DNA of 64,000 nt from an uncultured Actinomycetes bacterium (GTDB lineage Bacteria; Actinomycetota; Thermoleophilia; UBA2241), in NCBI GenBank assembly GCA_963767005.1, contig CAVYCN010000003.1:160001-224000 (forward strand), in the 5' to 3' direction. A program made the position numbers and the translations under genes. Positions 1-64,000 of the stretch are shown one piece after another. Below the pieces are notes generated by a model. That model saw only the letters and a program-made list of their open reading frames with translations, made no database searches and was not told the origin of the DNA. Numbering within the stretch: position 1 is the first letter of the stretch; every line of letters starts with the position of its first letter.

Positions 1-629
1 TGAAGGAACAGCTGACGCAAGCCCTCATCGCCGGCAACGGCGAGACCGTGAACGCCCTGACCAGCGCGCTGCTCGCGAGCGGCGCGTCGGCCCGGGAGAT
101 CTTGGACGAGGCGCTGCTGCCCGGCATGGAAGTGGTCGGCGAGCGCATGCGCAAGGGCGAGTGCTTCATCCCCGAGGTGCTGCTCTCGGCGCGCACCATG
201 CAGGGCGCGCTCGACCTGCTCAAGCCGCACCTCGGCGAGGGTGAGAGCGCCGGCCTGGGCACCATCGTGATCGGCACGGTCGAAGGCGACCTGCACGACA
301 TCGGCAAGAACCTGGTCGCCATGCTGCTGCAGGGCGCCGGCTTCACCGTCGTCAACCTCGGCACCGGCGTGACGACGACGGCCTTCGTCGCCGCCGTCAA
401 GGAGCACAGCCCGGTGATCGTCGGCATGAGCGCGCTGCTCACCACCACGCTGCCGCACATGGCAGAGACGATCGCGGCGCTCAAGGACGCGGGGCTGCGC
501 GACTCGGTCAAGATCATGATCGGCGGCGCGCCGGTCACCCAGGCCTTCGCCGACGAGCTCGGCGCCGACGGCTACGGCGCGAACGCCGGCATGGCCGTCG
601 AGCGCGCCAAGGCGCTCGCCACAGGCTAG
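1..629 (+). CDS. Corrinoid (B12-binding) protein of a methyltransferase system, MttC/MtaC-like; 5' truncated by the window edge
   Basis: DxHxxG motif (EGDLHDIGKN), SALLTTT, IGGAPVT; frame is open back to the window start. Confidence 0.93.
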   Translation, partial: KEQLTQALIAGNGETVNALTSALLASGASAREILDEALLPGMEVVGERMRKGECFIPEVLLSARTMQGALDLLKPHLGEGESAGLGTIVIGTVEGDLHDIGKNLVAMLLQGAGFTVVNLGTGVTTTAFVAAVKEHSPVIVGMSALLTTTLPHMAETIAALKDAGLRDSVKIMIGGAPVTQAFADELGADGYGANAGMAVERAKALATG

Positions 630-869
630 AGGCGGCCCGCGGCGCGGCCGCGGCGAACAGAGCCGTCGGGAGACGGCGACGGCAGACGGGACCGGCGCAC
701 GCGGCGCCGGCGAACTGACTCGGCCACGACGGCGGCCGGCCCCGGGGGCTCGGCCGGCACAGGGGGTGTGAGATGGCCAGCAGCGTCACGCGAGCGCCAT
801 TGCACGGCGCCATGGCGGAGGAGCGCGTCAAGCTGCGCAAGGTGTTGCGAGCGACCTCGAGGTAGTGAA

Positions 870-2333
870 ATGACGATGTTCGAAACGACGGCGCGTCCGC
901 GCTTGAGCATGCTCGACGCGGCGGCCATCGAGTACGTCCACGAGCAGTCGCTGCGCCTGCTTGAGGAGGTCGGCGTGCGCGTGCCGCTGGCGCGCGCCCA
1001 GGCGCTGCTTTCCGACGCGGGCGCGCGGATCGACGCCGAGACCGGCGTCGCGCGTCTGCCGCGCGACTTGGTCGAGGGCGCGCTGGCGCGCGCCCCGCGT
1101 ACCGTCCTGCTCGCCGCACGCGACCCCGGCAAGGACGCGCTGCTCGACCACACGCGCGCCTTCGCGACCCACGACGGCATGGGCGCCATGTGCCTCGACC
1201 ATCGCACCGGCGAGCGCCGGCCGTCGACGGCGCGCGACCTGCGCGAGGCCATGACGGTGGCCGACGCGCTCGACGAGATCGGCGTGCTCTGGTACACGGC
1301 CTACCCGTGCGACGAGGAGCCGGCCCTGCAGTCGCTGCGCGGCCTGCAGGCGATGCTGGCCGGCAGCGCCAAGCACGTGCAGGGCGAGGTCACCGACCCG
1401 GCCGACGTGCCGTACGTCATGGAGATCCTCGCCGCCGCGAGCCCCGACGGAGTCTGGCACCGGGAGCGGCCCACCTTCTCGATCGTCTACTGCCCCGTGA
1501 GCCCGCTGCAGCACGATGCCGAGAGCCTCGCGGCCGCCATCCTGCTCGCCGAGCAGGGCGTGCCGATCACCGTGTACAGCCTCGCCCTCGCCGGCGCGAC
1601 CGCGCCGATCACCCTGGCCGGCACCGCCGTGCAGACCAACGCCGAGGAGCTCGCCGCCTTCGCGGTCCTGCAGCTCGCCGTACCGGGCTGCCCGCTGATC
1701 TACGTGGCGAACGCCGGCGTCATGGACATGCGCACCTCGACCTACACCTCGGCCGGGCCCGAGGAGGTCCTGCTCAACACGGCGCTCATCGAGATGGGCC
1801 GCCACTATGGCGTGCCGGTGCTGTCCTGCGGCCTGTCGACCGACGCCAAGGAGCTCTGCGTACAGGTCGGCTCCGACGGCGCGCCGATGGCCTACTGCAC
1901 GCTGCTGGCCGGCGCCGACCTGCTCACCGGCGCCGGCATGCTCGACTCGGCCCAGCTCCTCTATCTGCCCAAGCTGGTGCTCGATGCCGAGCTCGTGCGC
2001 CAGGGCCGGCGCCTGCTCGCCGGCGTCACCTTCGACGACGAGCACGTCATGCTCGACGTGAGCGCACGGGTCGGGCCGGGCGGCCACTTCCTCGCTGCCC
2101 GCGAGACGCGCACGTTCCTGCGCAGCGGCGAGCTGCAGCAGCCGCGCCTGTTCGTGCGGGGCTCGTACGACGGCTGGGTGGCCGAGGGCAAGTCCGAAGC
2201 CCAGCGCGCGGTCGCGGCGGTCGACGAGATCCTCGCCACCCACCGGCCGCTGCCGCTGCCCGACGGCGCCGCGCAGCGCATCGAGGACGTGATCGCCGCA
2301 GCCGCGGCCGAGCGCGGCGTGCCGGTGACCTGA
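870..2333 (+). CDS. Trimethylamine methyltransferase (MttB) superfamily protein, non-pyrrolysine
   Basis: ATG at 870 after GAGGT RBS; family motifs SLRLLEEVGV, VSPL, GATAPITLAG, TDAK, GAGML, VGPGGHFL; no in-frame TAG. Confidence 0.9.
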   Translation: MTMFETTARPRLSMLDAAAIEYVHEQSLRLLEEVGVRVPLARAQALLSDAGARIDAETGVARLPRDLVEGALARAPRTVLLAARDPGKDALLDHTRAFATHDGMGAMCLDHRTGERRPSTARDLREAMTVADALDEIGVLWYTAYPCDEEPALQSLRGLQAMLAGSAKHVQGEVTDPADVPYVMEILAAASPDGVWHRERPTFSIVYCPVSPLQHDAESLAAAILLAEQGVPITVYSLALAGATAPITLAGTAVQTNAEELAAFAVLQLAVPGCPLIYVANAGVMDMRTSTYTSAGPEEVLLNTALIEMGRHYGVPVLSCGLSTDAKELCVQVGSDGAPMAYCTLLAGADLLTGAGMLDSAQLLYLPKLVLDAELVRQGRRLLAGVTFDDEHVMLDVSARVGPGGHFLAARETRTFLRSGELQQPRLFVRGSYDGWVAEGKSEAQRAVAAVDEILATHRPLPLPDGAAQRIEDVIAAAAAERGVPVT

Positions 2334-2362
2334 GAGCTGGACGAGATAGACAACGCGCGTCC

Positions 2363-2400
2363 GGAGGGGGCGGGCGGCCGTACGGCCGCCCGCCCCCTCC
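2363..2400. repeat. Perfect 38-bp palindrome, probable terminator or REP-like element
   Basis: GGAGGGGGCGGGCGGCCGT|ACGGCCGCCCGCCCCCTCC, 29 bp after the MttB stop. Confidence 0.85.
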
Positions 2401-2554
2401 CTCGTCTGTCGCGCTCGTCGTCCGAGCCGTCTCCCCGGCCCGTCCCGCCACCCCGGCGGGTCCATGCTGGACCGCCACGCGCCGCCAACGGTTACTCGCC
2501 GGCTGAGGTGGTGGAAGAAGGTCGCAGGCCAAGGGGTGCAGGAGGGGAGTCGAC

Positions 2555-2917
2555 ATGCATATGCTGATCCTGCAGGGCCGTCGCCTGCCGGAGGGTGGGG
2601 GCGGGGCGAACGGCGACGTCGGGCCGCGGACGTACGGCGCCGGGCGGCGGTGCGCCGCGGACGGGTGCGGCACCATCCTGTCGAGCTACAATCCGAGCTG
2701 CCTCTGCGCCCTGCACGCCGGCGGCTGGGCCGAGCGACCGGCGCGCGAGCCGCGCCACTACTGCGCCCGGCCGGAGCAGACGCGACGCTGCGCCAACATG
2801 CTCTGCTCGATCGAGTTCACGACGGCCAACCCGAGCAGGGTCTACTGCTCGGACCGCTGCCGCATGAAGGCCTTCCAGCTGCGCCTCGCCCAGGGACGCA
2901 GGCAAGCGGCCGCCTGA
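2555..2917 (+). CDS. Small double zinc-finger protein with a CGNR-like C-terminal finger
   Basis: GGAGGGGAG RBS; CAADGC...YNPSCLCALH and CANMLC...RVYCSDRCR clusters. Confidence 0.7.
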   Translation: MHMLILQGRRLPEGGGGANGDVGPRTYGAGRRCAADGCGTILSSYNPSCLCALHAGGWAERPAREPRHYCARPEQTRRCANMLCSIEFTTANPSRVYCSDRCRMKAFQLRLAQGRRQAAA

Positions 2918-2987
2918 CCGCTCGTCGCGCCGCGCGCCTCGCCAGGCGTGCCGTCTGCGATCTGTCGGCGACTTGCCTGGTCTTTCG

Positions 2988-4652
2988 CTACCGTCCGGGC
3001 AGCTTCACGTCGATCGTCAGTGGCACCTCGACCGCCGAGGCGGTCATCTGGACAAGGACGTCGATGCTCCACCGGCCTTCCACGGAGAGCTCGAGTCCGG
3101 AGCCTTGCCAGACGCCTCGCGACCCGGTGGCGAGGCTGAGAGTCGATGCCTGCACGGTCGTCTGCCCAGGCAGCGAGAAGTCGAGCGTGACCGCTCGCAC
3201 GCCGGTCACAGGCCGCCCGCTGGCGTAATCGCTGAGCGTTGCCGTGAACGCGTTCGAGCCGACCCGACCGGGACTCACCACGAGACGTACCCGCACCGTG
3301 GTCGCGTAGTCGCTGCCGTTCAGCACAAGGTGGCTCTGGGCCTCGGCCCGGGCCGAGGCCGCGGCGATGGTCGCCGGCGCAAGGCCGCTGAGCACGCCGG
3401 TCACCGCCAGGATACCGACTCCGAGCAGGAGCTCGCCGCGCACCGAGCTCCGAAAGAGCGGCGCGGCGCGATCGTCGGCCAGGGCGGGCACCAGCCGGAA
3501 GTGATTGCGCGCCCCGAGCACGACCAGCGCGCAGAAGAGGCCGAGCTTGACCAGAAGCAGCGCACCGAAGCTCGTGTGCAACAGGTTGGCGGGAGCCCCG
3601 ACCTCGGCCACACCCCGCGCGATGCCGGTCGCCAGCACGACACCGAGGCCGATCGTGGCGATCGCCGAGAAGCGCCGCCCGGCCCACGCTCGTTCGTCAC
3701 GCCGCGCCTGTCGCAGCCCGAGCAGCAGCCAGGCCAGCCCGCCCACCCAGGCCCCGACAGCCACGACGTGCAGCCACTGCACGGTCAGGTTGAGGAATCG
3801 GTAGGGAGAGACGCCGCCGGCATGGCTTCCCCAGACGACCGAGAACATCGCGAGGGCGGCGGCCGCGCCGAGCACGGTGAAGGTAACGCGTCCCGGCAGG
3901 AGGCTCATCCATTGCACCGCCAGGCCGCAGAACAGGACCGCGGTCACACACTGGCCCAGCAGGGTGTAGCCCTCCGGGGTCTCGATGAGCGCGAGCAGGG
4001 ACGGAGCCCGCACGATGGCCTGTTCGGTCAGCATGACCGTGAAGATACCGACCGAGGCAAGCAGCCAGGCCGACCAGAACAGGCCGCGACCGCCGACCGG
4101 CAGCCTTCCTCGCCAGACCCAGAGACAAGTCGTGGCCCCACCGAGGAACAGGACCAGCCCGCTCCACAGCAGCCAGCGGCCGGCCGCCTGGGCGCTCGTG
4201 AGCCAGCGAGACGTCGAGACGTACTTGCCGAAGGGCGCCACCCCACCGACATTGGCTACTCCCACCCCAAAGGCGTAAGCCCCTCCCGCGAGATGGCCGT
4301 CCAGAGCCGAGACGGTCTGCCAGTCCACGGTGTAGACGCCGCGGGGCAGCGGGCGGCTCACGGAGACCTCGAGCTGCTGTGAGTTCCCCGGCACCGCACG
4401 AGAGGGCAGGACGCCGGGCGCCGGCCGACCCCGCGTATCGACGACCTGGACGTGTGAGAGGGAGGGGTCGACCGGCTCGCTGAACGTGAGCAGCAGGCGT
4501 TGAGGCGACTGCGTCACGGTGCCGTTCACCGCAGGGCTGGCACGGGTCAGGAGGGCGTGCGCCTCAGCCGTGGCCGGCAGGAGCGCAAGAGCGCCGGTCA
4601 GCAGCGCGAGGCAGAGTCCGGCCCGGGTGGTCGTGCGCATCGAGGCGCGCAA
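2988..4652 (-). CDS. Copper resistance CopC/CopD fusion protein with a C-terminal FixH/YtkA-like domain
   Basis: Signal peptide then AHALL (N-terminal His), LLLTFSEPV, YTVDWQTVSALDGH; CopD WLHVVAVGAWVGG and LLLVKL. Confidence 0.88.
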   Translation of the reverse strand: MRASMRTTTRAGLCLALLTGALALLPATAEAHALLTRASPAVNGTVTQSPQRLLLTFSEPVDPSLSHVQVVDTRGRPAPGVLPSRAVPGNSQQLEVSVSRPLPRGVYTVDWQTVSALDGHLAGGAYAFGVGVANVGGVAPFGKYVSTSRWLTSAQAAGRWLLWSGLVLFLGGATTCLWVWRGRLPVGGRGLFWSAWLLASVGIFTVMLTEQAIVRAPSLLALIETPEGYTLLGQCVTAVLFCGLAVQWMSLLPGRVTFTVLGAAAALAMFSVVWGSHAGGVSPYRFLNLTVQWLHVVAVGAWVGGLAWLLLGLRQARRDERAWAGRRFSAIATIGLGVVLATGIARGVAEVGAPANLLHTSFGALLLVKLGLFCALVVLGARNHFRLVPALADDRAAPLFRSSVRGELLLGVGILAVTGVLSGLAPATIAAASARAEAQSHLVLNGSDYATTVRVRLVVSPGRVGSNAFTATLSDYASGRPVTGVRAVTLDFSLPGQTTVQASTLSLATGSRGVWQGSGLELSVEGRWSIDVLVQMTASAVEVPLTIDVKLPGR

Positions 4653-4663
4653 CGCCGCCCCCC

Positions 4664-5308
4664 TCAGGCGCGCTTGTGAAGCAACGCGACGAGGGCCACC
4701 GCCAGACCGGCGACGCCGACCGCCAGGCCGACGATGCCGAAGAGCTGGGCCCGAGAGGCGTCAGAAGCGGTCGCCAGGCGCGGCAACGAGACGTTCACGC
4801 GCTGCGAGAGCTCGGTCATCGTGGGCGTCTGTACGGGGAACTCGCTCGCCGTGGGGTCCTGTACCGTGTTGAAGGTGGTGGGACCGCTCGTGAACCTCTG
4901 GTCGATATGCTGCGTGCCGATCGTGCCGATGAAGTGGAACGTGTAGTTGCCGGGGGCGGTCGGAAACAGCCAGGCACGATAGTCGCCGGGTGTACCCAGG
5001 CCGGTGTCCGGGTCAAAAGTGGGCTCAAGGGCGAAGATTGTCATCTGGCTGCCATACATCACCATGACCCTGAGACCGTTGCCCAAGTTGACGACGGGCT
5101 TGCCGGTGCTGCGATCGCTCAGGATCAGCTGGACGCTGTTCTCCTGGCCGACGTAGGCGGGTTCTGTGCCCCAGCCCACGACGAAGCGGTAGGCGCCCAC
5201 GTCGCGGACCTCGTGTGCATGGGCGGGCGCGGCGGTCAGGAGGCCGAGCGGCAAGAGTAGACCGAGCGCAACGACGAGACCAGGCGCGAACCTTCGTGTC
5301 ATGACCAT
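4664..5308 (-). CDS. Exported, C-terminally anchored protein with an N-terminal His; putative metal-binding protein
   Basis: AAGGGAG RBS before ATG at 5308; signal peptide ending AHA-HEVR; C-terminal TM helix; 11 bp from copCD. Confidence 0.75.
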   Translation of the reverse strand: MVMTRRFAPGLVVALGLLLPLGLLTAAPAHAHEVRDVGAYRFVVGWGTEPAYVGQENSVQLILSDRSTGKPVVNLGNGLRVMVMYGSQMTIFALEPTFDPDTGLGTPGDYRAWLFPTAPGNYTFHFIGTIGTQHIDQRFTSGPTTFNTVQDPTASEFPVQTPTMTELSQRVNVSLPRLATASDASRAQLFGIVGLAVGVAGLAVALVALLHKRA

Positions 5309-5598
5309 GGCTCCCTTGTCCGGGCTGGGCTGATCTCTGCGTCTCATGACGCGTGCCATCGGGCCTCAGCGGGTGCAGTCGTCGCAGGCTCCACTTGCGT
5401 ACGACTGCGCACCTGTATCCCCCGCACATTGCGTTCTTGCACGCCGGCCGTTGAGGCGCGCAAGAGCCTAAGTACGATGCGGCGCGAAGACCGGTGACGC
5501 CATGGCCGCGTCGCTCGGTGTCGCCGACCTGAGCGAAGCCCCCGCAAGCGGCCTCGGCTTGCGCCGACACCAGCCGCGTACAGGGGCTTCGTAAGAGT

Positions 5599-5674
<76 letters not shown>

Positions 5675-5691
5675 ACGGCTCCGGCGGCCGA

Positions 5692-5720
5692 AGTATAGGC
5701 CACGCCGGGCGATCGCTCAA
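5692..5720 (-). promoter_or_regulatory. Sigma70-type promoter of tRNA-Asn
   Basis: TTGAGC-N17-TATACT on the minus strand. Confidence 0.7.
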
Positions 5721-5737
5721 ACGTGCGGCGGCCGCCG

Positions 5738-6148
5738 TCAGATCAGGGCGCGCACCACGAGCGCCACACACATCGCGGCGGTGAACAGCAGGGCGACCTC
5801 CGCCAGGATGCCGGCCGTCCAGGCGATCCTCGACAGGCGTAGCTCGTCGGACACCTCGCCGGCGCCGCAGCCCTCGGTGAACAGGCCGTAACGGATCACA
5901 CCGTAGATGCCCAGGAAGGCGGCATAGCCCGACAGGCCGAAGCCGACGAAGGCGAGCGGCACGCCCCACCACAGGTTGTCACCCGAGATCACGAGCGCGA
6001 GCATGGCCAGGGCCGCGGCCAGGGCGACGAAGCCCAGGGCCACCCCGAGGCGCACGCGCACGACCGTGCCGGAGATGCCGCGGCGCTCCGTTACCGCGGC
6101 GCCCGTACCAGGGTCGCCGCCGCCGGATACGGCGAGCTCGCTCGTCAT
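5738..6148 (-). CDS. Hypothetical membrane protein (about 3 TM helices)
   Basis: GAGGTG RBS before ATG at 6148; hydrophobic helices; GC3-rich codons. Confidence 0.7.
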   Translation of the reverse strand: MTSELAVSGGGDPGTGAAVTERRGISGTVVRVRLGVALGFVALAAALAMLALVISGDNLWWGVPLAFVGFGLSGYAAFLGIYGVIRYGLFTEGCGAGEVSDELRLSRIAWTAGILAEVALLFTAAMCVALVVRALI

Positions 6149-6245
6149 CGGTCGCACCTCGTTCGTTCGGCCTGGGCCGTCGTGCCCGGCCGGTCGCAGC
6201 TCGCCGCCCGGGCCTGGTCGGACGCGTCTGGTCGCCGGCGCCTCA

Positions 6246-7364
<1,119 letters not shown>

Positions 7365-7498
7365 GCGTTCTCCTCACTTGACTCGGCGAATCGTCATGTT
7401 CCGACAAGGTTCGCAAACCGTCACCGACACCGCCACCCCGCTCGTCCGCCTCTGGCCGGCGTCGCTGCCGCTCAGGCGAGCGTGACCTCGTCACGCGC

Positions 7499-9337
7499 CT
7501 AGTCCTCGACGGGCAGGGCGCGCAGCTCGTCGCGGATCTGGCGCCGGGTGCTCTCGAGCTCGACCAACCTGGCCTCGTTGTCAGAGTCGTCACGCGCCAC
7601 CGCTGTCTTGAGCTTCACAATGAGACGTCCGACGTGCTGTTCCTGGACACGAAGGAACAGCTCTTTCAGCACGAGTGCGGTGAACGACTCGGCGGCCGCC
7701 CTCACCACAATCGCCGCCACGGTACCCTCATCGGTGGCGTCCCCGTCTCTCACCAACCCGTGCCCCTGGTCGTTTTTCCCTGCTCCTTGCGGGCTTAACC
7801 GCCGCAGCGCAGCGCGATAGGCACTCCTCGACCCCTCGGTCGACAAGAAGCTCTCATCGATCGCTGCGAGGTAGTCGCGTCCTTGATCGGGCAACGCCAG
7901 GCAGGCTGCCAGGAAGCTCACTTCGAGCTCGTGCGTGCCCATCAGGACGCGCTCCTCGGCCGTGCGGCGGTCGGCCGGGCGCCGGAGCGCCTCGCCGCCC
8001 GCCGCGCTGCCCGCGAGAGCCGCGCGCCGCGCGCCGGCGGAGGCTTCGTCGCTGAGCAGGAACCTGATGTTGTCTTCGCTCAGCCGCAGCCTGTCGGCGA
8101 CGTACCGGACCTCTTCGTCACGCTCGAGGGGGCTGGCCGCCTGCGCGAGGATGGGGCGCAGCACGGCGAAGGCCCGCATACGACCGTCCACGGTCTGAAG
8201 GTCGTGAGAAGCAAGCACGGTGTGAATCTGGAACTGTAGCAGAGTCTGCGCCGCGGCGGCAAGCATGCGAAAAGCGTCGCCGTCGTTGCCCGCCAGCACG
8301 TAATCGGCCGGATCGAGGCCGTCCGGCACGCGCACGACGCGCATGGTCGCGCCGTGACGGCGGGCGAGCTCGAGGGCGCGGTTCATGGCCGACAGGCCGG
8401 CCGCGTCGGCGTCGAAGCACAGAAAGAGGTTGCGGGTGTGGCGGGTGAGGCGTTTCAGCTGCTCCTCGGTGAAGGCGGTGCCCATGGCGGCCACCACGTT
8501 GGTCACGCCGGCCTGCACCAGCGCGATGACGTCGGTGTACCCTTCGACCACGAACAGGCGGTCGAGCTTGGCGGCGCTCGTGCGGGCCTTGTCGAGGCCG
8601 AACAGGGCCTCGCTCTTGTGGTAGAGCAGGGTCTCGGGCGAGTTCAGGTATTTCGGTTTGTCGTCGCCCAGCGTGCGCGCGCCGAAGCCCAGCACCCGAC
8701 CGCGCTCGTCGGCGAGGGGGAACATGAGCCGGCCGCGGAAGCGGTCGTAGACGCCGCCCCGCTGACCGGGCACGACGAGGCCGGCGTCGGTGAGCTCGTG
8801 TTCGCTGAAGCCCTTCTTGCCGGCCGCGTCGCGCAGCCGCGACCAGGCCGGCAGCGAGTACCCCAGGCGGAACTGCCTGCAGACCTCCTCGCCGAGGCCA
8901 CGCTCGGCGAGGTAGGCGCGGGCGCCGTGCGCCGCCGGCGCTTCCCACAACACCCGCTCGTAGTAGTCGCGCGTGAGCTCGAGAAGCTGGCGCAGGCGCT
9001 CGCGCCGGCGCCGGTCGGCGTCGGCGCGGCTGCTCGACGCGTCGTACTCGAGCTGCACGCCGAAGCGGTCGGCGAGCGCTTCGACCGCTCCGGCGAAGTC
9101 GAGGTTCTCCTTCTTCTCGATGAACGACAGCAGGTCGCCGCCCTCGCCGCAGCCGAAGCAGTAGTACAGCTTCTCGGCGGGGTCGACCGAGAACGACGGG
9201 GTCTTCTCTTCGTGGAACGGGCAGCGCCCCATGTAGTTGGCGCCGGCCTTCTTGAGCTGGGTGTACTGGCCGACGACCTCGAGCATGTCGGCAGCCGCCA
9301 CGACCCGCTCGATGCTCGCTTTGGCGATGCGCGCCAG
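7499..9337 (-). CDS. dnaG: DNA primase (probable CTG start at 9337)
   Basis: CPFH...CFGC zinc finger, YDRFRGRLMFP, KYLNSPET, VEGYTD and FDADAAG TOPRIM motifs. Confidence 0.97.
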   Translation of the reverse strand: MARIAKASIERVVAAADMLEVVGQYTQLKKAGANYMGRCPFHEEKTPSFSVDPAEKLYYCFGCGEGGDLLSFIEKKENLDFAGAVEALADRFGVQLEYDASSSRADADRRRRERLRQLLELTRDYYERVLWEAPAAHGARAYLAERGLGEEVCRQFRLGYSLPAWSRLRDAAGKKGFSEHELTDAGLVVPGQRGGVYDRFRGRLMFPLADERGRVLGFGARTLGDDKPKYLNSPETLLYHKSEALFGLDKARTSAAKLDRLFVVEGYTDVIALVQAGVTNVVAAMGTAFTEEQLKRLTRHTRNLFLCFDADAAGLSAMNRALELARRHGATMRVVRVPDGLDPADYVLAGNDGDAFRMLAAAAQTLLQFQIHTVLASHDLQTVDGRMRAFAVLRPILAQAASPLERDEEVRYVADRLRLSEDNIRFLLSDEASAGARRAALAGSAAGGEALRRPADRRTAEERVLMGTHELEVSFLAACLALPDQGRDYLAAIDESFLSTEGSRSAYRAALRRLSPQGAGKNDQGHGLVRDGDATDEGTVAAIVVRAAAESFTALVLKELFLRVQEQHVGRLIVKLKTAVARDDSDNEARLVELESTRRQIRDELRALPVED

Positions 9338-9340
9338 GAT

Positions 9341-9772
9341 CTACCGCCTTTCGTGGCCGCCGTCGGCGGCGTCGTCGTCGTCGCGCGCCGCCCGCCGGGA
9401 TTCCTCGGCGATCTTGCGGAGCGCATCGCGCTGGGACCGCTCGCGCGCCTGCAGCAGGCTCATGCCGGCCCGCCGCCGGCGCCGCTCACGGCGTGTGGCG
9501 CGTCGCGGCCGGTCGTAGGCCTGGTAGTGGTAGCCGAGGCGGTCGAGCGCCCAGACCCCGCCCACCATCAGGAGCACGATCCAGACAAGATACACGACCG
9601 CGAGGGCGGCCCACACCCCCGGCGAGGTCGTGTCGTGGAGGGCGCCGTGGGCGACGAGCGCGCCGCGCGCCCGGCTGATGTGGAACAGGCCCGCCCAGAA
9701 GAACAGGGCGGCCGGCACGGGCAGCAGCACGAGCCAGCCGAGGCCGACGAGCAGGCGCCCGTAGCGGCGCAC
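9341..9772 (-). CDS. Hypothetical membrane protein (2 TM helices, basic tail)
   Basis: GGAGG RBS plus GTG at 9772; fills the gap between the GNAT gene and dnaG. Confidence 0.65.
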   Translation of the reverse strand: MRRYGRLLVGLGWLVLLPVPAALFFWAGLFHISRARGALVAHGALHDTTSPGVWAALAVVYLVWIVLLMVGGVWALDRLGYHYQAYDRPRRATRRERRRRRAGMSLLQARERSQRDALRKIAEESRRAARDDDDAADGGHERR

Positions 9773-9776
9773 GGTC

Positions 9777-10361
9777 CTAGCCTCCGAGCGGCGTTGCGGC
9801 GGCCGGCGGCTGCGCCGCGGCCGCCTTGAGGTCGCGCCCCATGAGCACCTCGTCGTAGAAGCGCCCGGCGCGCTGGAACTGACGTACGCGGCGGCCCTCG
9901 AACGTGAACCGGTGACGTTCGTAGAAGACGATCGCCCGCGTGTTGTGGGGGAAGGCCGAGAGCACCACCTTGGCGAAGCCGGCGGCGGCCGCCCAGGCGG
10001 CCGCCGCCTCGAGCAGGGCCGCGCCCACGCCCAGGCCACGATAGGCGGCAGCGACCGACATGCCGAGCTCGAAGACGTGCGACGAGGGGCCGAAGGCGAC
10101 GCCGGCGCCGCCGAGGTTGCCGGCGAGCACGCCGTCGACCTCGGCGACCAGCATCAGGCCGCGCGGGTCGCGCGCGCTACGCGCGATCAGGCTCTTCACG
10201 TCGCGCAGTGTGATGCTGCCCGGCGTGGCCAGCAGCGGCACCTCGGGCTCGGCCGCGACGGCGTCGATCATGGCGCAGACGGCGCGGGCATCGGCGCCGG
10301 CGGCCGGGCGCACTACGAGCGCCCGGCCGTCGGTCGTGCGTGAGACTGCGGTAGCGGCCAG
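9777..10361 (-). CDS. GNAT family N-acetyltransferase (start uncertain)
   Basis: LGMSVAAAYRGLGVG acetyl-CoA motif; NTRAIVFYERHRF. Confidence 0.85.
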   Translation of the reverse strand: MAATAVSRTTDGRALVVRPAAGADARAVCAMIDAVAAEPEVPLLATPGSITLRDVKSLIARSARDPRGLMLVAEVDGVLAGNLGGAGVAFGPSSHVFELGMSVAAAYRGLGVGAALLEAAAAWAAAAGFAKVVLSAFPHNTRAIVFYERHRFTFEGRRVRQFQRAGRFYDEVLMGRDLKAAAAQPPAAATPLGG

Positions 10362-10380
10362 TGCGCCGCCCCCTTTCGGC

Positions 10381-13098
<2,718 letters not shown>

Positions 13099-13201
13099 CG
13101 ATTCCTCCTGAAGCACCACGGTCGCGGGGCTAGTCTCTTGTGCTCCCCGTCGTCATCCATCAACCCTTGACTTCGTTGCAGCACGCCGAGCCACGGGCCA
13201 G

Positions 13202-15480
13202 TCAGCTCTGCTGGACCGGCAGACGGCCGAAGTCGCCGAGGGCGCCGAGCAGCTCGGTCAGCTCGCGCAGCTGGGCCAGGCGGTTGGCGCGCACCGCCTG
13301 GTCCTTGTCCATGACGAGGACCTCGTCGAAGTAGCGATCGACCGGCCCGCGCAGTGCGGCGGCGGCGCACAGCGCCGCCTCGACGTCGCCGCCGGCCAGG
13401 GCCGCCTCGACGGGCCCGCGCACCTCGGCCAGAGCGTCGGCCAGGGCGTGCTCGGCCTCGTCGGCAAAGAGCGCGCGGTCGGGCGCCGCAGGCGCCGCGC
13501 CGGGATCGGTCTCGGCCTTGGCGGCCAGCGCGGCCGGGCGTGTGTAGGCGGTGACGACGTCGTTGAAGTAGGGCTCGTGTTCGACGCGCGCGAAGGCGCG
13601 CGCGAGGGCGGCCACGCGCGGCAGGTCGGCGCCGAAGGCGCGCGCGCCCAGCGCCGCCTCGACCAGCGGGAACGGCAAGCCCTCGTCGAGGAGCAGGACC
13701 TGCAGGCGTTCCCAGATGAACTCGGCGACCTCGCCCTCGGGATCGGCACCAGAAGCCGATGACGGGAGCACCGCCCGGCTTGGGTCGGCCGGCTCCGCGT
13801 ACACGCGGACCGCGGCGCTCGCCAGGGTGCGAGGCGGGATCGCCAGATCGTACTCGAGAGCGATACGGACGATACCCATGGCGGCGCGGCGCAGCCCGTA
13901 CGGGTCGCGCGAGCCCGAGGGCTTCTCGCCGGCCAGCCAGGCGCCGACGATGTTGTCGATCTTCTCGGCTGTGGCGACGAGCCCGCCAGCCAGCGTCCCG
14001 GGCACCGGCGCCGCCGCCGAGAGCGGCTGGTAGTGATCCGCGATCGCCTGCGCGATCGCGGGTGACGCGCCGGCCTTCTCGGCGTAGATGCCACCGACGC
14101 GGCCCTGCAGGCTGGGGAACTCGATCACGACCTGGCTCACCAGGTCGGCCTTGGCGAACTTGGCGGCGACCACGGCTGCCGGCAGCTCGCCGGTGACGCG
14201 CGCCGTGAGACCCTGGTCGGCCGCCGCGGCGACCGGCTCGCGATCGGCGGGTCCGCCGACCCATCCGGCCAGCCAGCTCGTGAGGGCGACCAGGCGCGCC
14301 GACTTGTCGGCGAGCGAGCCCAGCCTGGCGTGGAAGACGACCTCGCCCAGCCTCGAGGCCATGGCCTCGAGGCCCTCGGCGAGGTCGCGGTCGTACGAGA
14401 ACTCGGCGTCGTCGAGGCGGCCTTCGAGCACGCGCTCGTTGCCCCGTGTGACCAGCTTGGCGGCCTCCGGATCGGCGTTGGAGACGTAGAGGAACGCCGG
14501 CAGCAGGCGGCCGCCCTGGTCTTCGACCGGCCAGTAGCGCTGATGGCTCTGCATGGCCGTGATCAGGACATCGTCGGGCAGGCGCAGGTGGCGCTCGTCG
14601 AAGGCGCCGGCGTGTACGCTGGGCCACTCGGCCAGGTAGATGTTCTCCTCGAGGACGCCGGCCGGGTCAGACCAGCGCACCGTCCCGCTTGCGGAGCTCC
14701 CGCCGACCCTGGCGGCGGCCGCGTCGAGGCCCTCGACGATGAGGCGGCGGCGCTCGTCCTGATCGGCGATCACATGCTGCTCGCGCAGGTGCCGCTCGTA
14801 GTGGCTCGCGTGGTCGACGATCAGCGGGCGGCCGAGCACGCGATGGCCCTGGGTGACGGCGCCGGCGTGCAGGTCGTAAAAGTCGAAGGGCACCGGCTGG
14901 CCGGCGAAGATGCAGACCAGCCAGCGCAGCGGCCGCGAGAAGCGCAGGTACTCGTCGGCGCCGGCCGGACGCGCGCCCCAGCGCATGCCGCGCGGGATCT
15001 GCAGCGAGGTGATCAGGCGGCGGCAGGTGTCGGGCAGCACGCGCTCGGCGCCGCGGCGCTCGGCCTCGATCACGGCGACCACGAACTCGGTGCCATCGAC
15101 CGTCTCGCGCCCCAGGGTGGCCGGCGTGAGGCCCTTGCCGCGGGCGAAGCCTTCGCCGGCCCTGGTGGGCGCGCCGTCGGGCCCGAAGGCCACGTCGGCG
15201 CGCGGCCCGCGGTGGCGCAGTGTCTGCGCCGTCTGCTCGCGGGGCACGTCCTTGACCCACACGGCGACGCGCCGCGGCGCCACCATCACCTTGAGACGCG
15301 TCTCGGCGAACACGACCGGATCGGCGGCGTCGCCGAGACCGACCAGCCGCTCCGCGGCCAGCGCCTCGTAAACCAGGCCGGGCGCCTCGGCGGTGCCGGC
15401 GCCGCGAAGCTGGGCAAGCACCGACAGGCAGGTGCGGTAGGGCAGCTCCTCGACGCCGATCTCGAACAGCCAGCCAGCCG

Positions 15481-15484
<4 letters not shown>
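13202..15484 (-). CDS. glyS: Glycine--tRNA ligase beta subunit
   Basis: [30 protein letters not shown]; GTG start overlaps the glyQ stop. Confidence 0.96.
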
Positions 15485-16503
<1,019 letters not shown>

Positions 16504-16527
16504 GACCGCTCCAAATCGGGACTGAGG

Positions 16528-16536
16528 ATTCTATCA
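16528..16536 (-). promoter_or_regulatory. Extended -10 element for glyQS
   Basis: TGATAGAAT about 25 nt upstream of the glyQ ATG. Confidence 0.55.
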
Positions 16537-16811
16537 GATGGGCTGCGCGCCGGGGCGTATCGGCCGAGGGCCGTGACGAGCCCCGCGACGCGCGGCGCCG
16601 GTGATCCGCGACGCGCGGCGCCGGGGCCGCGCGCGGCGGCGTCCTGGCGGACGCCGCCGCCGTCCGTCGCCACGTCTGGCGACGGGAACTCACGGGCGCA
16701 GACACGCACGGATCGTGCTCGAAACCGGCGCCCGGCGCCAACACCCGGCCGCGGCGGCTCCGGAGGGCGTCGTATACTTCCAGGCTGCGGCAACCACACA
16801 GGGGGGGAGTC

Positions 16812-18275
16812 ATGGTCCGTCACCGTCTCGCCACGCTCGTCTGCGCGTCGGTCGCGGCTGCAGCGGCGTTCGCCGTCGTGAGCGCGGGCGCGGCTGCACC
16901 GGCCCGCGCCGCAGGCTTGCCGGCCGTCGCCGCGACGCTCGGCGCCCCGTCCCTCGCCGCCACCGCCCTGCCGCCGCGCGGCGTCTGGGCGCTCGCCACC
17001 GGCCCGACCATCGACGCCGAGAGCTGGGTCGACGTGGCCAGCGGCCCCGACGGGACGCTCTACGCCACCGGCTCCTTCGGCGCGAGCGCCACGGCCGGCG
17101 ACATCATGGTCGCCGAGTTCAGCGCCGACGACGCCGCGAGCGACCACCTGCTCTGGAGCGACGTCTGGGACAACCCGACGGAGCACCTCGTCGACCAGGC
17201 CAGCGCCCTCGCCGTCGACCACACCGGCGCCCTGATTGTCGCCGGCACGTCGCAGAGCGCCACCGACGGCCGCGAGTGGGTCGTCGTCAAATGGACCGCC
17301 GCGCACGCCGTGGCCTGGCAGACCGTGATCCCGGCGCACGCGGGCGCCGCCTGGTCGGCGAGCGCGAGCGACGTCGCCTGCGACGCCGCCGGCGACGTGT
17401 ACGTGTGCGGCACGGCGCAGACCGGCACCGCGGGCGGCAAGCCGGTCTCGTCGCTCGTCGTGCGCAAGCTGAGTGGCGCCGACGGCCACGTGGTCTGGAC
17501 GCGCGCCTACGCGGGCGCCCCGCACAGCACGAACTGGGGCCTGCGCCTCGCGCTCGGCACGACCGGCGACCTGTACTGCACGGGTTTCGGCGGCAGCGTG
17601 CACGGCGACCCCGACATGCTCGTCTGCCGCTTGAGCACGGCCAGCGGTCGCCTGGTCTGGCTCTCCCGCCTCGCCGACGCCCGTCGCCTCAAAGACGAGG
17701 GCGTCGCCCTGGCGCTACGCGGCACGCACCTCTGGGTGACCGGCTTCGAGACGACGAGCGCTGCGAGCCGCGTCGCCGTGCTGGCCAAGTACACGCTCGG
17801 CGGCCACCGTCTCTGGCTGCGCACGTGGCTCGAGATGCCCAGGACGTTCGAGGACCCGACCGGGCTCACCGTCGACCGCCACGGCAACGCGGTCGTGGTC
17901 GGCGCCGGCTTTCCAAACCCCGCCACGCGCGAGCACGCCTTCGTCCTTCACTACGACCCGAGCGGTCGCCTCACGTGGCGCAGCATCGCCTTCGACCCGA
18001 TCAGCCACAAGGCGGCCTGGTACGGCGTGGTCGGCGACGGCAGCGGCCGCGTCTGGACGGTCGGGGCGGTGCCGGCCGGCGGCTCGACCGCGCTCGCCGT
18101 CGCGCGCTACGCCGCAAACGGCGTCAACGGCTGGCACAGCGTCTGGGCGGGCGCCGACGGCCTCGGCGCCTCGGGCAACGTCATCTGCCTGGCGAACGGC
18201 GGCGTGTTCGTCGGCGGCGCCGTGGTCACCAACGCCGGCGGCGTCGACGCGCTCGCGGTCAAGCTGACCCGGTAG
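16812..18275 (+). CDS. Secreted beta-propeller repeat protein (SBBP/delta-60-like)
   Basis: Signal peptide; repeated LAVDxxGxxxVxG...KxxxxGxxxW blades; GGGGGAG RBS; TATACT at 16773. Confidence 0.8.
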   Translation: MVRHRLATLVCASVAAAAAFAVVSAGAAAPARAAGLPAVAATLGAPSLAATALPPRGVWALATGPTIDAESWVDVASGPDGTLYATGSFGASATAGDIMVAEFSADDAASDHLLWSDVWDNPTEHLVDQASALAVDHTGALIVAGTSQSATDGREWVVVKWTAAHAVAWQTVIPAHAGAAWSASASDVACDAAGDVYVCGTAQTGTAGGKPVSSLVVRKLSGADGHVVWTRAYAGAPHSTNWGLRLALGTTGDLYCTGFGGSVHGDPDMLVCRLSTASGRLVWLSRLADARRLKDEGVALALRGTHLWVTGFETTSAASRVAVLAKYTLGGHRLWLRTWLEMPRTFEDPTGLTVDRHGNAVVVGAGFPNPATREHAFVLHYDPSGRLTWRSIAFDPISHKAAWYGVVGDGSGRVWTVGAVPAGGSTALAVARYAANGVNGWHSVWAGADGLGASGNVICLANGGVFVGGAVVTNAGGVDALAVKLTR

Positions 18276-18311
18276 GCGCCGCGACGAGGGCCCGGCCGCG
18301 GAGCGGACGCC

Positions 18312-19052
18312 CTACCGCGCCTGGGCGAAGCGCAGCGCCCGCAGCCGGGCGCCGGTCTCGTGCATGTAGAGCTGATGGATGTGGCGCAGCGCCTCTTCAG
18401 CCCCGGGGGCGCGGTCCTGCGCGCGCAGCTCGGCGAGCGGCAGCTCGACCGAGCCGCGCATGGCCGCGACCGCCTCGGGGCTCACCGGCACACCCTCGGC
18501 GACCGAGCATTCGCAGACGAGGCCGCCGAGCGACGCCGAGAAGGCGAGCGCGAGGCCGGTCGAGCCGCAGCGCGCGCATTGGTCGAGCACCGGCAGGTAG
18601 CCGGCCTCGTGCAGCAGCTTCATGAGCACGCCGAGCACGAGCGGCGCCGAGCGCGCCGGGCCGTCGAAGCCACGGTCGATCTCGGCCAGAGCGTGCGTCA
18701 GCAGGTTGAACACCCGATCGTGGCGCTCCTCTTCGCCGAACAGCCCGGCGACCGCCTCGCAGGCCAGGGCGGCGGCCGTCATGGCTTCGCGATCCTCGCG
18801 CAGCCATAGGAACGCGGCCACGAGCTGGGCCGATGTGATCGTGTACAGCGAGCGGCCGCGAAACATGACGAGGTCGACCACGCCGAACGGCTCCAGGCGG
18901 CCGCCCCAGCGCGACTTGGTGCGACGCACCCCCTTGACCACCGCGTCGAGGCGGCCGAGCTCACGGCTGAACAGTGAGACGATGCGATCGGCCTCGCCGA
19001 GCGGCCGGCTCGACAGCACCACTCCCCGCGTCTTCTCGTACCGGCTCGACAT
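18312..19052 (-). CDS. recO: DNA repair protein RecO
   Basis: LGEADRIV, KGVRRTKSRWGGRLEPF, CARC...CEC zinc motif. Confidence 0.95.
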   Translation of the reverse strand: MSSRYEKTRGVVLSSRPLGEADRIVSLFSRELGRLDAVVKGVRRTKSRWGGRLEPFGVVDLVMFRGRSLYTITSAQLVAAFLWLREDREAMTAAALACEAVAGLFGEEERHDRVFNLLTHALAEIDRGFDGPARSAPLVLGVLMKLLHEAGYLPVLDQCARCGSTGLALAFSASLGGLVCECSVAEGVPVSPEAVAAMRGSVELPLAELRAQDRAPGAEEALRHIHQLYMHETGARLRALRFAQAR

Positions 19053-19055
19053 CGG

Positions 19056-20018
19056 TCACTCGCGCTCGCGGGCCGCGACGACGCGCGGCCGGCCGCCGAG
19101 GTCGTCGCGCACCTCGACCGGCTCGTAGCGGCCGGCCGCCCGGAAGATCTCGACCACCGCGGTCGCCCGGCTCTCGGCGATCTCGACGGCGAGGAACCCG
19201 CCGGGCGCGAGGAACGGCGTCGCCGCCGGCACGATACGCCGGTAGAAGTCGAGGCCGTCGGGACCGCCCAGCAGCGCGACGGCGGGCTCGAAGGCGTGCA
19301 CGTCGGGCGGCGTCGCGGCGAGCTCGTGGTCGGCCACGTACGGCGGGTTCGAGACGATGAGGTCGAACAGCGAGCCCGGCGGCACGTCGGCGAACAGATC
19401 GCTCGCCAGGAACCGGCAGCGGGCCGCGAGGCCGAGCCGCTCGGCGTTCAGGCGGGCCTGCTCGAGCGCCCGGGCCTGCACGTCGATCCCCACGGCGATG
19501 ACGTCGGCGCGGGCGTGGACGATCGCCAGGGCGACCACGCCGCTGCCGGTGCCCACGTCGAGCACCCGCAGCGGCGCCATCTGGCCGGGCCCGCCGCGCC
19601 AGCGGGACGGCGACCCGTCGCCGGCCCCGGGATCGACCCCGTGGGTCTCGAGCCGGCGGCCGGCGGCCAAGACGGCCAGCTTCTCGAGGGCGACCTCGAC
19701 GAGCGTCTCGGTCTCGGGACGCGGGATGAGCGTGTCCGGCGTCACGCCGACCTCGATCTCATGGAACGCCTTCACGCCGGTGAGATAGGCGACCGGCTCG
19801 TGGGCGGCGCGGCGCGACACGAGCTCGTGCAGCGCGCGCCGCTCGTCGGCGGTGAGCACCCGCTCGGGCTCGGCGTAGAGGCGTTCGCGCCGCAGGCCGA
19901 GGACGTGAGCGAGGAGGATCTCGACGTCGAGGCGCGGCGACGCTGAGCTCGCCTGCAGCCGCCGCGCCTCGCTCGCGAGCGCGCGACGCACGGTGCGCGG
20001 CCGCGTCGGGTCGGTCAT
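19056..20018 (-). CDS. prmC: Release factor glutamine methyltransferase
   Basis: [29 protein letters not shown]; ATGA overlap with prfA. Confidence 0.96.
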
Positions 20019-21139
20019 GTCTCGGTGGTCACGCTGGCGAGCTGCTTGCGCCGGTCCTCGGCGGCCAGAGCCTCGGTGAACTCGTCGAGGTCGCCCTCGA
20101 GTACGGCCGCCAGGCGGTGCGAAGTCAGACCGACGCGTCCGTCGGTCACGCGATTCTGCGGGAAGTTGTAGGTACGGATCTTCTGGGCGCGGTCGCCGGT
20201 GCCGACCATGCTGCGGCGCTGGGCGGCGAGCTCCTTGTCCTGCTCGGCCTGGGCGATGTCGAACAGCCGGGCGCGCAAGATGCGCAGCGCCTGCTCTTTG
20301 TTCTGGAGCTGGCTCTTCTCGTCCTGGCAGCTCACTACGAGGCCGCTCGGCAAGTGGGTGATGCGCACCGCCGAGTCGGTCGTGTTGACCGACTGGCCGC
20401 CGGGGCCGCTCGAGCGGAAGATGTCGATGCGCAGCTCGTTCGGGTCGATCTGCACCTCGACCTCTTCGGCCTCGGGCAGCACGGCGACCGTGGCCGTCGA
20501 GGTGTGGATGCGGCCCTGCGACTCGGTCACCGGCACGCGCTGCACGCGGTGCACGCCGCCCTCGTATTTGAAGGTCGAGTAGGCGCCGCGGCCGCGCACC
20601 TCGAAGATGATCTCCTTGTAGCCGCCCGACTCCGACTCGGACTTGGAGAGCTCCTCGACCTCGTAGCCCTTCTTCTCGGCGTAGCGGTAGAGCATGCGGT
20701 AGAGGTCGCCGGCAAAGAGGGCGGCCTCGTCGCCGCCGGTGCCGGCGCGGATCTCGATGATGACGTCTTTGGCGTCGTTAGGGTCGCGGGCGAGCATCTG
20801 CGCGCGGATCTCCTCGGCGAGCTCGGTCAGTCGGCGACGGCTCTCGTAGAGCTCCTGCTGCAGGTAGGCGCGCATCTCGTCGTCGACCTCGCCGGCGCCC
20901 GAGCCGCCGCTGTCGGAGTCGCCGTCGGCGCCGAGCATCTCCTCGGCGTCGGCGATACCGCGCTCGGCCTCGCGGTACTGCAGCGCGAGGGCGTGCGCCT
21001 CGGAGAGCTCGGCGTGGCGGCGCGCCGCCGCCGCGTAGCGGGCGCGGTCGGCCAGCAGCTCGGAGTCGGAGAGCTGCTCGGTGAGCTCGGCGTAGGAACG
21101 CTCGATCTCGTCGATCAATCTGTCGGTCACGTCGGCCAT
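20015..21139 (-). CDS. prfA: Peptide chain release factor 1
   Basis: PVT specificity motif (RVPVTE), [13 protein letters not shown]. Confidence 0.98.
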
Positions 21140-21289
21140 GCGGTGTGTGTCATCGTCGTGGGATCCTCATCGCGAGGACCCGGCGTCGTTCGAGGGATCG
21201 GCGGGCCGGACGCGGCGCCTGTGCTCGCCCTGGCCGGGCAGGGCCGGCCTGCGCCGCGCCCTCGCCCCGAGTCCTTCGGCCCTGTCGTG

Positions 21290-21295
21290 ATTATA
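21290..21295 (-). promoter_or_regulatory. -10 box upstream of prfA
   Basis: Perfect TATAAT in a very GC-rich intergenic region; no well-spaced -35 seen. Confidence 0.55.
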
Positions 21296-21402
21296 CCTGC
21301 GGGTACGACCGACAAGCTCTGAGCGGCCCGGCCGGCCGAGGACACCGCGCCGGCGAGGACCCTGCGCCGACCACTGACCCGCGTCCCGCGCCGGCCGAAG
21401 GC

Positions 21403-23464
21403 CTACGAGGGCGAGTCGGCCGGTAGCGGCGGACCGAGCGGCGGGCCCAGCTTGCCCGGCCGCTGGGCCGGGTGCGAGTGGCGGCCCTCCTCGGCCGCGC
21501 TGCGCTGGCGGGCCTTCTGGTCTTTGGCGGCAAAGACCTCCTCGGCCGGGGTGCCGCCAAGCAGCGCCTCGAACTCCTCGCGTTCGATCGTCTCGCGCTC
21601 GATCAGGATGGCGGCCACGCTGTCGAGCTGGCTGCGATGCTCGCCCAGCACGCCGCGGGCACGCTCGTGGGCATCGGCGATGATGCGCCTGATCTCCTCG
21701 TCGATCGCGCGGGCGATCTCCTCGGAGTAGTCGGGCTCCTGGTTGAAGTCTCTACCTAGGAAGGGCATCGCCTGGTTGTGGCCCAAGGTGCGCGGCCCGA
21801 GCAGCTCGCTCATGCCGTAGCGCATGATCATCTGCTTGGCGGTGTCGGTGGCCTTCTCCAAGTCGTTGGCGGCCCCGGTCGTGATCTCGGCAAAGACGAT
21901 CTCCTCGGCGGCCCGGCCGCCCAGGGTCATCGCCAGGGTGTCGTTTAACTCGCCCATCGTGGTCAGGAACTTATCCTCGGAGGGCAGCGAGATGGTAAAG
22001 CCCAAGGCGGCGCCGCGGGAGACGATCGAGATCTTGTGGACCGGGTCGGTGTGTTCCAGGTAGTGGGCCACCAGGGCGTGGCCCATCTCGTGGTAGGCGG
22101 TGATGCGGCGCTCGCGCTCGGAGAGCAGGCGGCTCTTCTTCTCGGGGCCGGCCAGCACGCGCATGATGCCCTCTTCGCACTCGGCCTGATCGATCGTCTT
22201 GCGGCCGTGCCGTGCGGCCAGCAGGGCGGCCTCGTTGACCAAGTTGGCCAGATCGGCGCCGGTGAAGCCCGGGGTCTGGGCGGCCAGGGTGTCTGAGATC
22301 CACGCCCTTGGCCAGCGGCTTACCGCGGGTGTGGACGGCAAGGATCGCCTGCCTTCCGATGCGGTCGGGGCGATCGACCACGATCTGGCGGTCGAAGCGG
22401 CCCGGGCGCAGCAGGGCGGGGTCCAAGATGTCGGGGCGGTTGGTGGCGGCGATCAGGATGATGTTGTCCTTCATCTCAAAGCCGTCCATCTCGACCAGGA
22501 GCTGGTTCAGGGTCTGCTCGCGCTCGTCGTTACCGCCGCCAAAGCCGGCGCCTCTGTGGCGCCCGACGGCGTCGATCTCGTCCATGAAGACGATGCAGGG
22601 GCTCTGCGCCTTGGCCTGGGCAAAGAGGTCCCTGACCCGCGAGGCGCCGACCCCGACGAACATCTCGACGAAGTCGGAGCCGGAGATGGAAAAGAAGGGC
22701 ACCCCGGCCTCACCGGCCACGGCGCGGGCCAGCAGCGTCTTGCCGGTGCCGGGCGGGCCGTAGAGCAGCACGCCCTTGGGGATGCGGGCGCCGAGCTGCT
22801 GGAACTTGCGCGGGTTCTCTAAGAACTCCTTGATCTCCTGGAGCTCCTCGACGGTCTCGTCGATGCCGGCCACATCGGCGAAGGTCACCTTGGGGGCATC
22901 GGGGGAGACCTGCTTGGCGCGGCTTTTGGCAAAGCCCATGACGCGGCTGCCGCCGCTGCCCATGCGGCGCATCATGAAGGCAAAGAAGACGACGATCAGC
23001 AGCAGCGGCAAGAGCAGGGTGAGCAGGCTGCCCCACGAGGTGCCGCCGCTCTTGGCGGTGACGGCCACGCCGGGGTGGGCGGCGAGCAGCTGGGCGAGCA
23101 GGGTCGAGTCGGGGTAGGAGATCGTGTAGGGGGTGCCGCCGGCCGGGATCACGGCGATCGTCTGGGCGCTGGTGTCGACGGTGACGGAGCGCACCTGGCC
23201 GGCCTGGAGCTGGGCGACGAAGCTGCTCGGCCCGCCCGCGTAGGTGTGTGTGTTCGGCACGACGTCGGCGGTCGTCGTGGTCCTCAGCAGCTCGACCGAG
23301 TGACGCGCGTAGTAGGCGTGCGGCTGCGCCGCGGAGCCTCGCTCGGCGACGACCGCGAGAGGAAAAGCGACCGCCAGCGCGGCGACGGCAATGAGCGTCA
23401 CGACGAAGCCGCGCCGCTGGCGGCCGCCGCGTCCTTCAGGCAACGGTCCGTGTATCGAGCCCAC
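21403..23464 (-). pseudogene. ftsH: FtsH ATP-dependent zinc protease with a +1 frameshift near 22294 (pseudogene or sequence error)
   Basis: N-terminal half has [27 protein letters not shown]; C-terminal half has [20 protein letters not shown]; junction reads GAT CTC A GAC ACC CTG. Confidence 0.9.
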
Positions 23465-23683
23465 GATACCTCGTCTCGTTCGATCACCGGTGGAGGTGGC
23501 GACGCAGCCAGCGGCCGCAGCGCACCCGCACTTCACTTCTACCCGCGCGCCCGCGGCACAAGCCGCTCGAAACGGCGAGGGGCCGGCAGGTGCCGGCCCC
23601 TCGCCACGTTCGTTCGACCGCGCCGTCGTCGCTTGCAAGGACGGCGCGACCTCGTCGTGCCCTGTGCGGCTCTCGCGCCGCCT

Positions 23684-25183
23684 CTAGCGTCCGCTCACGG
23701 CCGGCCCGGTGCTCGGGTCGCGAGCCCCTGCGGCGCTCATCGAGAGCCCCTCCTCGGCGGCGAGCAGCTCGCCCGCCCGCCTGGCGACGCCGGGGCGCAG
23801 CAGGATGTAGACGACGCCGATCGCGATCCACACGATGAAGAAGATCGGCAGCTTCCAGTTCGCCCCCGTCGGATACGGATAGACGTTGCGGTAGATCGTG
23901 TAGATCAGCACCGCGAGCGCCAGGATCGGGATGACGATCTCCCAGGTGCGCACGACCTTGCGACCCGAGAAGAACAGGATGCGGATGGCGCCGATCGTGG
24001 CGAGCACGTAGACCACGAGCAGGATGAGCGTGCCGATCACGCCCGACCAGACGAACTCGTCGAACGGCTTGGCCTTCCAAATGGTCGCGAAGAGCACGAC
24101 CATGATGAACGCGCCGACCGTGACGGCGATCGTGGCCGGCACCGGGGTGCCGCGCTTGGCCGACACGCCGGCGAGCGACTTGGGGCCGACCCCGTCGCGG
24201 CTCAGCGCGTAGAGGATGCGCGAGGCGCCGACCGTGCAGGCGAGCACGCAGCCGAAGGCGCTGATCGAGGTGCCGAGGGTGATGATGTCGCCGACCCAGC
24301 CGGCGATGAACTTGCTGCCGAGGTCGCCGAGCAGCGTGCCCGAGCTGATGAAGGCCTGCACGCCCTTGGCGCTCGTACCGAAGCCCATCATCTCGACGGC
24401 GGTCACGAACACGAAGTAGACGCCGCCGAAGATCGCCACGCCGAGGATGGCGCGCGGGATGTCCTTGTGGGGCTGCTTGCTCTCCTCACCGAGGGTCGAG
24501 GCCGCCTCGAAGCCGGCGAACGACAGAAAGCCGAACACGGCGCCGAGGGCGATGACCGAGCCCGACGTGCCGTGCGGCACGCTGAAGACGCTCCAGGTGA
24601 AGCTCGTATGGGTGGGAGCCGTGTGGTTGAGCAGCTTCACGAGGATGGTGACGCTCACGATCAGGATGAGGGCCACGGTGCTGCCCTCGACCGCCAGCAG
24701 CACGGCGGTGGCCCGCTTGGCCGGCGAGATCGCGAGGTACCAGGCGCCCACGATGGCGATGGCGCCGAACAGAAAGCCGCTCCACGTCGGCGGGCTGTGC
24801 CAGATGCCGACCTCACCGAGGAACGACGCGAAGAAGATGCCGGCCGCCATGCCGGTGACGATCACGTAGAAACCGTAGGTGCCGATCAGCGACCAGCCCG
24901 ACACGACACCGGCGCGCGGGCCCAGAATGGCGCCGACGAAGCCGTACACCGAGCCGGCGTGGTGGAACTGCTGGCACAGCCGCACGAAGGTGTAGGCCAC
25001 GAGCAGCACGCCGATCGTCGCCAGGACGAAGGCGAGCGGCACGGCCCGCCCCACGGTCGTGGCGGCGCCCTGCGGGTTGATGTTGGCCGCCATCGACGGC
25101 GCCATCAGCGCCAGGGAGATACCGATCGCGGCCCAGATGGAGAGCTCCCTGCGAAGCCGAGGCCCTTGTGTCAAGTCCGTCAT
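23684..25183 (-). CDS. APC family amino acid/amine permease
   Basis: About 12 TM helices; AGSVY, SFAGFEAASTLGEE, SRILYALSRDG. Confidence 0.92.
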   Translation of the reverse strand: MTDLTQGPRLRRELSIWAAIGISLALMAPSMAANINPQGAATTVGRAVPLAFVLATIGVLLVAYTFVRLCQQFHHAGSVYGFVGAILGPRAGVVSGWSLIGTYGFYVIVTGMAAGIFFASFLGEVGIWHSPPTWSGFLFGAIAIVGAWYLAISPAKRATAVLLAVEGSTVALILIVSVTILVKLLNHTAPTHTSFTWSVFSVPHGTSGSVIALGAVFGFLSFAGFEAASTLGEESKQPHKDIPRAILGVAIFGGVYFVFVTAVEMMGFGTSAKGVQAFISSGTLLGDLGSKFIAGWVGDIITLGTSISAFGCVLACTVGASRILYALSRDGVGPKSLAGVSAKRGTPVPATIAVTVGAFIMVVLFATIWKAKPFDEFVWSGVIGTLILLVVYVLATIGAIRILFFSGRKVVRTWEIVIPILALAVLIYTIYRNVYPYPTGANWKLPIFFIVWIAIGVVYILLRPGVARRAGELLAAEEGLSMSAAGARDPSTGPAVSGR

Positions 25184-25224
25184 CTCTGCCCCCTTTCTCT
25201 TCTGCACGTCACGGACATCCAGCG

Positions 25225-25260
25225 GATGGGGCGCGCTCGGGCGCCGCCCCGCGCCCCATC
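25225..25260. other. Intergenic stem-loop between the M20 and permease genes
   Basis: 11-bp inverted repeat GATGGGGCGCG ... CGCGCCCCATC. Confidence 0.55.
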
Positions 25261-26509
25261 AGACGCTCCCCTTCGGCCCACCCCCTTCCGCGAGCCGACC
25301 GTCGAGCAGACCGCGGCCGACGGCGTCGCACAGCCCTGCGGCAAGTCCGCAGCGCGCCGCCACCGAGTCGAGGAGGATGTATTCGTCGGCGGAGTGGTCG
25401 AGGCCGCCCACCGGCCCGAGGCCGTCGAGGGTGGGCACGCCGTCGGCCGACGTCCAGCAGCCGTCCGAGACGCCGCCGCTCGTCTGGCCGCCAACGGCGA
25501 AGCCCAGGCGCGCCGCCAGCCGGTCGGCGGCGGCGAACAGCGCGGCGGTGCCGGGGTTGGGCTCGATGCCGGGCCAGGGTCCCTCGACCATGACGTCGAC
25601 CGCGACCCCGTCGTCGTGCGCCGTGTCGGCGATCCGCTCGAGCGCCCAGCCCAGGTCGCCGCTCGAGGGCGCGCGCACGTCGAGCACCGCCTCGGCGTGC
25701 TCGGGCACCACGTTGGCGATGGTGCCGCCGGCGAAGGTGCCGGCGATCACCGTCAGGCCCGGCCGGCCGCCGTTCAGGCCGTCGCTGCGCAGCACACAGC
25801 GACACAGCGCGAGCACGGCGTTGCGGCCGAGCTCGGGCTCGGTGCCGGCGTGCGCCGGCCGGCCGGTGGCCGACAGGTGCACCCAGGCGCCGGCCTTGCG
25901 GCCCACGACCACGTCGCCGTTCTCCCTGCCGCACTCGAACACGAGCGTGGCGGCCGCCCCGTGCACGTGGGGCAGCGCCGGCAGCATGCCGGTGCGTATC
26001 TCTTCGTCGGGGGCGCTGTGCAGCTCGAGCGTCGCGAAGGGCCGTTCGCCCGCCGCGAGCGCCTCGAGCGCCAGCAGCGCGAGCAGGAGGCCGCCCTTCA
26101 TGTCGGCGACGCCGGGGCCGAAGGCGCGCCCGCCGGCGTGCGCGAACGGGCGCGCCGCCGCCGTGCCGCGGGCGAACACGGTGTCGTGGTGGCCGAGCAG
26201 CACGATGCGCCGGGCGCCGGCCCCGGGCAGGCGCGCCACCAGATGGCCGCCGCCCGGCGTGGGCACGACCTCGCAGGAGCAGCCGGCCGCGGCCGCCCAC
26301 TCGGCGAGCAGCTCGGCCACGCGCTCGCGGCCCGCGGGGCAGTCGTCGCCCGAGTCGATGTCGACGAGCGTCGCCAGCCGCTCGAGGTAGACCGGCCGGC
26401 GGCGCGCCGCGAGCTCACGCGCGGCCACCGCCGCCGCGACGCTCGCCGAGAGGTCGGGCGGGCCGAGCACCGCCGCTCGCAGCTGCGCGCTGTTCTCAGG
26501 TGATGCCAT
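25259..26509 (-). CDS. M20 metallopeptidase, glutamate carboxypeptidase (CPG2)-like
   Basis: LGHHDTVF, GPGVADMKGG, DEE, GRPAHAG, DHSADEY. Confidence 0.9.
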   Translation of the reverse strand: MASPENSAQLRAAVLGPPDLSASVAAAVAARELAARRRPVYLERLATLVDIDSGDDCPAGRERVAELLAEWAAAAGCSCEVVPTPGGGHLVARLPGAGARRIVLLGHHDTVFARGTAAARPFAHAGGRAFGPGVADMKGGLLLALLALEALAAGERPFATLELHSAPDEEIRTGMLPALPHVHGAAATLVFECGRENGDVVVGRKAGAWVHLSATGRPAHAGTEPELGRNAVLALCRCVLRSDGLNGGRPGLTVIAGTFAGGTIANVVPEHAEAVLDVRAPSSGDLGWALERIADTAHDDGVAVDVMVEGPWPGIEPNPGTAALFAAADRLAARLGFAVGGQTSGGVSDGCWTSADGVPTLDGLGPVGGLDHSADEYILLDSVAARCGLAAGLCDAVGRGLLDGRLAEGGGPKGSV

Positions 26510-27692
26510 GCAGCCGCCTGCAGTTGTCGGCGAGGATGCCGGCGCCGATGCGGCGCGCCTCGCCCGTGGTCAGGTGGTCGCGCGCGACGGCGCGCGAGAG
26601 CACCCGTTCGAGAGCCTCACGGGTGAGGCGCGCCGAGACCCAGAAGACCTCGGGCTCGGAGGCCTCGTCGGAGCCGTAGAGCAGCTTGCCGGTGGGCGCC
26701 ACACCGAGCATGATCTCGAGCTCGCGGTCGGCCGCGAGCGAGGCCCACGGCAGGAACTCGGACAGGTCGAGGTACACGAACGGCAGGATCGAGGCGATGT
26801 AGGCGGCCTCGGCCAGCCACGGCCAGCCGGAGTGGATCAGCACGATCGGCTGGTCCATGTGGTCGTGCAGGAGCGGGAAGATGTCCTGGGGCCGCACGTG
26901 GGCGAGCACGATGTCGGGGTCGCCGCCGCCGCAGTGGACGTGCATGACGCGGTCGTGGCGGCGCGCCGCGCGCAGCGCGGCGCGCAGCAGGTAGTCCCGC
27001 ACGGTCTTGCCGGGCCCGCGGTCCTTCGTCCAGCCGGCGGCTCGCCAGGCGTCGTAGGCGGCGGCGGCCTCGGCCGTCGTCGGGTCGCCGACGTCGAGCC
27101 CGGTACGGTAGGCGATCACCGACTTGTAGCCGACCGTGAGCGAGTCGGCGGCGGCCTCGTCGAGACGCGCGTCGAAGGCCGCCTCGAAATCGGCGAAGGC
27201 GAGCTCGCGACCCTGCAGGTCGACGATCCAGGGTTCGATGCGGGCCACGCGGTAGACCGGCACGCCCAGGCTATCCTGGAACTCGGCGCGCGTGACCGTG
27301 GGCTGCGGATAGCCGTCGTCGCCGATCACCGCCGTGATGCCGGCGTCGGTCATGAGGCCGTGAACATAGCCCGCCGGGTCGGCGGCGAGCGCCGTGCGAC
27401 GCGCCGCGGTCAGCGCGTCGTGCTCGGCCGCGACGCCGAGGTAGGCGGCCAGCCAGCGCCGCGCCGTGAGCGCGAACACCGTGCCGTCGCGCAGGGCGAC
27501 GACCTGGGCGGCGATGCGCGCGTCGCTCTGGCCCGACGAAGCGAAGCAGGTGCCCATGATGGTCAGGCGGTCCTCCCAGCCCGCGGCGTCGCGCGCGAGC
27601 AGATCGCTCGTGCGAAAACCGTGGCAGTGGTCGTCGACCACGGCGCAGCCGATCAGATCGATCATCCCGTCGCGCATGCGTGTGTCGGTCAC
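26496..27692 (-). CDS. Amidohydrolase family protein (FluG/NodGS N-domain-like)
   Basis: DDHCH, KSVIAYRTGL, HVHCGGGD, YLDLS, KLLYGSD. Confidence 0.88.
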   Translation of the reverse strand: MTDTRMRDGMIDLIGCAVVDDHCHGFRTSDLLARDAAGWEDRLTIMGTCFASSGQSDARIAAQVVALRDGTVFALTARRWLAAYLGVAAEHDALTAARRTALAADPAGYVHGLMTDAGITAVIGDDGYPQPTVTRAEFQDSLGVPVYRVARIEPWIVDLQGRELAFADFEAAFDARLDEAAADSLTVGYKSVIAYRTGLDVGDPTTAEAAAAYDAWRAAGWTKDRGPGKTVRDYLLRAALRAARRHDRVMHVHCGGGDPDIVLAHVRPQDIFPLLHDHMDQPIVLIHSGWPWLAEAAYIASILPFVYLDLSEFLPWASLAADRELEIMLGVAPTGKLLYGSDEASEPEVFWVSARLTREALERVLSRAVARDHLTTGEARRIGAGILADNCRRLHGIT

Positions 27693-27701
27693 GATCGCCT
27701 C

Positions 27702-29075
27702 CTAGAAGCGCCAGAGCTGTTCGGCGATGAGCTCTTCGAGCGGGCGTCCGGCGTCGGCTTCGGCCTCGGCGCGACGCACGGCGATCATGGCGTCGCAGAG
27801 CACGTCGCCCAGCGCGCTACGCAGCACGTCCGACGCGGCGAGCGCCGCCGCCGCCTCGTCGAGGCTCGACGGCAGTTGCCGCACGGCGGCGGCGGCGCGC
27901 TCTCGGGCGTTCATGTCGTGGGGGTCGAGGGACACCGCCGCGGGCAGCCGCAGGCCGCGGCTCACGCCGTCGAGACCGGCGGCGATCAGGCCGCCGACCA
28001 GCAGGTAGGGATGGCCGCTGCCGTCGACGGCCTTGAACTCCATGTTCGCCGCCCGGCCGCGCGCGGCGGCCGCCCCGGGGATGAAGCGCAGAGCGGCTTC
28101 GCGGTTCTGGGCGCCCCAGCAGGCGTAAGCGCCGGCCCAGTTCTGCGGCCGCAGACGCTCGTAGGAGGGCGTCGTCGCGCAGGCCAGGGCGGTGAGCGCC
28201 GGCAGCTCGGCGAGCACGCCGGCGAGGAACGACTCACCCTCGATGGTGAGGCCGGCCGGCCCGTCGCCGCCCGAGAAGAGGTTCTCGCCGGTCGCGTTCA
28301 AGAGACTGAAGTGCAGGTGGCAGCCGTTGCCGAGGCCGCTGGGCAGCACGACCGGCGAGAACGAGCAGCGGTAGCCGTGCCGGACGGCGACCGTGCGCAC
28401 GGTGTGGCGCAGCAGCACGTGCTGGTCGGCGGCGCGCACGGGGTCGACCGGCTCGGTCGAGACCTCCATCTGGCCGAACGAGTACTCGGGGTGGAAGCAC
28501 TCGACCTCGATGCCCTGCGCGGCGAGTGCGTCGAGCAGTTCGAGCGCGAAGGGGTGCAGCAGCGCCCAGGCGTTGGCGCTGTAGCCCGGGCCGTGGTGGC
28601 AGGGCACCGGCTCCTCGCTGGCGGCGTCGCCGGCGAACCACTCGAACTCGAACGTCATCCGGGGGCGCAGGCCGCGCGCCGCCGCCTGCGTCACCATGCG
28701 CTTGGCGAAGCTGCGCTCGCACCAGGGCGCCACGCTGCCGTCGTCGAGGCACTGGTCGAGAGCCACCCAGGCCCACTCCGGCGTGGCGGCAAGCCGCACG
28801 AGCGAGTCGAGGTCGGCCACCATGCGCATGTCGCCGCTCGGGCCGCCGAGGGCGTCGGTCGTCGCGAAGTGGTCGTTGGTGAGCGCCGTGGCCCAGCAGT
28901 ACGAGAAGCCGATCCCGCTCGTCGCGAGGCTCTGGAGCTTGCCGAGGGGCACCGACTTCAGCCGGTTGATCGAGCCCGTGTCGACGATCGACCCGTTCAC
29001 GTAGCGCACCCCGGCCCGGCGCAGCTCGTCGATCGTGGTGGACAGCTCGACCTCGGTGCTCAAGGCTCGGGCCAC
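27702..29075 (-). CDS. Glutamine-synthetase-like gamma-glutamyl ligase (FluG C-domain/PuuA-like)
   Basis: FEFEW, HPEYSFGQME, GNGCHLHFSL, NREAALR, NMEFKAVDGSGHPYL; AAGGGAG RBS plus GTG. Confidence 0.9.
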   Translation of the reverse strand: MARALSTEVELSTTIDELRRAGVRYVNGSIVDTGSINRLKSVPLGKLQSLATSGIGFSYCWATALTNDHFATTDALGGPSGDMRMVADLDSLVRLAATPEWAWVALDQCLDDGSVAPWCERSFAKRMVTQAAARGLRPRMTFEFEWFAGDAASEEPVPCHHGPGYSANAWALLHPFALELLDALAAQGIEVECFHPEYSFGQMEVSTEPVDPVRAADQHVLLRHTVRTVAVRHGYRCSFSPVVLPSGLGNGCHLHFSLLNATGENLFSGGDGPAGLTIEGESFLAGVLAELPALTALACATTPSYERLRPQNWAGAYACWGAQNREAALRFIPGAAAARGRAANMEFKAVDGSGHPYLLVGGLIAAGLDGVSRGLRLPAAVSLDPHDMNARERAAAAVRQLPSSLDEAAAALAASDVLRSALGDVLCDAMIAVRRAEAEADAGRPLEELIAEQLWRF

Positions 29076-30040
29076 GATGTCTCCCTTCGTGTCGTTACGG
29101 TCGTCCGGCGCCCGCTTTGGCGCTTCCCTGCGTGCGCGTCGCGGGGCCAAGCGCCGTCGAAACCCAGCTCGCGCTCGCCCCAGGTCGTGCCCTCACGCAG
29201 CCGCTCGAGCTCGCGCATGCGCGGCCGCGCGCGGTCGCCGATCTTCACGGCAAGACCGGCCACCACCGCCTCGACCAAGCCCATGGCCGGCACGAGCGAG
29301 TCGAACGGCGAGGGCGCGACGACGGTCGATGTGAGCACGTGACGGGCGACGTCGGCGATCGGCGAGAGCCAGGGGTCGGTGAACAGGATGACGGTGGCGC
29401 CACGTCGCGCCGCGCGGCGCGCGAACTCGATCGTCGAGTTCTGGTAGCGGCGGTAGTCGAAGGCGACCACCACCGTGCGTTTCGTCACGTCGATGAGCTC
29501 GTCGAAGCGCGGCGTGGGCGATGCGGCCACATAACGGCAGCCGCTGCGCATCATGGCGAGATGCGCAGTCAGGTAGAAGCTCAGGATCTGGCTGAAACGC
29601 CCGCCGGTGAGCAGGACCGGCCGGTGCTCGTCGGCGAGCACGTCGATCACGGCCTCGAACTCGGACGGCGGCACGCCGGCCATCGTCTTCTGGAGCTCGC
29701 CGACGAAGGTCGACAGGCTCGTCGACAGCACCTCTTCGTCGGGCTCGAGCGGCCGCCGTTCGAGCAGCTCGAGCGACGAGGTCAGCTTCTGCTGGATCTC
29801 CTCGCGCAGCGCCTCCTGGAAGGCCGGGTAGCCCTCGAAACCGAGACGGTTGACGAAGCGCATGACGGTCGGGCCGCTGACCTCGGCGCGGGCGGCGAGC
29901 TGGGCGAGCGTCTCGAGGCCGGCGATGGGATAGTGGGCGAGGAGCGCGCGCGCCACCCGGCGCTCGGCCACGGTCAGCTGTCCCATGCTGTCGTGGACCA
30001 GGCCCTGAAGGGTGTCGCGACCGTAGGTCACCTCGTCCAA
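29060..30040 (-). CDS. MurR/RpiR family transcriptional regulator
   Basis: HTH LAARAEVSGPTVMRFVNRLGFEGY plus SIS domain (FDYRRY, TDPWLSP). Confidence 0.93.
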   Translation of the reverse strand: MDEVTYGRDTLQGLVHDSMGQLTVAERRVARALLAHYPIAGLETLAQLAARAEVSGPTVMRFVNRLGFEGYPAFQEALREEIQQKLTSSLELLERRPLEPDEEVLSTSLSTFVGELQKTMAGVPPSEFEAVIDVLADEHRPVLLTGGRFSQILSFYLTAHLAMMRSGCRYVAASPTPRFDELIDVTKRTVVVAFDYRRYQNSTIEFARRAARRGATVILFTDPWLSPIADVARHVLTSTVVAPSPFDSLVPAMGLVEAVVAGLAVKIGDRARPRMRELERLREGTTWGERELGFDGAWPRDAHAGKRQSGRRTTVTTRRETSWPEP

Positions 30041-30042
30041 GT

Positions 30043-30080
30043 TAGAAACGGATGCTAGAAACTCACCGGACTCACGTCAA
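30043..30080 (-). promoter_or_regulatory. Promoter of the rpiR-GS-amidohydrolase-M20-APC unit with overlapping direct repeats
   Basis: TTGACG-N17-TAGCAT; GTTTCTA occurs twice around the -10 box. Confidence 0.7.
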
Positions 30081-30156
30081 TAGGTAACAAGGATTAGCGC
30101 ACTCATGGACGCAGGGTTCCCGGCGGGCCGGCGTATGTACCACAGCGGTCGCCGGC

Positions 30157-31140
30157 CTACGCCCCGGCGAACTCCGCGGTCAGGCCGCCCTTGCTGCCGT
30201 CGGCGGGGCACTGCGCCATGAACGAGCGGGCGATGTCGATGCGCTTCATGAAGACGACGTCGTCGAACTGCTGGGCCCACTCGATGAAACGCGCGAGACC
30301 GTCGGCGCGCGCCGGGTTGCCGCTGATACGCGGGTGGCAGCCGATCGACATCATGCGGCCGCAGTCGTCGCCGTCGGCGCGCAGCCGGTTCACCGTGGCC
30401 TTGGCGATCTCGATGAAGTGCTCCGGGCTGCCGAAGCCCTGAGCGAGCAGGTAGCGGCAGTCGTTCACGACCAGCGAGTACGGCACCACGAGGTGGTCCT
30501 TGCCGAGGATCCTGGACCAGTAGGGCAGGTCGTCGTTGTAGCAGTCCGAGTCGTAGACGAAGCCGCCCTCCTCGACCACGAGCTCGCGCGTGTTCACGCT
30601 CATCTCACGGCAGTACCAGCCGAGCGGCCGGCTGCCGGTGAGCTTCGTGATCGAAGCGACGGCCTGCCTGATGGCCTCGCGCTCTTCGTCGCGGGTCATC
30701 TCGAAGTGGTTGCTCCAGCGCAGGCCGTGACCGACCGCCTCGTCGCCGCGGGCGGCGAGGCGCGCCGCCACCGCCGGGTTGCGCTCGAGAGCCACGGCGG
30801 CGGCGAAGATTGTGGCCGGGATACCGGCCTCCCCGAACACGCGGAAGAGTCGCCAGATGCCGGCCCGCGAGCCGTACTCGTACATCGACTCGATGGCGAG
30901 GTCGCGGGTGCCCTCCTGCTTGAAGGGGAACTCGTAGAGGATGTCGTTGTCCTGGTCGCCCATGGCGAAGGTCTTCTCGGAGCCCTCCTCCTCGTTGACC
31001 ACGACGTTGATGGCGACCTTGGCTTCGTTGTCCCAGCGCACCACCGGCGGCTTCTCGCCGTAACCGACGAGCTCGCGGGCGGGGCCCTCTACCCCGGCGA
31101 TGTCGGTGCGCATGAAGAACTGCTGGTTGAGCTGATCCAC
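30157..31140 (-). CDS. Polysaccharide-deacetylase fold protein, PuuE allantoinase-like
   Basis: NVVVNEEEGSE, ESMYEYGSRAGIWR, HGLRW, YDSDCYNDDLPYW, MMSIGCHPRI. Confidence 0.9.
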   Translation of the reverse strand: MDQLNQQFFMRTDIAGVEGPARELVGYGEKPPVVRWDNEAKVAINVVVNEEEGSEKTFAMGDQDNDILYEFPFKQEGTRDLAIESMYEYGSRAGIWRLFRVFGEAGIPATIFAAAVALERNPAVAARLAARGDEAVGHGLRWSNHFEMTRDEEREAIRQAVASITKLTGSRPLGWYCREMSVNTRELVVEEGGFVYDSDCYNDDLPYWSRILGKDHLVVPYSLVVNDCRYLLAQGFGSPEHFIEIAKATVNRLRADGDDCGRMMSIGCHPRISGNPARADGLARFIEWAQQFDDVVFMKRIDIARSFMAQCPADGSKGGLTAEFAGA

Positions 31141-31254
31141 CCTGACCTCCTGATCACGTCGTGTCGGGGACGCGGCCGCCGGCGGCCTGACTTTCGAGGA
31201 AGAGCCGCGGCTTGTCGAGGCCCTCCTCGGTGCGGTCGACCGGCCGGCCGTCGG

Positions 31255-32544
31255 CTAAGCGACGGGCGCCCCGGTCTCATGCAGCAGACTCGCCGCCCGC
31301 ACCCCGACGCCCGCCCTCACGAGCTGCTCGGCGGTGCGGTTCACGGCGTCGTGCTTGTCGAGGTAGTTACCCTCGAGCGCCGGCATGATCCCGTCGGCCA
31401 GCGCCGCCTCGCGGGCGACGAAGTAGTCGAAGATGTCGCTCGGATGGTCGCGGCCGACCTCGACCGCGGGCTCGCCGCCCTCGTGCTTCGCTGAGATGTT
31501 CGGCACGCTCGCCGCGGCCCGTACGACATCGTCGCGCCGGTCGTAGGGCTGGCGCACGATCGAGCGGTACGCCTCGGTCACGTGGTGCTCGAAGCGAACG
31601 GCGTCGGTCAGGCCGAGCGCGGCCCGCGCCGCCGACGACGCCTCGATGGTGGCGACGTCGGCCGAGTTCGACAGGTTGAGGCCGGCGAGGCTGGTCGAGC
31701 CGTCGTCGGCGGCCAGCAGCCGCGCGCCCATGAGCAGCCACAGCATCGCGTAAGGGTTGTCGACGCCCATGAACACCGAGATCTTGAACTCGTTCTCGAC
31801 CCCGAGCTTGCGCAGCAGCAGGCCGACGAGGACCGTGCCGAGGTTGACGTTGAGCACCTGGCGGATGCCGTAGCCGGTGAGGTAGTGCAGGTACTCGTCG
31901 GCCCACTTGAGCGGGTAGTCGTTGGGCTCGCCGATGCCGCCGAAGTAGCCGGTGATGGTGTCGGGTCCGCCGAGCATGACGTTGCTGCCGTCGATGCCGC
32001 GCGTGTCGAGGGTCTCGACGTGCGAGGCCCCCACGATCTGCATGGCGGCCGCCACGGCCAGCAGGTCGCCGTCGGGGCCGGCCTGCTCGGCCATGGCGCG
32101 CACACGGATGAAGCGGCCGGGCATGAGCTCGCGGCGCTCGATCGCCCGGCGCGCCTCGGTCATGAGCCACGGGAAGTACTGCAGCGCGCTGATCTCGAGG
32201 GTCACCGCCCGGTCTTCGTCGGGCGGTGCATCGGCGGCTCCGCCCAGGACGCGGCGGCGGTACTCGGCCAGCGACACGAACGCGCCGCGGTCGCGCTGCT
32301 CGGTGAGCCAGGCCAGGTCGTCGAGGTAAGGCGACCCCTCGGCCCGCAGGCGCTCGAGCCGTGTCTCGAGGCGGCCGTTCTCGGCCGCCGCCCGGTTGAT
32401 GGCCGCCACGCCCCCGTACCTGTCGACCAGGTCGAGCAGAGCGTCGACGAGCGGGTTGTCGTCGGCGGTCAGGGCGGCGTTCACGGCGGCGACGTCGGCC
32501 GGCGCGAGCGCGAGCCTGCGACGCAGTACGGATCGGCCCGTCAT
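31255..32544 (-). CDS. Hypothetical enzyme-like protein (429 aa)
   Basis: GGAGGAGG RBS; strong GC3 codon bias; motif-like blocks TLEISALQYFPW, GYFGGIG, KISVFMG, EHHVTE, AKHEGG; no family recognised. Confidence 0.85.
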   Translation of the reverse strand: MTGRSVLRRRLALAPADVAAVNAALTADDNPLVDALLDLVDRYGGVAAINRAAAENGRLETRLERLRAEGSPYLDDLAWLTEQRDRGAFVSLAEYRRRVLGGAADAPPDEDRAVTLEISALQYFPWLMTEARRAIERRELMPGRFIRVRAMAEQAGPDGDLLAVAAAMQIVGASHVETLDTRGIDGSNVMLGGPDTITGYFGGIGEPNDYPLKWADEYLHYLTGYGIRQVLNVNLGTVLVGLLLRKLGVENEFKISVFMGVDNPYAMLWLLMGARLLAADDGSTSLAGLNLSNSADVATIEASSAARAALGLTDAVRFEHHVTEAYRSIVRQPYDRRDDVVRAAASVPNISAKHEGGEPAVEVGRDHPSDIFDYFVAREAALADGIMPALEGNYLDKHDAVNRTAEQLVRAGVGVRAASLLHETGAPVA

Positions 32545-32640
32545 GGCCCCTCCTCCCGGCCCCGCCTGGTCGACGGCCGGTGCCGCACCGGCCGGACGCC
32601 GGGCCGGGGTCGTTGCGATGGCACGTGCAGTCCGCGACAC

Positions 32641-32674
32641 ACACTAGGACCTCGCGTTCTGCCCGTCAACAGAA
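32641..32674 (-). promoter_or_regulatory. Promoter with a palindromic operator over the -35 box
   Basis: TTGACG-N17-TAGTGT; TTCTG-N8-CAGAA inverted repeat encloses the -35. Confidence 0.65.
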
Positions 32675-32869
32675 TCGCCGAACATCGTGCGGTCGACGAG
32701 CATAGAAGCAGAACTTGGCGTATCGCCAGCGACGCCGGGGCGGGGCGGGGACGGCGCCGGAGACGGGGCCGCGAACTTCGAATGCCGGGCACACGAGAGG
32801 CCAGCGCTTGTCACGAGAGACGGCGGCGCCCGCCGGCCACTGGCCGGCGGGCGCCGCCGCACGAGAAGG

Positions 32870-33565
32870 TCAGCCGATCAGCGCGAAGACGCGGCAGGGC
32901 GTGGCCGAGCCGCCGACGAGCGGCAGCGCGCCCGTCACGAGCAGGGCGCCGGTGGGCGGCACCTCGCTCAAGTTGACGAGGCCCTCGAGGTTCCAGACGC
33001 CGTTCACGAGCGTCGCGTGGCGGTGCACCGAGAAGCCGGCGTCGTTGCCCGGGTCGATGCCGAGCGTGTCGATGCCGATGCCCACGACGCCGCGCTGCTC
33101 GACGAGCAGCCGCGCCGCCTCTTCGCCCACCCCTGGGAAGTGCAGGTCGCCCTCGGGACCCATGTACCGCTCACGGTCGTCGCCGAGCACGTCCCAGCCG
33201 GTGTGGATCAGGGCGGCCGCGCCCTGCGGCACCGCGCCGTGCGCGGCCTCGAAACGCGCCACGTCGTCGAGGGTGACGGTGTAATCGGGCTTGCCGGCGC
33301 AGCGGTCGGCCACCTCGATCACGACGGCCGGGCAGACCAGGCCGGCGAGCGGCAGGTTCTCGATCGTGGTGGCGCCGCTGATGAAGTGGGCCGGCGCGTC
33401 GATGTGCGTGCCGGTGTGCTCCCAGATGTGCAGAAGGCGGGCGAAGAAACCGTTCTCCTCGACGGTCACCCTGGTCTCGAAGCTGGGCGCCGGCGTGCCG
33501 GGCCACATGGCGACGTCGGGGTCGATCGGACGGGTGAGGTCGACGACGCGGTCAACGGAGATCAT
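32870..33565 (-). CDS. Cyclase family metal-dependent hydrolase (kynurenine formamidase-like)
   Basis: HTGTHIDAPAH, GIGIDTLGID, EGLVNL. Confidence 0.92.
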   Translation of the reverse strand: MISVDRVVDLTRPIDPDVAMWPGTPAPSFETRVTVEENGFFARLLHIWEHTGTHIDAPAHFISGATTIENLPLAGLVCPAVVIEVADRCAGKPDYTVTLDDVARFEAAHGAVPQGAAALIHTGWDVLGDDRERYMGPEGDLHFPGVGEEAARLLVEQRGVVGIGIDTLGIDPGNDAGFSVHRHATLVNGVWNLEGLVNLSEVPPTGALLVTGALPLVGGSATPCRVFALIG

Positions 33566-33628
33566 GGCGCCCCCTGACGTGTGCATTTTCGGTTCGTCCC
33601 TGTGAGCCGCGCGTAGCAGCCGAGGCGC

Positions 33629-33657
33629 AACGTACCGCCGCCGGCAGTCGGCGTCAA
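33629..33657 (-). promoter_or_regulatory. Promoter of the cyclase gene
   Basis: TTGACG-N17-TACGTT. Confidence 0.55.
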
Positions 33658-33724
33658 CGACAGTCGCCAGGCGCGCTACGAAGTCACGCCGGCCTGAACG
33701 GCGACGACGCGGCCGGTCGTCGCC

Positions 33725-34735
33725 CTAGGCCATCACCTCGATGCCCTTCTCGGCGGGGCGGTCCTGGGGCTCGAGCTGAACGATACGGGTGAGCGCCTCG
33801 ATCGCGACCTCGATCTGGTCGACGCTCGGCGGCTTGGTCGTCATCCACTGCAGCGCGAGGCCCGGGGCCATGACGGCACGCACCACGGGGTTGGTCTCGT
33901 AGCGCCCGGCGATGCGGATGATCTCATAGGAGACGCCGGCGATGAGCGGCACGAGCACGACGCGCGACAGGATGAGCAGGTACCACACCGGCCAGCGCAC
34001 GAGGGCGAAGACCAGGATCGACACGACCATCACGACGAGCAGGAACGAGGTGCCGCAGCGCACGTGCAGCGTCTTGTACTTCTCGACGTTGGCGACCGTC
34101 AGCGGATCGCCGTGCTCGAGGGCGTGGATCGACTTGTGCTCAGCGCCGTGGTACTCGAACACGCGGCGCAGGTCGCGAAACTGCGTGATGACGAGCAGAT
34201 AGACGACGAAGATGGTCACACGCACGAGGCCCTCGACCAGCCAGAAGACGATGCCCGAGCCGAGCTGTGCCCGGAACAGCCGCGTGATGCCGAGCGGCGC
34301 CAAGAAGAAGACGAGGACGGCGAAGGCGAGCGCGATGAACAGGGTGACGCCGATCTCGCGGCCGGAGAGCTCCTGGCCCTCCTCGCCGAGCGACTGGTTG
34401 GCCGAGATGGTGAGGGCGCGGACGCCGACGACGAGCGACTCGACGAGGGCGGTCACGCCGCGCAGCACGGGCAGCTTCAGCACGGGGTAGCGCTTCATGT
34501 ACGAGACGAGCGGCCACGACTCGAGGTAGATCGACGAGTCGGGGCGACGCACGGCCACCGACCAGTTGTCGACGCCGCGCATCATGACCCCCTCCATCAC
34601 CGCCTGGCCACCGATCGCCGCGCGGCGGGCCGCGACGGCCGGCAGCATGAGCGCACGCAGGAGGCGGTGGGTCGTCCTACGGCGGACGGGGCGCGTGCCA
34701 TGCGCCTCGCGGCCGGGCACGCGCGCGGCGTTCAC
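33725..34735 (-). CDS. DUF1385 (YqhQ-like) membrane protein; start is 34735 (GTG) or 34648 (ATG)
   Basis: IGGQAVMEGVMMR, FEYHGAEHK, HVRCGTSF. Confidence 0.92.
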   Translation of the reverse strand: MNAARVPGREAHGTRPVRRRTTHRLLRALMLPAVAARRAAIGGQAVMEGVMMRGVDNWSVAVRRPDSSIYLESWPLVSYMKRYPVLKLPVLRGVTALVESLVVGVRALTISANQSLGEEGQELSGREIGVTLFIALAFAVLVFFLAPLGITRLFRAQLGSGIVFWLVEGLVRVTIFVVYLLVITQFRDLRRVFEYHGAEHKSIHALEHGDPLTVANVEKYKTLHVRCGTSFLLVVMVVSILVFALVRWPVWYLLILSRVVLVPLIAGVSYEIIRIAGRYETNPVVRAVMAPGLALQWMTTKPPSVDQIEVAIEALTRIVQLEPQDRPAEKGIEVMA

Positions 34736-35466
34736 CCCGACTGCTCCGGAGCGTCGACCACGGCGGCGTCGTACGGCTTGCCGCAGGTCATGCGCCCCTC
34801 GGGGCAGCTCCCGTACAGGCAGCCGGGGCCGCTCTTGTGGAAGAGTGCCGGCGCCAGGAGCTTGACCCGGTCGCGCAGCTCCCAGGCGAGGGCGCGGATC
34901 TCCCACTGCGCCCGGTTGCAGCAGCGCACCGCGAAGAAGTGACGCAGCTCGCGACCGTTCATGGTCACGACGATCTTGGTCTCGGCGGCGTTCGGCAGCA
35001 CGAAGCGGGCGTCTTCTTGCACCGACTCGCGGCTGCGGCCCTGCGCCAGACCGAGCTCGACGAGCCGGTCGTAGGCCTCGCGCGCCTGCTCCATGGCGCG
35101 CAGGAACACCTGCTCCGCGGCGGCGTCGGCGGCGATCGCCGGCGGCACCACGAAGCTGTCGGCGTGGCTGAAGTTGACGTAGCGTTGCGACTGCTGGTTG
35201 TAGCTGGCCACGCGGTGCCGCACGAGCTGGTGCGTGCAGGCCCGGGAGACGCCGTCGACGGCGAAGGTGAACACCGCATGCTCGAGCGCCGAATGGTGGC
35301 CCGACGCCACGAGGCCGCGCACGAGCTTCGCGACGGCCTCGTCGCTCATCGTCTGGTTGAGCTCGGCGGCCGAGACCGGCGCGTAGCACAAGCGGCCGGC
35401 CGCCGCGACGGCGCGGTCGGGGTCGGGCGTGTGCGAAAGAAGGGTGACGGCGAGCGCCGCGGCCAT
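34732..35466 (-). CDS. thyX: Flavin-dependent thymidylate synthase
   Basis: GHHSALEH, RHRVASYNQQSQRY, EDARFVLP, AQWEIR. Confidence 0.96.
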   Translation of the reverse strand: MAAALAVTLLSHTPDPDRAVAAAGRLCYAPVSAAELNQTMSDEAVAKLVRGLVASGHHSALEHAVFTFAVDGVSRACTHQLVRHRVASYNQQSQRYVNFSHADSFVVPPAIAADAAAEQVFLRAMEQAREAYDRLVELGLAQGRSRESVQEDARFVLPNAAETKIVVTMNGRELRHFFAVRCCNRAQWEIRALAWELRDRVKLLAPALFHKSGPGCLYGSCPEGRMTCGKPYDAAVVDAPEQSG

Positions 35467-35473
35467 CGGCGCG

Positions 35474-35686
35474 CTAGCTCGCGTGGACCTTCTTGCCGAA
35501 CCGGCGCTGGAAGCGCTCGACGCGGCCGCCCGAATCGATCAGCTTCTGCTTGCCCGTGTAGAACGGGTGGCACTGCGAGCAGATCTCGACCTTGAGCTCG
35601 GGCTTGGTCGACCGCGTCATGAAGGTGTTGCCGCACGAGCAATGCACGGTCGCCTCGACGTACTGCGGGTGGATGTCCTTCTTCAT
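35474..35686 (-). CDS. rpmE: 50S ribosomal protein L31 (zinc-binding type)
   Basis: [13 protein letters not shown]...[12 protein letters not shown]. Confidence 0.98.
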
Positions 35687-35726
35687 GAACCGTCGTCCCT
35701 TCGAAAGTGTCGGGGTGAAGCACGCT

Positions 35727-35735
35727 ATGGTAGCA
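35727..35735 (-). promoter_or_regulatory. Extended -10 element for rpmE
   Basis: TGCTACCAT 40 nt upstream of the ATG. Confidence 0.55.
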
Positions 35736-35854
35736 CGCGGGCCACGCGCCGCGCCAACCACGGCACCGCGGCGGCACCGCTCCCCCCTGCTCCTCGTTTC
35801 TGTAGGTTTCCCGCCGCCAAACCCCGCGCCGGGCGCCGGGCGCGGTGCCCGGCC

Positions 35855-37420
<1,566 letters not shown>

Positions 37421-37643
37421 GACTGTCTCGCGTGGGGTGACGTCGGGGCTGGGCCGCCCCTGTGGGCTGCGCCCGACGACGATGCGCCCTGACGCGGGCT
37501 CCTTTCTGTGGGTCCGACTGCTGTGAGAGACGCGACCTGCTGATGGAGCACGTGGGGTGGGATGGTAGCCATATCGGCAGCGCCGAGCGCGGCTTGAGTC
37601 CCACGGCCGCCCTGAGCGTCGAGCGTGTCGATCGTGCCCTCCA

Positions 37644-38576
37644 TCACCCTCCTCTGCTCGTGGTCGCCGACGGCTGCGCGTGCTCGGAGACGGCGTCGAG
37701 CACGGTCGCCATGACGGCCTTCACGGTCTTGTCGATGTTGTCGTTCTCGACGACGGCCACGCCCTGCTTGTCGGCCTGGGCGAGGATGTAGTCCTGGATC
37801 TTGCGGATCTTGGCGAAACCCTGGATGTAGCGGCGCAGCGGCCGGATGCCGTCGGTCTCCCACTCGCGCACGTAGAAGTGGCTGCGGTGACGCTCGGCGT
37901 CGCTGATGGCGACCACCATCTCGACCACGACCGCATCGTGCCAGCGGCTGCGGTCGAGGAATCCGGGCACGAGGTGCACGCCCTCGATGATGGTGCGCTG
38001 CCCCTCGGTGATGGCGCGATCGACCACGGCGTTGACGCCCACCGCGATGCTCTTGGCCTGCTCGATGAAGCCGGCCTCGTCGGCGTCGGTCCAGTCGTAC
38101 AGTGGGATACGCAGGCCGGCGGCCGCGTCGAACGACGAGTACTGGATCTCGGGCATGAGGTCGGGCGCGAAGAAGGCGCGCATGACCTGCCGCACGGTGT
38201 CGGTCGAGACCACCCGCGAGATGCCGAGGCGGTGGGCGATCTGCGTGGCAAGCGTGCTCTTGCCCACGCCCGTGGTGCCGCCGACCAGGATGACGAGCGG
38301 CCGGGCCAGCATGGTGAGGCTCTGCCACTTGCGAAAGCGGGCGATGGTCGCGCGGCCGTCGGCCTCGCCCAGCACCGCGCTCGCGATCTCTTCGAGGCCG
38401 CGCAGCGTGATCGTGCCCTGCCGGCTGTCGTGGAGCCGCTCGCCGACCGCCGCGGCGATCTGGTAGGAACGCTCGGGCGACAGGCCGGTCGCCATCAGCG
38501 CCTGTGCCATGAGCCCCTTCGAGTAGGGCAGCGCCGGGTCGCGACTGACGACCACCATCTCGACGTCGTCGGTCAC
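37644..38576 (-). CDS. 2-phosphoglycerate kinase (archaeal type)
   Basis: [12 protein letters not shown]-cone-like start, [13 protein letters not shown]-loop, [27 protein letters not shown]. Confidence 0.88.
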
Positions 38577-40030
38577 GATCGCTGCCTCGCTGCGTAGCGG
38601 CGCTGTGCGGTGTCGACGAGCCCGTCGACGACGGCCGTGAGGTCGCGGCCGTCGACCGCGACGGGCTCGTTGTCGCAGAAGACGAGCTCCTTGCCCAGGC
38701 GCGCCGCGGCCTCGGCAACGACGTCGACGGCCGCCGCCTTGATCTCGGTCAGGAACACGTCGGCCCGGTCGGCGGCGGCGGCCACGGCGTCGCGCAGGGC
38801 CGCCCGTCCGGCGAGGTCGGTCGAGACGAGCGTCACGTCGGCCTCGTGCGCGTCGCGCAGGTGGTCGGCGAGTAGATCGGCGCTCGCGGGGGTCGCCGTC
38901 GAAAAGAACGCCACGCGGCGCCCGGCGACAGAGGCGACGGGTCGCGGGCGAAGCACGGTCGGGATGAGGTCGATGTCCGGGTTCACGTCGGTCACGGCGG
39001 AACGCAACGCGTCGATACGCGCAGCGTCGCAGAACGGTGGTTCGCACATCGTGAGGAAGAGTGCGTCGGAGATGAGCATTCGGTACGTACCCAGATAGCC
39101 CGTTATGTACTCCGGCGGCTGCATGGCCGAGGCCACGCAGACGACGGCTTGCGCCTGCACCGGCGGTATCGCCGAGCCGCTGCCCTCCCAGATGACCGCC
39201 GCGGCCGGCATGTCGTCGACCAGCTCGAGCGCGGCTCCCACCGTGTCGAGCACCGAGGCGCCGGCCATGCCGCCGCCGCAGCGCCGGCAGCCCACCGTGG
39301 TGACCCCGGTGAGCACGGCATCCTCGAGGTAGTCCGAGGCCGCGTGCAGCCCCCGCCGCGACACCGCGAGCAGATCCGCGGCCCCCAGCCGGGCGCCGCC
39401 GGAGACCACCTGCGGCGCCGCCGGCCCACCGCGCCCCATCGCCACGATCACCACCCGTTCGCGCCCGAACCGGTCGCCGAGCCGGCGTCCGAAGAAGCCG
39501 CTGACGGCCGTCTTTCCGACCCGTTTGCCCGTCCCTATGATCGCAAGCGACGGTTTGCTGGAGAGTCGGGCTAGAGGCTGGGGCGAGAATTCGAAGTCGG
39601 CTCCGACGTACCGTGCACCCCACGACAGCGTCACGCTGATGAGCTGGAACCGCTCCTGGTAGCCTAGCACCGGCTCGTCGGACACGTCAACGACCACCCT
39701 CGCACCTGTGGCCTCGAGCAGCCCCGCGAGCGCCGCCCGCACCGCCGCGGCCCCGAGGGTCGCGCCGTCCGGCCCGGCGGCGACCGTCGCGACCGGCAGG
39801 CCGTAGAGCTCGTCGAGCGCGCCGGCCTGGACCTCGCGCAGCTTCTCGCCGCCGCCCAGGAACAGCGCCGCGGCGAAGGTGTAGCGCCCGGCCAGGACGC
39901 GCAGCGTGTCGACCACGACCGGCGGGTAGTGCTCGCCGTCGATCAGCGCGATCGCGGTGGCTCGCGCCGCCTCGGTCGCGGGCGCGCCGCCGCCGGTCAC
40001 GCCCGCGCCGCTCCCCGTCGCCCCGTCCAT
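38573..40030 (-). CDS. cpgS: Cyclic 2,3-diphosphoglycerate synthase
   Basis: ALIDGEHYPPV, DVSDEPV, GTGKRVGKTAVS, VAMGRGGP, HAASDYLEDA, GCRRCGGGMAG, TEIKAAAVD. Confidence 0.9.
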   Translation of the reverse strand: MDGATGSGAGVTGGGAPATEAARATAIALIDGEHYPPVVVDTLRVLAGRYTFAAALFLGGGEKLREVQAGALDELYGLPVATVAAGPDGATLGAAAVRAALAGLLEATGARVVVDVSDEPVLGYQERFQLISVTLSWGARYVGADFEFSPQPLARLSSKPSLAIIGTGKRVGKTAVSGFFGRRLGDRFGRERVVIVAMGRGGPAAPQVVSGGARLGAADLLAVSRRGLHAASDYLEDAVLTGVTTVGCRRCGGGMAGASVLDTVGAALELVDDMPAAAVIWEGSGSAIPPVQAQAVVCVASAMQPPEYITGYLGTYRMLISDALFLTMCEPPFCDAARIDALRSAVTDVNPDIDLIPTVLRPRPVASVAGRRVAFFSTATPASADLLADHLRDAHEADVTLVSTDLAGRAALRDAVAAAADRADVFLTEIKAAAVDVVAEAAARLGKELVFCDNEPVAVDGRDLTAVVDGLVDTAQRRYAARQRS

Positions 40031-40050
40031 GCGACCCCCCCGCCGCTCCG

Positions 40051-40839
40051 CTAGGTCTGCAGCCGGCGCTCGTCGGGCCGGCCGGCGAAGCGCTCGTAGT
40101 GCAGGGTCGAGGGCGAGAACTCGATGATCTTCTCACTGCCGTGGAACGGGTACTTGCGCTCGACCCGGACGTGGTCGTCGTCGATCGTCACGATGTTGTA
40201 GCAGGGCCGCGTGTCGCCGCGCAGGCGCAGCGAGCAGACGGTCCCGGCGTTCACCACGAACATGTTCTCGAAGTGCCAGGCGTGCGGCACGTGCTTGTGG
40301 CCCGACAGCACGAGGTTGACGTTGCAGCGCTGCAGCACCTCGAGCGTGTCTCCGGCATCGTAGACCATGTTGCGCTCGCGCCCGGTGCCCGGGATCGGCA
40401 GCAGGTGGTGGTGCAGCATGAAGATGCGAAAGCGGGCCGGCGTCGAGAACTGCTCCTCGAGCCAGGCGTAGCGCGAGCGGCCGATGGTGCCGTAGTCGAG
40501 GTCGGGCTGTGTCGAGTCGACGCCGACGATCGAGATCTCGCCGGTGTGCAGCACCACGCCGCGCGGCCCGAACAGATGCTCGAAGTGGACGTAGCCGACG
40601 TTGCGCGAGTCGTGGTTGCCGGGGATGACGAGCACGTGCGGGCACTCGAGGCGGTCGAGGTAGTCCTTGGCCACCTGGTACTCCTGCTTGAAGCCCTCGT
40701 TCGTGAGGTCGCCGGTGACGGCCACGACGTCGGGTCTGAGCTCGTTCAGCTCGACGACCGCACGATCCATGAGATTGGCCACGAAGTACGGCGAGCCGGC
40801 GTGGAAGTCGGACACGTGAGCGAGCACGAAGGGGGCCAT
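40051..40839 (-). CDS. Calcineurin-like metallophosphoesterase (Icc/CpdA-like)
   Basis: SDFH, TGDL, PGNHD, HHH, SGHKH motifs. Confidence 0.93.
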   Translation of the reverse strand: MAPFVLAHVSDFHAGSPYFVANLMDRAVVELNELRPDVVAVTGDLTNEGFKQEYQVAKDYLDRLECPHVLVIPGNHDSRNVGYVHFEHLFGPRGVVLHTGEISIVGVDSTQPDLDYGTIGRSRYAWLEEQFSTPARFRIFMLHHHLLPIPGTGRERNMVYDAGDTLEVLQRCNVNLVLSGHKHVPHAWHFENMFVVNAGTVCSLRLRGDTRPCYNIVTIDDDHVRVERKYPFHGSEKIIEFSPSTLHYERFAGRPDERRLQT

Positions 40840-40852
40840 GAGGCGTCCTTTC

Positions 40853-43042
40853 CTACTCCACGACGACGACGCGCACGCCGCCCTGCTTGTCGCGGAGCGA
40901 GAACGTGGTCTGGTTGCCGTCGCGGCGGAACCGCAGGCTCAGGCGGGAACGGCCGACGCTCAGGTTGCTGAGCGTGACCTCGGACAGCCACTTCGGCAGC
41001 AACGGGTTGTGCACGTAGAGCGCGTTCTCGGCGGCGCTCGCGTAGAGCCCGAGCATGGCCTGCAGCATGAGGAACGGGGCGCCGGCGGCCGGCGCGTCGG
41101 GCGAGCACGCCATGGGGTAGGCGACGGGGCGGTTCACGGCCTGCCGGGTGAAGCCGCAGATGAACTCGGGCAGGCGCTCGTACTGCTGGTCGAGGGCGGC
41201 GTCGAAGAGCGCGCCGGCCAGGCGGTTGGCCTCCTGGTCGAAGCCGTGCTTCTTGAGGCCGTTCACGATGAGCGCGTTGTCGAACGGCCAGACGCTGCCG
41301 TTGTAGAGGCTCATGGGGCTGTAGCCGACCGCCGACTTGGCCATCGTGCGTACGCCCCAGCCCGAGAACAGGTCGGGCGACAGCAGGCGCTCGGCCACCG
41401 GCGCCACATGCTCCTCGGAGAGGATGCGCGACCACAGGCAGTGGCCGGCGGTCGAGACGATCGTCTTCACCTGACGCTTGTCGGCGTCGAGGGCCATCGC
41501 CACGTAGCCCTCGTCGTCCATCCAGAAGCGGTCGTTGAAGCGCAGCTTGAGCGCCTGCGACTCGGCCTGCAGGCGCTCCGACAGCTCGACGTCGGCGAGG
41601 TGCCCGAACAGGCTCGCGAGACGGCGCTTGGCGTAGTAGACGTAGGCCTGCGACTCGGCGAGGGCGATGGGGCCCTGCGCGACGCTGCCGTCGGTGTGCA
41701 CCACCGCGTCGTGGGCGTCGCGCCAGCCCTGGTTGACGAGCCCGGCCCGCGAGCGCCGCCGGTACTCGACGAAGCCGTCGCCGTCGAGGTCGCCGTACTG
41801 GTCGATCCAGCGCAGGGCGGCCTCGATGGGGCCACGGAGCTGCTCGAAGGCCTCGAGGTCGCCGGTCCACATGGCGACCTCGCAGACGAGCAGCAGGTAC
41901 AGGGCCGTCGTGTCGACCGCGCCGTAGTAGGGGGTGTGTGGGATCGCCTTGACGGCGGCGAGCTCGCCACGGCGCAGCTCGTGCATGATCTTGCCGGGCT
42001 CCTCCTCGCGAAAGACGCTGTCGACGCGGCCCTGCAGCCCGGTGAGCAGGCGCACGCAGTCGATCGCGGGACGCGGGTCCAGCATGAGGGTCTCGAGGCT
42101 GGCGATGATCGCGTCGCGGCCGAACGGCGCCACGAACCAGGGCACGGCCGCCGCGAAGGTCCGGCCCCCCGACGTGTCGGTCATGAGCATGCGCAGGTCG
42201 GCCTGGCCGCGGCGCAGCACCCGGGTGACCTCTTCGGAGTCGGTGAAGATGCCAGTCGCGCCGGCGAACCAGCGCTCGTAGTCGCGCCGCATCTCGGTCA
42301 GGCGCTCGGTGAAGTCGCCGCCGGCCGACAGAGCCGGCCCGTCGGGCACCGACACCTCGATCGAGAACCGCAGCACCTTGCGCTCGCGCGGCGCGAGGTT
42401 CACGCGAAAGCGTGCCGTGCCGCCCTCGAGCCTGGCCGGCGCCTGCTCGAAACGCACGATCGTCTTGCGCAGCACCTCGTCGAGGCCCAGGTAGGCCAGC
42501 GTGAGCTTGTCGCCTTCGGCCTTGGGGGCGAAGCGAGTGCCGCGCTTGTGGCGGCGCATGCCACGCACCTCGAACATGTCGCGAAAGTCGGCGTCGAACC
42601 TGAGCTCCACGTCGACCTCGACCGGCGCCGCGTGGTAGTTCTTGACGCGCAGCAGCTCGTAGACGCGGTCGGCGACCACGCGCGTGCGCCGCAGGTGCAC
42701 CGAGGTCTGGGGGATCGCCTCGCCGCGCGCGCCCTTGATGGCGAGATTCGTGAACTCGGCCGACGAGACGTAGTTGCGCTCGGCGGTCGAGGAGAGCAGC
42801 ACCGGCGGCCGGCCGCCGACCGTCATCTCGAGGCGTGAGAGAAAGCGCGTGTCGCGAAAGTAGAGGCCGAGCGGCGAGCCGGCGGCGGCCGGGATCAGCC
42901 CCTCCTCGTCGGTGTACATGAGGAGCTCGTTCTCCATGCTGACGAGGCGGCGGCGGCGCTGCTCGGTCATCACGAAGCGCTCGGCTCCGGTCGTCACGCC
43001 GTCGGCGGCGCCGAGCGCCTCGAAGCGCTCGTCGCCGATCAC
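40853..43042 (-). CDS. Amylo-alpha-1,6-glucosidase / glycogen debranching family protein (start uncertain)
   Basis: GLYFRDTRFLS, PWFVAPFGRD, EEPGKIMHELR, YYGAVDTT, NQGWRD, YNGSVWPFDN. Confidence 0.9.
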   Translation of the reverse strand: MIGDERFEALGAADGVTTGAERFVMTEQRRRRLVSMENELLMYTDEEGLIPAAAGSPLGLYFRDTRFLSRLEMTVGGRPPVLLSSTAERNYVSSAEFTNLAIKGARGEAIPQTSVHLRRTRVVADRVYELLRVKNYHAAPVEVDVELRFDADFRDMFEVRGMRRHKRGTRFAPKAEGDKLTLAYLGLDEVLRKTIVRFEQAPARLEGGTARFRVNLAPRERKVLRFSIEVSVPDGPALSAGGDFTERLTEMRRDYERWFAGATGIFTDSEEVTRVLRRGQADLRMLMTDTSGGRTFAAAVPWFVAPFGRDAIIASLETLMLDPRPAIDCVRLLTGLQGRVDSVFREEEPGKIMHELRRGELAAVKAIPHTPYYGAVDTTALYLLLVCEVAMWTGDLEAFEQLRGPIEAALRWIDQYGDLDGDGFVEYRRRSRAGLVNQGWRDAHDAVVHTDGSVAQGPIALAESQAYVYYAKRRLASLFGHLADVELSERLQAESQALKLRFNDRFWMDDEGYVAMALDADKRQVKTIVSTAGHCLWSRILSEEHVAPVAERLLSPDLFSGWGVRTMAKSAVGYSPMSLYNGSVWPFDNALIVNGLKKHGFDQEANRLAGALFDAALDQQYERLPEFICGFTRQAVNRPVAYPMACSPDAPAAGAPFLMLQAMLGLYASAAENALYVHNPLLPKWLSEVTLSNLSVGRSRLSLRFRRDGNQTTFSLRDKQGGVRVVVVE

Positions 43043-43285
43043 GATCTCGGACTCGCTCCCCGCGGCGCCACTCGCAGCGACGCCCTCGGCGGCCGCGCCC
43101 TGCCGCTCGCCGGCAGCCGTGGCGCGTCGTTCGCCGGCGGCCGCGGCGCGACCTTGCGACCGCTTGTCAGTATCTGTGGACGAGGCGTGGTCCTTTCACG
43201 CGACCAGGATGGGCCGGCCGCTGCCGGCCCGCGTCGGGGCGACGGCCCTGCTTCGATGATCGGGGATACCCGCCATGGGCCCAGG

Positions 43286-44374
43286 TCACGCCCTCGCCGG
43301 CACGGCGAGGGCGCGCTCGATCTCGGCCAGAGGCTCCGACGTGAACACGGGCTCGGCCGCCGTGCGCACGGCGGTGTCGGGGTCCTTGAGGCCGTGACCG
43401 GTGAGCACGCACGTCACCAGCGCCCCGGCCGCGATGCGGCCGTCCTCGCGCGCCTTGCGCAGACCCGCGATCGATGCCGCGCTCGCCGGTTCGCAGAACA
43501 CGCCCTCGGTCGCCGCCACGAGCCGGTAGGCCGCCACGATCTCGTCGTCGGTCACCATATCGATGAAGCCGCCCGAGTCGCGCGCCGCCGCGAGAGCCTC
43601 GTCGCCACGCGCCGGATTGCCGATGCGGATCGCCGTGGCGATCGTCTCGGGAGCATCGATGCGGTGGCCGAGCACGAGCGGTGCCGCGCCCGCCGCCTGA
43701 AAGCCGCACATGACCGGCAGACGGTCCGTCACGCCCGCGTCGCGATACTCGCGGTAGCCCTTCCAGTAGCTCGTGATGTTGCCGGCGTTGCCGACCGGTA
43801 TGCAGTGATACGCGGGCGGCCCGCCGAGCGCGTCGCAGACCTCGAAGGCGCCGGTCTTCTGCCCCTCGATACGGTAGGGGTTGACCGAGTTCACGAGGGC
43901 GACCGGCAGCCGTGCGGCCGCCTCGCGCACGACGTCGAGGGCGACGTCGAAGTTGCCCGGGATCGACACCACATGGGCGCCGTACGCCACCGCCTGGGCG
44001 AGCTTGCCCATGGCGATCTTGCCCTCGGGGATCACGACGATCGCCCTGATGCCGGCCTTGGCCGCGTAGGCCGCCGCCGAGGCGCTCGTGTTGCCGGTAG
44101 AGGCGCAGACGACCGCGCGGAAGCCGTCCTCGATCACCTTGCTGACCGCCATCGTCATGCCGCGGTCCTTGAACGAGCAGGTCGGGTTCAGGCCCTCGAG
44201 CTTCAGGTGGAGCTCCACACCGAGCGCCTCGCCCAGGCGCGGCGCCGGCACGAGCGGCGTGTCGCCCTCGCCGAGAGTGACGATCGGGGTCGCGTCGGTC
44301 ACGGGCAGGTAGCGCCGGTAGCGGGCGATCACGCCGGCGCCACGGCCGGCCGGTCCCGCGGGGCTAGCCGCCAT
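43286..44374 (-). CDS. thrC: Threonine synthase
   Basis: [16 protein letters not shown] lysine, [22 protein letters not shown]. Confidence 0.96.
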
Positions 44375-45647
44375 CGCGACCCTCGATCCTGATCACGCTC
44401 GGCTGGCCGTGAACGGCGGGCAGCGCGGCGATGCGCGCGAGGGCGGCGAAGAAGGCCGCCTCGCGCACCGGGTGCATGACGAGCACGAGCTGGGCGCCGT
44501 CGTCGCCTCCGGTCTGCTGCATCGAGTCGATGCTGACGCCCTCGTCGCCGAACACGCCGGCGATCGTGGCCAGCACGCCGGGCTGGTCGGCCACTCGCAT
44601 GCGCAGGTAGAAGCGCGAGGCCACGTCGGCGCTGGGAAACGGGTCGAGCTGCTTGAAGCAGGTGCAGTTGCGCACGTAGCCGCCGCGTGCCGTGTTGACG
44701 ATCGAGATGACGTCGCCGATCACGGCCGAGGCGGTGGGCGTGCCGCCGGCGCCGGGACCGAGCAGCATGATGCTGCCGAAGCTGTCGGCTTCGAGGAACA
44801 CGGCGTTATAGGCGCCCGACACGCCGGCGAGCGGGTGCTCGAGCGGCACGAAACTGGGGTAGACGCGCACATTCACGCGATCGTCGATCAGGCGCGCCAC
44901 GCCGAGCAGCTTGGGCACGAGACCCAGGCGGCGGCCGTGGCCGACATCGACGTCGGTGACGCCCTCGATGCCCTCGTGCTCGACGTCGCCAAGGACGACC
45001 CGGCTATGGAAGGCGATCGAGGCGAGGATCGCCATCTTGGCGGCAGCGTCCTTGCCGGTCACGTCGTCGCTGGGATCGGCCTCGGCGTAGCCGAGCTCCT
45101 GGGCCCTGGCAAGCGTCGGCCCGTACTCGGCCCCGGTCTGCGCCATGGCTGAGAGGATGTAGTTGGTCGTGCCGTTGACGATGCCCATGACGCCGGTGAC
45201 GCGCGCCGCCGCAAGCGACTCGCGCAGCACCTTGATGACGGGCACGGCGCCGACCGAGCTCGCCTCGAACCGCAGGAACGTGCCGCCGTCCTCGGCCGCC
45301 TGCAGGAGCTCCGCACCGTGCTGCGACAGGAGCTGCTTGTTGGCGGTCACGACCGACTTGCCGGCGGCGAGCGCGGCGAGCTGGATCGTGCGCGCCGGCT
45401 CGATGCCGCCGATCAGCTCGATGACGACGTCGATCGCGGGGTCGGCGATCAGATCGTCGACGTCGGTCGTCGCGCGCACGCCGGCCGGCACGAGCGCGCG
45501 CCGCTCGGCCGAGAGATCGCAGACGGCGCGCAGGCGCACCTCGCGACCCGTGGCCAGGCGGATCTCGTCGGCGCTCTCGACGAGCAGCCGGCCCACACCC
45601 GACCCCACCGTCCCGTATCCAACAAGCCCGATGCCGACCTCGCTCAC
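44364..45647 (-). CDS. hom: Homoserine dehydrogenase with a C-terminal ACT domain
   Basis: [33 protein letters not shown]. Confidence 0.96.
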
Positions 45648-45729
45648 CGGCGGTCCTTTCGTGTCGGGGTGTCTCGACGCGCCGGCTCAGCCCCGCCGGC
45701 CGGCGCGAGTCGGAGTCTATCGCAGCGTC

Positions 45730-47064
45730 TCACGCGCGGCCCGTCTCGCGCAGTGGCCGCTGCAGGCGCGCCACGTCCTGCCAGGTCTCGCGCTCGACGA
45801 TCACCCGCGCCTTGCCGCCGCCCGCCATGACCACGGCCGGTCGCGGCACCATGTTGTAGTTGTTCGCCATGACGTAGCCGTAGGCGCCGGTGCCAGGCGT
45901 GACCAGCACGTCGCCGACCTCGGGCGGCGCGATCGCCACGTCGCGTACGAGCACGTCGCTCATCTCGCAATGCTTGCCGGCCACGGTCACGACCACGCTC
46001 GCCGGCGTCTCGGCCTTGCCGGCCAGCATGGCCTCGTACTTCGAGTCGTAGAGCATCGGCCGCAGGTTGTCGCTCATGCCACCGTCGATCGCGACGTACG
46101 TGCGCACGCCGGGGATCTCCTTGATCGTGCCGATCGTGTACGCCGTGACCGCCGCCTTGCCGGCGATCGACCGGCCGGGCTCGACCAGCAGGCGTGGCAG
46201 GGGCAGGCCATAGCGTTCAGACGACGCCCGGGCGGCGCCCACCACGGCCTCGGCGAACTCGGCGATCGACGAGGGCCGGTCCTGCTCGGTGTAACGGATG
46301 CCGAGGCCGCCGCCGAAGTTGACCAGGCGACACTCGAAGCCGTGCTCGCGACGCCAGTCGGCGACGGCGGCGAACAGCACCTCGACCTCGCGGCGGTGCG
46401 ACGACAGGTCGAAGATCTGCGAGCCGATGTGGGCGTGCACGCCGACGAGCTCGAGGTCGGCGGCAGCGGCGAGCAGGCGGCGCACCGCCTCGCCGGCAAG
46501 CCCCTCGGACAGACCGAAGCCGAACTTGCTGTCGGCCTGGCCGGTCTGCACGTAGCTGTGCGTCGTCGGTCGGACGCCGGGCGTGAGTCGCACCAGGACT
46601 CGCTGGCGTACGCCACGCCGCCGCGCCGCCGCGGCCAGCAGCTCGATCTCGTGCAGCGAGTCGACGACGAAGAAGCCGATGCCGGCGTCGAGCCCGGCGT
46701 CGATCTCGGCCGGCGACTTGTTGTTGCCGTGGAAGTAGATCCGCTCGGGCGGCACGCCGGCGAGGCGCGCCGTGAAGAGCTCGCCCCCCGAGGCGACGTC
46801 GAGCGACAGGCCCTCTTCGGCGACGAGCTCGCACATGGCGCGACAGCAGAACGCCTTGCTCGCGTACACGATCTCGGTGTCGGCGAGGCGCGAGCGAAAG
46901 GCGTCGACGTAGGCGCGGCACTGGTCGCGCAGCGTCTGCTCGTCGTAGATGAACAGCGGCGTGCCGAAGCGCGCGGCGAGCTCGACCACGTCGCAGCCGC
47001 CGATCTCGAGGTGACCGGCGGCGTTGTGGCGGGAGGTGTGCGGATAGATCAGCGTGTGCGTCAC
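45730..47064 (-). CDS. lysA: Diaminopimelate decarboxylase
   Basis: YASKAF, HGNNK, HIGSQ, EPGRS, GKHCE, GAYGY. Confidence 0.96.
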   Translation of the reverse strand: MTHTLIYPHTSRHNAAGHLEIGGCDVVELAARFGTPLFIYDEQTLRDQCRAYVDAFRSRLADTEIVYASKAFCCRAMCELVAEEGLSLDVASGGELFTARLAGVPPERIYFHGNNKSPAEIDAGLDAGIGFFVVDSLHEIELLAAAARRRGVRQRVLVRLTPGVRPTTHSYVQTGQADSKFGFGLSEGLAGEAVRRLLAAAADLELVGVHAHIGSQIFDLSSHRREVEVLFAAVADWRREHGFECRLVNFGGGLGIRYTEQDRPSSIAEFAEAVVGAARASSERYGLPLPRLLVEPGRSIAGKAAVTAYTIGTIKEIPGVRTYVAIDGGMSDNLRPMLYDSKYEAMLAGKAETPASVVVTVAGKHCEMSDVLVRDVAIAPPEVGDVLVTPGTGAYGYVMANNYNMVPRPAVVMAGGGKARVIVERETWQDVARLQRPLRETGRA

Positions 47065-47070
47065 GGTCGT

Positions 47071-47076
47071 ATCCTA
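47071..47076 (-). promoter_or_regulatory. -10 box implying a leaderless lysA mRNA
   Basis: TAGGAT exactly 6 nt before the GTG; no Shine-Dalgarno. Confidence 0.65.
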
Positions 47077-47168
47077 CGCCACACCGGCGCTCGACCGGGT
47101 CGCCGCCACTCAGGCGAGCGTGACTACGGTGCGCGCCTGGTCCGCCGGTCGCCCGCGGCGTCGCGCGG

Positions 47169-47693
47169 CTAGAACTCGATGCCCTCGCGCGCGCCCACGC
47201 CGGCGTCGAAGTAGTGCTTGACGGGGCGCATCTCGGTGACCAGGTCGGCCGCCGCGACGAGCTCGTCGGGCGCGCGGCGGCCGGTCATGACCAGCTCGGT
47301 GCCGGCGGGTCGGTCGGCGAGCAGGGCGAGCACGCCGGCGAGCGGCACGAGCTCGAAGAACAGGGCGGTGCAGAGCTCGTCGAGCACCACCACGTCGTAG
47401 GCGCCGCCGCGGACGAGCTCGCAGGCGCGAGTGAAACCGGCGGCGGCGGCGCGCCGGTCCTCGTCGGGGACCTTGCCCTTGACGACCCAATGATCGAGCC
47501 CGACCTGCTCGATCTCGATCCCGAGGCGGCGGGCAGACACGATCTCGCCCCACGTCGGGTCGGCCTTCATGAACTGCAGGACGAGCACGGCCAGGCCGTG
47601 GCCGGCGGCGCGCATGGCCAGGCCGAACGCGGCGGTCGTCTTGCCCTTGCCGTCGCCCGTGTAGACCTGCACGCGACCGTCACGCTCGCTCAT
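47169..47693 (-). CDS. cobO: Cob(I)alamin adenosyltransferase (CobA/CobO/BtuR)
   Basis: VYTGDGKGKTTAAFG, QFMK, VVLDE, TGR, GIEF. Confidence 0.95.
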   Translation of the reverse strand: MSERDGRVQVYTGDGKGKTTAAFGLAMRAAGHGLAVLVLQFMKADPTWGEIVSARRLGIEIEQVGLDHWVVKGKVPDEDRRAAAAGFTRACELVRGGAYDVVVLDELCTALFFELVPLAGVLALLADRPAGTELVMTGRRAPDELVAAADLVTEMRPVKHYFDAGVGAREGIEF

Positions 47694-47769
47694 CGGCCCT
47701 CCCGCGCCGGCTTGGCCGGCCGCGCCGCCGTCGCCCGCGGCGGCGGTTCGTTCGATCGACTCGCCGCCC

Positions 47770-48618
47770 TCAGTATGTGAAGAAGCCCTCGCCGCTCTTG
47801 CGGCCCAGCTTGCCGGCGGCGACGAGCTCGCCGAGCAGCGGGCAGGGGCGGTACTTGTCGTCGCCGAGGTCGCGCTCGAGCGTCTCGAGGATCGCCTTGG
47901 TGGTGTCGAGCCCGACGAGGTCGGCCAGGGCGAGCGGGCCCATCGGGAAGTTGGCGCCGAGTTTGAGCCCGGTGTCGATGTCGGCGGCGCTCGCGACGCC
48001 CTGGGCGAAGGCGTAAGCCGCCTCGTTGATCATCGGGAAGAGGATGCGGTTGACGACGAACCCGGGCGAGTCGACCACGGTGATCGGTGTCTTGCCGAGC
48101 GTCTCGCAGAAGGCGCGCGCCGCGGCGACCGTGTCGTCGGCGGTGGCGGTGCCGCGCACGACCTCGACGAGCGCCATGGCCGGCACGGGGTTGAAGAAGT
48201 GGATGCCGCAGAAGCGCTCGGGGCCGGCGACGAAGGCGGCCAGCGTGCTCACCGACAGGCTCGACGTGTTCGTGGCGATCAGCGCGTCGGGCCGCAGGGC
48301 CGCGGCGGCCCGCTCGAGTAACGGACGCTTGATGTCGACCGTCTCGGGCGCGGCCTCGATGAACAGGTCGGCGTCGGCGCCGGCCGTCACGTCGAGGCCG
48401 GTGGTGATGCGGGCCAGCGCGGCGTCGCGCTCGGCGGCGTCGAGACGACCCTTCTCGACCGCGCGCCCCAGGCGCTGCTCGATCCCGGCCATGCCCTTGG
48501 CGATGAACTCGTCGGCCACGTCGATCATGGTCGCCCGCAGGCCGGCCTGCGCCGCGACCTGGACGATGCCGGCGCCCATCTGCCCGGCCCCGGCGACCAG
48601 CACGCTTTGAACCTTCAC
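47770..48618 (-). CDS. hbd: 3-hydroxybutyryl/3-hydroxyacyl-CoA dehydrogenase
   Basis: GAGQMGAGI, ATNTSS, IHFFNPV, PGFVVNR, PMGP. Confidence 0.92.
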   Translation of the reverse strand: MKVQSVLVAGAGQMGAGIVQVAAQAGLRATMIDVADEFIAKGMAGIEQRLGRAVEKGRLDAAERDAALARITTGLDVTAGADADLFIEAAPETVDIKRPLLERAAAALRPDALIATNTSSLSVSTLAAFVAGPERFCGIHFFNPVPAMALVEVVRGTATADDTVAAARAFCETLGKTPITVVDSPGFVVNRILFPMINEAAYAFAQGVASAADIDTGLKLGANFPMGPLALADLVGLDTTKAILETLERDLGDDKYRPCPLLGELVAAGKLGRKSGEGFFTY

Positions 48619-48981
48619 GATCGCTCCTTCGTACGATGACGGCGCCGCCTGCCCGTGGCTGCCGTCCGTCCGCGCTCACACGAGAGCTGCAGACGAAAAG
48701 CGCCGTGCGACCGGCGGCAAGGCCCTATGCTACCAAAGGGGGGACCCCGGTGAGGCACGCCGGCGATCGACTGCGCGTGGCTCCCGCGCAGGCGTGCGTG
48801 ACTTACGTGCCGCGCCTGGTCGTTTCAGTCCTGGGCAGAACCGACCGACAACTACTCCGACATGGATAGTCGGCGGTTGGTGGGGCGAGCGGGCAGGACC
48901 GACAAAGATGGGTCACGACCATAGCGAGAGCCTGACGACGGCGCGGAGCGGCGCCGGCGCGCCGTCGCCGCGCGCGGCGCG

Positions 48982-50634
48982 ATGATGGACTGCAAGTTCC
49001 TCGACTCCTACGAAGCCGACCTCGACGGCGACACGATCGATGTCTGGTACTGCCGCAAGCGCGACCCGTTCGTCCTGGGCCCCACGCGCGAGGTCGCGCT
49101 GCGCACCTGCTCGGGCTGCCGCCTGTCCGACCACACGCGACCGCCGAGCGAGCTCGCCAACGAGGTCGAGCGGCGCAACCAGGAGCTCGTCGCCCTGAAC
49201 GCGATCGTGGCGGCCGTGAACTCGTCGCTCGACCTCTCCACGGTGCTCAACACCGGGCTCGACAAGGCCATCGAGATCCTCCAGGTCGACGCGGGCTGGA
49301 TCGCCCCGGCGGGCGACGAGGCGGTGCGACTCACGGTCCACCGCGGCGTATCCGACGACTACGCTCAGACGATCGCGCGGCTGAACGCGCAGGAGGGCAT
49401 CGTCGGCATCGTGGCGCGCGAGCAGCAGACGACCGTCGTCGAGGACGTGGGCGCCAACGGCACGCTCCCGTTCGCCTCGGCCGAGGGTCTGCGCACGATC
49501 CTGGCCACGCCACTCAAGGCGCAGGGCAGGCTGCTCGGCGTGATGGCCGTCGCCACGCGAGCCGCACGCTCCTACTCGGCCGACGACGTCTACTTCGCGA
49601 GCGCCGCCGGCGCGCAGCTTGCCTCGGCGATCGAGCACGCGCTGCTGTTCGCCGAGCAGCTTGAGCGCGTCGAACGCGAGCGTCGCTTGCTCAAGGCGGT
49701 CGAGAAGGTCAACCGCAGCCTGGGCGCGCACTCCGCCTCGGCGACGGTCGTCGCCGAGGCGGCCCACCTCATGAACGCCGACAAGGCGGCGCTGCTCGTC
49801 CTGCGCGGCGACCTGCTCGTCGTCGAAGACGTCCACAACCTGAGCGACGAGTTCCGACGACGCTGCGTGCTGTCACTCCACGAGTCCCCGGAGGGCCTCG
49901 CGATCCGTGAGGGCGAGCCGGTGGCCGTCGACGACATCGAGGGCCAGCCGCTCGTGAACGTCCCGGTCTGCGCGGTAGGCGGCTTTCGCTCGTTCATCAC
50001 CGCGCCCCTGCAGTCGCACGAAGCCGTCTACGGATCGCTGTCGGTGTACTTCGACCGTCCTCACCGGTTCTCCGACGACGCCAAGACGATCCTCGCCACG
50101 TTCGCCAGCCAGGCGGCGGTCGCCCTCGAAAACCAGCGGCTCATGCGCGAGAAGGACATCATGGCTCGCACCGACGGCCTCACGGGGATCTACAACCGCA
50201 GCTACCTCGAGCTGGCGCTCGACCAGGCCATGCGCTCCCTGCACCGGAACGGCGGCCTCGTCAGCCTTCTGTTCGTCGACGTCGACCACCTGAAGCACGT
50301 GAACGACGAACGCGGGCACATGGCGGGCGACCGCATGCTGCGCGACCTGGCGACGCTCCTCGCCGAGAGCTGTCGCGAGACCGACACGGTGGCGCGGTAC
50401 GGCGGCGACGAGTTCGTGGTGCTCATGCCCGAGACCGACGCAAACGGCGCCCATCAGGTGCTCGCCAAGATCGACGCGGCCATCGAGCGACACAACAACG
50501 CGCAGGGCGACGGCCTGCCCCTGCGCGCCAGCATGGGCCTGCAGACTTCGGGCTGGACCGACCCCGAGGAGCTCCTGCTCGCGGCCGACCGCAGCATGTA
50601 CGCCATGAAGCGGCAGCGGGCGGCGGCCAGCTGA
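48982..50634 (+). CDS. Diguanylate cyclase with two GAF domains and a Cys-rich N-terminus
   Basis: DGLTGIYN, RETD I-site, ARYGGDEF; two GAF-like segments. Confidence 0.92.
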   Translation: MMDCKFLDSYEADLDGDTIDVWYCRKRDPFVLGPTREVALRTCSGCRLSDHTRPPSELANEVERRNQELVALNAIVAAVNSSLDLSTVLNTGLDKAIEILQVDAGWIAPAGDEAVRLTVHRGVSDDYAQTIARLNAQEGIVGIVAREQQTTVVEDVGANGTLPFASAEGLRTILATPLKAQGRLLGVMAVATRAARSYSADDVYFASAAGAQLASAIEHALLFAEQLERVERERRLLKAVEKVNRSLGAHSASATVVAEAAHLMNADKAALLVLRGDLLVVEDVHNLSDEFRRRCVLSLHESPEGLAIREGEPVAVDDIEGQPLVNVPVCAVGGFRSFITAPLQSHEAVYGSLSVYFDRPHRFSDDAKTILATFASQAAVALENQRLMREKDIMARTDGLTGIYNRSYLELALDQAMRSLHRNGGLVSLLFVDVDHLKHVNDERGHMAGDRMLRDLATLLAESCRETDTVARYGGDEFVVLMPETDANGAHQVLAKIDAAIERHNNAQGDGLPLRASMGLQTSGWTDPEELLLAADRSMYAMKRQRAAAS

Positions 50635-50665
50635 CGGTCGCCGCGACCCGCTTCCGCGCGGTACC

Positions 50666-51367
50666 ATGGGAAGCGACGTGATCGATCTGCCGGGAAACGA
50701 CGGGCAGCCGCCCAAGATCATCGCCTGCGAGACGCTGCGCGACGAGGTCACGCGCGTGGCCGGCGACCTCGAGGTCGAGTACCTCGAGGGCCGCCTGCAC
50801 GACCACCCCGATCGTCTCCGCGACCTGCTCAACGAACGCATCGCGGCGACCCCGGGGGCGCGCACCATCCTGCTCGCCTACGGGCGCTGCTCCAACGGCA
50901 CGGCCGGCCTCGAAGCCGGACCCCACCGCCTGGTGCTGCCGGCGGTCGACGACTGCATCGCCATCCTGCTCGGCTCGCGCGACGAGTACCTGCGCCAGTT
51001 CAACGGCTGCCCCGGCACCTACTACTACACGCGCGGCTGGATCGAGTACATCCAGGACCCCTATCACGAGTACCTCGAGATGATCCCCAGGTACGGCGAG
51101 CAGAAGGCCCGCGAGATCGCCCACCTCATCCTGGGCAACTACCGGCGCGTCGCGCTCGTCGACACGGGCACCTACGACCCCGACGAGTATCGCGACTACC
51201 TGCGCACGGTCTGCGAGTTCTACGATCTGCCGCTCGAGGTGCTGCCCGGCTCGCTGCGCCTGCTCGAGAAGCTCGTCCACGACGGCCCGCACGACGGTGA
51301 GTTCATCACGGTCGACCCCGGCGGGACCCTCGACGAGCCTCTCTTCTGGCGATCGGCCGAGGGGTAG
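50666..51367 (+). CDS. DUF1638 domain protein (start may be GTG at 50678)
   Basis: IIACE, LHDHP, YGRCSNG, DDCIAILLGS, GTYYYTRGW. Confidence 0.85.
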   Translation: MGSDVIDLPGNDGQPPKIIACETLRDEVTRVAGDLEVEYLEGRLHDHPDRLRDLLNERIAATPGARTILLAYGRCSNGTAGLEAGPHRLVLPAVDDCIAILLGSRDEYLRQFNGCPGTYYYTRGWIEYIQDPYHEYLEMIPRYGEQKAREIAHLILGNYRRVALVDTGTYDPDEYRDYLRTVCEFYDLPLEVLPGSLRLLEKLVHDGPHDGEFITVDPGGTLDEPLFWRSAEG

Positions 51368-51370
51368 AGC

Positions 51371-52183
51371 GTGCGCGTCGGCGTCGTACAGAGCATGAAC
51401 GCGCCGCCCGACCTGACCGAGTCGCTGCGCGCCGGACTCACGCGGCTGCAGGACGCCAAGGACGCCGGCGTCGACCTCGTCGTGTTTCCCGAGCTCTTCC
51501 TGGGCGGCTACTACCTCGACCAGGCCATGGTGGGTCGCGCCGGCAAGGCGCGGGCCGCGCTGGCCCGCCTGCAGGCGGCGGTCGACACGCTCGAGGTCTC
51601 CTGTGTCGTCGGCCTGCCCGACCTGCGCGACGGCGTGCTCTACAACGCGGTCGCCATCCTGCGCCCCGGGCAGGAGCCCGGCCGCTACGCCAAGACGCAC
51701 CTCTTCCGCGCCGAGAAAGAGCTCTTCACTCCGGGCGCGCGGTTCTGGACGGGCGAGATCGCCGGCTGGCCGTGCGGCGTGCTCGTCTGCTACGAGGTCG
51801 CGTTCCCCGAGGTCGCCCGCGCCCTCGCCCTCGCGGGCGCCCGGCTGTTGATCGTGACCGCGGCCTTCGGCCGCCCGCGCCTGCGCATCTGGCAGATCGC
51901 CACCATCTCGCGGGCGCTCGAGAACGGCTGCTACCTCGTGGCCGCCGGCCACGCCGGCCAGAGCGGACCGATCCAGTTCGCCGGCCACAGCCGGATCGTC
52001 GACCCGGCCGGCGAGCTGCTCGCCGACGCCGGCGAGCGCGCCGAGATGCTGACCGCCGAGCTGCGGCCGCGCCTGGTCGACGAGGCGCGCGCCGGCCGCG
52101 CCGACACACACGCCTGTCTGAGCGACCGCCGTCCCGAGCTGTACAGCGCCCTCAGCCGCGCGCCCGAGGCGCCGCGCCGCTAG
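51371..52183 (+). CDS. Carbon-nitrogen hydrolase (nitrilase superfamily)
   Basis: Catalytic triad motifs FPE, YAKTHL, VCYE. Confidence 0.92.
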   Translation: MRVGVVQSMNAPPDLTESLRAGLTRLQDAKDAGVDLVVFPELFLGGYYLDQAMVGRAGKARAALARLQAAVDTLEVSCVVGLPDLRDGVLYNAVAILRPGQEPGRYAKTHLFRAEKELFTPGARFWTGEIAGWPCGVLVCYEVAFPEVARALALAGARLLIVTAAFGRPRLRIWQIATISRALENGCYLVAAGHAGQSGPIQFAGHSRIVDPAGELLADAGERAEMLTAELRPRLVDEARAGRADTHACLSDRRPELYSALSRAPEAPRR

Positions 52184-52233
52184 GCCGCCGGCCGGCCTCG
52201 TCGGCGCTCGGGCAGACGCACTCCGTCGCGCGG

Positions 52234-52917
52234 CTACTTCTCTTTGCGCCGGCGCGGCGTCGCGCCGCCCTTGCTCCCGGCGCCCTTGGCACCGGCGCCC
52301 TTGCTCCCAGCGCCCTTGGCACCGCCGCCCTTGCTGGCGGCGCCCCCGGCGCGCCCGCGGCTCCTGCTCGTCGAAGCCTTCTCCGATGCCGACCTCGATC
52401 TCGCCCTCGGGGGAGTATTTCGAGCCTGAGTCTCATGCTCGCCTTGAGCCTGAGTACCGGTCTCGGAAGGTTCCTCGCCGGCCGATCCGGCGTCACTCGC
52501 CGACGGCGCGGTCGCGGGTTTCTGCTCGGGCGACCGTGCGGCGGCCTCGGGGCGCGCCTCTGGGGTGGGCTCGCGCGGCGCGGACGGGCCCGGCTCGGCG
52601 CTCGCCCGCGCGAAGTTCAGCTGCATCTGGGCGAGCGTCGAGCGCAGGCTCGACGCCTCGGGATCGCCCTCGGCCTCGACCACCTCGATCAGGCGGCGCA
52701 GCGATTCGATGGCCACGCGCGCATCGCGCAGATCGCGCAGCTCCCGGGTCTGCTCGGTGAGCCCGAGCTTCTCGTAGCCCACGGTGACGAGGGTCACCAT
52801 CATGTCGCGCACGAGGTCGACCACGTGCAACTGCTTGAGCTGCTCGCGGTACAGGTCGGCGCGCTCCTGGTCGGTCAGCGGCCGCTCCTCGCGAGTGTCG
52901 CTTGCGTCGTCGGTCAC
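52234..52917 (-). CDS. Hypothetical protein with a helical (DUF1844-like) N-domain and a basic low-complexity tail
   Basis: GGAGGTG RBS plus GTG at 52917; ARVAIESL...LRSTLAQMQLNF. Confidence 0.75.
   Translation of the reverse strand: MTDDASDTREERPLTDQERADLYREQLKQLHVVDLVRDMMVTLVTVGYEKLGLTEQTRELRDLRDARVAIESLRRLIEVVEAEGDPEASSLRSTLAQMQLNFARASAEPGPSAPREPTPEARPEAAARSPEQKPATAPSASDAGSAGEEPSETGTQAQGEHETQARNTPPRARSRSASEKASTSRSRGRAGGAASKGGGAKGAGSKGAGAKGAGSKGGATPRRRKEK
52264..52338. repeat. Five tandem 15-bp units encoding (A/G)(S/A)KG(A/G) pentapeptides
   Basis: gccgcccttgctccc/ggcgcccttggcacc/ggcgcccttgctccc/agcgcccttggcacc/gccgcccttgctggc. Confidence 0.8.
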
Positions 52918-52921
52918 GTCG

Positions 52922-54100
52922 TCACCTCCGCTCGTTGCCGTCGAGGATCGCGCCGGCGCGCGCGACCGCGTCGGCGTGCACCTCATGGACTGTGCGCCCG
53001 GCGGCGAGCTCGCGGACCTGTCGCTGGGCGCCGTTTCCTGTGGACAGCAGCCGCTCGGCGTCGTCGAGGTACGGCGCGAGGCCGAGCGCATCGCCGGCCG
53101 GCCGCACCCATTCGATCAGGCCGCGCAGCGCCTCGGGAGCCGCCACCTCGACGCCCCGGTCCCAGTCGACGAGGCGGCCGTCGAGACCGTGCCGGATGGC
53201 ACGCCAGAGGTTCTCTTCGATCCAGCGCGTCTCGAGCACCGGCAGCGGCCGACCCTCATCGAGCATCGTGGCCAGCGTGGCCACGAGGCCCAGGGCGAGC
53301 GCATGCACGGCGAGCGTCTGCCAGACCTCGGTCTGCACGTCGCAGATGCGCACCTCGACCGTACCGTAGGAGTGGTGCGCACGCACGCTCCACCACACTT
53401 GCGTGAACTCCTGGATACAGTCGGTGGCAAACAGCAGCTCGAAGTAGCGCCGCTGCGTGGCCCACGAGCCGAAGATGTCGGGCACGCCACAGCGCGGGAA
53501 CATGCGCACGAAGGTCTGCGTGCGGGCCGAGTGCAGGTGGCTCCACACGCCCTCGACACACGGCGAGTTGGCCGACAGGGCGAGCAGATGGGGCAGGTAG
53601 GCCCGCATCGCGTCGCAGACACGCACGGCGCGCTCGATGCCGCGCACACCGACGTGGATGTGCTGGCTCCACGTGTTGTTGCGCCAGGCCACGTACTTGA
53701 GCTTGTCCTCGACCGCGCGGTAGTGCGGCGTGTCGATGATGCGCTGGTCCTGCCAGGGCGAGAAGGCGTGCGTGCCGGTCGCGCCGAGCATGAAGCCCTG
53801 CCCGCGCGCGTGGCCGAACAGGGCGAGGCGGCGCGCGACGATGTCGCGCGCCGCTTCGGCGAACGACTCGCAGCGCGGCGTCGCGATCTCGATCTCGCTC
53901 GAGATCAGCTCGCCGAGGATGCGCTCGCGCAGGCCGGGAGGGGCGCTGTCGCGCAGCAGCTCGAAGCCGGCGGTAAGACCGAGGGTGCCGGGGTCGAGGA
54001 TCTGATACTCCTCCTCGAGCCCGATCGTGTAGTCGGTCGACGCGGCGAAGATCTCCTCGACCCGGTCGAGGTAGGCGTGGGTGTCGTTGTCGGGGGCCAC
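52922..54100 (-). CDS. Carboxylate-amine ligase (YbdK/GCS2 family)
   Basis: TIGLEEEYQ, HIHVG, LLALSANSP, WWSVR, TVEVRICD; TATACT 9 nt upstream of the GTG. Confidence 0.92.
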   Translation of the reverse strand: MAPDNDTHAYLDRVEEIFAASTDYTIGLEEEYQILDPGTLGLTAGFELLRDSAPPGLRERILGELISSEIEIATPRCESFAEAARDIVARRLALFGHARGQGFMLGATGTHAFSPWQDQRIIDTPHYRAVEDKLKYVAWRNNTWSQHIHVGVRGIERAVRVCDAMRAYLPHLLALSANSPCVEGVWSHLHSARTQTFVRMFPRCGVPDIFGSWATQRRYFELLFATDCIQEFTQVWWSVRAHHSYGTVEVRICDVQTEVWQTLAVHALALGLVATLATMLDEGRPLPVLETRWIEENLWRAIRHGLDGRLVDWDRGVEVAAPEALRGLIEWVRPAGDALGLAPYLDDAERLLSTGNGAQRQVRELAAGRTVHEVHADAVARAGAILDGNERR

Positions 54101-54127
54101 TGCCGGCCTAGTATACCCGTGCCCAAC

Positions 54128-54181
54128 GTGAGGGCGGGGGCGGGCGGCGCGCACGTGCGCGCCGCCCGCCCCCGCCCTCAC
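54128..54181. repeat. Perfect 54-bp palindrome, probable terminator or REP-like element
   Basis: GTGAGGGCGGGGGCGGGCGGCGCGCAC|GTGCGCGCCGCCCGCCCCCGCCCTCAC. Confidence 0.85.
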
Positions 54182-54229
54182 CGGGTCCGTCGCTGTGGGC
54201 GACGAAAAGCGGGTGAGCCGGCTGTCGGC

Positions 54230-54880
54230 TCAGGCCACGCCGAGCAGGCCCTTGGCGGCACTCACGGCCTCGATGGCGTCCTCGGCGTAGCCGTCGGCGC
54301 CGATCTCATCGGCCCAGGCGCGCGTCGTCGGGGCGCCGCCGATCATCACCTTGATCGACTCGCGCAGACCGGCGGCCTTCAGGGCCTCGATCGTCTTTTG
54401 CTGGTTGGGCATGGTGGTGGTCAGCAGGGCACTGAGCAGCAGCAGGTCGGGCTTGACGGACTGGCAGGTGGCGACGAAGGTCTCGGGGGCCACGTCGCAG
54501 CCCACGTCGGTGACCTCAAAGCCGGCCGCGCTGAGCATGGAGCAGACGATCGTCTTGCCGATCTCGTGGATGTCGCCGGCCACCGTGCCGGCGACCGCGA
54601 TGCCGGTCGCCTTGCGGCCCTCCTTGGAGGCATCCAGGGCGGGCTGCAGGACCTTCACCGCGGCCTTCATGGCCTCGGCCCCCTGGACCAGCTCGGGCAG
54701 GAAGAACTCGCCCTTGCCGAACAGCTCGCCGACGGTCTCGATGCCCTTGACGAAGCCCTTGTCCAGGATGTCGGCCGCACTGAGGCCGGCGTCGAGGCCC
54801 TGCTGGGCCAAGGCGGCGGCGCTGTCGTCTTCGCCGTCGATCACCGCCTGGGCCATCTTTGCGTAGAGTTCGTCGCTCAC
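54230..54880 (-). CDS. Corrinoid (B12-binding) protein, second MttC/MtbC-like paralog
   Basis: AAGGAGG RBS plus GTG; FLPELV, GDIHEIGK, SALLTTTM, IGGAP. Confidence 0.93.
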   Translation of the reverse strand: MSDELYAKMAQAVIDGEDDSAAALAQQGLDAGLSAADILDKGFVKGIETVGELFGKGEFFLPELVQGAEAMKAAVKVLQPALDASKEGRKATGIAVAGTVAGDIHEIGKTIVCSMLSAAGFEVTDVGCDVAPETFVATCQSVKPDLLLLSALLTTTMPNQQKTIEALKAAGLRESIKVMIGGAPTTRAWADEIGADGYAEDAIEAVSAAKGLLGVA

Positions 54881-55155
54881 CAGGTCCTCCTTCACGCACT
54901 GCTGCCGTCAGCAAGGTCTTCTCGCTCCGGGCGCTCGAACGCGCAGGCCGGCAAGAAGCTCAGGTTGCAGGACACGTCCGACCCCATCGTCGCGCACGGA
55001 CGCCGGCTCAGGCTACAGAAGCCCGACTCGCTCTGCAACCGGGCGTCCACGCGCCGCCGATCCACCCCTTGCGCCGCGCCCAGTTCCCGTTACCATACCT
55101 GCGGCGCATGGGCGGTGCGTCGCGCCCGCGCGAGACGACGACCAGGGGGGCATCC

Positions 55156-55773
55156 GTGAAGTTCAGCCTCGTGCCGCAGGAACGGGAGTACTTCCGCCTG
55201 TTCTCCGACTTCGCTGCGACGCTCGACCAGGCCGCCCAGCTACTGGTCTCCCTCCTTGCCGACTACGCCACGCTGAAGAGCGCCGCCCGCGAGATGACCG
55301 AGCTCGAGCATGTCGGCGACAAGATCGTGCACGACATCGTCAACCGCCTGAACAAGAGCTTCGTCACGCCACTCGATCGCGAGGACATCTACAACCTCTC
55401 ATCGACCCTCGACGAGATCCTCGACAGCATCGAAGCCGCGGTCGATCTGCTGCTGCTCTACCGCATCCCGCAGCCCACGGCCCACCTGGTCGAGCAGGCC
55501 GCGGTACTGGGCAAGCAGACGTCGCTGGTGCGCACGGCGATCGACGGCCTCGAGAAGCGCAAGGGCCTCGAACAGTACTGGATCGAGCTCAACCGCCTCG
55601 AGAACGACGGCGACCGGCTGCACCGCGACGCCGTCGCGGAGCTGTTCGACGGCGACATGAAGTGCACCGACATCATCAAGTGGAAGGACATCTACACGAC
55701 CCTCGAGGCGGCCATCGACCAGTGCGAGGACGTCGCCAACATCATCGAGACGATCGTCCTCAAGAACACCTGA
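55156..55773 (+). CDS. DUF47 / PhoU-like phosphate transport regulator
   Basis: LEHVGD, FVTPLDREDI, LENDGD, DQCEDVANIIE; lies upstream of pit. Confidence 0.92.
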   Translation: MKFSLVPQEREYFRLFSDFAATLDQAAQLLVSLLADYATLKSAAREMTELEHVGDKIVHDIVNRLNKSFVTPLDREDIYNLSSTLDEILDSIEAAVDLLLLYRIPQPTAHLVEQAAVLGKQTSLVRTAIDGLEKRKGLEQYWIELNRLENDGDRLHRDAVAELFDGDMKCTDIIKWKDIYTTLEAAIDQCEDVANIIETIVLKNT

Positions 55774-55807
55774 TGCCCGCCGTCTTCCTCACCGTCACGG
55801 CCGCCTG

Positions 55808-56791
55808 ATGCTGCTCATCGTCGTCATCTTCGTCGCCCTCGGCTTCGACTTCACGAACGGCTTCCACGACTCGGCCAACGCGATCGCTACGTCGATCTCG
55901 ACGCGCGCCCTGTCGCCGCGCGTCGCCCTGGCCATGGCCGCCGCGCTCAACCTCGCGGGCGCCTTCATCAGCCAGAACGTCGCCAAGACGGTGGGCAAGG
56001 GCATCGTGGCGTTGCCGGCCGACTCACAGAGGGTCGTGCTCGCGGCGCTCATTGGCGCCATCGTCTGGAACCTCGTCACCTGGCGCTTCGGCATCCCCTC
56101 GAGCTCATCACACGCGCTGATCGGCGGTCTCGTCGGCGCGACCCTGGTCGCCGTCGGCGTGAGCGGCGTCGAGTGGACCGGCATCTGGCACAAGGTCGTG
56201 CTGCCCATGGTGTCGTCGCCGCTGCTCGGCCTGCTCGCCGCGTTCGTGCTCATGAACCTGCTGCTGCTGCTCGTGTTCCGCTGGTCGCCACGACCGGTGA
56301 ACCGCACCTTCCGTATCCTGCAGCCGGTCTCGGCCGGCGCCGTCGCCCTCGCTCATGGCATGAACGACGCGCAGAAGACGATGGGCGTGATCACCCTCGC
56401 GCTCATCACCTCGGGCCATCTGCCGAAGACGGCCGACATCCCGATCTGGGTGATCCTGCTGTCGGCCCTCTCGATCGCCCTCGGGACCTACAGCGGCGGC
56501 TGGCGCATCATCCGTACCCTCGGCACCAAGGTGATCCACCTCGACCCGATCCACGGCTTCGCCGCCGAGGCGAGCTCGGCGGCCGTGATCTGGACGGCCA
56601 GCACGCTCGGCTACCCGATCTCCACGACGCAGACGATCACCGCCTCGATCATGGGCTCGGGCGCCACCGGCGGCCTCTCCGCCGTCAAATGGGGCGTGGC
56701 CGGCAACATCGTCTGGGCCTGGATCCTGACCATCCCGGCGGCCGGGGCGGTGGCGGCCGGCGCCTACCTGCTCGTCAATCTGGCCCACTAG
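55808..56791 (+). CDS. Inorganic phosphate transporter (PiT family)
   Basis: NGFHDSANAIA, GIPSSSSHAL, HGMNDAQKTMG, PISTT. Confidence 0.95.
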   Translation: MLLIVVIFVALGFDFTNGFHDSANAIATSISTRALSPRVALAMAAALNLAGAFISQNVAKTVGKGIVALPADSQRVVLAALIGAIVWNLVTWRFGIPSSSSHALIGGLVGATLVAVGVSGVEWTGIWHKVVLPMVSSPLLGLLAAFVLMNLLLLLVFRWSPRPVNRTFRILQPVSAGAVALAHGMNDAQKTMGVITLALITSGHLPKTADIPIWVILLSALSIALGTYSGGWRIIRTLGTKVIHLDPIHGFAAEASSAAVIWTASTLGYPISTTQTITASIMGSGATGGLSAVKWGVAGNIVWAWILTIPAAGAVAAGAYLLVNLAH

Positions 56792-57190
56792 CGCGCGCGA
56801 GCGGGGGGTCGCGATCCCGCAGACGCAGCGATCCCGCAGACCTCGCGACCCGTCACCTCCCGCGGGGTTTGGTGTGTCGTTTCGCTCGATCTCCACCCGG
56901 GAAGGCTGCCCGAGGGTACAGGCCGACAGAGGAGCAGACGATCTCGACACACGACCAGGCGAGCGCCGACGGCGACGGGCTTATCGACCGCATCCGCCGG
57001 TGGATCGCCGGCCAGGCAGCGCCCGACGGCCTGCTGGACCACGGCCGCCCGGCGCACCCTGTGAGTGCCGGTCGCTTTGACTTCGAGCGGCGTCGTGCGG
57101 TACCGTTCATTAGTTCAGGTGCCGAACCCGTCCCCCCCGTCGCCCGCCGCCGCGTCGCCAGACGACCCGCCCAGGGCAGTTGAGGTGAGC

Positions 57191-58600
57191 ATGAAGATCC
57201 GCATGATCGAACCCGAACCGCCGGACATGAACGTCTTCAGCATGATCCAGCTCCCGCGGCTCGGCCTGCCGATCATGGGCGCTACGCTCAGGGCAAACGG
57301 CCACGACGTGCGCATCTACAACTCGAACATCGCGCCCATCGACTGGAACGACGTCCTGTCGTCCGACCTCGTCGGCATCTCGACGACGACCTCGACCGTC
57401 ACCGAAGGCTACCGCTTCGCCGACAGCTGCCGCGAGCACGGCATCCCCGTCATCATGGGCGGCTCGCACGTCACCTTCCTGGCCGACGAGGCGCTCGGCC
57501 ACGCCGACTTCGTGGCTCGCGGCGAGGGCGGCGAGCAGCTCATGCTCGAGCTGATCGCGGCGCTCGAGTCGGGCGGCACGTTCGACCACATCAAAGGTCT
57601 GTCGTTCACGCGCGACGGCGAAGCCGTGCACAACGAGGCCCGCGGCCAGTGCACCGTGCTCGACGACCTCCCGTTCCCGGCGCTCGACCTGATCCACGGC
57701 TACGAGAACATGAAGACCACGCCGATGATGACGAGCTGGGGCTGCCCGTTCCACTGCAACTTCTGCTCGGTCACGGCCATGTTCGGCCGCAAATACCGGT
57801 TCCGCAGCACCGACAACATCATCGCCGAGCTCAAGCAGCGCCAGCCGCGCAAGATCTTCTTCTACGACGACAACCTGGCCGCCGACAAGAAGCGCCTCAA
57901 GGAGCTCTGCCAGCGCATGCTCGACGAAGACATCGTCGTGCCCTGGTCGGCCCAGATGCGTACCGATGTCGTGCGCGATCCCGAGCTGCTCGACCTCATG
58001 CACCGCACGGGCTGCTTTCGCGCCTACCTCGGCCTCGAGTCGGTCAGCCAGGAGACCCTCGACGCCTTCGACAAGCACCAGAGCGTCGACGACATTGTGC
58101 AGGCCATCCGCATCCTCCACGAGCACGGCATCGAGTCGCACGGCATGTTCGTGCTGGGCGCCGACACCGACACCAAGCAGTCGGTGCGTGAGACGGTCAA
58201 GTTCGCCATGAAGAACCACATCGACACGATCCAGCTCGCGGCCCTCACGCCGCTGCCCGGTACGCCGCTCTACGACGAGCTCGACGCCGCCGGTCGCATC
58301 TTCGAGAAGCAGTGGTACCTCTACGACGCCCAGCACGTCGTCTTCGAGCCGGCCAACATGACGGCCTACGAGCTGCAGCTCGAGGCGCTGCGCGGCTACA
58401 TGAAGTTCTACTCGAAACGCCAGTGGGCGAAGTACTTCTTCACCTTCCGTTTCACCAAGCTGCTCTTCCAGACCTGGGGCTGGTGGATCGTGCGCACGTG
58501 GCGCAAGAACAAGGCCAACCAGGCTTTCATGCAATACCTGCAGAAGCTCCCGCGGCCGCGGCCGCAGCAGGTGGCGCGGACCTCAGAGTCGCAGCGGTAG
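57191..58600 (+). CDS. B12-binding domain radical SAM protein
   Basis: GAGGTG RBS; PRLGL, GGSHVTF, RGEG, CPFHCNFC (CxxxCxxC), YDDN, GLES, TPLPGT. Confidence 0.93.
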   Translation: MKIRMIEPEPPDMNVFSMIQLPRLGLPIMGATLRANGHDVRIYNSNIAPIDWNDVLSSDLVGISTTTSTVTEGYRFADSCREHGIPVIMGGSHVTFLADEALGHADFVARGEGGEQLMLELIAALESGGTFDHIKGLSFTRDGEAVHNEARGQCTVLDDLPFPALDLIHGYENMKTTPMMTSWGCPFHCNFCSVTAMFGRKYRFRSTDNIIAELKQRQPRKIFFYDDNLAADKKRLKELCQRMLDEDIVVPWSAQMRTDVVRDPELLDLMHRTGCFRAYLGLESVSQETLDAFDKHQSVDDIVQAIRILHEHGIESHGMFVLGADTDTKQSVRETVKFAMKNHIDTIQLAALTPLPGTPLYDELDAAGRIFEKQWYLYDAQHVVFEPANMTAYELQLEALRGYMKFYSKRQWAKYFFTFRFTKLLFQTWGWWIVRTWRKNKANQAFMQYLQKLPRPRPQQVARTSESQR

Positions 58601-58697
58601 GCGCCACCCCCGTCACGCACGCCTGAGCGGCGACGAAGTCGCTCGCCGGCACCAGGCGCTCACCGTGGCCGGGCGACGACGAAGTCGCCCGCCCAGG

Positions 58698-59291
58698 CTA
58701 GGCGGCGGCGAGCACGATCAACTGGTAGACGACGAGCGCCGCGTACACGGCCGCGAGGCCGACGCTGGCGAGCAGGACGAGGCGGCGGCGGCGCTGCGAC
58801 CACAGGAAGAGCGCACCGGCCGTGACCACGCTCATCTTGATGAGCGCCGCCGGCACGAACCCCAGGCGCAGGAAGAACCCCATGATGGCGTTGGCCTCGA
58901 CCGCCCCGAGCGACAGCGCGCGCCGGGTGAGCAGCACGTCCTCGAGGTTGAACAGCCAGAGCAGCACGAGGGCGGCACCGATCACGAGACGCCGGCCCCT
59001 GTCGGCGACCGGCGCGGCCGCGGGCAGCGAGCACGGGCAGGGCGGCGCGACGGCGAGCCCCGCGCCGAGCCGGTAAGGCACGATCGACAGGCGGCCGCAG
59101 TCGCCACAGGTGTGGACCAGGGCGAGCTCGGCGCCGTTGGAGCGCAGGCGCGGCGCCTGCAGGTGACGGCGCTCGTCGCCGGCGTAGGCCGGGTGCTCGG
59201 CGGCCCGCCGGTCCCGCACCAGGCTGACGCCCGGCAGCGCGGCGGGCAGACGGTCGTCGAGACCGGGGTCGATGAGGACGACGGTGCTCAC
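58698..59291 (-). CDS. DUF5658-like membrane protein with a Cys-rich N-terminal region
   Basis: FNLEDVLLT...GAVEANAIM...IK; HTCGDC...CPC. Confidence 0.7.
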   Translation of the reverse strand: MSTVVLIDPGLDDRLPAALPGVSLVRDRRAAEHPAYAGDERRHLQAPRLRSNGAELALVHTCGDCGRLSIVPYRLGAGLAVAPPCPCSLPAAAPVADRGRRLVIGAALVLLWLFNLEDVLLTRRALSLGAVEANAIMGFFLRLGFVPAALIKMSVVTAGALFLWSQRRRRLVLLASVGLAAVYAALVVYQLIVLAAA

Positions 59292-59706
59292 GGGGCGGCA
59301 GACGGCGCTGGGCGCGCCCAGTCATGCCGGCGGTCGCCCGCCGTTCGTGCTACGTCTGCGACACTGTCCACCGCATCACCCCCCCTCGAAGGCGCACTGT
59401 ACGACACAAACCCGGCCCGCGCCAAGCCCTCGCACCCTCAGAGCCGTCCCAGATGCGGCTCAGGGCCGCGAGCCGGGACCGGCCCGACCGAGCCGCCTGG
59501 AGCCCTTCGGGCGGGCCGAGGAGAGGGCCTGCAAGGTCTCCGGGGCCACCGGCCTTCCTTGAAATGCCGGGTGGCCGATGGTACGGTACCCCGGACCCGA
59601 GAGGAGCCAGCGGGGTCGAACGTTTGAGGAGTCGCGTCGGGCGACGACGGCGTGCCCACGTCCGGGCGTACGCGCCGTGATGCCGAGCCCCGCAAGGAGG
59701 CGATGC

Positions 59707-60723
59707 ATGAAGCGCAAGCGCAGGATCTTCTTGGTCGCCCTCACCGCCGCACTGCTCGTTCTCCCCTTCGCCCTCCCCTCCACCTCCGCCGCCGAGACGC
59801 TCGCTCAGAAGCGCGCCCGCGCGCACGAGATCATCGGCCAGCTCGCCACGCTCGACGCCCGCATGGAGCGTGTCGTCGAAAGCTACGACGCCGCGACCGG
59901 CAAGCTCGCCGCCATCCAGGCACGCATCACCCAGAACGAGCACACCCTCGCGGTCACGCACTACGACCTGCAGCTCGCCAAGGCCACGCTGCAGCAGCGC
60001 GTGGTCGCGATCTACAAGCAGCGTCCGGTCGACATGCTCGACGTGATCGTCGCCACCAAGAGCTTCTCGTCGATGGTCGACCAGCTCTCGATGCTGCACC
60101 GCGTGAGCTCCGACGAGTCGACCATGATCGACTCGATCGCCACCTATCGCAAGACGATCAAGGGGGCCCAGGCGGCACTCGCCACAGAGAAGGTCGCCGC
60201 CCAGGCGCTCGTCACCCAGCGGACCGCCGAGAAGGATCGCGTCGAGCACACGCTCGCCGTGCGCCAGTCGATGCTGCGCGGCGTCAAGGCGCAGATCGCC
60301 GCGATCGAAGCTGCCCAGTCGCGCGCCGCCGAAGAGAGCGCCGCGCACTCGGGCGGGCAGGTCCTCACGTCGGTCCCGGTCAACCCCGACCACAGCAGCG
60401 TGGTCGCCTTCGCCGAGAGCTTCGTCGGCAAGTCACCCTATGTCTGGGGCGGCGCCTCGCCGTCGGGTTTCGACTGCTCCGGCTTCACCATGTACTGCTG
60501 GGGCGCCTTCGGCGTCAGCCTGCCGCACAACGCGGCCGCCCAGCAGTCCATGTGCGCCAGCTCGACCGGCGACCCGCAGCCGGGCGACCTCGTGTTCTTC
60601 GGCAGCCCGGCCTACCACGTCGGCCTCTACGTCGGCGGCGGCAGCATGGTGAACGCGCCGCACACCGGCTGCTACGTGAGCTACGGCTCGGTGGCCGGCA
60701 ACTCGGGGTTCGGCCGGCCCTAG
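59707..60723 (+). CDS. NlpC/P60 peptidoglycan endopeptidase with a coiled coil (CwlO/PcsB-like)
   Basis: AAGGAGG RBS; signal peptide; PYVWGG, FDCSG, PGDLVFF, HVGLY. Confidence 0.94.
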   Translation: MKRKRRIFLVALTAALLVLPFALPSTSAAETLAQKRARAHEIIGQLATLDARMERVVESYDAATGKLAAIQARITQNEHTLAVTHYDLQLAKATLQQRVVAIYKQRPVDMLDVIVATKSFSSMVDQLSMLHRVSSDESTMIDSIATYRKTIKGAQAALATEKVAAQALVTQRTAEKDRVEHTLAVRQSMLRGVKAQIAAIEAAQSRAAEESAAHSGGQVLTSVPVNPDHSSVVAFAESFVGKSPYVWGGASPSGFDCSGFTMYCWGAFGVSLPHNAAAQQSMCASSTGDPQPGDLVFFGSPAYHVGLYVGGGSMVNAPHTGCYVSYGSVAGNSGFGRP

Positions 60724-60833
60724 CAGGCCCCAGGCCGGCCGGCGCCCGGCCGCGCGCCCATCATCGCCCGCCCCGACCGGCCGCCACGCGGGCCGCCACA
60801 CACCCCCCGGCTCGTCGTCCGTCACCACAGGTG

Positions 60834-60860
60834 TAAACATCTGCGCGCTCCGGCCGATGA
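60834..60860 (+). promoter_or_regulatory. Sigma28 (FliA/WhiG)-type promoter of pilT
   Basis: TAAA-N15-GCCGATGA, one mismatch to TAAA-N15-GCCGATAA. Confidence 0.75.
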
Positions 60861-60944
60861 AGGAGAGGGACCCACGTCGGCGCCGCGCACCTCGAGCGAC
60901 GGCCGACACGCCCGCGACCTCGTGGCAACGACGGAGATGAGCAC

Positions 60945-62036
60945 GTGAAGACGGTAGACGAGCTGCTGAACGAGATGGTCTCGCGCAACGCGTCCGACCT
61001 TCACATCAAGGCCGGCAGCCCGCCGGTGGTGCGCGTCGACGGCGAGCTCCACCTGCTCGACGAGCCCGTCCTGTCGCCCGAGGACACCAAGGACGCCGCG
61101 GCCTCGATCATGACCGACAAGCAGATCCGCCGGTTCAGCGAGCACAACGAGATCGACTTCGCCTACTCGGCGGTCAACGTCGGCCGGTTCCGCGTGAACA
61201 TCTACCGCCAGCGCGGCAGCATCTCGGTCGCGATGCGCCAGGTGGCCACGCAGATCCCCTCGTTCGAGAGCCTGAAGCTGCCCGACATCATCAAGCGCCT
61301 CGCGCTCGAGCCACGCGGCCTGGTCCTCGTGACCGGCACGACGGGCTCAGGCAAGACCACCACCCTGGCGGCGATGATCGACCACATCAACAACACGCTG
61401 CGCCGCCACATCGTCACGATCGAAGACCCGATCGAGGTGCTCCACAAGGACCGCAAGGCGGTCATCAACCAGCGCGAGATCGGGCTCGACACCGAGTCGT
61501 ACGGCAGCGCCCTCAAGTACGTGCTGCGACAGGACCCCGACGACATCCTGATCGGCGAGATGCGCGACGTCGAGACCGTGTCGGCGGCGCTCACCGCCGC
61601 CCAGACGGGCCACTTCGTGATGAGCACGCTGCACACGATCGACGCGACCGAGACGATCAACCGCATCATCGACTTCTTCCCGCTGCACCAGCAGAAGCAG
61701 GTGCGCATCATGCTCGCCGGCACGCTGCGCGGCATCATCTCGCAGCGCCTCCTGCCACGCGCCGACGGCCAGGGCCGCGTGCCGGCCGTCGAGGTCATGG
61801 TCATGACGAGCCGCATCCGCGACTTCGTGCTCGACCCCGACCAGACGTCGATGATCGGCGCGGCCATCAAGGAAGGCGAGTTCTACGGCATGATGACCTT
61901 CGACCAGGCCCTGCTGAAGCTCTACGAGCAAGGCCACATCACGCTGCACGACGCCGCCCAGGTGGCCAACAACCCGCACGACTTCAAGCTGCTCGTGCAG
62001 TCGCAGGGCCACGACGTCAGCCTGATGACCTTCTAG
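60945..62036 (+). CDS. pilT: Type IV pilus retraction ATPase (PilT/PilU)
   Basis: ASDLHI, GTTGSGKTT, TIEDPIE, LRQDPD, GEMRD, TLHT. Confidence 0.92.
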   Translation: MKTVDELLNEMVSRNASDLHIKAGSPPVVRVDGELHLLDEPVLSPEDTKDAAASIMTDKQIRRFSEHNEIDFAYSAVNVGRFRVNIYRQRGSISVAMRQVATQIPSFESLKLPDIIKRLALEPRGLVLVTGTTGSGKTTTLAAMIDHINNTLRRHIVTIEDPIEVLHKDRKAVINQREIGLDTESYGSALKYVLRQDPDDILIGEMRDVETVSAALTAAQTGHFVMSTLHTIDATETINRIIDFFPLHQQKQVRIMLAGTLRGIISQRLLPRADGQGRVPAVEVMVMTSRIRDFVLDPDQTSMIGAAIKEGEFYGMMTFDQALLKLYEQGHITLHDAAQVANNPHDFKLLVQSQGHDVSLMTF

Positions 62037-62149
62037 GCAGCCGTGGCCTCACGGCCGCCGGCGGCACCGCCCGCCCGACCCGAACGGCGTCGTTGCGGTG
62101 GCGCGAGGGAGACTCGACCGCCCTTGCCGGCGCGACCGAAGGGCCGGGC

Positions 62150-62833
62150 CTAGAGCAGGACCTTGCGGCTCTCGAGATGCAGGTCGACCTTGCGCTTGAT
62201 GCGCTGCAGCGCGTTGTCGACGGTCTTGCAATCGCAGTCGAGCTGGCGGGCGATCTTCTCGTACGACAACCCCTGCAGGTAGAGCCGCAGCACGCGGCTC
62301 TCGAGGGTCGAGAGCAGGCGCGTGAGGCAGTGCATCAGGCTCTCGACCTCCTCGGCCGAGATCACCTGGTTCACGGGGTCGTTCACCGACGAGCCGGGCA
62401 GGACGTCGGCCAGGCTGCACTCGCCGTCGTCGCCGGCGTCGCTGGGCGTGTGGCTGAACGACAGGTAGCCGTTCAAGGGCACGTGCTTCTGACGCGTGGC
62501 AGTCTTGATCGCGGTGATGATCTGCCGCGTGATGCACAGCTCGGCGAAGCTGCGGAACGACGCCTGGCGGTCATCGCGGTAGTCGCGCACCGCCTTGTAG
62601 AGCCCGACCATGCCTTCCTGGATCAGGTCCTCGGAGTCGCCGCCGGCCAGAAAGTACGAGCTCGCCTTGAGGCGCACGAACTGGTGGTAGCGCAGGATGA
62701 GCGCGTTGAGGGCCTTCTGGTCGCCGCGACGGTACGAGTTGACGAGGGCGAGATCGGAACTCTCGGAGTGGACCTGAGGGTTAGAGAGACGACCTGCCGT
62801 CCGGCTGCTGTCGGCCTGTCGCCGCTGCGTCAT
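62150..62833 (-). CDS. sigH: Bacillus-type alternative sigma factor SigH
   Basis: YFLAGGDSEDLIQEG, SFRSFAELCITRQIITAIKTATRQKH, DNALQRIKRK. Confidence 0.93.
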   Translation of the reverse strand: MTQRRQADSSRTAGRLSNPQVHSESSDLALVNSYRRGDQKALNALILRYHQFVRLKASSYFLAGGDSEDLIQEGMVGLYKAVRDYRDDRQASFRSFAELCITRQIITAIKTATRQKHVPLNGYLSFSHTPSDAGDDGECSLADVLPGSSVNDPVNQVISAEEVESLMHCLTRLLSTLESRVLRLYLQGLSYEKIARQLDCDCKTVDNALQRIKRKVDLHLESRKVLL

Positions 62834-62862
62834 GCCGTATGACCCCCCGAGCTTCAGCCTGA

Positions 62863-63384
62863 CTACTCTTGACTGCCGCCCTCGCGCCTCAGGCGTTCCA
62901 GCTTTCGCCAAGTCTCAAGGTCAAGTTTATCCTCAAGTCTCTGCGGTATTCTACTGGTCTTTTCGTGGTTTGCAAGGTCTTTCTGGCCTCCGGACAGGGC
63001 CGCGCCGAGCTCACGGGGGGTCATGCGCCGCACTCCGGCACGGGCGGCCGTACGCTGCACTTCGTAGTCGGCCGACACCACGACGATGGCCGCGTCGGCC
63101 GGCTCGCCGGCGATGCGCCGCGCGATCACCTCGTCGGCGGTCTGCGAGCCGCCGGCGAAGCAGACCTCGACGCCCGTGCCGGCCAGCGGCTCGCAGGTCG
63201 CGCGCGGCTGCGAGTGGGCGTCGAAGACGAGGGTCACCCGGGCGCCCTGCAGCGCGGCGAAGCCGGCGAGCTGGTCGGCCAGCCAGCGGCGCAGGTCGTC
63301 GAGCTGTTCGCGGCGCAGGTCGGGGTACAGCGCGTGCAGCACGTTGTAGCCGTCGACGATATATGAGTCGTGAGAGCCGGCCAT
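62863..63384 (-). CDS. NYN-domain ribonuclease (YacP/Rae1)
   Basis: YIVDGYN, LVFDA, TADEVI, VVSAD; lies between rlmB and sigH. Confidence 0.9.
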   Translation of the reverse strand: MAGSHDSYIVDGYNVLHALYPDLRREQLDDLRRWLADQLAGFAALQGARVTLVFDAHSQPRATCEPLAGTGVEVCFAGGSQTADEVIARRIAGEPADAAIVVVSADYEVQRTAARAGVRRMTPRELGAALSGGQKDLANHEKTSRIPQRLEDKLDLETWRKLERLRREGGSQE

Positions 63385-63388
63385 GACG

Positions 63389-64000
63389 CTAGCCTGCCCC
63401 GCCGCCGCGAGGCTCACGCCGGGGACCGCCGGCGGCCGCGGCCGCGCGCTGGCGGCGCGCCTCGTACAGGAACAGCGCCGCCGCGACGCTCACGTTGAGG
63501 CTGCCGACCGGGCCCGCCATTGGGATGGCGGCAAGGTCGTCGCAGGCGCGCCGCACGAGCGGTCGCAGACCGCGCCCCTCGGCCCCGAAGACCAGGGTCA
63601 CGCGACCGGTGAGGTCGAGCTCGTCGAAACCGCGGCCGGCCTCACCGGCCGCGCCGTACACCCAGTGACCGGCCTGCTTGCAGTCGGCCAGGAACGCGAC
63701 GAGGTTGCCGATGTGGGCGATGGCGAGGTGCTCGGTGGCGCCGGCCGCGGCCTTGACGGCGGCCGGCGTGACCGCGGCCGCGCGGTGACGCGGCAGAGCG
63801 AGCGCGCCGGCGCCGGCCGCCAGCGCGCTGCGCGCCACGGCGCCGAGGTTGCGCGGGTCGCTCACCTCGTCGAGCACGACCAGCAGGTCGGCGGCGAGCG
63901 CGTCGGCCGGCGCGGCGTAGGGGTAGTCACCGACCTGGCAGGCGAGGCCCTGGTGCTCGCGGCTGCCGGTCAGGCGCTGCAGGTCGACGGGCGCGAGGCG
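63389..64000 (-). CDS. rlmB: 23S rRNA G2251 2'-O-methyltransferase; 5' truncated by the window edge
   Basis: EHQG, LDEVSDPRNLGA, GAEGRG, IPM, SLNVSVA. Confidence 0.94.
   Translation of the reverse strand, partial: RLAPVDLQRLTGSREHQGLACQVGDYPYAAPADALAADLLVVLDEVSDPRNLGAVARSALAAGAGALALPRHRAAAVTPAAVKAAAGATEHLAIAHIGNLVAFLADCKQAGHWVYGAAGEAGRGFDELDLTGRVTLVFGAEGRGLRPLVRRACDDLAAIPMAGPVGSLNVSVAAALFLYEARRQRAAAAAGGPRREPRGGGAG

What the first reader, a model, noticed from the sequence alone, without database searches (positions are those of the whole stretch)
40051..43042. Metallophosphoesterase and glycogen-debranching enzyme in operon with cpgS: candidate cDPG hydrolase and glycogen-to-cDPG module
Seen: GDE, 13 bp, metallophosphoesterase, 20 bp, cpgS, overlap, 2-PGK, each with an SD or translational coupling. 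Known: Icc/CpdA-like enzymes hydrolyse cyclic phosphodiesters and phosphoanhydrides, and a cDPG-hydrolysing activity has been described in methanogens. Inference: a complete synthesis-and-turnover cycle in which the phosphoesterase opens cDPG, linked to storage-glucan or glycoside hydrolysis.
Basis: inference. Interest (0 to 1): 0.75.

Follow-up and report, generated by a model that had tools for sequence, protein, structure and literature searches.

The report
cDPG hydrolase candidate, bystander glycosidase
An actinobacterial phosphoesterase gene sits with, and is lost together with, the two genes predicted to make the solute cyclic 2,3-diphosphoglycerate, so it likely encodes the long-unidentified enzyme that breaks this compound down, whereas the neighbouring 'glycogen-debranching' gene is kept or lost separately and is likely unrelated to the pathway.

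Summary
The gene order and spacings are exactly as reported (13 bp, 20 bp, 4-base overlap).

The phosphoesterase link holds. In 301 phylum genomes, cpgS and this subfamily co-occur in 173; 5 have only one of them and 123 have neither. The phosphoesterase-cpgS-pgk2 block is deleted as a unit in at least three lineages. A tandem form lies beside cpgS/pgk2 in Thermococcus-like loci, in two arrangements. Methanopyrus and Methanobrevibacter carry unlinked members. All metal motifs are intact and conserved arginines line the active-site loops. cDPG hydrolase is the best reading (0.5); 2,3-DPG phosphatase is the main rival. No activity was tested.

The glycogen half fails. The 'GDE' is a GH176 protein and its presence barely tracks cpgS (phi 0.09). 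It stays when the triad is deleted and is lost while the triad stays. No glycogen branching enzyme, phosphorylase, GH13 or GH57 was found in the genome. In this family the GH176 has lost three glucose-binding residues that are invariant in 56 relatives, yet remains under purifying selection.

The scan reported the phosphoesterase idea before on other DNA. The separation and remodelling of the GH176 did not appear in the six notes returned.

The parts
40051..40839 (-). Calcineurin-like metallophosphoesterase of a distinct subfamily; candidate cDPG hydrolase
   Evidence: PF00149. Metal motifs at D11/H13, D44, N75/H76, H143-145, H181/H183. Model pLDDT 94.4 with GpdQ/Rv0805 as top folds, TM 0.66. 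Co-occurrence with cpgS.
38573..40030 (-). cpgS, cyclic 2,3-diphosphoglycerate synthetase homologue
   Evidence: 8ORK E 3e-96 over residues 26-462. K169/R170 and E62/K63 match the 2,3-DPG-contacting K145/R146 and E45/K46 of PMC10690619.
37644..38576 (-). pgk2, 2-phosphoglycerate kinase homologue
   Evidence: PRK04220 288.5 bits (cut-off 343) and PRK12337 288.2 bits. Walker A at residue 99. Start overlaps the cpgS stop.
40853..43042 (-). GH176 glycoside hydrolase (annotated GDE) with a remodelled -1 subsite; a positional neighbour, not part of the cDPG unit
   Evidence: 7VMA E 8.5e-84. Residue survey and tree. Independent loss. Start codon uncertain.
43286..44374 (-). thrC, upstream flank (lysA-hom-thrC run), context only
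   Evidence: PF00291; recurring upstream neighbour.
35855..37420 (-). rho, downstream flank, context only
   Evidence: PF07497; marks the far edge of the block deletions.

Best explanation
The phosphoesterase, cpgS and pgk2 genes form a three-gene unit that is inherited and deleted together; pgk2 and cpgS are predicted to turn 2-phosphoglycerate into cyclic 2,3-diphosphoglycerate (cDPG), and the phosphoesterase likely opens the cDPG ring back to 2,3-DPG, while the upstream GH176 gene is kept or lost separately and likely has no role in this cycle. Mechanism (inferred): the two-metal centre activates water to attack one phosphorus of the cyclic phosphoanhydride, and the subfamily's conserved basic residues (R79, R154, R156, K182, R205, R207) hold the small poly-anionic substrate. 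The result would be a reversible carbon and phosphate store. Shown here: gene order, intact motifs, fold, co-distribution, joint loss and independence of the GH176. Inferred: every activity, co-transcription, and that these bacteria make cDPG at all.
For: Co-occurrence in the same 301 genomes: cpgS and MPE both 173, cpgS only 4, MPE only 1, neither 123, phi 0.97. MPE lies just upstream of cpgS in 49 of 60 family-diverse cpgS loci, one gene away in 1, absent from the locus in 10. In family f19 pgk2 is present in 23 of 23 genomes but away from cpgS in the loci examined, while MPE stays with cpgS. Complete genome G091 has a pgk2-like gene but neither cpgS nor this MPE. Block loss with both flanks kept: 5 of 7 f14 loci and G200, and 8 of the 10 MPE-less, GH176-bearing genomes of the window's family, the other 2 cut by contig ends; cpgS and pgk2 were not found genome-wide in the 5 of these tested. 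A different order, cpgS(+) MPE(-) pgk2(+), occurs in G235. A tandem MPE sits beside pgk2/cpgS in 9 of 12 loci at least 67% identical to the Thermococcus barophilus protein, in two arrangements. Members exist in Methanobrevibacter and Methanopyrus clusters. Basic residues in 44 distant rows: R154 34, R156 37, R/K205 42, R207 34; these four are not matched in GpdQ. Superfamily precedent: rat ADPRibase-Mn cleaves the phosphoanhydride of cyclic ADP-ribose (PMC3407115). The genome has GpmI and no dPGM over cut-off, so 2,3-DPG is not needed as a mutase cofactor.
Against: No assay. Co-occurrence is inflated by shared ancestry and by adjacency (one deletion removes neighbours whatever their function), and no species tree was used to count events. 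MPE tracks pgk2 almost as well (phi 0.94), and L171, L175 and L178 link it to pgk2 with no cpgS in the flank. None of 14 Methanobrevibacter-like loci, nor the Methanopyrus-like locus L196, has cpgS or pgk2 in the flank, though many flanks are short. The review PMC1224877 describes a membrane-bound hydrolase in M. thermautotrophicus and a reversible cDPGS in M. fervidus; this MPE has no membrane segment (peak hydropathy 1.07). G117 has an MPE without cpgS or pgk2. Families f19, f30 and f32 carry unlinked extra copies. A Methanophagales-cluster member lies between a phosphate-binding-type protein and an ABC permease. An orthologue in M. thermautotrophicus or M. fervidus was not shown.
Confidence: 0.5

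Rival explanations
1. The MPE is a 2,3-DPG phosphatase that returns 2,3-DPG to 3- or 2-phosphoglycerate; the ring is opened by reverse cDPGS or another enzyme.
For: pgk2/MPE phi 0.94. pgk2-CBS-MPE or pgk2-MPE without cpgS in the flank in L171, L175, L178. M. fervidus cDPGS is reversible (PMC1224877). No dPGM to remove 2,3-DPG. The same basic pocket would fit 2,3-DPG.
Against: In f19 MPE stays with cpgS when pgk2 moves. G091 has a pgk2-like gene without MPE. The closest solved relatives are diesterases, GpdQ and Rv0805.
Confidence: 0.22
2. The triad is a real unit, but the MPE acts on another substrate (a side product, a cyclic nucleotide, or a different product of the bacterial cpgS/pgk2 pair), or serves general phosphate scavenging.
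For: cDPG is reported only from methanogens (PMC10690619). pgk2 scores below its cut-off. GNH-histidine enzymes commonly cleave 2',3'-cAMP (PMC3407115). Unlinked paralogues and a phosphate-transport context exist.
Against: cpgS keeps the 2,3-DPG-contacting residues. The linkage recurs in bacteria and archaea in different gene orders. CpdA score is 50.9 bits against a cut-off of 225.
Confidence: 0.18
3. First reader's module: the GH176 feeds carbon from glycogen or a glycoside (for example a glycerate glucoside) into cDPG synthesis.
For: 13-bp spacing; GH176 directly upstream of MPE in 62 of 80 genomes of the family; in the cpgS locus in 16 of 60 diverse loci, and directly before cpgS in 2. The family includes an alpha-1,2-glucosidase.
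Against: phi 0.09 for any GH176 and 0.13 for close copies. f14 has GH176 in 16 of 17 and cpgS in 0 of 17; f21 has cpgS in 21 of 21 and GH176 in 0 of 21. GH176 stays when the triad is deleted and is missing from the locus in G331 and G352 with the triad intact. No glgB, phosphorylase, GH13 or GH57 match, and glgC below cut-off, in a 100%-complete genome. The -1 subsite is altered.
Confidence: 0.08

Closest known systems
cDPG pathway of Methanothermus fervidus (2-PG kinase + cDPG synthetase, PDB 8ORK/8ORU)
   Same: Full-length cpgS homologue with substrate-contacting residues kept; 2-PG kinase homologue.
   Different: Bacterial host; genes coupled with an MPE; cDPG itself not shown here, and reported only from methanogens (PMC10690619).
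cDPG hydrolase activity of Methanothermobacter thermautotrophicus (Sastry 1992; van Alebeek 1994; seen only as cited in PMC1224877)
   Same: Proposed reaction, cDPG to 2,3-DPG.
   Different: No gene named in the papers searched; one activity is membrane-bound whereas this MPE has no membrane segment; orthology with that organism not shown.
GpdQ (Enterobacter) / Rv0805 (Icc/CpdA-like) phosphodiesterases
   Same: Fold (TM 0.66) and the five metal-binding motifs including the GNH histidine.
   Different: 22-24% identity; CpdA model far below cut-off; subfamily-specific GRER loop and R205/R207; tied to cpgS/pgk2.
ADPRibase-Mn (PMC3407115)
   Same: Same superfamily; the rat enzyme cleaves a cyclic phosphoanhydride (cADPR).
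   Different: Nucleotide substrates; distant (fold rank 47, 16% identity); the zebrafish enzyme barely acts on cADPR.
GH176: TgAMY (PDB 7VMA, PMC9142091) and Arthrobacter A8F5 alpha-1,2-glucosidase (bioRxiv 10.64898/2026.07.01.735942)
   Same: Two-domain architecture; catalytic acid (D442), base (E626), fixer (D310) and +1 His-Glu pair kept.
   Different: Equivalents of H566, Q634 and W636 are Y580, D649 and P651; substrate unknown; no glycogen pathway found in the genome.

Membership tests
Calcineurin-like metallophosphoesterase superfamily | Five metal-binding motifs (DxH, GD, GNH, H, GHxH) | tested here: met
   Motifs at 11-13, 43-44, 74-76, 143-145, 180-183, near-invariant in alignment A3.
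Calcineurin-like metallophosphoesterase superfamily | Fold | tested here: met
   Model pLDDT 94.4; GpdQ and Rv0805 top hits, E about 1e-14.
CpdA/Icc cAMP phosphodiesterase (PRK11148) | Score above curated cut-off | tested here: not met
   50.9 bits against 225.
cDPG hydrolase (M. thermautotrophicus activity) | Hydrolyses cDPG to 2,3-DPG | not testable with these tools
   Needs an assay.
cDPG hydrolase (M. thermautotrophicus activity) | Present in cDPG-producing methanogen lineages | tested here: inconclusive
   Members in Methanobrevibacter and Methanopyrus clusters; Methanothermobacter and Methanothermus not seen among the named hits listed.
cDPG hydrolase (M. thermautotrophicus activity) | Membrane-bound (one reported activity) | tested here: not met
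   No hydrophobic segment, peak 1.07; peripheral binding not excluded, and the review also notes hydrolysis in soluble extracts.
cDPG synthetase | Full-length homology with P-loop and 2,3-DPG-contacting residues | tested here: met
   E 3e-96; K169/R170 and E62/K63.
cDPG synthetase | ATP-dependent cyclisation of 2,3-DPG | not testable with these tools
   Needs an assay.
2-phosphoglycerate kinase (PRK04220) | Score above curated cut-off | tested here: not met
   288.5 bits against 343, over model positions 5-298 of 306; best family, single copy. It works like a 2-PGK by context; formal membership not met.
GH176 | Homology to TgAMY with catalytic acid, base and fixer | tested here: met
   E 8.5e-84; D442, E626, D310 mapped through the 7VMA alignment and motif spacing. 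The A8F5 sequence itself was not aligned.
GH176 | -1 subsite glucose contacts (A8F5 H566, Q634, W636) | tested here: not met
   Y580, D649, P651; altered in all 29 sequences of this clade, invariant in the other 56 of 85.
Glycogen debranching enzyme (physiological role) | Glycogen synthesis and breakdown genes in the genome | tested here: not met
   No TIGR01515, PF00343, PF03065 or PF00128 match; TIGR02091 best 136 bits against 425; the controls rang.

The most novel reading that the evidence does not exclude
This phosphoesterase subfamily is the cDPG hydrolase known only as an activity since 1992. It is shared by actinobacteria, Thermococcales and methanogens, and more than half of the sampled genomes of this actinobacterial phylum run a full cDPG synthesis-and-turnover cycle as a carbon and phosphate store. 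Beside it, one family maintains a GH176 with a rebuilt sugar pocket, which would be a new specificity or a conserved non-catalytic protein.
Probability: 0.45. Interest if true: 0.8.

Novelty: new variant of a known kind. Interest (0 to 1): 0.6.

Why it matters
The degradative arm of cDPG metabolism has no gene in the papers I could search. This subfamily gives one small soluble protein to assay, and cDPG can now be made enzymatically (PMC12136491). A positive result would close the cycle, explain cDPG as a mobilisable store, and extend a 'methanogen-only' solute to 177 of 301 sampled genomes of a bacterial phylum. Removing the hydrolase could also help cDPG production. The negative half matters for annotation: the 'glycogen debranching' label on this GH176 is carried over from one questioned assignment.

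Tried and rejected
Single-sequence fold failed (pLDDT 38.6); the alignment-based model was used instead. One search used an out-of-frame query and is discarded; one search is the valid search. No RNA holder was listed, so co-transcription is untested. The promoter/terminator scan found nothing above shuffles. cpgS has no Pfam or NCBIfam model in these copies, so the named control genomes could not be tested for it. Adjacency could not separate cDPG hydrolase from 2,3-DPG phosphatase, because both one-sided linkages occur. Searching for the M. thermautotrophicus or M. fervidus orthologue gave no such named hit among the 120 listed in each. A GT4-trehalose link for GH176: otsA and treT lay beside the GT4 only in this genome's locus among the loci held, so it was not pursued. 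Matussek 1998 was not held. No complex prediction was run, since no binding is claimed. Rejected: CpdA cAMP phosphodiesterase; glycogen debrancher; GH176 pseudogene (dN/dS 0.18-0.30, like cpgS 0.20-0.28); 2,3-DPG as dPGM cofactor.
Full report
OBSERVATION. The minus strand carries lysA-hom-thrC, a 243-bp gap, a 729-aa glycoside hydrolase (43042-40853), 13 bp, a 262-aa metallophosphoesterase (MPE, 40839-40051), 20 bp, cpgS (40030-38573), a GTGA overlap, pgk2 (38576-37644), 223 bp, then rho. cpgS matches M. fervidus cDPG synthetase at E 3e-96 and keeps the residues that contact 2,3-DPG. pgk2 is best matched by PRK04220 but under its cut-off. Close relatives are titled Thermoleophilia or Actinomycetes.

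THE PHOSPHOESTERASE TRAVELS WITH cpgS AND pgk2. In 45 MPE-centred loci, cpgS follows in 44 (one cut), pgk2 in 41 (four cut) and the glycosidase precedes in 26. The same 301 genomes of the phylum were searched with each protein: cpgS 177, MPE 174 at E<=1e-20, pgk2 175. cpgS/MPE: both 173, cpgS only 4 (one a partial hit), MPE only 1, neither 123, phi 0.97; pgk2/MPE phi 0.94. Kin are not independent, so these are descriptions, not tests. The counts include unpublished genomes G001, G048, G088 and G120. In 60 cpgS loci that I picked to span families, MPE is directly upstream in 49, one gene away in 1 and absent from the locus in 10; the families concerned mostly carry it elsewhere. In f19 the order is MPE-cpgS-glpX or rho, with pgk2 relocated. 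G235 has another order. G091 has a pgk2-like gene alone and G117 an MPE alone.

OUTSIDE ACTINOBACTERIA. Nearest relatives include tandem two-domain forms named from Thermococcus barophilus, Methanomicrobia/Methanofastidiosa and Asgard archaea, and single forms from Methanobrevibacter, WOR-3, Methanopyri and Methanophagales. The metagenome scan kept the best 80 of at least 538 loci. Of 12 loci at least 67% identical to the T. barophilus protein, 9 have pgk2 and/or cpgS adjacent, either upstream on the same strand or convergent; 3 have short flanks. A CBS gene precedes the tandem MPE in the 4 such cases scanned, three Thermococcus-like and L171. L171, L175 and L178 show pgk2 but no cpgS. Fourteen Methanobrevibacter-like loci and the Methanopyri-cluster locus show neither. 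The 3 of those 14 with full flanks place the MPE after a NAC gene. Taxa of metagenome loci are inferred from identity or cluster names.

THE ENZYME. All five metal motifs are intact. The model (pLDDT 94.4, 84-row alignment) is closest to GpdQ and Rv0805. The subfamily has a GRER loop after the His run and conserved R79, K/R182, R/K205 and R207; R154, R156, R205 and R207 are not matched in GpdQ. Their nearness to the metals is inferred from the alignment, not measured on coordinates. A small poly-anionic substrate fits. Rat ADPRibase-Mn shows the fold can open a cyclic phosphoanhydride (PMC3407115). I rate cDPG hydrolase 0.5, 2,3-DPG phosphatase 0.22, another substrate 0.18; a bifunctional enzyme is counted under the first. 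Against: no assay, a membrane-bound hydrolase and a reversible synthetase in the literature (PMC1224877), unlinked paralogues, and no orthologue shown in the organisms where activity was measured.

THE 'GDE' IS A SEPARABLE GH176. Its only PDB relative found is TgAMY, 7VMA, founder of GH176. The preprint 10.64898/2026.07.01.735942 shows a second member is an exo alpha-1,2-glucosidase and states that direct evidence of alpha-1,6 cleavage by TgAMY was not provided. GH176 matches 122 of the 301 genomes: with cpgS 78, cpgS without it 99, it without cpgS 44, phi 0.09. In 5 of 7 f14 loci and in G200, thrC...GH176...rho persists without the 3.2-kb triad; one f14 locus is cut and one shows no rho hit. 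In 80 genomes of the window's family, 74 have the close GH176 and 66 the MPE; 62 are adjacent, 2 split by contig ends, 10 GH176 only, 2 MPE only, 4 neither. Eight of the 10 run GH176 straight into rho, and both MPE-only loci have the intact triad without GH176. Those eight may be a single loss. No branching enzyme, glucan phosphorylase, GH13 or GH57 was found in the genome, and glgC is under cut-off. The tight spacing is best read as old gene order between thrC and rho, where tal, apgM, thrB, glpX, sppA and a GT4 also come and go.

A REMODELLED ACTIVE SITE. Of 85 unique GH176 sequences held, 56 are identical at 13 active-site positions. The other 29, including the window's, form one clade (quick tree, SH-aLRT 100, stem 0.46; midpoint root only). 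All 29 replace the equivalents of H566, Q634 and W636; 10 also change the fixer Asp. Acid and base are kept in 28 and 29 of 29. One of the 56 is from unpublished G088. Family-wide loci agree. dN/dS is 0.18-0.30 against 8 close loci, like cpgS (dS is probably underestimated in GC-rich DNA). The protein is therefore maintained but likely no longer a plain glucosidase: I judge loss of glucoside hydrolysis or a changed sugar more likely than retention. The genome's second GH176 on contig C14 is canonical.

LITERATURE. Searches of the open-access library returned no paper naming a cDPG hydrolase gene or bacterial cDPG; subscription papers are not covered. Seen: passages of PMC10690619, PMC1224877, PMC12136491, PMC7554672, PMC5663688 and PMC3407115; references only of PMC4890121; abstract and outline of PMC9142091; parts 1-4 of 7 of the GH176 preprint. 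No supplements were read; the preprint's are closed and could hold cluster assignments for this clade. Sastry 1992 and van Alebeek 1994 were seen only as cited. Six earlier scan notes propose the same phosphoesterase reading on other DNA; they are not counted as support.

VERDICT. Observation confirmed; interpretation half right. The real object is a three-gene cDPG unit with a strong, cheaply testable hydrolase candidate. The glycogen link should be dropped. Interest 0.6; new variant of a known kind.

Noticed in passing
window 40853-43042 and L001-L045, L291-L331: Family-wide GH176 clade with a rebuilt -1 subsite under purifying selection: a candidate new specificity or conserved pseudoenzyme, kept even where the cDPG triad is lost.
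   Followed up: partly
L290:7419-8474 (G000:C3:270418-271473); L273, L274, L276-L278, L285: A GT4 glycosyltransferase family lies beside canonical GH176 in several lineages; this genome's orthologue lies next to otsA and treT, hinting at a glucosylated-trehalose-type solute made by GT4 and cleaved by GH176.
   Followed up: partly
L219:4809-7720: A Methanophagales-cluster member of the MPE subfamily sits between a phosphate-binding-type protein and an ABC permease gene.
   Followed up: no
L157, L158, L166, L171 just upstream of the MPE: A CBS-pair gene precedes the tandem MPE in archaeal loci, a possible energy-sensing regulator; the second MPE domain has degenerate metal motifs in many rows of alignment A1.
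   Followed up: partly
L139-L145: Second and third MPE copies in families f19, f30 and f32; three f19 copies lie beside a SAM hydroxide adenosyltransferase gene.
   Followed up: partly
L147-L150: Relocated pgk2 in family f19 is flanked by DUF4126 and YtxH-like genes in the loci scanned.
   Followed up: no
L330:5122-7205 (G330): MPE and cpgS are in pieces while pgk2 is whole, but rho and thyX are also split, so assembly error is as likely as decay.
   Followed up: no
window 35855-37420: Rho has a long low-complexity N-terminal extension of about 150 aa.
   Followed up: no
window 31255-32640: 461-aa ORF with no Pfam match between a cyclase/arylformamidase-like gene and what looks like a polysaccharide-deacetylase-like gene (label from recall).
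   Followed up: no
L003: Record titled 'uncultured archaeon' carries this actinobacterial locus at 80-93% identity for the four genes; the title is probably wrong.
   Followed up: no
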